A DNA stretch of 17,520 nt from an uncultured archaeon (GTDB lineage: Archaea; Asgardarchaeota; Jordiarchaeia; Jordiarchaeales; Jordiarchaeaceae). A program made the translations under genes and the position numbers. This document shows, piece after piece, positions 1-17,520 of the stretch. The first letter of the stretch is position 1, and each line of letters starts with the position of its first letter. The notes beneath the pieces are model-generated. The model ran no database searches. It was given only the letters and a program-made list of their open reading frames with translations, and was not told the origin of the DNA. The DNA is taken from the NCBI GenBank assembly GCA_964510585.1, contig CAZECW010000167.1, positions 1 to 17,520 on the forward strand, given 5' to 3'.

Positions 1-148
1 CCTTTCTATTATTTGGCAAAAAATGTGTTCAAATCTTATAAAAATAGTTATCCTCAAATATTTGTAAAATTTTATGGAAGTAGACCAATTTTTGGAAGGG
101 TTCCTCCAGAGACTATTTGAGTTTTTCTTACAGTTGGAATCGGTGAAA

Positions 149-156
149 TTATATAT
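149..156 (+). promoter_or_regulatory. Putative TATA box (TTATATAT) for the ATPase gene
   Basis: AT-rich TTATATAT preceded by GAAA, about 40 nt upstream of ATG 195. This favours ATG195 or ATG213 over TTG162 as the start. Confidence 0.35.
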
Positions 157-194
157 TTAAATTGCCTAATTTCTCAGTAGGGTGGAATAGAATT

Positions 195-1628
195 ATGCAG
201 GCCGATGTAAAAATGGAAGTTTTGAGGGTGCCTGAAGAGCTGGTTTGGGCCCTTAACCTTGAGGGAGGCTCCCTCCACATAAAAGGATCTCCGGGTACGG
301 GTAAAACTACCCTGGCTTTAGAGCTGGCTAGAGCCTTTCCTCATCGTGAGAGCCTATATGTTTCAACACACCTCTCCCCCGAGAAAATTTATAAGTTCTA
401 CCCCTGGATTGAGGGAAGCATACCCCAAAACAATATTGTAACAGCCAAAAAAACTGTACTGGAAAACCCGAAAACCAGTGATGAACAATCCTCAGAACAC
501 GTAGCTAAGCCCGATTTTATGGAAGAGGTTTACTCCAAAATAGTTGGGGGCCAAAATAGAATTTTAATTATAGACAGCATAGACGCTTTAAAATTAAATC
601 TGAACTTATCACTGGGCGACCTCAGCTTGGAAAACAATTTGCTGGAAATGGGGGAGAAAACTGGCACAAGCTTCATTATGGTCTCCGAAACAGATTCTGA
701 GTGCAAACTAGACTCCTTAGTGGACGGAGTAGCGACACTCAGGAAAAGGCTCCTTGAAGACCGCATCCTAAGAGAAATCTCGATAGAGAAAATGAGGGGA
801 GCGGAAATCAAGCATCCCATCTATCTCTTCACCTTAGCCGGTGGAAGATTCACATACTTCAAAAACTCCTATCACAGCATACCCCCAAAAGAAATAAAAA
901 CAAAAAAAGAAGTCGAAGCAGACACTATCCCCACAACAATTCCCGAATTGGACGAAGTGCTCAATGGCGGCCTAAAAAGAAGCAGCCTCAACATAATGGA
1001 GATAAGCCAAGGAATAGGCCTTGAACACATAGAAACCCTCACCCCATTCTATGTCAGCGGTCTAAGCCGCGGGATTCCCTCAATACTGGTTCCCTCAAGA
1101 AGCTTCTCCCTCATAGACATAAAAACTCTAAAAAAGGCCATAATAGAAAACCCCGCCCTATTTGATAACTTCAAAAAACTAGTCCATGTCTTCCAATATG
1201 CAAAGTTCAGTGTAGACGTTAGCGTAGAGAAACCCGAAAACGTCCACTACTTGGAAGGAAGAGACTATAGGGATGACATAGATCAAATAAGGGGAGTAGC
1301 ACAGGAACTATTAAGAAACACTGGAAAGAAAATGTTCTTCGTGGGAATAAGCAGCGACGTTGTAAGTTACAGCTACGGACAGCAGAACTTCTTTAAAGTC
1401 CTCAGCCTCTGGGTCAACCAATTAAAACCCTTAGGAGCAGTGATAGGAGTCTTCTACTACTCCCAAAAAGAACAACAGGTGCTCACCCAATTCACAGACA
1501 TCTACCTCAAATTCGACAAAATAGACGGAACCCTAGTACTCTACGGAAAAATACCCAAAACACAAATCTACGCCATAACCCTAGACTACACCCAAAAAAC
1601 ACCCACCATACTAACACCCATCCAATAA
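195..1628 (+). CDS. GvpD-like / KaiC-RAD55-type P-loop ATPase with two RecA-like domains (second one degenerate)
   Basis: Walker A GSPGTGKT, Walker B ILIIDS, the KaiC-like segment 'DSLVDGVATL...REISIEKMRG', and a second domain starting 'IPTTIPELDEVLNGGL' with no intact Walker A. The ORF track starts at TTG162; ATG195 or ATG213 is more likely. Confidence 0.75.
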   Translation: MQADVKMEVLRVPEELVWALNLEGGSLHIKGSPGTGKTTLALELARAFPHRESLYVSTHLSPEKIYKFYPWIEGSIPQNNIVTAKKTVLENPKTSDEQSSEHVAKPDFMEEVYSKIVGGQNRILIIDSIDALKLNLNLSLGDLSLENNLLEMGEKTGTSFIMVSETDSECKLDSLVDGVATLRKRLLEDRILREISIEKMRGAEIKHPIYLFTLAGGRFTYFKNSYHSIPPKEIKTKKEVEADTIPTTIPELDEVLNGGLKRSSLNIMEISQGIGLEHIETLTPFYVSGLSRGIPSILVPSRSFSLIDIKTLKKAIIENPALFDNFKKLVHVFQYAKFSVDVSVEKPENVHYLEGRDYRDDIDQIRGVAQELLRNTGKKMFFVGISSDVVSYSYGQQNFFKVLSLWVNQLKPLGAVIGVFYYSQKEQQVLTQFTDIYLKFDKIDGTLVLYGKIPKTQIYAITLDYTQKTPTILTPIQ

Positions 1629-1927
1629 AAACCAACTCGACCCACACGTTTCCATTAAGTCCGCTCATACATAAATTTCCCCAATTTGAACCCCCAAACC
1701 AGTCCAAAAATAGACGCTAAAAAAATATTCCTAAAAAACCAGTATTTGGCACGCATCTCCACTCTTCTTTTAGGCGAAACTTCCGTCTCCCCAAATGTAC
1801 CAATCTCACAAACATTTAGCACAAGTTATAGTGCATTTCTATCAAAATCTCCAATAAGGGCTTTGGCACACCGGCTTCTATCTTTTCCCAAAGATTTAAG
1901 GTAAACAGCACTCAAAAATATCAATCT

Positions 1928-2590
1928 CTACCTTCTGTAGGGTGCAAGGACTAAGATTCCATGCTTCTCAGCTTCTTCGTCAGCACTAGGATGAACAAGA
2001 TAACCAAACATGAAGGCCACAACATCCATTTCAGCATAAGCCTTCCTCACCGCTCTAAGCGTCTTAGCAAAGGCTGCAACCTCCCTCCTCTGAATCCTAG
2101 ACTTACACTCTCCCGCTAAGATAACATCTTTGCCGTCGGCTCTACGCCCCTTTCCAAAAAGGTTGACCTGAAACTCCTTTCCATCCCCACTCACATAGGT
2201 AGGCCTAAATTCTTCCTCCACAACGATATCCATGTGTCGTTCAAACCACCCTGGAATCATAACTCTAGCAACATCCTCAAGCCCAAACCCAATCGTGTCA
2301 CTTAGACCACCAACCTGAGAAGCCAAAGTAGCCAAAGTCTCCTCGGTTCTGCGTTGAGCCTCAGCAAGCTGTTCCACAACTGCTTCAAGTCTCTCTAGGC
2401 GCTCCTCGGTTCTGCGTTGAACCTCGGTAAGCTGTTCCACTCTTTGTTCTGTTCTGTGTTGTGCTTCTGCGAGTTTGTCTACTGTTGCTGTTAGTTTGTC
2501 GAATTCTTCTCTCGTTACTCTTATATCTTTTACTTTGTCATCTACTACTTTTACTATGAAGTCGTACAGTTCTGGTGTTATTGAAGGCAT
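1928..2590 (-). CDS. Coiled-coil heptad-repeat protein with a C-terminal PD-(D/E)XK-like nuclease domain (DUF3782-like archaeal family)
   Basis: Repeated 'EQLAEAQRRTEE' heptads, then 'GLSDTIGFGLED' and 'QVNLFG...AGECK'. A GGTGA SD lies 4 nt before ATG 2590; the ORF track starts at 2611. Confidence 0.75.
   Translation of the reverse strand: MPSITPELYDFIVKVVDDKVKDIRVTREEFDKLTATVDKLAEAQHRTEQRVEQLTEVQRRTEERLERLEAVVEQLAEAQRRTEETLATLASQVGGLSDTIGFGLEDVARVMIPGWFERHMDIVVEEEFRPTYVSGDGKEFQVNLFGKGRRADGKDVILAGECKSRIQRREVAAFAKTLRAVRKAYAEMDVVAFMFGYLVHPSADEEAEKHGILVLAPYRR
2339..2440. repeat. Intragenic direct repeat, 39 bp x2, period 63 bp (three heptads)
   Basis: ctcctcggttctgcgttgagcctcagcaagctgttccac (2339-2377) vs ctcctcggttctgcgttgaacctcggtaagctgttccac (2402-2440), 36/39 identical. 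Confidence 0.9.
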
Positions 2591-2786
2591 TTTCTCACCA
2601 TTTTTCTCCATTTAATATTTACCGTTTAGAATTTTAAGTGTTCCTTTTTTTGGAGTAATTTTCCATATTACCATTTTTACTCTTTAGGGTTGAGGTTAAA
2701 AATTATTGGGGATTCACAAGACAACGATACACCATAAAAAGTTTTTTACGCCCCGTCTTGTTGCATAATTTTATTTTTTCAATTTT

Positions 2787-3416
2787 TTATAGGGTTATTG
2801 CGTTGAGTCCCTTAGTTTTATTCCAGTTGTAGAAGAAAATGAAACGCTTCAGGGAGAGAGCGTCAGGTTCGGTTTTTTCGGTTAGTTTTTTGTACCTCTT
2901 TAGGAAAAAGTTCTCTGTGTTTTTTGGAAAGACGAATGCCATGCCTGAAGTTATGTTGAAATCTTTAAATGGTAAAAGCCTGGTGAATATCAGTAGGCCT
3001 GGGTCAGCTGTTCTACTAAAATTGATGTCCAAGAGTTTTATGTCTTTTTTATCGTTCAAAAGGTCATATAAAATCACCGTGTTTTCCGACGGCAAGACAG
3101 AGACAATTTTGAATAGAGATGTGTAAGATGAAAGTAGAGAGTCTAGAAGCTCTTTTTCCAAATCGTTTTTCCATCCAAACTTCTCCCTGTAAATCTGGAC
3201 GGCGTTCTTTGTACCAGACTTGTACTCGTTAAGCGCAAAATCCATCAAAACATTCATGTCCTCCTCCCTATGAAATACAAAAACACCCTGTCTCAAAATG
3301 CCAAGCAACGTTCCTGATTCATTTAACGCCCTCTCACTAAGAGCACGCCTCATTATTTTGTCGCATAATCTTTGTCCTACTTCCCTATACCTTTTATAAT
3401 CCCTTATCAGAGCCAT
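2787..3416 (-). CDS. Conserved hypothetical protein (209 aa, MALIRDYKRYR...)
   Basis: Long protein-like ORF. The probable start is ATG 3416; the 54-codon upstream extension in the ORF track runs through the remains of the pseudogene. The C-terminal beta-rich segment 'YTSLFKIVSV...TRLLPF...SG' resembles SEC-C-associated hypothetical proteins (recalled, unverified). Confidence 0.7.
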   Translation of the reverse strand: MALIRDYKRYREVGQRLCDKIMRRALSERALNESGTLLGILRQGVFVFHREEDMNVLMDFALNEYKSGTKNAVQIYREKFGWKNDLEKELLDSLLSSYTSLFKIVSVLPSENTVILYDLLNDKKDIKLLDINFSRTADPGLLIFTRLLPFKDFNITSGMAFVFPKNTENFFLKRYKKLTEKTEPDALSLKRFIFFYNWNKTKGLNAITL

Positions 3417-3519
3417 AAAAAATAATCCCCTAACGATTTCACTAAAAGCACATCTACCCCCATTATTTATTCCTTTTGGTAGCTTGGACGTAATTAAGTC
3501 CCCCCGCACTTCTCCTCGC

Positions 3520-3913
3520 TTTTTTGGCTTATTTGTATATTTTTCGTTGAGGTTTGCTAGGACTTTGCTGAATGCCAAGTTGAGATCTCCCCTATTTTTA
3601 ATTGGGGCGTCCCATTTAATTCTCGCAGCTTGCTGAAGGGTTGGAATAATTCCTTCTCAAATTCTTTTTTTCCTTTTTCTTATTCGTCTTCCCCCCTCTC
3701 CAGTGATTTCGAGCTCTTTTTTCTAAGCGTGAGCAAATTGTGAACCACAGTGTGTTGAACAATCTGTTTCCTCACTTCCCTATTTTCAATCTCTTTAAAC
3801 CTGCTGTTGACTTGAATTTCATAACCCCCTTCAATTTCAATTTTGATTCTGCCCTTCTCTTCACATACAGCAATAGGGCCTCAACATCAATATCCACACT
3901 TAGAGGATTTATT
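3520..3913 (-). pseudogene. Decayed, 5'-truncated paralogue of the 10559..11119 gene
   Basis: Minus-strand fragments INPLSVDIDVEALLLY / EIQVNSRFKEIENREVRKQIVQHTVVHNLL / EFEKELFQPFSKLRELNG / PIKNRGDLNLAFSKVL align to INKLNMDIDVEALLLH / EIQINNRLKEIENKEVRKQIVQHTMIHNLL / EFDEEVFQRFNKLRELNG / PIKKREDLDLAFAKIL. There are about four frameshifts and one GAG>TAG. Confidence 0.9.
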
Positions 3914-4145
3914 GTGAGCTACCTTACCCCTAAAGGGTTTTTGGCTCCCTGCTTCAATGATGAGGCTTGCTGGTACTTCTACCAGTAGAGGCTTCATCTC
4001 GACAGGCGAATCAGGGATACCCCATCCCTTCATGAAGTGAACACATGTCTGGGACGATATATGTCCCCTTTTGTATGGAGATATCATTATAAACCTAATG
4101 TTCGCTCTCATCCCGCCAATAAATGGTGTGGGATTTCCCGCTCAC
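3914..4145 (-). mobile_element. Miniature non-autonomous IS200/IS605 (IS1341-like) element A, about 230 bp, TnpB-less
   Basis: On the minus strand it begins GAGCGGGAAATCCCACACCATTTATTGGCGGGATGAGAGCGAAC (left-end-type hairpin). It ends GCCTGTCGAGATGAAGCCTCTAC...GAAGCAGGGAGCCAAAAACCCTTTAGGGGTAAGGTAGCTCAC, the typical tnpB-tail/right-end pattern with a TCAC terminus. Pseudogene homology starts immediately after TCAC. Confidence 0.75.
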
Positions 4146-4149
4146 AATG

Positions 4150-4467
4150 TTGACATTCTCCTCAGCTAAAGCTTGGAGATTCCTGCACACAGCTTTTTTC
4201 ACTGCTATGGAATATATATGTGGCAGCATTTGTCCGTTTCACCGTTTGGATGCTATTTGCAGGGGCTGTGCCACCGTTGGTGGCTTCTTTTGGAGAATTT
4301 TTCCAAAAAACAAGCCCTATTTGCTTGAGCGCTAATCTTCCCAGTTTCGGATGGGGGGGCTTATTTCGGCCTTTTTAGAAGGCCATCCACATCAAAACCC
4401 TTTATCCAAAATTCTTATTTTAACCCTTCCACAATTCATCCCGAGGCTAAAACCATAGGCTTGTCAA
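4150..4467 (-). mobile_element. Miniature non-autonomous IS200/IS605-type element B, about 320 bp
   Basis: Minus-strand left end TTGACAAGCCTATGGTTTTAGCCTCGGGATGAATT, resembling the AAGCCCACGGCTTTAGCCGTGGGATGAAT pattern. Right end CAGGAATCTCCAAGCTTTAGCTGAGGAGAATGTCAA, a hairpin with a TTTA loop and TCAA terminus. No transposase ORF inside. Confidence 0.7.
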
Positions 4468-4700
4468 GTATTATGTAAAGAAGCTCTATTTGAGGACTCC
4501 TCTTGTTGTATGGGGGAAAAGTAGGGTAGGTTGAAAAACTACACACTTAAAGGCAACTTGAAGTCCATCCGAAGATGTTCTCTTGCAGTTTGCACGAAAA
4601 ATTCTTCGTATTTTTGGTTGGTGGAGATTGGTTCGAGTTTGCCTCATTTTTGGGCTCTACGTGGGAGAAGATTCTTGAATGCATTTTCTTTGGTGGATAA

Positions 4701-4760
4701 AAGAAGCCGCGTCTCCTCCTCATAAACTAAGTGCCATTGACTTGTGGAGGAGAATGTCAA
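4701..4760 (+). mobile_element. IS200/IS605-type right end of a third remnant (element C; left end unresolved, possibly ~4470)
   Basis: AAGAAGCCGCG, then a TCTCCTCC(4712-4719)...GGAGGAGA(4746-4753) stem, then ATGTCAA. It shares GAGGAGAATGTCAA with the right end of element B on the opposite strand. Confidence 0.6.
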
Positions 4761-4968
4761 AGAATAAAACCAACCAAAGAGGGGAGTTGGTTTCTATCAG
4801 TGTAGGAATGTTGGGTTCTGCTCCTCATTTCGGGGTTCTAAATTGAGGAAGCCTTTTTACTAAGCGCCGATTTTGGATGCGAAATCGAACAATTCCATGT
4901 CGCCGAATTTTTTCCTCAACGATAGATTCAAAAGGAGGAGGAAAATAACTAGAAAATGAGGGCTAAGA

Positions 4969-5850
4969 ATGAATTTGTGTAGGGAAGATGTTGAACTATT
5001 CTACAAGTTGTATCACCCTTTACTAATCTATGTTAACAGGAAGTTTAATATCGCAAGTGGTGTAGAGTCCATAAAAGATTTCAGAGACTTGGAGGAAATA
5101 GTTGCAGTTAGAGATAAGCTGTTTGAGAATCCCAAGTTAATTGACTCATTTGTTAGGGAGAATCCATACAGATTTTCAAAAGAAGAGTTGAACATAATTC
5201 TTGACTGGAAAAACTTTGTTAAAGATGAATTTGTTGTTTACCGCTATTTGGAGAAATACACCATTTTTCTTGACACAGGTGAGCCACCCAAGGCTTACGG
5301 GGTTCTTGGACTTAAATCTCCCCTTAAAGATATTCTTGGGCCCCATCTGCCAATAATGACCAAAGCAGTCCTCCTCCCCTTCAAAGGCAAAATTATATAC
5401 GACAGTCTCCTCGTACCATACAATGTAATTTTTGGCCCCGGCATGCGCCGCAGCTTTAACGAGGCATACCAAGAAGCTAAACATAGGTTCGGCATCATCA
5501 CCTCACTCCCCTTCTCAGCCAAAGAGGAGAGAAGCGACATTGAAAAACTGAAATTCTATCTAAAAAGTGAAAGCAACCGCGAGAAGTACTGGGAAGAAAT
5601 AGAAGAGCTAATCAGTAAGAACCAAAACCTCCTAAAAATCTACTACCAAGAAATGGGCAAAATACAAGCCAGAACAATTGGAAAAAGGCTACGCGAAATC
5701 GGCATCGCTCAAGGATGGTTCGCTATACTCGAAAACGAAATCATTGCCAGCGGAATAACAAGGGAGGAAACTGAGAGAAACGCCCACCGCATAGTCCCAC
5801 CAGAAAAAAAGGATTTCGTCTACATATTCCAACTAAAAGAGAAAAAATAA
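4969..5850 (+). CDS. Conserved hypothetical protein (293 aa)
   Basis: Long ORF with a GAGG SD and protein-like composition ('AVLLPFKGKIIYDS'). No catalytic motif recognised. Confidence 0.85.
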   Translation: MNLCREDVELFYKLYHPLLIYVNRKFNIASGVESIKDFRDLEEIVAVRDKLFENPKLIDSFVRENPYRFSKEELNIILDWKNFVKDEFVVYRYLEKYTIFLDTGEPPKAYGVLGLKSPLKDILGPHLPIMTKAVLLPFKGKIIYDSLLVPYNVIFGPGMRRSFNEAYQEAKHRFGIITSLPFSAKEERSDIEKLKFYLKSESNREKYWEEIEELISKNQNLLKIYYQEMGKIQARTIGKRLREIGIAQGWFAILENEIIASGITREETERNAHRIVPPEKKDFVYIFQLKEKK

Positions 5851-6112
5851 TAACCGCCAAGCCTCACCAAAATTCTGAGCACGAGAGAAAAGTAATTAAC
5901 CAGAATAACGTGGTGTTACCCAAATAAACGCGGTTAATACAAAAAAGAGCAGGAGAACAGTGTCCAAATAGAGGCTTCCAAACACTTAAAACTAACCAGA
6001 AGAAAAGAACATACACAAAAAGAATCACCCCACCGCCAAAGAGAGTGAAACGACCAACCAAAGAATAAATCGTCCAATATGATAAAACCTTCAGAGAAGA
6101 AGGGCTGAAAAA

Positions 6113-9100
6113 TTGATAGTACTGCACGCAATTTGGCATACCATTGATGCCGGCAAACTCCACATATGGGCGGAATCTTCCCACAAAGCAATAGACTCGC
6201 TAAAAGGCGAAGGGACTCAAATCAAAAGGGGAAAAAATCAGCAGCATCCCTTCACACTCTCCAGCGACCAGCTTGTTGAAGCAATAGGTGGACTGTCCGG
6301 AAGCTTAATCGCTGAAAGAACCAGTAGCGAAAACCTAACAATTTTCTTACCATCCACACCAAAGGCACCTCTGCCCTCTCCAGAGCTAATTTTGGGAGAA
6401 AAATACGCTTATGAAAAAGCAACCAAACTAGCACCATGGAAGATAAACACAGTGGCTCTCGACCCAAATCTCACCTTAGACTTCCTCCTGTCGCTACCCA
6501 CCCGTCCCCCTCATGGAGTAGCCTTCGGCAGTTCACTACGTTTCTGGACAGAAGTGGCAAAATTCTCACTTGAAATTCTCCTCAGCCAGAACTTCGCACC
6601 CACAATACAGGAGACTCAACATAGCGGAGCCACCGTTTTCAAAGCCGCCTGGGAAGTGAAGTTTACAGAAGAAGACTTTGAAAAAATGAACCTGCTGTCA
6701 AAAGCGATGCCCCCAATCTGCCGGGCGTGTGGAGAGAACAAAACATCTTGGGACATCATATTAGATTTTCTAAATCAAACTGTCGACTCTTTTGTGCGGG
6801 GAAGCCTTTCTTCATCAACACTCCTTTCACCCACCAAGCGCTCCCGAGAAGTCTCATTACCGGAACAGTGGTTGCGGGCTCTCTCCTCAGAAGACCCAAC
6901 GCTCGATTTTCCTGTAGAAAAGCTGAGAGTCTTCTCCAAGGAGATACAATCTTGGCTTGGTAAAAGTCGACTTGTGGATCCTAATGCTCCATTTCGCACA
7001 TGTTTTAAGCTTGAGCCTCCCGGAGAAGACGGTGAAAAAGATTCGGATTGGAGAGTAAGTTTCCATCTACAAGCCCGAGACGATCCAAGTCTTCTTGTTC
7101 CCGCGGATAAGGTTTGGAGGGAACGTACAAAAGTTCTCACATTTCTCAAACGCAGATTTGAAAACCCTCAGGAGCGCCTCCTCACAGACTTGGGGATGGC
7201 CTCACGCCTCTTCCCCATGATTGAAGAAAGCCTCAAAACAGCTCACCCAATGGAGCTGAGACTGAGCAGTGAACAGGCCTACACATTTCTACGCCAGTAC
7301 GCCCCACTTTTGAAGCAGAGTGGATTTGGAGTACTTCTACCATCCTGGTGGCAAAAGCCGGCAGCTCGCCTAGGAGTTAAATTAACGCTGAAAAAAGCAT
7401 CGGATCCCAAAATAGGTTCAGGAATTCTAGGCATGGAATCCATTTTATCCTACGATTGGAAGATTTCACTGGGTGGCGAAACACTCTCACTCAAAGAGTT
7501 CGAGGAATTAGTCAACCTAAAGGTTCCACTAGTTAGGGTGCGTGGACAATGGGTCGAGTTGCGTCCTGAGGAAGTAGAAAAGGCCATCAAGTATTTCAAG
7601 GGAAGGCGGGGCAGCGGTGAAATGACACTGGGAGAAGCGCTGCGCATCGGTCTGGGGCAGGAAGAGTCTGAAGTAGGCCTACCAGTAGTCGAAATAGAAG
7701 GCGATGGGTGGCTTAAAGACTTTCTAGATAAACTCTCCAACCCAACTAAACTCTCCACGATTAAAACTCCCATGACCTTTAGGGGAGAACTCCGACCCTA
7801 CCAGCTCAGGGGGGTTTCATGGCTTGCCTTTCTCAAACAGTTCGGTCTTGGAGCGTGCCTGGCAGATGACATGGGTCTAGGCAAAACAATACAAGTTATA
7901 GCCCTCCTGCTACACGAGAACAATGGCGAGCCGGATAGGTCTAAACGTGGCCCCACACTTATCATCTGTCCCATGTCTATAGTGGGCAACTGGTACAGGG
8001 AAATTCAACGCTTTGCGCCCTCCCTTAAGGTTATGGTTCACCACGGTCTGGACAGACTCTCTGGCCAAGACTTTGAAAAGGAAGCCAAGAAACACCATGT
8101 TGTTATTACCACCTATTCTCTAGCACATCGTGACGAGGAAACTCTTTCCAGAATCGAGTGGGAGTGCATTGTTCTGGATGAGGCGCAGAACATTAAAAAC
8201 AATGCGGCGAAACAGACGCAGGCAATAAAAAGGCTCAAAGCTAAACACAAAATTGCTCTTACAGGCACACCAGTTGAGAACCGACTATCCGAACTCTGGT
8301 CCATTATGGACTTTCTCAACAAGGGATACTTGGGAACAGTGAAGGATTTCCACACAAAGTATGCTCTACCCATAGAGAAGTACCGCGACCCAAATCGGGC
8401 GGAGGCGCTTAAACGGTTGGTTCAACCTTTCATTCTCCGCAGGTTAAAAACTGATAAGACAATCATTAAAGACCTTCCGGAAAAGATGGAGATGAAGGTG
8501 CTCTGTAACCTCACTCGGGAACAGGCTACACTTTACGAGGCTGTGGTTGAGGATATGATGGAAAAAATAGAAAATTCGGAGGGAATAAAGCGTAAGGGAC
8601 TGGTTCTGTCCACATTAATGAAGCTCAAACAGGTATGCAACCATCCTGCGCAGTTCCTCCACGATGGCAGTAAGTTGCCTGGCCGCTCGGGAAAACTTGC
8701 ACGTTTAGAAGAGATGCTTGAGGAAGCCTTGGCTGAAGGAGACAAATCACTGATTTTCACCCAATTCGCAGAGATGGGAGCCATGCTCCACAATCATCTC
8801 CAAGAAACACTGGACTGCGAAACACTTTTTCTACACGGCGGCACACCCAAAAGGCAGCGTGAAATTATGATTCAAAGGTTCCAAGACGAAAAACGCGGCC
8901 CTCCTATTTTCATCCTCTCAATTAAGGCTGGTGGATTGGGACTCAACCTAACCGCCGCTAACCGTGTCTTCCACTTTGACAGGTGGTGGAACCCCGCAGT
9001 GGAAAACCAGGCAACTGACAGAGCCTTCCGTATAGGACAAACGAGAAATGTACAAGTCCACAAATTTGTTTGTGCGGGAACCTTGGAGGAACGCATAGAC

Positions 9101-9229
9101 CAAATGATTGAGCAGAAAAAAGAGCTAGCCAACCTAATAGTTGGCACTGGCGAAAGCTGGCTTACAGAACTTTCAACTGAACAGCTCAGAGAGTTATTCG
9201 CACTTAACCGCGAAATGGTGGGAGAATAA
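6113..9229 (+). CDS. Snf2/Rad54-family (SSO1653/HelZ/YwqA-type) DNA-dependent ATPase, with a DUF3670-like region
   Basis: Motif I LADDMGLGKT, motif II LDEAQNIKN, motif III LTGTPVENRLSELWS, and C-terminal 'WWNPAVENQATDRAFRIGQ'. TTG start (MIVLHAIW). Confidence 0.95.
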   Translation: MIVLHAIWHTIDAGKLHIWAESSHKAIDSLKGEGTQIKRGKNQQHPFTLSSDQLVEAIGGLSGSLIAERTSSENLTIFLPSTPKAPLPSPELILGEKYAYEKATKLAPWKINTVALDPNLTLDFLLSLPTRPPHGVAFGSSLRFWTEVAKFSLEILLSQNFAPTIQETQHSGATVFKAAWEVKFTEEDFEKMNLLSKAMPPICRACGENKTSWDIILDFLNQTVDSFVRGSLSSSTLLSPTKRSREVSLPEQWLRALSSEDPTLDFPVEKLRVFSKEIQSWLGKSRLVDPNAPFRTCFKLEPPGEDGEKDSDWRVSFHLQARDDPSLLVPADKVWRERTKVLTFLKRRFENPQERLLTDLGMASRLFPMIEESLKTAHPMELRLSSEQAYTFLRQYAPLLKQSGFGVLLPSWWQKPAARLGVKLTLKKASDPKIGSGILGMESILSYDWKISLGGETLSLKEFEELVNLKVPLVRVRGQWVELRPEEVEKAIKYFKGRRGSGEMTLGEALRIGLGQEESEVGLPVVEIEGDGWLKDFLDKLSNPTKLSTIKTPMTFRGELRPYQLRGVSWLAFLKQFGLGACLADDMGLGKTIQVIALLLHENNGEPDRSKRGPTLIICPMSIVGNWYREIQRFAPSLKVMVHHGLDRLSGQDFEKEAKKHHVVITTYSLAHRDEETLSRIEWECIVLDEAQNIKNNAAKQTQAIKRLKAKHKIALTGTPVENRLSELWSIMDFLNKGYLGTVKDFHTKYALPIEKYRDPNRAEALKRLVQPFILRRLKTDKTIIKDLPEKMEMKVLCNLTREQATLYEAVVEDMMEKIENSEGIKRKGLVLSTLMKLKQVCNHPAQFLHDGSKLPGRSGKLARLEEMLEEALAEGDKSLIFTQFAEMGAMLHNHLQETLDCETLFLHGGTPKRQREIMIQRFQDEKRGPPIFILSIKAGGLGLNLTAANRVFHFDRWWNPAVENQATDRAFRIGQTRNVQVHKFVCAGTLEERIDQMIEQKKELANLIVGTGESWLTELSTEQLRELFALNREMVGE

Positions 9230-9231
9230 AA

Positions 9232-10152
9232 ATGGGTCGAAGAAGATATTATTCACCTTACTATGACGGCTACTTTTATGATTATTATCAGTCCTCACCG
9301 ATACCTGTTGAGAATGGTATAAAAGCTAAAAGCCAGCGGGGCGACATTGGCGAAACCTGGTGGTCTAAGCGCTGGGTTAGAGTTCTTGAATCCTTCGGAA
9401 TAGGTTCAAGGCTTGAACGTGGCCGTAACTATGCCCGTAGAGGGCAGGTAATTTCCATAGACGTTAAGCCCGGCATTGTTAAAGCTAAGGTTCAAGGTTC
9501 ACGGCCCAAACCCTACAATGTGACAATCAAACTGCAACCAATATCGGATCAAGACTGGGAAAAAGTGGCAAACGCCATGGCTTCACAGGCAGTATTCGCA
9601 GCCAAGCTACTTTCTGGCGAGATGCCAAAAAACATAGAGGAAGCATTCCAGGAAGTTAAAGTGTCACTTTTCCCAACATCACACGGCGAACTCGATACAG
9701 ATTGTTCATGCCCCGATACAGCCAACCCGTGCAAACACATTGCAGCCGTCTATTATTTGTTGGCAGAACGTTTTGATGAAGATCCTTTTCTAATATTCAA
9801 ACTGAGGGGACGAACAAAAGAGGAAATCATGGAGACCCTCAGAAAAAAGCGTGTAGAAGCATTATCCCAAGAACACATCCCTGAAACAAAAACTGTTCTA
9901 GTGGAAAATGACGCAACTCCATCACTCGAAGAATATCTGGACACCTTCTGGCAGGCAGGAGAAAACCTGGATACCTTCACCGTGAATCTCACAACAAAAA
10001 GAACTGTGGAAAAAGGAATCCTAAAAAGGCTTGGAGATGCTCCCTTTACAGTAGAAGGACACAATATCACCCATATTTTATCAAAGGCCTACGACTTGGT
10101 ACGTGCAAATGCTTTGAAAAAAGCTTTGATTGAAACACGCGAAACGGATTGA
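9232..10152 (+). CDS. SWIM zinc-finger protein, partner of the Snf2 ATPase
   Basis: CSCPDTANPCKH = CxC-x(n)-CxH SWIM motif; N-terminal 'WWSKRW...RLERGRNYARRGQV'. Starts 2 nt after the Snf2 stop codon. Confidence 0.92.
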   Translation: MGRRRYYSPYYDGYFYDYYQSSPIPVENGIKAKSQRGDIGETWWSKRWVRVLESFGIGSRLERGRNYARRGQVISIDVKPGIVKAKVQGSRPKPYNVTIKLQPISDQDWEKVANAMASQAVFAAKLLSGEMPKNIEEAFQEVKVSLFPTSHGELDTDCSCPDTANPCKHIAAVYYLLAERFDEDPFLIFKLRGRTKEEIMETLRKKRVEALSQEHIPETKTVLVENDATPSLEEYLDTFWQAGENLDTFTVNLTTKRTVEKGILKRLGDAPFTVEGHNITHILSKAYDLVRANALKKALIETRETD

Positions 10153-10432
10153 CAATCCCCTCGACAGAAGTCTGAGACCTTCCCGCCAAAGATCCTCATA
10201 TTTCTCTGGTTGAAAGAGAGTCACAGTTAACCGAGTGTCACCTTCTTTGGTTTCGTTTAGTTCACGTCCTGCCCCCCATATTGAAGCCTGTTTTGAGTCT
10301 ATTCTTCAGGGTAAAAACGCCGAAAAAAAGGCACCTACGGGAGGAAAATAAAATCCAAAAAAATTAAAGGGAACCCACCCCATACTCGCGAAGGGGAAAG
10401 ACTGAAAGGTACCAATTGAGACATACAACCAC

Positions 10433-10496
10433 ATATGGCACCAGAAAAAACCCAAAATGTGATGGGATAAAAACTTTTAAAAAATGGTGCCCATAT
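10433..10496. promoter_or_regulatory. Inverted repeat flanking a putative BRE/TATA upstream of 10559
   Basis: ATATGGCACCA (10433-10443) ... TGGTGCCCATAT (10485-10496, 1-nt bulge), enclosing AAAAACTTTTAAA. Confidence 0.3.
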
Positions 10497-10558
10497 TTAA
10501 TAAAAAGGAATGAGTAATTGTCGAATTTTTTTGACTGGTTCATTTATGGTGGGTAAAT

Positions 10559-11119
10559 TTGGCTGAATTTGAGGGTGAATGTTCAGAGTGGCTTAATGAG
10601 TGTTTGAAGGTGTTTCCAGAACTGGGAAAAAAATACGTTGCAATCGCTAGGTACTATCGGCTTCCTAAAAAAATGTTAAGCAGAATCAGAATAAATAAGC
10701 TAAACATGGACATCGACGTCGAAGCCCTACTACTACATGGAGAGAGCAAGCCAGAATCCAGAATAGTACTAAGAGGGTTCTGCGAAATTCAAATCAACAA
10801 TAGGCTAAAAGAGATTGAAAATAAAGAAGTGAGGAAGCAGATTGTCCAACACACCATGATTCACAACCTGCTATACGCAGAGAGAAAAGACCTTGAAACC
10901 ACGGGAAAAAAGAAGGGAGCGAAGCAAAAAAAGAAAGACGAAGAAGAATTCGATGAAGAAGTATTCCAACGCTTCAACAAACTACGAGAACTAAATGGGC
11001 TCCCCCCAATCAAAAAAAGAGAAGACCTCGACCTAGCATTCGCCAAAATCCTAACAAAACTAGATGAAACAATCGCTCAAAAAACAAAAACCACCAAAAA
11101 GCCAAAAGCAAAGAATTAA
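10559..11119 (+). CDS. Hypothetical protein, zincin/SprT-like with a degenerate HExxH motif (HNLLY) and a Lys-rich tail
   Basis: 186-aa ORF with TTG start after GGTGG. Coding is supported by a diverged paralogous copy at 3520-3913. 'EIQIN...IVQHTMIHNLLY' occupies the position of the zincin helix. Confidence 0.75.
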   Translation: MAEFEGECSEWLNECLKVFPELGKKYVAIARYYRLPKKMLSRIRINKLNMDIDVEALLLHGESKPESRIVLRGFCEIQINNRLKEIENKEVRKQIVQHTMIHNLLYAERKDLETTGKKKGAKQKKKDEEEFDEEVFQRFNKLRELNGLPPIKKREDLDLAFAKILTKLDETIAQKTKTTKKPKAKN

Positions 11120-11456
11120 TCCCAGAAATATCCACAAAACAAAAATGAAGCACAAATATAAAAAGGCCAAAAGAGCCAGACAAAAAACACAATATGTTTA
11201 GTAAAAACTCCGTGAGCATCGGTTTATTGCTGGATGATGCGGTTTTGACTCGTCTCCGCATCCTGTTACTCATAATTTCCACATAATGCTGTTAAAAAAG
11301 AGGATGGGAAATCGGGTGTTTCCAATCTGTCACCACAACGAGCTCGCACATCTAGGAGTTTATATTAAACATATGGAAAAACAAAACAAAACAAAATAAA
11401 AGAGATAGGGAAAGAAACACATCCGTGCAGAATTAGAGGCAAAATTTAAAAAAATT

Positions 11457-12077
11457 ATGGGCAAGAAAAGCCAAGCTTCGGAAGTGTCAAAAATTATGAG
11501 AGCGAATAAGATTAGAAAATCGGTTAAGGTTGGCGTCCTACTCCTAATGGTTGGCCTCACCCTAATCCTGTTATCCTCCGCCCTAAACAATTACCTTGCC
11601 TTTGAGATACGCCCAATCAGCGGAGAGCAGGCCTGGGCTCGGGGCGAATGGGTTCTTGTCCCCCCAAAAGGCTACTTTATAAAAGTCATTGCCGCCGATG
11701 CGGGCGACACTGTAGGTGGCTCATACCAAGCCTCAGAACGCTTCCACGTATTCCTATTCGACGATGAAAACTTCATAAAATTTGTATGCGGAGCACCCAA
11801 CTATACACCCATATCCTCCACACTCTGGTCAACCGCAGCCTGCTACTATGGAGCCACACTAAGAGACGGCCACTTTTTCGTCGTCATCCACAATCCCACA
11901 GATCGCATTGCCCTACTTTACTCCTGCTGCCACTTCTACGACACCGAGTCCCTACCCTTCCCCAAAACTGGAAGCTTTATTCCCCCACTCCTACTAGTGC
12001 TGGGAGCACTGTTTTCAATTGTCGGATTAGTACTCCTGATCTGGAAAAAGTTTTATCAAAAACCCCGATTTTCCTGA
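11457..12077 (+). CDS. Membrane protein with N- and C-terminal TM helices and a beta-rich (GOLD/emp24-like?) central domain
   Basis: Hydrophobic stretches VGVLLLMVGLTLILLSSAL and FIPPLLLVLGALFSIVGLVLLIW. Central pattern 'GDTVGGSY...FHVFLFDDENF...GHFFVVIHN'. The domain call is tentative. Confidence 0.75.
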   Translation: MGKKSQASEVSKIMRANKIRKSVKVGVLLLMVGLTLILLSSALNNYLAFEIRPISGEQAWARGEWVLVPPKGYFIKVIAADAGDTVGGSYQASERFHVFLFDDENFIKFVCGAPNYTPISSTLWSTAACYYGATLRDGHFFVVIHNPTDRIALLYSCCHFYDTESLPFPKTGSFIPPLLLVLGALFSIVGLVLLIWKKFYQKPRFS

Positions 12078-12148
12078 AGTTATGTTTTGCCTAAATCGTC
12101 TATTTTTCTCTGTTAGACTCTTCTTAACTTTGGGAGGGTTAACGACAT

Positions 12149-12415
12149 TTATTGGTAATCCCTGCACACAGATTGAAGGTGGGTCTTAAGGGGCAAATAG
12201 TGCTTCCAAAGATGGTGAGAGACAAACTTGGTATTAAGCCCCGTAGCTACGTGATAGTGGATCTCACCTAGTTCTAAATATGTTTTCCTCTTTTCCCTCT
12301 TCTTGAGGGCGAATATCAATTCTCTAGTGAAATGGAGGTCACTCATCATAGGGTGCTGTGGGAAATCCTTTGAAGCCTTCTTTCGCATAACCTCTTTTTC
12401 CTCTAAGGGTATCAT
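12149..12415 (-). CDS. Small hypothetical protein (88 aa), possible antitoxin-like partner
   Basis: GGGGTGA SD 6 nt before ATG 12415; helical charged N-terminal half 'EEKEVMRKKASKDFPQHPMMSDLHFTRELI'. The C-terminal part may be a read-through extension. Confidence 0.5.
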   Translation of the reverse strand: MIPLEEKEVMRKKASKDFPQHPMMSDLHFTRELIFALKKREKRKTYLELGEIHYHVATGLNTKFVSHHLWKHYLPLKTHLQSVCRDYQ

Positions 12416-12421
12416 TTCTTT

Positions 12422-12760
12422 TCACCCCTATTACAAAATAATTTATTCCTTCCACCGATGCCACGGCTAAATGTAGAGCCTCTTCGGGAATACTCAGATA
12501 TTTGAGGTATTCTCTGGACAAAGCCTCAGCATCCAAACTTACTGACAAAACTTGGAGCGGACTAACCAATCTAGCCAGTCCATCTCTCAATTCGCCATTA
12601 GGCGCGGCTCCAATTTCTGCTAACACTAGTTCCGATATAAAAGCCTCATAGTTTGGCAATATTTGCCAAAAAACCTAGAGGTCAACTCCTTCCTCCTCCG
12701 GTTCTCGAATCAAAGCATCGAGAAAGAAGTATCAAGATACATCGTTGCTTTTCGAGATAT
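12422..12760 (-). pseudogene. PIN-domain (VapC-like) toxin pseudogene, frameshifted and 3'-truncated
   Basis: Fragments ISRKATMYLDTS (PIN first acidic motif) / RRKELT / FWQILPNYEAFISELVLAEI...AEALSREYL...EALHLAVASVEGINYFV sit in different frames. The expected C-terminal third is absent. Confidence 0.75.
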
Positions 12761-12943
12761 AACCTTATCACTCTAACGATTTACCTCTTCCACCCCCACA
12801 CCCTTTTCAACCTTATTTAAATCCTGCGCTTATCCTAGTTAGTTCCACAACACTTGAGCTTCTTCTGACATGCTTTATGTTTTCAATCCCCCTTCTCTAC
12901 AAAACTTACAGGAACAAATTTTATATCCGCAATCCCGTCTTGA

Positions 12944-13128
12944 CTTTCAATCCTCGTTGCTAAGGAACTCTTTTTGCAAGTAAATGATACGTTTATGTTC
13001 CTTCAGAACAATCGAAGTCTTTCAATCCTCGTTGCTGAGGAACTGCTTTTGCAGGGCTGCTGAAGGTTTCCATGTCGGAGGCTAAGGTTAACTTTCAATC
13101 ATCGCTACTAGAAACTCTTTTATGGACA
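12944..13128 (-). CRISPR. Orphan CRISPR mini-array: 3 repeats of 37 bp (third degenerate), 2 spacers (38 and 36 bp)
   Basis: R1 12944-12980 CTTTCAATCCTCGTTGCTAAGGAACTCTTTTTGCAAG; R2 13019-13055 CTTTCAATCCTCGTTGCTGAGGAACTGCTTTTGCAGG (33/37); R3 13092-13128 CTTTCAATCATCGCTACTAGAAACTCTTTTATGGACA. The reverse complement ends in the canonical ATTGAAAG handle. No cas gene in the window. Confidence 0.85.
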
Positions 13129-13152
13129 CAAAATAAAAAGGAGGAAAGAACT

Positions 13153-13504
13153 ATGAAAATTTTGATTCCTACTAATAGAGCGGACAGTGATTCTTTGGAA
13201 ATTCACTACTCAAAACACTTATCACAGAGGTTGAAAATAAGAAAAATTCCTCGGGATCTACCCAAAACCGTGCTTCTGAGAGCTGAAAAAAGATTCACAG
13301 TTACAAGAACCGGACACAGAATCGCGGTCAAGAAGATAAATTATAGGGGAAAAGAAAGATTTATCATGGTTGCCTTTGATTTCAGATAAAGGAATCACGA
13401 TAATAACTTGCCACCCTATCGAAGAAAAACAGGTATCTAATCGAGTAAAATCTGGAAGGTGGTTGCATGAAAGAGAAGAGAATCCCCCGAGTACTCTACG
13501 ATGA
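13153..13504 (+). pseudogene. DUF4258-like (BrnT/RelE-fold) toxin, frameshifted near 13384
   Basis: GAGGA SD then ATG 13153. 'YSKHLSQRLKIRKIP' matches the family N-terminal motif. The frame stops at 13389 (AFDFR*), but the shifted frame continues DKGITIITCHPIEEKQVSNRVKSGRW, the expected C-terminal strand, to TGA 13504. Confidence 0.7.
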
Positions 13505-13679
13505 GGAAAGCGACATACTCTACGTGGTAATCGCTGAAGGAGAGGAGGAAGGCTTCATAGAACTCGCCCCAGGCATTAATCTAGAAATAGGCGAAAAGGG
13601 CAAAATAATAGGATTAGAAATAATCAACGCCAAAAAACTCATGGAAAAGAAAACAACAAAAATACTAAAACAACCATAA
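13467..13679 (+). CDS. DUF2283-family putative antitoxin
   Basis: Signature 'YDEESDILYV...GKIIGLEIINA'; overlaps the 3' end of the toxin frame. Confidence 0.85.
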   Translation: MKEKRIPRVLYDEESDILYVVIAEGEEEGFIELAPGINLEIGEKGKIIGLEIINAKKLMEKKTTKILKQP

Positions 13680-14275
13680 AACCCAAAAACTCAACTCAAC
13701 CCCCAGCAAAACCCCACCACAAAAGAACCAATTACACAAAAAGGGCACATCCCTAATCCCATCAGCAAAATGGAAAAAACCTTTAGCCCCCATTACCGCC
13801 TTTACAAGCTGATATAGTGAAATTCGGCGCAATGTAATGTGTATGTATTTTTTGTTTATGGGAATGGTATGTCTTGTGCGCGAAGGATACCCATTCTCGA
13901 CTTGAGAAAATTTAACACCTCCCCCTGAAAATAGAAGGCATAGACCCTGCCACCATTAACCGAAAGCACGAGAAGAACCCTTGAACTTGTTTTTCTCACG
14001 TCAGTGTACCTCACCTCCAAAAGCTGTAGAGGGTGTATGGAAACTCTAGGCCGCCTAGTGATGTTAGAAGTGCTGAGGGGGGGTGGCGTCCTCAACTTTT
14101 AGAAGGGCAAAATCCTGGGAATCACCAGAGTAACACCAAACGAACTCTTTGGGCAAAAATCCTTCTTTAAAAAAGGGGGTCGCATTGAAGTAGGAAAAGG
14201 TTTGTAATGCTTTAATCCTTGGTTTCCAATTTATGGTTATAAAAAGGCTTAATAATTCCTTATTTTATATCATTT

Positions 14276-14974
14276 TTGGTGAATGGTTTGGACGATTTGG
14301 AGTTTTCTATTCTGTTCTACTTGATGGAGGGCACAAGGAGTATTAGAACGTTACACTCACTGGTGGGTGCTCCCATATCTACAATGTATCGCAAGATAGG
14401 GGAATTAGAGGAGAGAGGCTGGGTAAACGTGAGAGATGGGGAGGTGAGTCTCTCAGAAAAGGCTGTTTTACTTCTGAACCAGAAGTTCGAAGTTGCAGTC
14501 GGCGTTATACATGTAGAACACCAGATGTTAAACAGGACACTTTTAAAGGCATACCAATTTGAAGGTTGGGAGAATCAAATCAAAAGTGTAATAGAAATAT
14601 CAGAATCCAAAGGTTTAGACTACGCAGTGGCTTCAGAAACAGCAGCCTACCTCTATACCCGTTACCAAACCCCATCTTCATGCGTTATGTACATCCGCGA
14701 AAAAGACAAAAAAGTTTGGACCCAACTACTTAGAGAAAAAGGCTATAGGGAAGCCATTGAGGGAGAATTAGCTGATGTGGTTTTGCTACCTGTCCGCTCC
14801 CTTCCCCAAACTGTTAATGTGAATGGAGTGTGGTGCGTTTCACCAAAGCGTGTATTCCTCGAGGGACTCTCTCAAATGGGGCGGGGGCTTCTTGACTCTC
14901 TGGCCATTTCCAAGACCCTGGGAGAAAAAATATTTTTAACTGTTCCGGAGGAGCTCACTGATGTCATTGCTTGA
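14276..14974 (+). CDS. Winged-HTH transcriptional regulator with an AbiEi-like (type IV antitoxin) C-terminal domain
   Basis: N-terminal wHTH 'SIRTLHSLVGAPISTMYRKIGELEERGWV'. C-terminal 'YAVASETAAYLYTRYQTP...MYI...DVVLL...VSPKRVFLE...GRG', resembling AbiEi_2-type domains. Confidence 0.7.
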   Translation: MVNGLDDLEFSILFYLMEGTRSIRTLHSLVGAPISTMYRKIGELEERGWVNVRDGEVSLSEKAVLLLNQKFEVAVGVIHVEHQMLNRTLLKAYQFEGWENQIKSVIEISESKGLDYAVASETAAYLYTRYQTPSSCVMYIREKDKKVWTQLLREKGYREAIEGELADVVLLPVRSLPQTVNVNGVWCVSPKRVFLEGLSQMGRGLLDSLAISKTLGEKIFLTVPEELTDVIA

Positions 14975-15548
14975 CGACTTTCTCGTATCCTGCCAGGAAT
15001 CAAACGCTAAATATGCTCTGGTCGGTGCCTGGGCCCTAATTCAAATAACACGGTACCGAACAACACATGACGTTGATGCGGCCGTGTCAAAAAAGGATCT
15101 CTGGAAACTCAAAGAAAAACTTGAGGAAAAAGGCTACTTCTACATTCATAATCCCCGCTTAGAGAAACACGAGTTCAAACATTCAGAAAAGGGAGACATC
15201 GACATCTACACAGAAAACATTGGAGGAATACCCGTGGAGCAATTAATAGAACGAGCCACCCCAATAAACTTCGAGGGACGAAACATAACATGCATATCGC
15301 CAGAAGACCTCATACTAGTAAAATTGGCTGCAGGAAGAGAAAGAGACATGGCAGACATCGCAATAATCCTATACCACATTGTAGAAAAACTTGATTGGAA
15401 CTATCTAAACGAAGAAGCCAAAAAACTAAACATCAAACTAAGAGATAGACTAACAAACAGTATACAAAGACTACCAATAAACATCGTCAATCCCCCCAAG
15501 GCAAAGAAACACCTAACAGAGAAAATAAACGAACTAACCAAAACATAA
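14961..15548 (+). CDS. Nucleotidyltransferase, AbiEii/DUF6036-like (putative type IV toxin)
   Basis: 'YALVGAWA...RTTHDVD' and 'SPEDLILVKLAAGRERDMADI' motifs; 14-nt overlap with the upstream gene. Confidence 0.8.
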   Translation: MSLLDDFLVSCQESNAKYALVGAWALIQITRYRTTHDVDAAVSKKDLWKLKEKLEEKGYFYIHNPRLEKHEFKHSEKGDIDIYTENIGGIPVEQLIERATPINFEGRNITCISPEDLILVKLAAGRERDMADIAIILYHIVEKLDWNYLNEEAKKLNIKLRDRLTNSIQRLPINIVNPPKAKKHLTEKINELTKT

Positions 15549-15785
15549 ACAAGAGAACAAAAAAGAGGGAAGAAATTAAGTTGAGAAAGCCGCAAGTCTC
15601 AAACTCCCGGTAAAGCAACCACTAAATGTAGATCTTCTCGTTGATTTTTTCCTTTTTGCTGCCCTGAAACTATTCCTTTTCCCCTCTTTTGATGAAAAGG
15701 TGTTATAAATAACCCATTTTCGAGACGTCTTAATAAAAATTAAAGAGAAAATCTATGAGAACGTATTGACAGGTAGTGTGGTATA

Positions 15786-17066
15786 CTATTTTTTAATTAT
15801 TTCTAGGAAGGCTTCAACTCTCGTGGTGAGTTGCCCGATATCTTCTTCACTGTAGTCTGTTTCGACGGTTAGCATTGGTATGTTAATTCGTTTTAGGGCT
15901 CTCTCAACTTTACGGGCTTCAATATTGTAGTCGTGGCATGTTTGCAATGAGTAGTGTATTACTCCATCTACTTTGAAATCCTTCGCAAGTTGAATGATGT
16001 CATTAATTCTTCCATTGTTAGGCGTAAAACAGGCGCAGTGAATATTCAGGCAAGCATCAACAATTGACTTCAGCAATCCATCTAAATCGTTGGCAGAGCT
16101 ATCCACCTTTCCCATATTGAGAAATCTTGTACCTACGCAGGATTCCTCAACAACTATTACCGCTCCACTGTTTTCCACGATGTTGTGCAGCTTCCAGTTC
16201 GGTATAGCCATAGGGCACCCCGAAACCATAATTCTTGGAGCATCCGCATCAACTACACCCACACCCTTCCTAACCCTTTCCTCCAACTCTTCCACAAGCT
16301 CACTGGTTTTCCTAATAAATCGTTGAATCTCATCGTTGATTGAAATTTGGTTGATAAGCAATGCATCCTTACCACTTATCGGTGGAGGCACCGCCTTTCT
16401 AGTATTATTAAGTCTCTCAAGCACCTCTCTTTTCGCATTCACCATCTCAATTGCATTTTTCAAACTTTCAACAGTAATCCTGTTCCCAGTCAGCTCCTCA
16501 AGTTTAGACGCAAGTTGCTTCAACTCTTTCAGAAACATTTCTCTAGACTGTATGGTTTCTGGTTTCTGTGGCAACTCAACAGTATAAGTAGAACAAATGT
16601 TACCCAACAATTCATAGACCTTCTTTTTACCATCACACGTTGTTTCCCCTACCAAAAGATCAGAGGATTGAAAATATGGGCAGACCCTAGAAAGCTTAAA
16701 CCCAAAGGAAGACTTTATCAGAGGGCAAATATTTCTGGGCAGAAACTGTTCAGCAATTGGAACTGTGAAATTTGAACCGCCACAAAGGCCAACAAACACA
16801 GCGCCCGAAGCCAGCACCAATTCTTGGGGAAGATACAAGCAAAAGGCTCCAACCACCTTTCCTCCCTGAGCCTTAAAATCGTATAGTTCCTTTATTCTCA
16901 ACTTGTGCAATTCAGAGATTATATAGTCATAGTACTCCATTGCCTTGGGTCTATTCTTCTGGGTGAGAAACACTCTCTGATAAGCGTTGGGAAGCCTTGT
17001 GAGAATCAGTTCATGCTTCTCAACATCCATATCCAACTCTTGCCAAATCTTCCTATAAACCTCCAT
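15786..17066 (-). CDS. 2-hydroxyacyl-CoA dehydratase D-family Fe-S protein, double-cubane cluster protein (DCCP)-like
   Basis: Motifs GAFCLYLP, GLCGG, NICPLIKSS, ETTCDGKKK, EESCVG, HCACFTPN and ETDYS. A GAGGT SD precedes ATG 17066 (426 aa); the ORF track starts at GTG 17093. Confidence 0.85.
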   Translation of the reverse strand: MEVYRKIWQELDMDVEKHELILTRLPNAYQRVFLTQKNRPKAMEYYDYIISELHKLRIKELYDFKAQGGKVVGAFCLYLPQELVLASGAVFVGLCGGSNFTVPIAEQFLPRNICPLIKSSFGFKLSRVCPYFQSSDLLVGETTCDGKKKVYELLGNICSTYTVELPQKPETIQSREMFLKELKQLASKLEELTGNRITVESLKNAIEMVNAKREVLERLNNTRKAVPPPISGKDALLINQISINDEIQRFIRKTSELVEELEERVRKGVGVVDADAPRIMVSGCPMAIPNWKLHNIVENSGAVIVVEESCVGTRFLNMGKVDSSANDLDGLLKSIVDACLNIHCACFTPNNGRINDIIQLAKDFKVDGVIHYSLQTCHDYNIEARKVERALKRINIPMLTVETDYSEEDIGQLTTRVEAFLEIIKK

Positions 17067-17135
17067 AATTACAACCTCTTTTTGACCACTCACAATAAAT
17101 ATTAAAAATATTAATAGTAGATATTAAAAAAAATA

Positions 17136-17150
17136 ATATAAAGTTTTTCC
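17136..17150 (-). promoter_or_regulatory. Archaeal BRE-TATA promoter for the Fe-S gene
   Basis: Minus strand GGAAAAACTTTATAT: a purine-rich BRE directly followed by TTTATAT, about 70 nt upstream of ATG 17066. Confidence 0.6.
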
Positions 17151-17520
17151 CAAAAAACAGCCAAAAGAGCCAAAAACGAAATAAAAAAAATAACACCACA
17201 CCAATTTAACCCCCACCTCCAAACTAAAAAACCACAACACGCAAACATCCCAAACAAAGTTATTAGACTATGAAGTCCTCAGCTACCCATCATTTTAGCT
17301 CCCCCTTTATCACTAGAACATAACTCCAAAAATGATAGACAATAGGGGCCACAAGTGTCTCCAACTACGGTTCTGGTATCAAATACGGTTGGTAAGGTTA
17401 ATGTGTGGATCATACCATTCTCTAACACATGTACATATACATCGAGAACAGTATGATCCACAGTTCTGAATTGGTTCCTCTGATATTTGAGCTTTCCCTC
17501 CGCCTACGCCCCCTTCCCGT

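Follow-up and report, generated by a model that had tools for sequence, protein, structure and literature searches.

Introduction

The question raised by a 1.39-kb stretch of archaeal DNA devoid of long ORFs (window positions 3579-4968) is whether a compact succession of hairpins on its minus strand is a gene for a guide RNA or a remnant of a transposon. In TnpB systems such as that of ISDra2 from Deinococcus radiodurans, the omega-RNA scaffold overlaps the 3′ end of tnpB together with the right end (RE) of the element, and the guide is taken from the DNA flanking the RE. The window, i.e., the whole 17,520-nt stretch of DNA that was analysed, is contig C167 of a metagenome-assembled genome (MAG) of 3.78 Mb in 217 contigs with 96% completeness. 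A sequence-only reading of this DNA interpreted positions 3914-4145 as a miniature TnpB-less IS200/IS605 element with its own TATA box, the RNA of which could be used in trans by TnpB encoded elsewhere; a sequence check found all the motifs that it listed in the places where it had put them. The best explanation, to which we assign a probability of roughly 0.85, is that the minus strand 4148..3914 represents a discrete 235-nt TnpB-less, protein-less and non-autonomous derivative of the IS200/IS605 family, PATE-like and close to what is called a “stand-alone omega-RNA” locus, the present status of which is probably that of a dormant orphan.

Genomic setting and boundaries of the element

The stretch harboring the element is bounded by a 263-codon gene on the minus strand and a 293-codon gene on the plus strand, and a tRNA scan revealed no tRNA. 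Contigs of three hot-spring metagenome runs reproduce window positions 3000-4303 without any difference, hence the arrangement is not an assembly artefact; the matching DNA in such metagenomes points to a hot-spring Asgard archaeon as the host, and one of the three runs may be the source sample. Among the contigs of four metagenome runs inspected over window positions 3000-5500 none joins across the element, so that no empty-site variant was detected at the depth that contigs can reach, rare variants being beyond it.

The extent of the element was defined by homologies of its flanks. Multiple sequences homologous to window positions 3540-3917 and, separately, to 4149-4289 are found in genomes of the same genus; similarity to a paralogous gene starts exactly at 3913, the base after the RE terminus, and similarity to the family of the adjoining element X stops at 4149. 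Thus the element occupies exactly 4148..3914, i.e., 235 nt (Table 1), which preserves the core of the span proposed earlier and moves its outer boundary from 4145 to 4148. The boundaries are sharp and no direct repeat flanks them. The pentamer TCAAC directly 5′ of the left end (LE) has TTAAC or TTGAC as its counterparts in the family, the consensus at this place being TTTAAC in 10 mini copies of genome G032 and in full-length elements and TTGAC in locus L060.

Table 1. Coordinates of the 235-nt element, its parts and its immediate neighbours in the window
Feature	Position	Strand	Remark
Mini-element X	4149..4482	-	copies elsewhere in the genome; head-to-tail with the 235-nt element
TAM-like pentamer TCAAC	4149..4153	-	directly 5′ of the left end; last bases of element X
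Left end (LE)	4100..4148	-	aligns to LEs of full-length and mini elements
TATA box TTTATAAT	4086..4093	-	positional alignment with the family box
Remnant of deleted tnpB	4030..4085	-	translation compared with P0001
omega-RNA scaffold and right end (RE)	3914..4029	-	full-length match to covariance model R1, 92 bits
P1	4028-4024 with 4018-4014	-	GGGAT/ATCCC
P2	3998-3991 with 3966-3959	-	one A.C mismatch
P3	3985-3980 with 3975-3970	-	CTGGTA/TACCAG
P4 outer	3944-3943 with 3923-3922	-	
P4 inner	3938-3935 with 3929-3926	-	
Terminus, plus-strand reading GTGAGCTAC	3914-3922		minus-strand form GTAGCTCAC
Putative guide flank AATAAATCCTCTAAGTGTGG	3894..3913	-	also start of the interrupted pseudogene
Frameshifted pseudogene	3520..3913	-	paralogue of the intact gene 10559-11119

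Element X is a second and unrelated TnpB-less IS200/IS605 derivative, the RE of which adjoins the LE of the 235-nt element. Its terminal TCAAC resembles the TTAAC/TTGAC motif preceding the LE in the family of the 235-nt element, and X-family copies in genome G003 end at ...GTCAAC (GAGTGTCAAC) and then diverge. At least six copies of X are present in the genome (contigs C40, C47, C20, C186, C9, and C107), and since both its LE and RE resemble those of a tnpA-tnpB element on contig C81, X, unlike the 235-nt element, has a plausible cognate TnpB in this genome. The guide of the X omega-RNA would now coincide with the first bases of the LE of the 235-nt element.

Homologues of window positions 3540-3917 encode a protein family of ~180-200 aa, an intact copy of which is present in the window at 10559-11119 on the plus strand. 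With the 200-aa protein of relatives as a query, tblastn gave 92% identity at 10544-11080 and 48-54% identity in two frames at 3862-3522. The missing N-terminal part of the pseudogene was searched for upstream of element X and was not found there, and no true empty site was found at the orthologous locus in genomes of the same genus. As a separate observation, the pseudogene (3520-3913, minus strand) and its intact paralogue (10559-11119, plus strand) form an inverted pair around a Snf2-SWIM block; in genomes of the same genus the family has multiple copies, and an HExxH-like motif (MIHELLH) occurs in some of its members.

Genomes G003 and G004 diverge from the window leftwards of position ~4750. 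In genome G002 (L111, G002:C96) the 263-codon and 293-codon genes have orthologues that lie side by side in the same orientation, only 60 nt apart, whereas in the window the 263-codon gene (2787-3578) is inverted and 1.39 kb of sequence with IS relics separates the two; this comparison suggests a rearrangement at the relic cluster. Another repeat of ~100 nt lies at window positions 4798-4895 and has copies on contigs C148, C191, C100, and C94 with 74-83% identity.

Left end and promoter

Window positions 4154-4086 align with the family LE throughout, and thus the hairpin indicated in the sequence-only reading at the left end (plus strand ATCCC 4110-4114 and GGGAT 4130-4134) is present and is that of the family. 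On the minus strand it is formed by ATCCC 4134-4130 and GGGAT 4114-4110 with an inner CCA/TGG stem, and inspection by eye shows it kept with compensating changes in L015, L092, and other loci. When window positions 4168-4062 were aligned with the LEs of nine full-length and three mini elements, the flank, the hairpin, the conserved GGGATGAGAGC motif, which the window LE contains, and the TATA box appeared in common; the features held in common with TnpB-only elements of other archaea are the TTTAAC flank, the hairpin, GGGGATGAGAGCC, and the TATA box. Upstream of TnpB-only members of the family the LE reads TTTAAC followed by GGCGGGAAGTCCCC-loop-GGGGATGAGAGCCGAAAAGTATTTATA at ~50 nt before the tnpB start, and window positions 4154-4086 read GTCAAC followed by GCGGGAAATCCCAC-loop-GGGATGAGAGCGAAC...GGTTTATAA. 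Positions 4100-4151 are also matched by metagenome contigs of other context, which diverge beyond this interval, and a genome-wide search for the LE core motif returned unrelated matches only.

The minus-strand TTTATAA at 4093-4087, which had been regarded as the element's own TATA box, does exist and aligns in position with TATTTATA / GTTATAA of full-length and mini elements; in the family this box is situated ~50 nt upstream of the tnpB start codons. Since the LE aligns with those of full-length elements, the box is not an acquisition of the element itself; it is the conserved tnpB promoter of the parent IS, inherited with the LE and retained upon the deletion of tnpB. Judging from this correspondence it may well serve as a promoter, although the BRE upstream of it is degraded as compared to that of the family (GAAAAG). 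An oligo-T terminator is not obvious after the guide.

Right end and omega-RNA scaffold

A covariance model (R1) derived from tnpB 3′ ends of a family that is widespread in archaea matches window positions 4029-3914 over its full length (model positions 1-129, E 5e-20), the intact element of genome G041 scoring 107 bits with the same model. This match is the only one in the whole genome, as is the match of an nhmmer profile to the same positions (E 4.8e-19). BLAST comparison of the 235-nt element with 60 relatives gave matches confined to its 3′ ~100 nt, the best of them being the 3′ end of an intact 377-codon tnpB ORF in G041 with 83% nucleotide identity. Altogether, window positions ~4030-3914 align with 30+ tnpB 3′ ends from Bathyarchaeia, Methanomethylicia, Hadarchaeia, Archaeoglobi, and others, all of which terminate in GGGGTAGTTCAC and then diverge completely, the window counterpart being AAGGTAGCTCAC; the very terminus reads GTAGCTCAC in the element and GTAGTTCAC in the family. 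The alignment to IS200/IS605 right ends anticipated by the sequence-only reading was thus obtained both with the family REs and with the covariance model, and the guide start that it had proposed, AATAAATCCTCTAAGTG, is indeed the flank after the RE terminus, the family diverging right after ...TTCAC.

All four covarying stems of the family are kept in the window scaffold. P1 (GGGAT/ATCCC) is a compensated variant of the family GGGYY/RRCCC, P2 keeps seven of its eight pairs, and P4 is a two-tier hairpin, as in G041, and is weaker in the window. Among the stems listed earlier, AGGGAT 4013-4018 / ATCCCT 4024-4029 on the plus strand is overlapped by family P1, CTGGTA/TACCAG 3970-3985 corresponds to family P3, and the terminal hairpin ACCC-CTAAA-GGGT (3926-3938, plus strand) is present as well. 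The stem GGGAC 4051-4055 / GTCCC 4063-4067 also exists, but it is non-conserved, lies in the leftover of the deleted tnpB and has to be removed from the scaffold, while the longest conserved helix, P2 (3991-3998 with 3959-3966), was absent from that list. The upstream omega-RNA helix P0, which full-length copies have in the part of tnpB coding for ...NASLNIL..., is lost from the 235-nt element.

Base pairing was counted in 31 sequences over five helices (20 pairs), with the structure specified by hand on alignment A3, where window P1 is one column out of register and its pairs were checked by eye. The share of paired cells amounted to 94.3% as compared to 83.8% in shuffles (none of 500 shuffles reached it), cells changed on both sides numbered 84 against 30 in shuffles, and sliding of the 3′ partners as a control left 38-57% of cells paired; in family P2 double changes are found at six of the eight pairs. 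RNAalifold applied to the first MAFFT alignment (A2), with the variable hairpin misaligned, had given a poor consensus and was superseded by the A3 counts. Folding of the single RNA sequence 4065-3914 was not significant (-48.4 kcal/mol, z = -1.86, 8 of 200 shuffles as good), and the LE and RE folded as DNA no better than shuffles, so that the case rests on comparison with related sequences. Rfam provided no family match to the window at gathering thresholds, and a permissive E-value gave only chance-level matches (E above 1) within 3800-4600. On this comparative ground the scaffold at 3914-4029 is intact-looking, and since neutral decay over a long time might be expected to cause more damage, this may reflect a recent insertion or continued use of the RNA.

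Remnants of tnpB

Neither a transposase nor a TnpB gene is present inside the 235-nt element, which contains only a 74-codon ORF composed of TnpB fragments. Translation of 4030..4085 reads ...KRGHISSQTC... compared with ...PRGTSQEY... in P0001, the TnpB of genome G041; a further TnpB piece between promoter and scaffold reads ...PVEMKPLLVEVPASLIIEAGS... versus ...PVEMKPLLAIPASIIIETGS..., and positions 321-365 of the TnpB family profile match window positions 4078-3941. The interval separating promoter and scaffold thus translates to pieces of TnpB, which shows an internal deletion of tnpB. The hairpin 4051-4067, which is not conserved, falls in the remnant, as does the transcription start predicted near 4064, and a Pfam search revealed no domain in the 74-aa ORF or in the remnant. 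With LE and RE homologous to those of full-length elements, clean boundaries and a covarying family structure, the assignment of this locus to miniature TnpB-less IS200/IS605 derivatives with a 3′ omega-RNA scaffold holds.

Parent TnpB family and its mini-elements in other genomes

P0001 (375 aa) is a genuine and compact TnpB (NF040570, 216 bits; PF01385, 86 bits) without the CxxC zinc finger, and TnpBs of this parent family occur together with Y1 TnpA or alone. Forty-nine further loci encoding its relatives (L057-L105) were revealed in Bathyarchaeia, Methanomethylicia, Alkanophaga, Hadarchaeia, Archaeoglobi, Thermoplasmata, and others. The family is spread across many archaeal phyla and is found, too, in a few MAGs labelled bacterial (Patescibacteria, WOR-3), with 50-76% identity; such distribution suggests frequent horizontal transfer or mis-binning.

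The scaffold model matches 50 of 151 sampled Asgard genomes, several of them having 20 or more copies, and the best matches, taken one per genome, split about evenly into those that end a tnpB ORF of at least 340 aa and those that do not. In G032, an Asgard genome of 1.3 Mb and 93% completeness, at least 12 mini-element copies were detected by BLAST and 19 by the covariance model. These copies (L012, L016-L026; for instance, L016:1420-1600) are ~200 nt long and comprise TTTAAC, the LE hairpin, BRE/TATA, and the scaffold; they are conserved with sharp limits at both ends and most strongly over the promoter and scaffold, and protein and profile searches found no P0001-type TnpB in G032. The closed Asgard genome G021 carries the family tnpB as a frameshifted pseudogene beside tnpA (478195-478557; whole element G021:C1:478195-479692; L125, L128, L131, L141, L149), broken into three frames with one TAA but with a well-scoring scaffold of 104 bits, and a mini copy is found elsewhere in that genome (L015).

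Search for a cognate TnpB, further copies and guide targets

Homology searches by blastn, nhmmer, and the covariance model together with a motif search revealed no other copy of the LE, RE or scaffold in the genome. The element is therefore single-copy, and the further copies that the sequence-only reading proposed to look for are not there. The only tblastn match of P0001 in the genome is the window's own fragment, and a family profile of 12 sequences (A4) gave a single 31.5-bit match to a distant TnpB homologue on contig C204. The genome possesses five TnpB loci and four Y1 TnpA matches, but the five resident TnpBs have zinc fingers, unrelated C-terminal tails and right ends, and belong to other families. 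A tnpB with matching ends exists among relatives and not in this genome as assembled, the nearest intact cognate TnpB lying in another Asgard genome (G041); partial relatives of the family were found by profile at contig ends of the same-genus genomes G002 and G004. Since the MAG is incomplete (96%) and fragmented (217 contigs), and MAGs often lack repeats, the assembly could have failed to capture a cognate tnpB, and its absence is not proven. The guide (3913-3894) has no second TAM-flanked target in the genome; near-matches on contigs C76, C175, and C157 were rejected as chance ones, being unrelated coding sequence without TAM.

With no cognate TnpB, second copy or matching ends in the genome, the 235-nt element is most likely a dormant orphan, and the proposed use of its RNA in trans by a TnpB of this organism is not borne out. 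Most likely the family became extinct in this lineage or was never established there, as far as the assembled sequence tells.

Proposed history and alternative readings

In the simplest history X would have inserted into the pseudogene first, and the 235-nt element would then have inserted at the terminus of X. An internal deletion removed nearly all of the parent tnpB (~1 kb) while keeping the LE, with its TnpA-type hairpin and the TATA box of the tnpB promoter, and the last ~116 nt, where in the parent the omega-RNA scaffold and RE overlap the tnpB tail. The product lies directly after TCAAC and in front of the pseudogenised paralogue of 10559-11119. If transcribed from the LE promoter, with a start near 4064 and read-through from the scaffold into the flank, it would yield an omega-RNA of ~170 nt with a guide beginning AAUAAAUCCUCUAAGU; with a cognate TnpB such RNA would be expected to direct cleavage of the empty site, i.e., a TTAAC-like motif followed by the guide match, and thereby favor retention of the element.

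A different course of events, which we consider possible but clearly the less probable one, is that a full-length IS copy decayed in place, with deletions arising after insertion and the intact ends surviving by chance. The single copy in the genome is compatible with it, mobilisation and in-place deletion being indistinguishable from one copy, as are deletion junctions that the mini copies of G021 (L015) and G032 do not share and the crowding of the 1.4-kb stretch with other IS remnants and a pseudogene. Yet ~1 kb of coding sequence was lost with the LE, promoter and every scaffold helix spared, and the same layout of LE, promoter and scaffold recurs independently in G032 and G021; moreover, decay in place differs from the main explanation in history only and not in the present nature of the element.

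The 235-nt element is probably not an active trans-guide gene. That it operates as a stand-alone omega-RNA gene used in trans by an unassembled cognate or by a divergent resident TnpB, for example, that on C204, is unlikely. Its scaffold appears undamaged, with a score in the same range as those of elements that have a functional tnpB, the TATA box has stayed where the family has it, the partial relatives in G002 and G004 imply that the TnpB family has been in the genus, and use of stand-alone omega-RNAs in trans is documented elsewhere (PMC10055086, PMC10691335). Against this, neither tblastn nor the profile identified a cognate TnpB in the genome, the resident zinc-finger TnpBs have unrelated tails and right ends, the covariance model finds no second scaffold, and the guide is without a second TAM-flanked target in the genome. 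Slightly more doubtful still is a broader proposition, in which TnpB-less omega-RNA mini-elements driven by the LE promoter are widespread and sometimes amplified in Asgard archaea, G032 being one example, persist without a cognate TnpB, and the window copy is a working member of this population and not a relic; if it were true, a divergent or exapted TnpB-like protein might make use of the RNAs of mini-elements, or these might have a TnpB-independent role. Finally, that the ATG-initiated open frame of 74 codons at 4111-3887 is a real small protein gene with incidental stems is hardly credible, because deletions have pieced it together from fragments of TnpB and it lacks any Pfam match, the TATA box lies inside it downstream of its ATG, stops are seen directly in the equivalent frame of relatives' mini copies, and conservation tracks RNA pairing, not codons.

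Comparison with known systems

Interpreted as a dormant TnpB-less derivative, the locus offers a cleanly delimited Asgard IS200/IS605 mini-element keeping promoter, omega-RNA scaffold and guide, together with a covariation-supported omega-RNA model for a widespread zinc-finger-less TnpB clade without an Rfam family; for annotation, a 1.4-kb “empty” intergenic region turns out to be stacked transposon relics inside a pseudogene. It raises no new question, since PATEs and stand-alone omega-RNAs are known and the partner nuclease is apparently missing in this genome. The notion of a “programmable ncRNA locus” put forward in the sequence-only reading is likewise not new as a concept (PMC10055086, PMC10691335): TnpB-less omega-RNA elements and trans-acting stand-alone omega-RNAs are already published, and one more example is described here.

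PATEs were first described and named in Haloquadratum walsbyi (PMC3119063); PATE-like protein-less IS200/IS605 elements were reported by Meers et al. in Geobacillus stearothermophilus, and PATEs often encode omega-RNAs needing TnpB in trans (PMC10055086). Like them, the 235-nt element is short and protein-less, is bounded by LE and RE of the IS200/IS605 (IS1341-type) family and carries an omega-RNA region; in both cases movement presumably needs TnpA in trans and RNA-guided cutting would need TnpB in trans. Unlike them, it resides in an Asgard host and descends from a TnpB clade without the zinc finger, it has one copy only, neither a cognate TnpB nor matching ends were detected in the genome, and its head-to-tail neighbour is a second PATE, from another family.

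Stand-alone omega-RNAs, devoid of effector and transposase, are stated to act in trans in genomes that also possess effector loci (Altae-Tran et al., 2021, as summarised in PMC10691335). As they are depicted there, they share with the 235-nt element a scaffold with its guide next to it, the lack of an effector gene and an evident origin from a mobilised transposon end, and differ from it in that no compatible effector is detected in the genome of the latter.

Full-length IS605/IS1341-type elements with a P0001-like TnpB (for example, G041:C210 and L058-L092) possess a homologous LE (TAM, hairpin, and promoter), a homologous RE with scaffold and the same terminus, whereas ~1 kb of tnpB (with tnpA where present) and helix P0 are missing here. 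The arrangement of scaffold and guide would follow the same principle as that of the ISDra2 TnpB omega-RNA. Thus, in every structural feature tested by sequence comparison, the 235-nt element fits the PATE / stand-alone omega-RNA kind.
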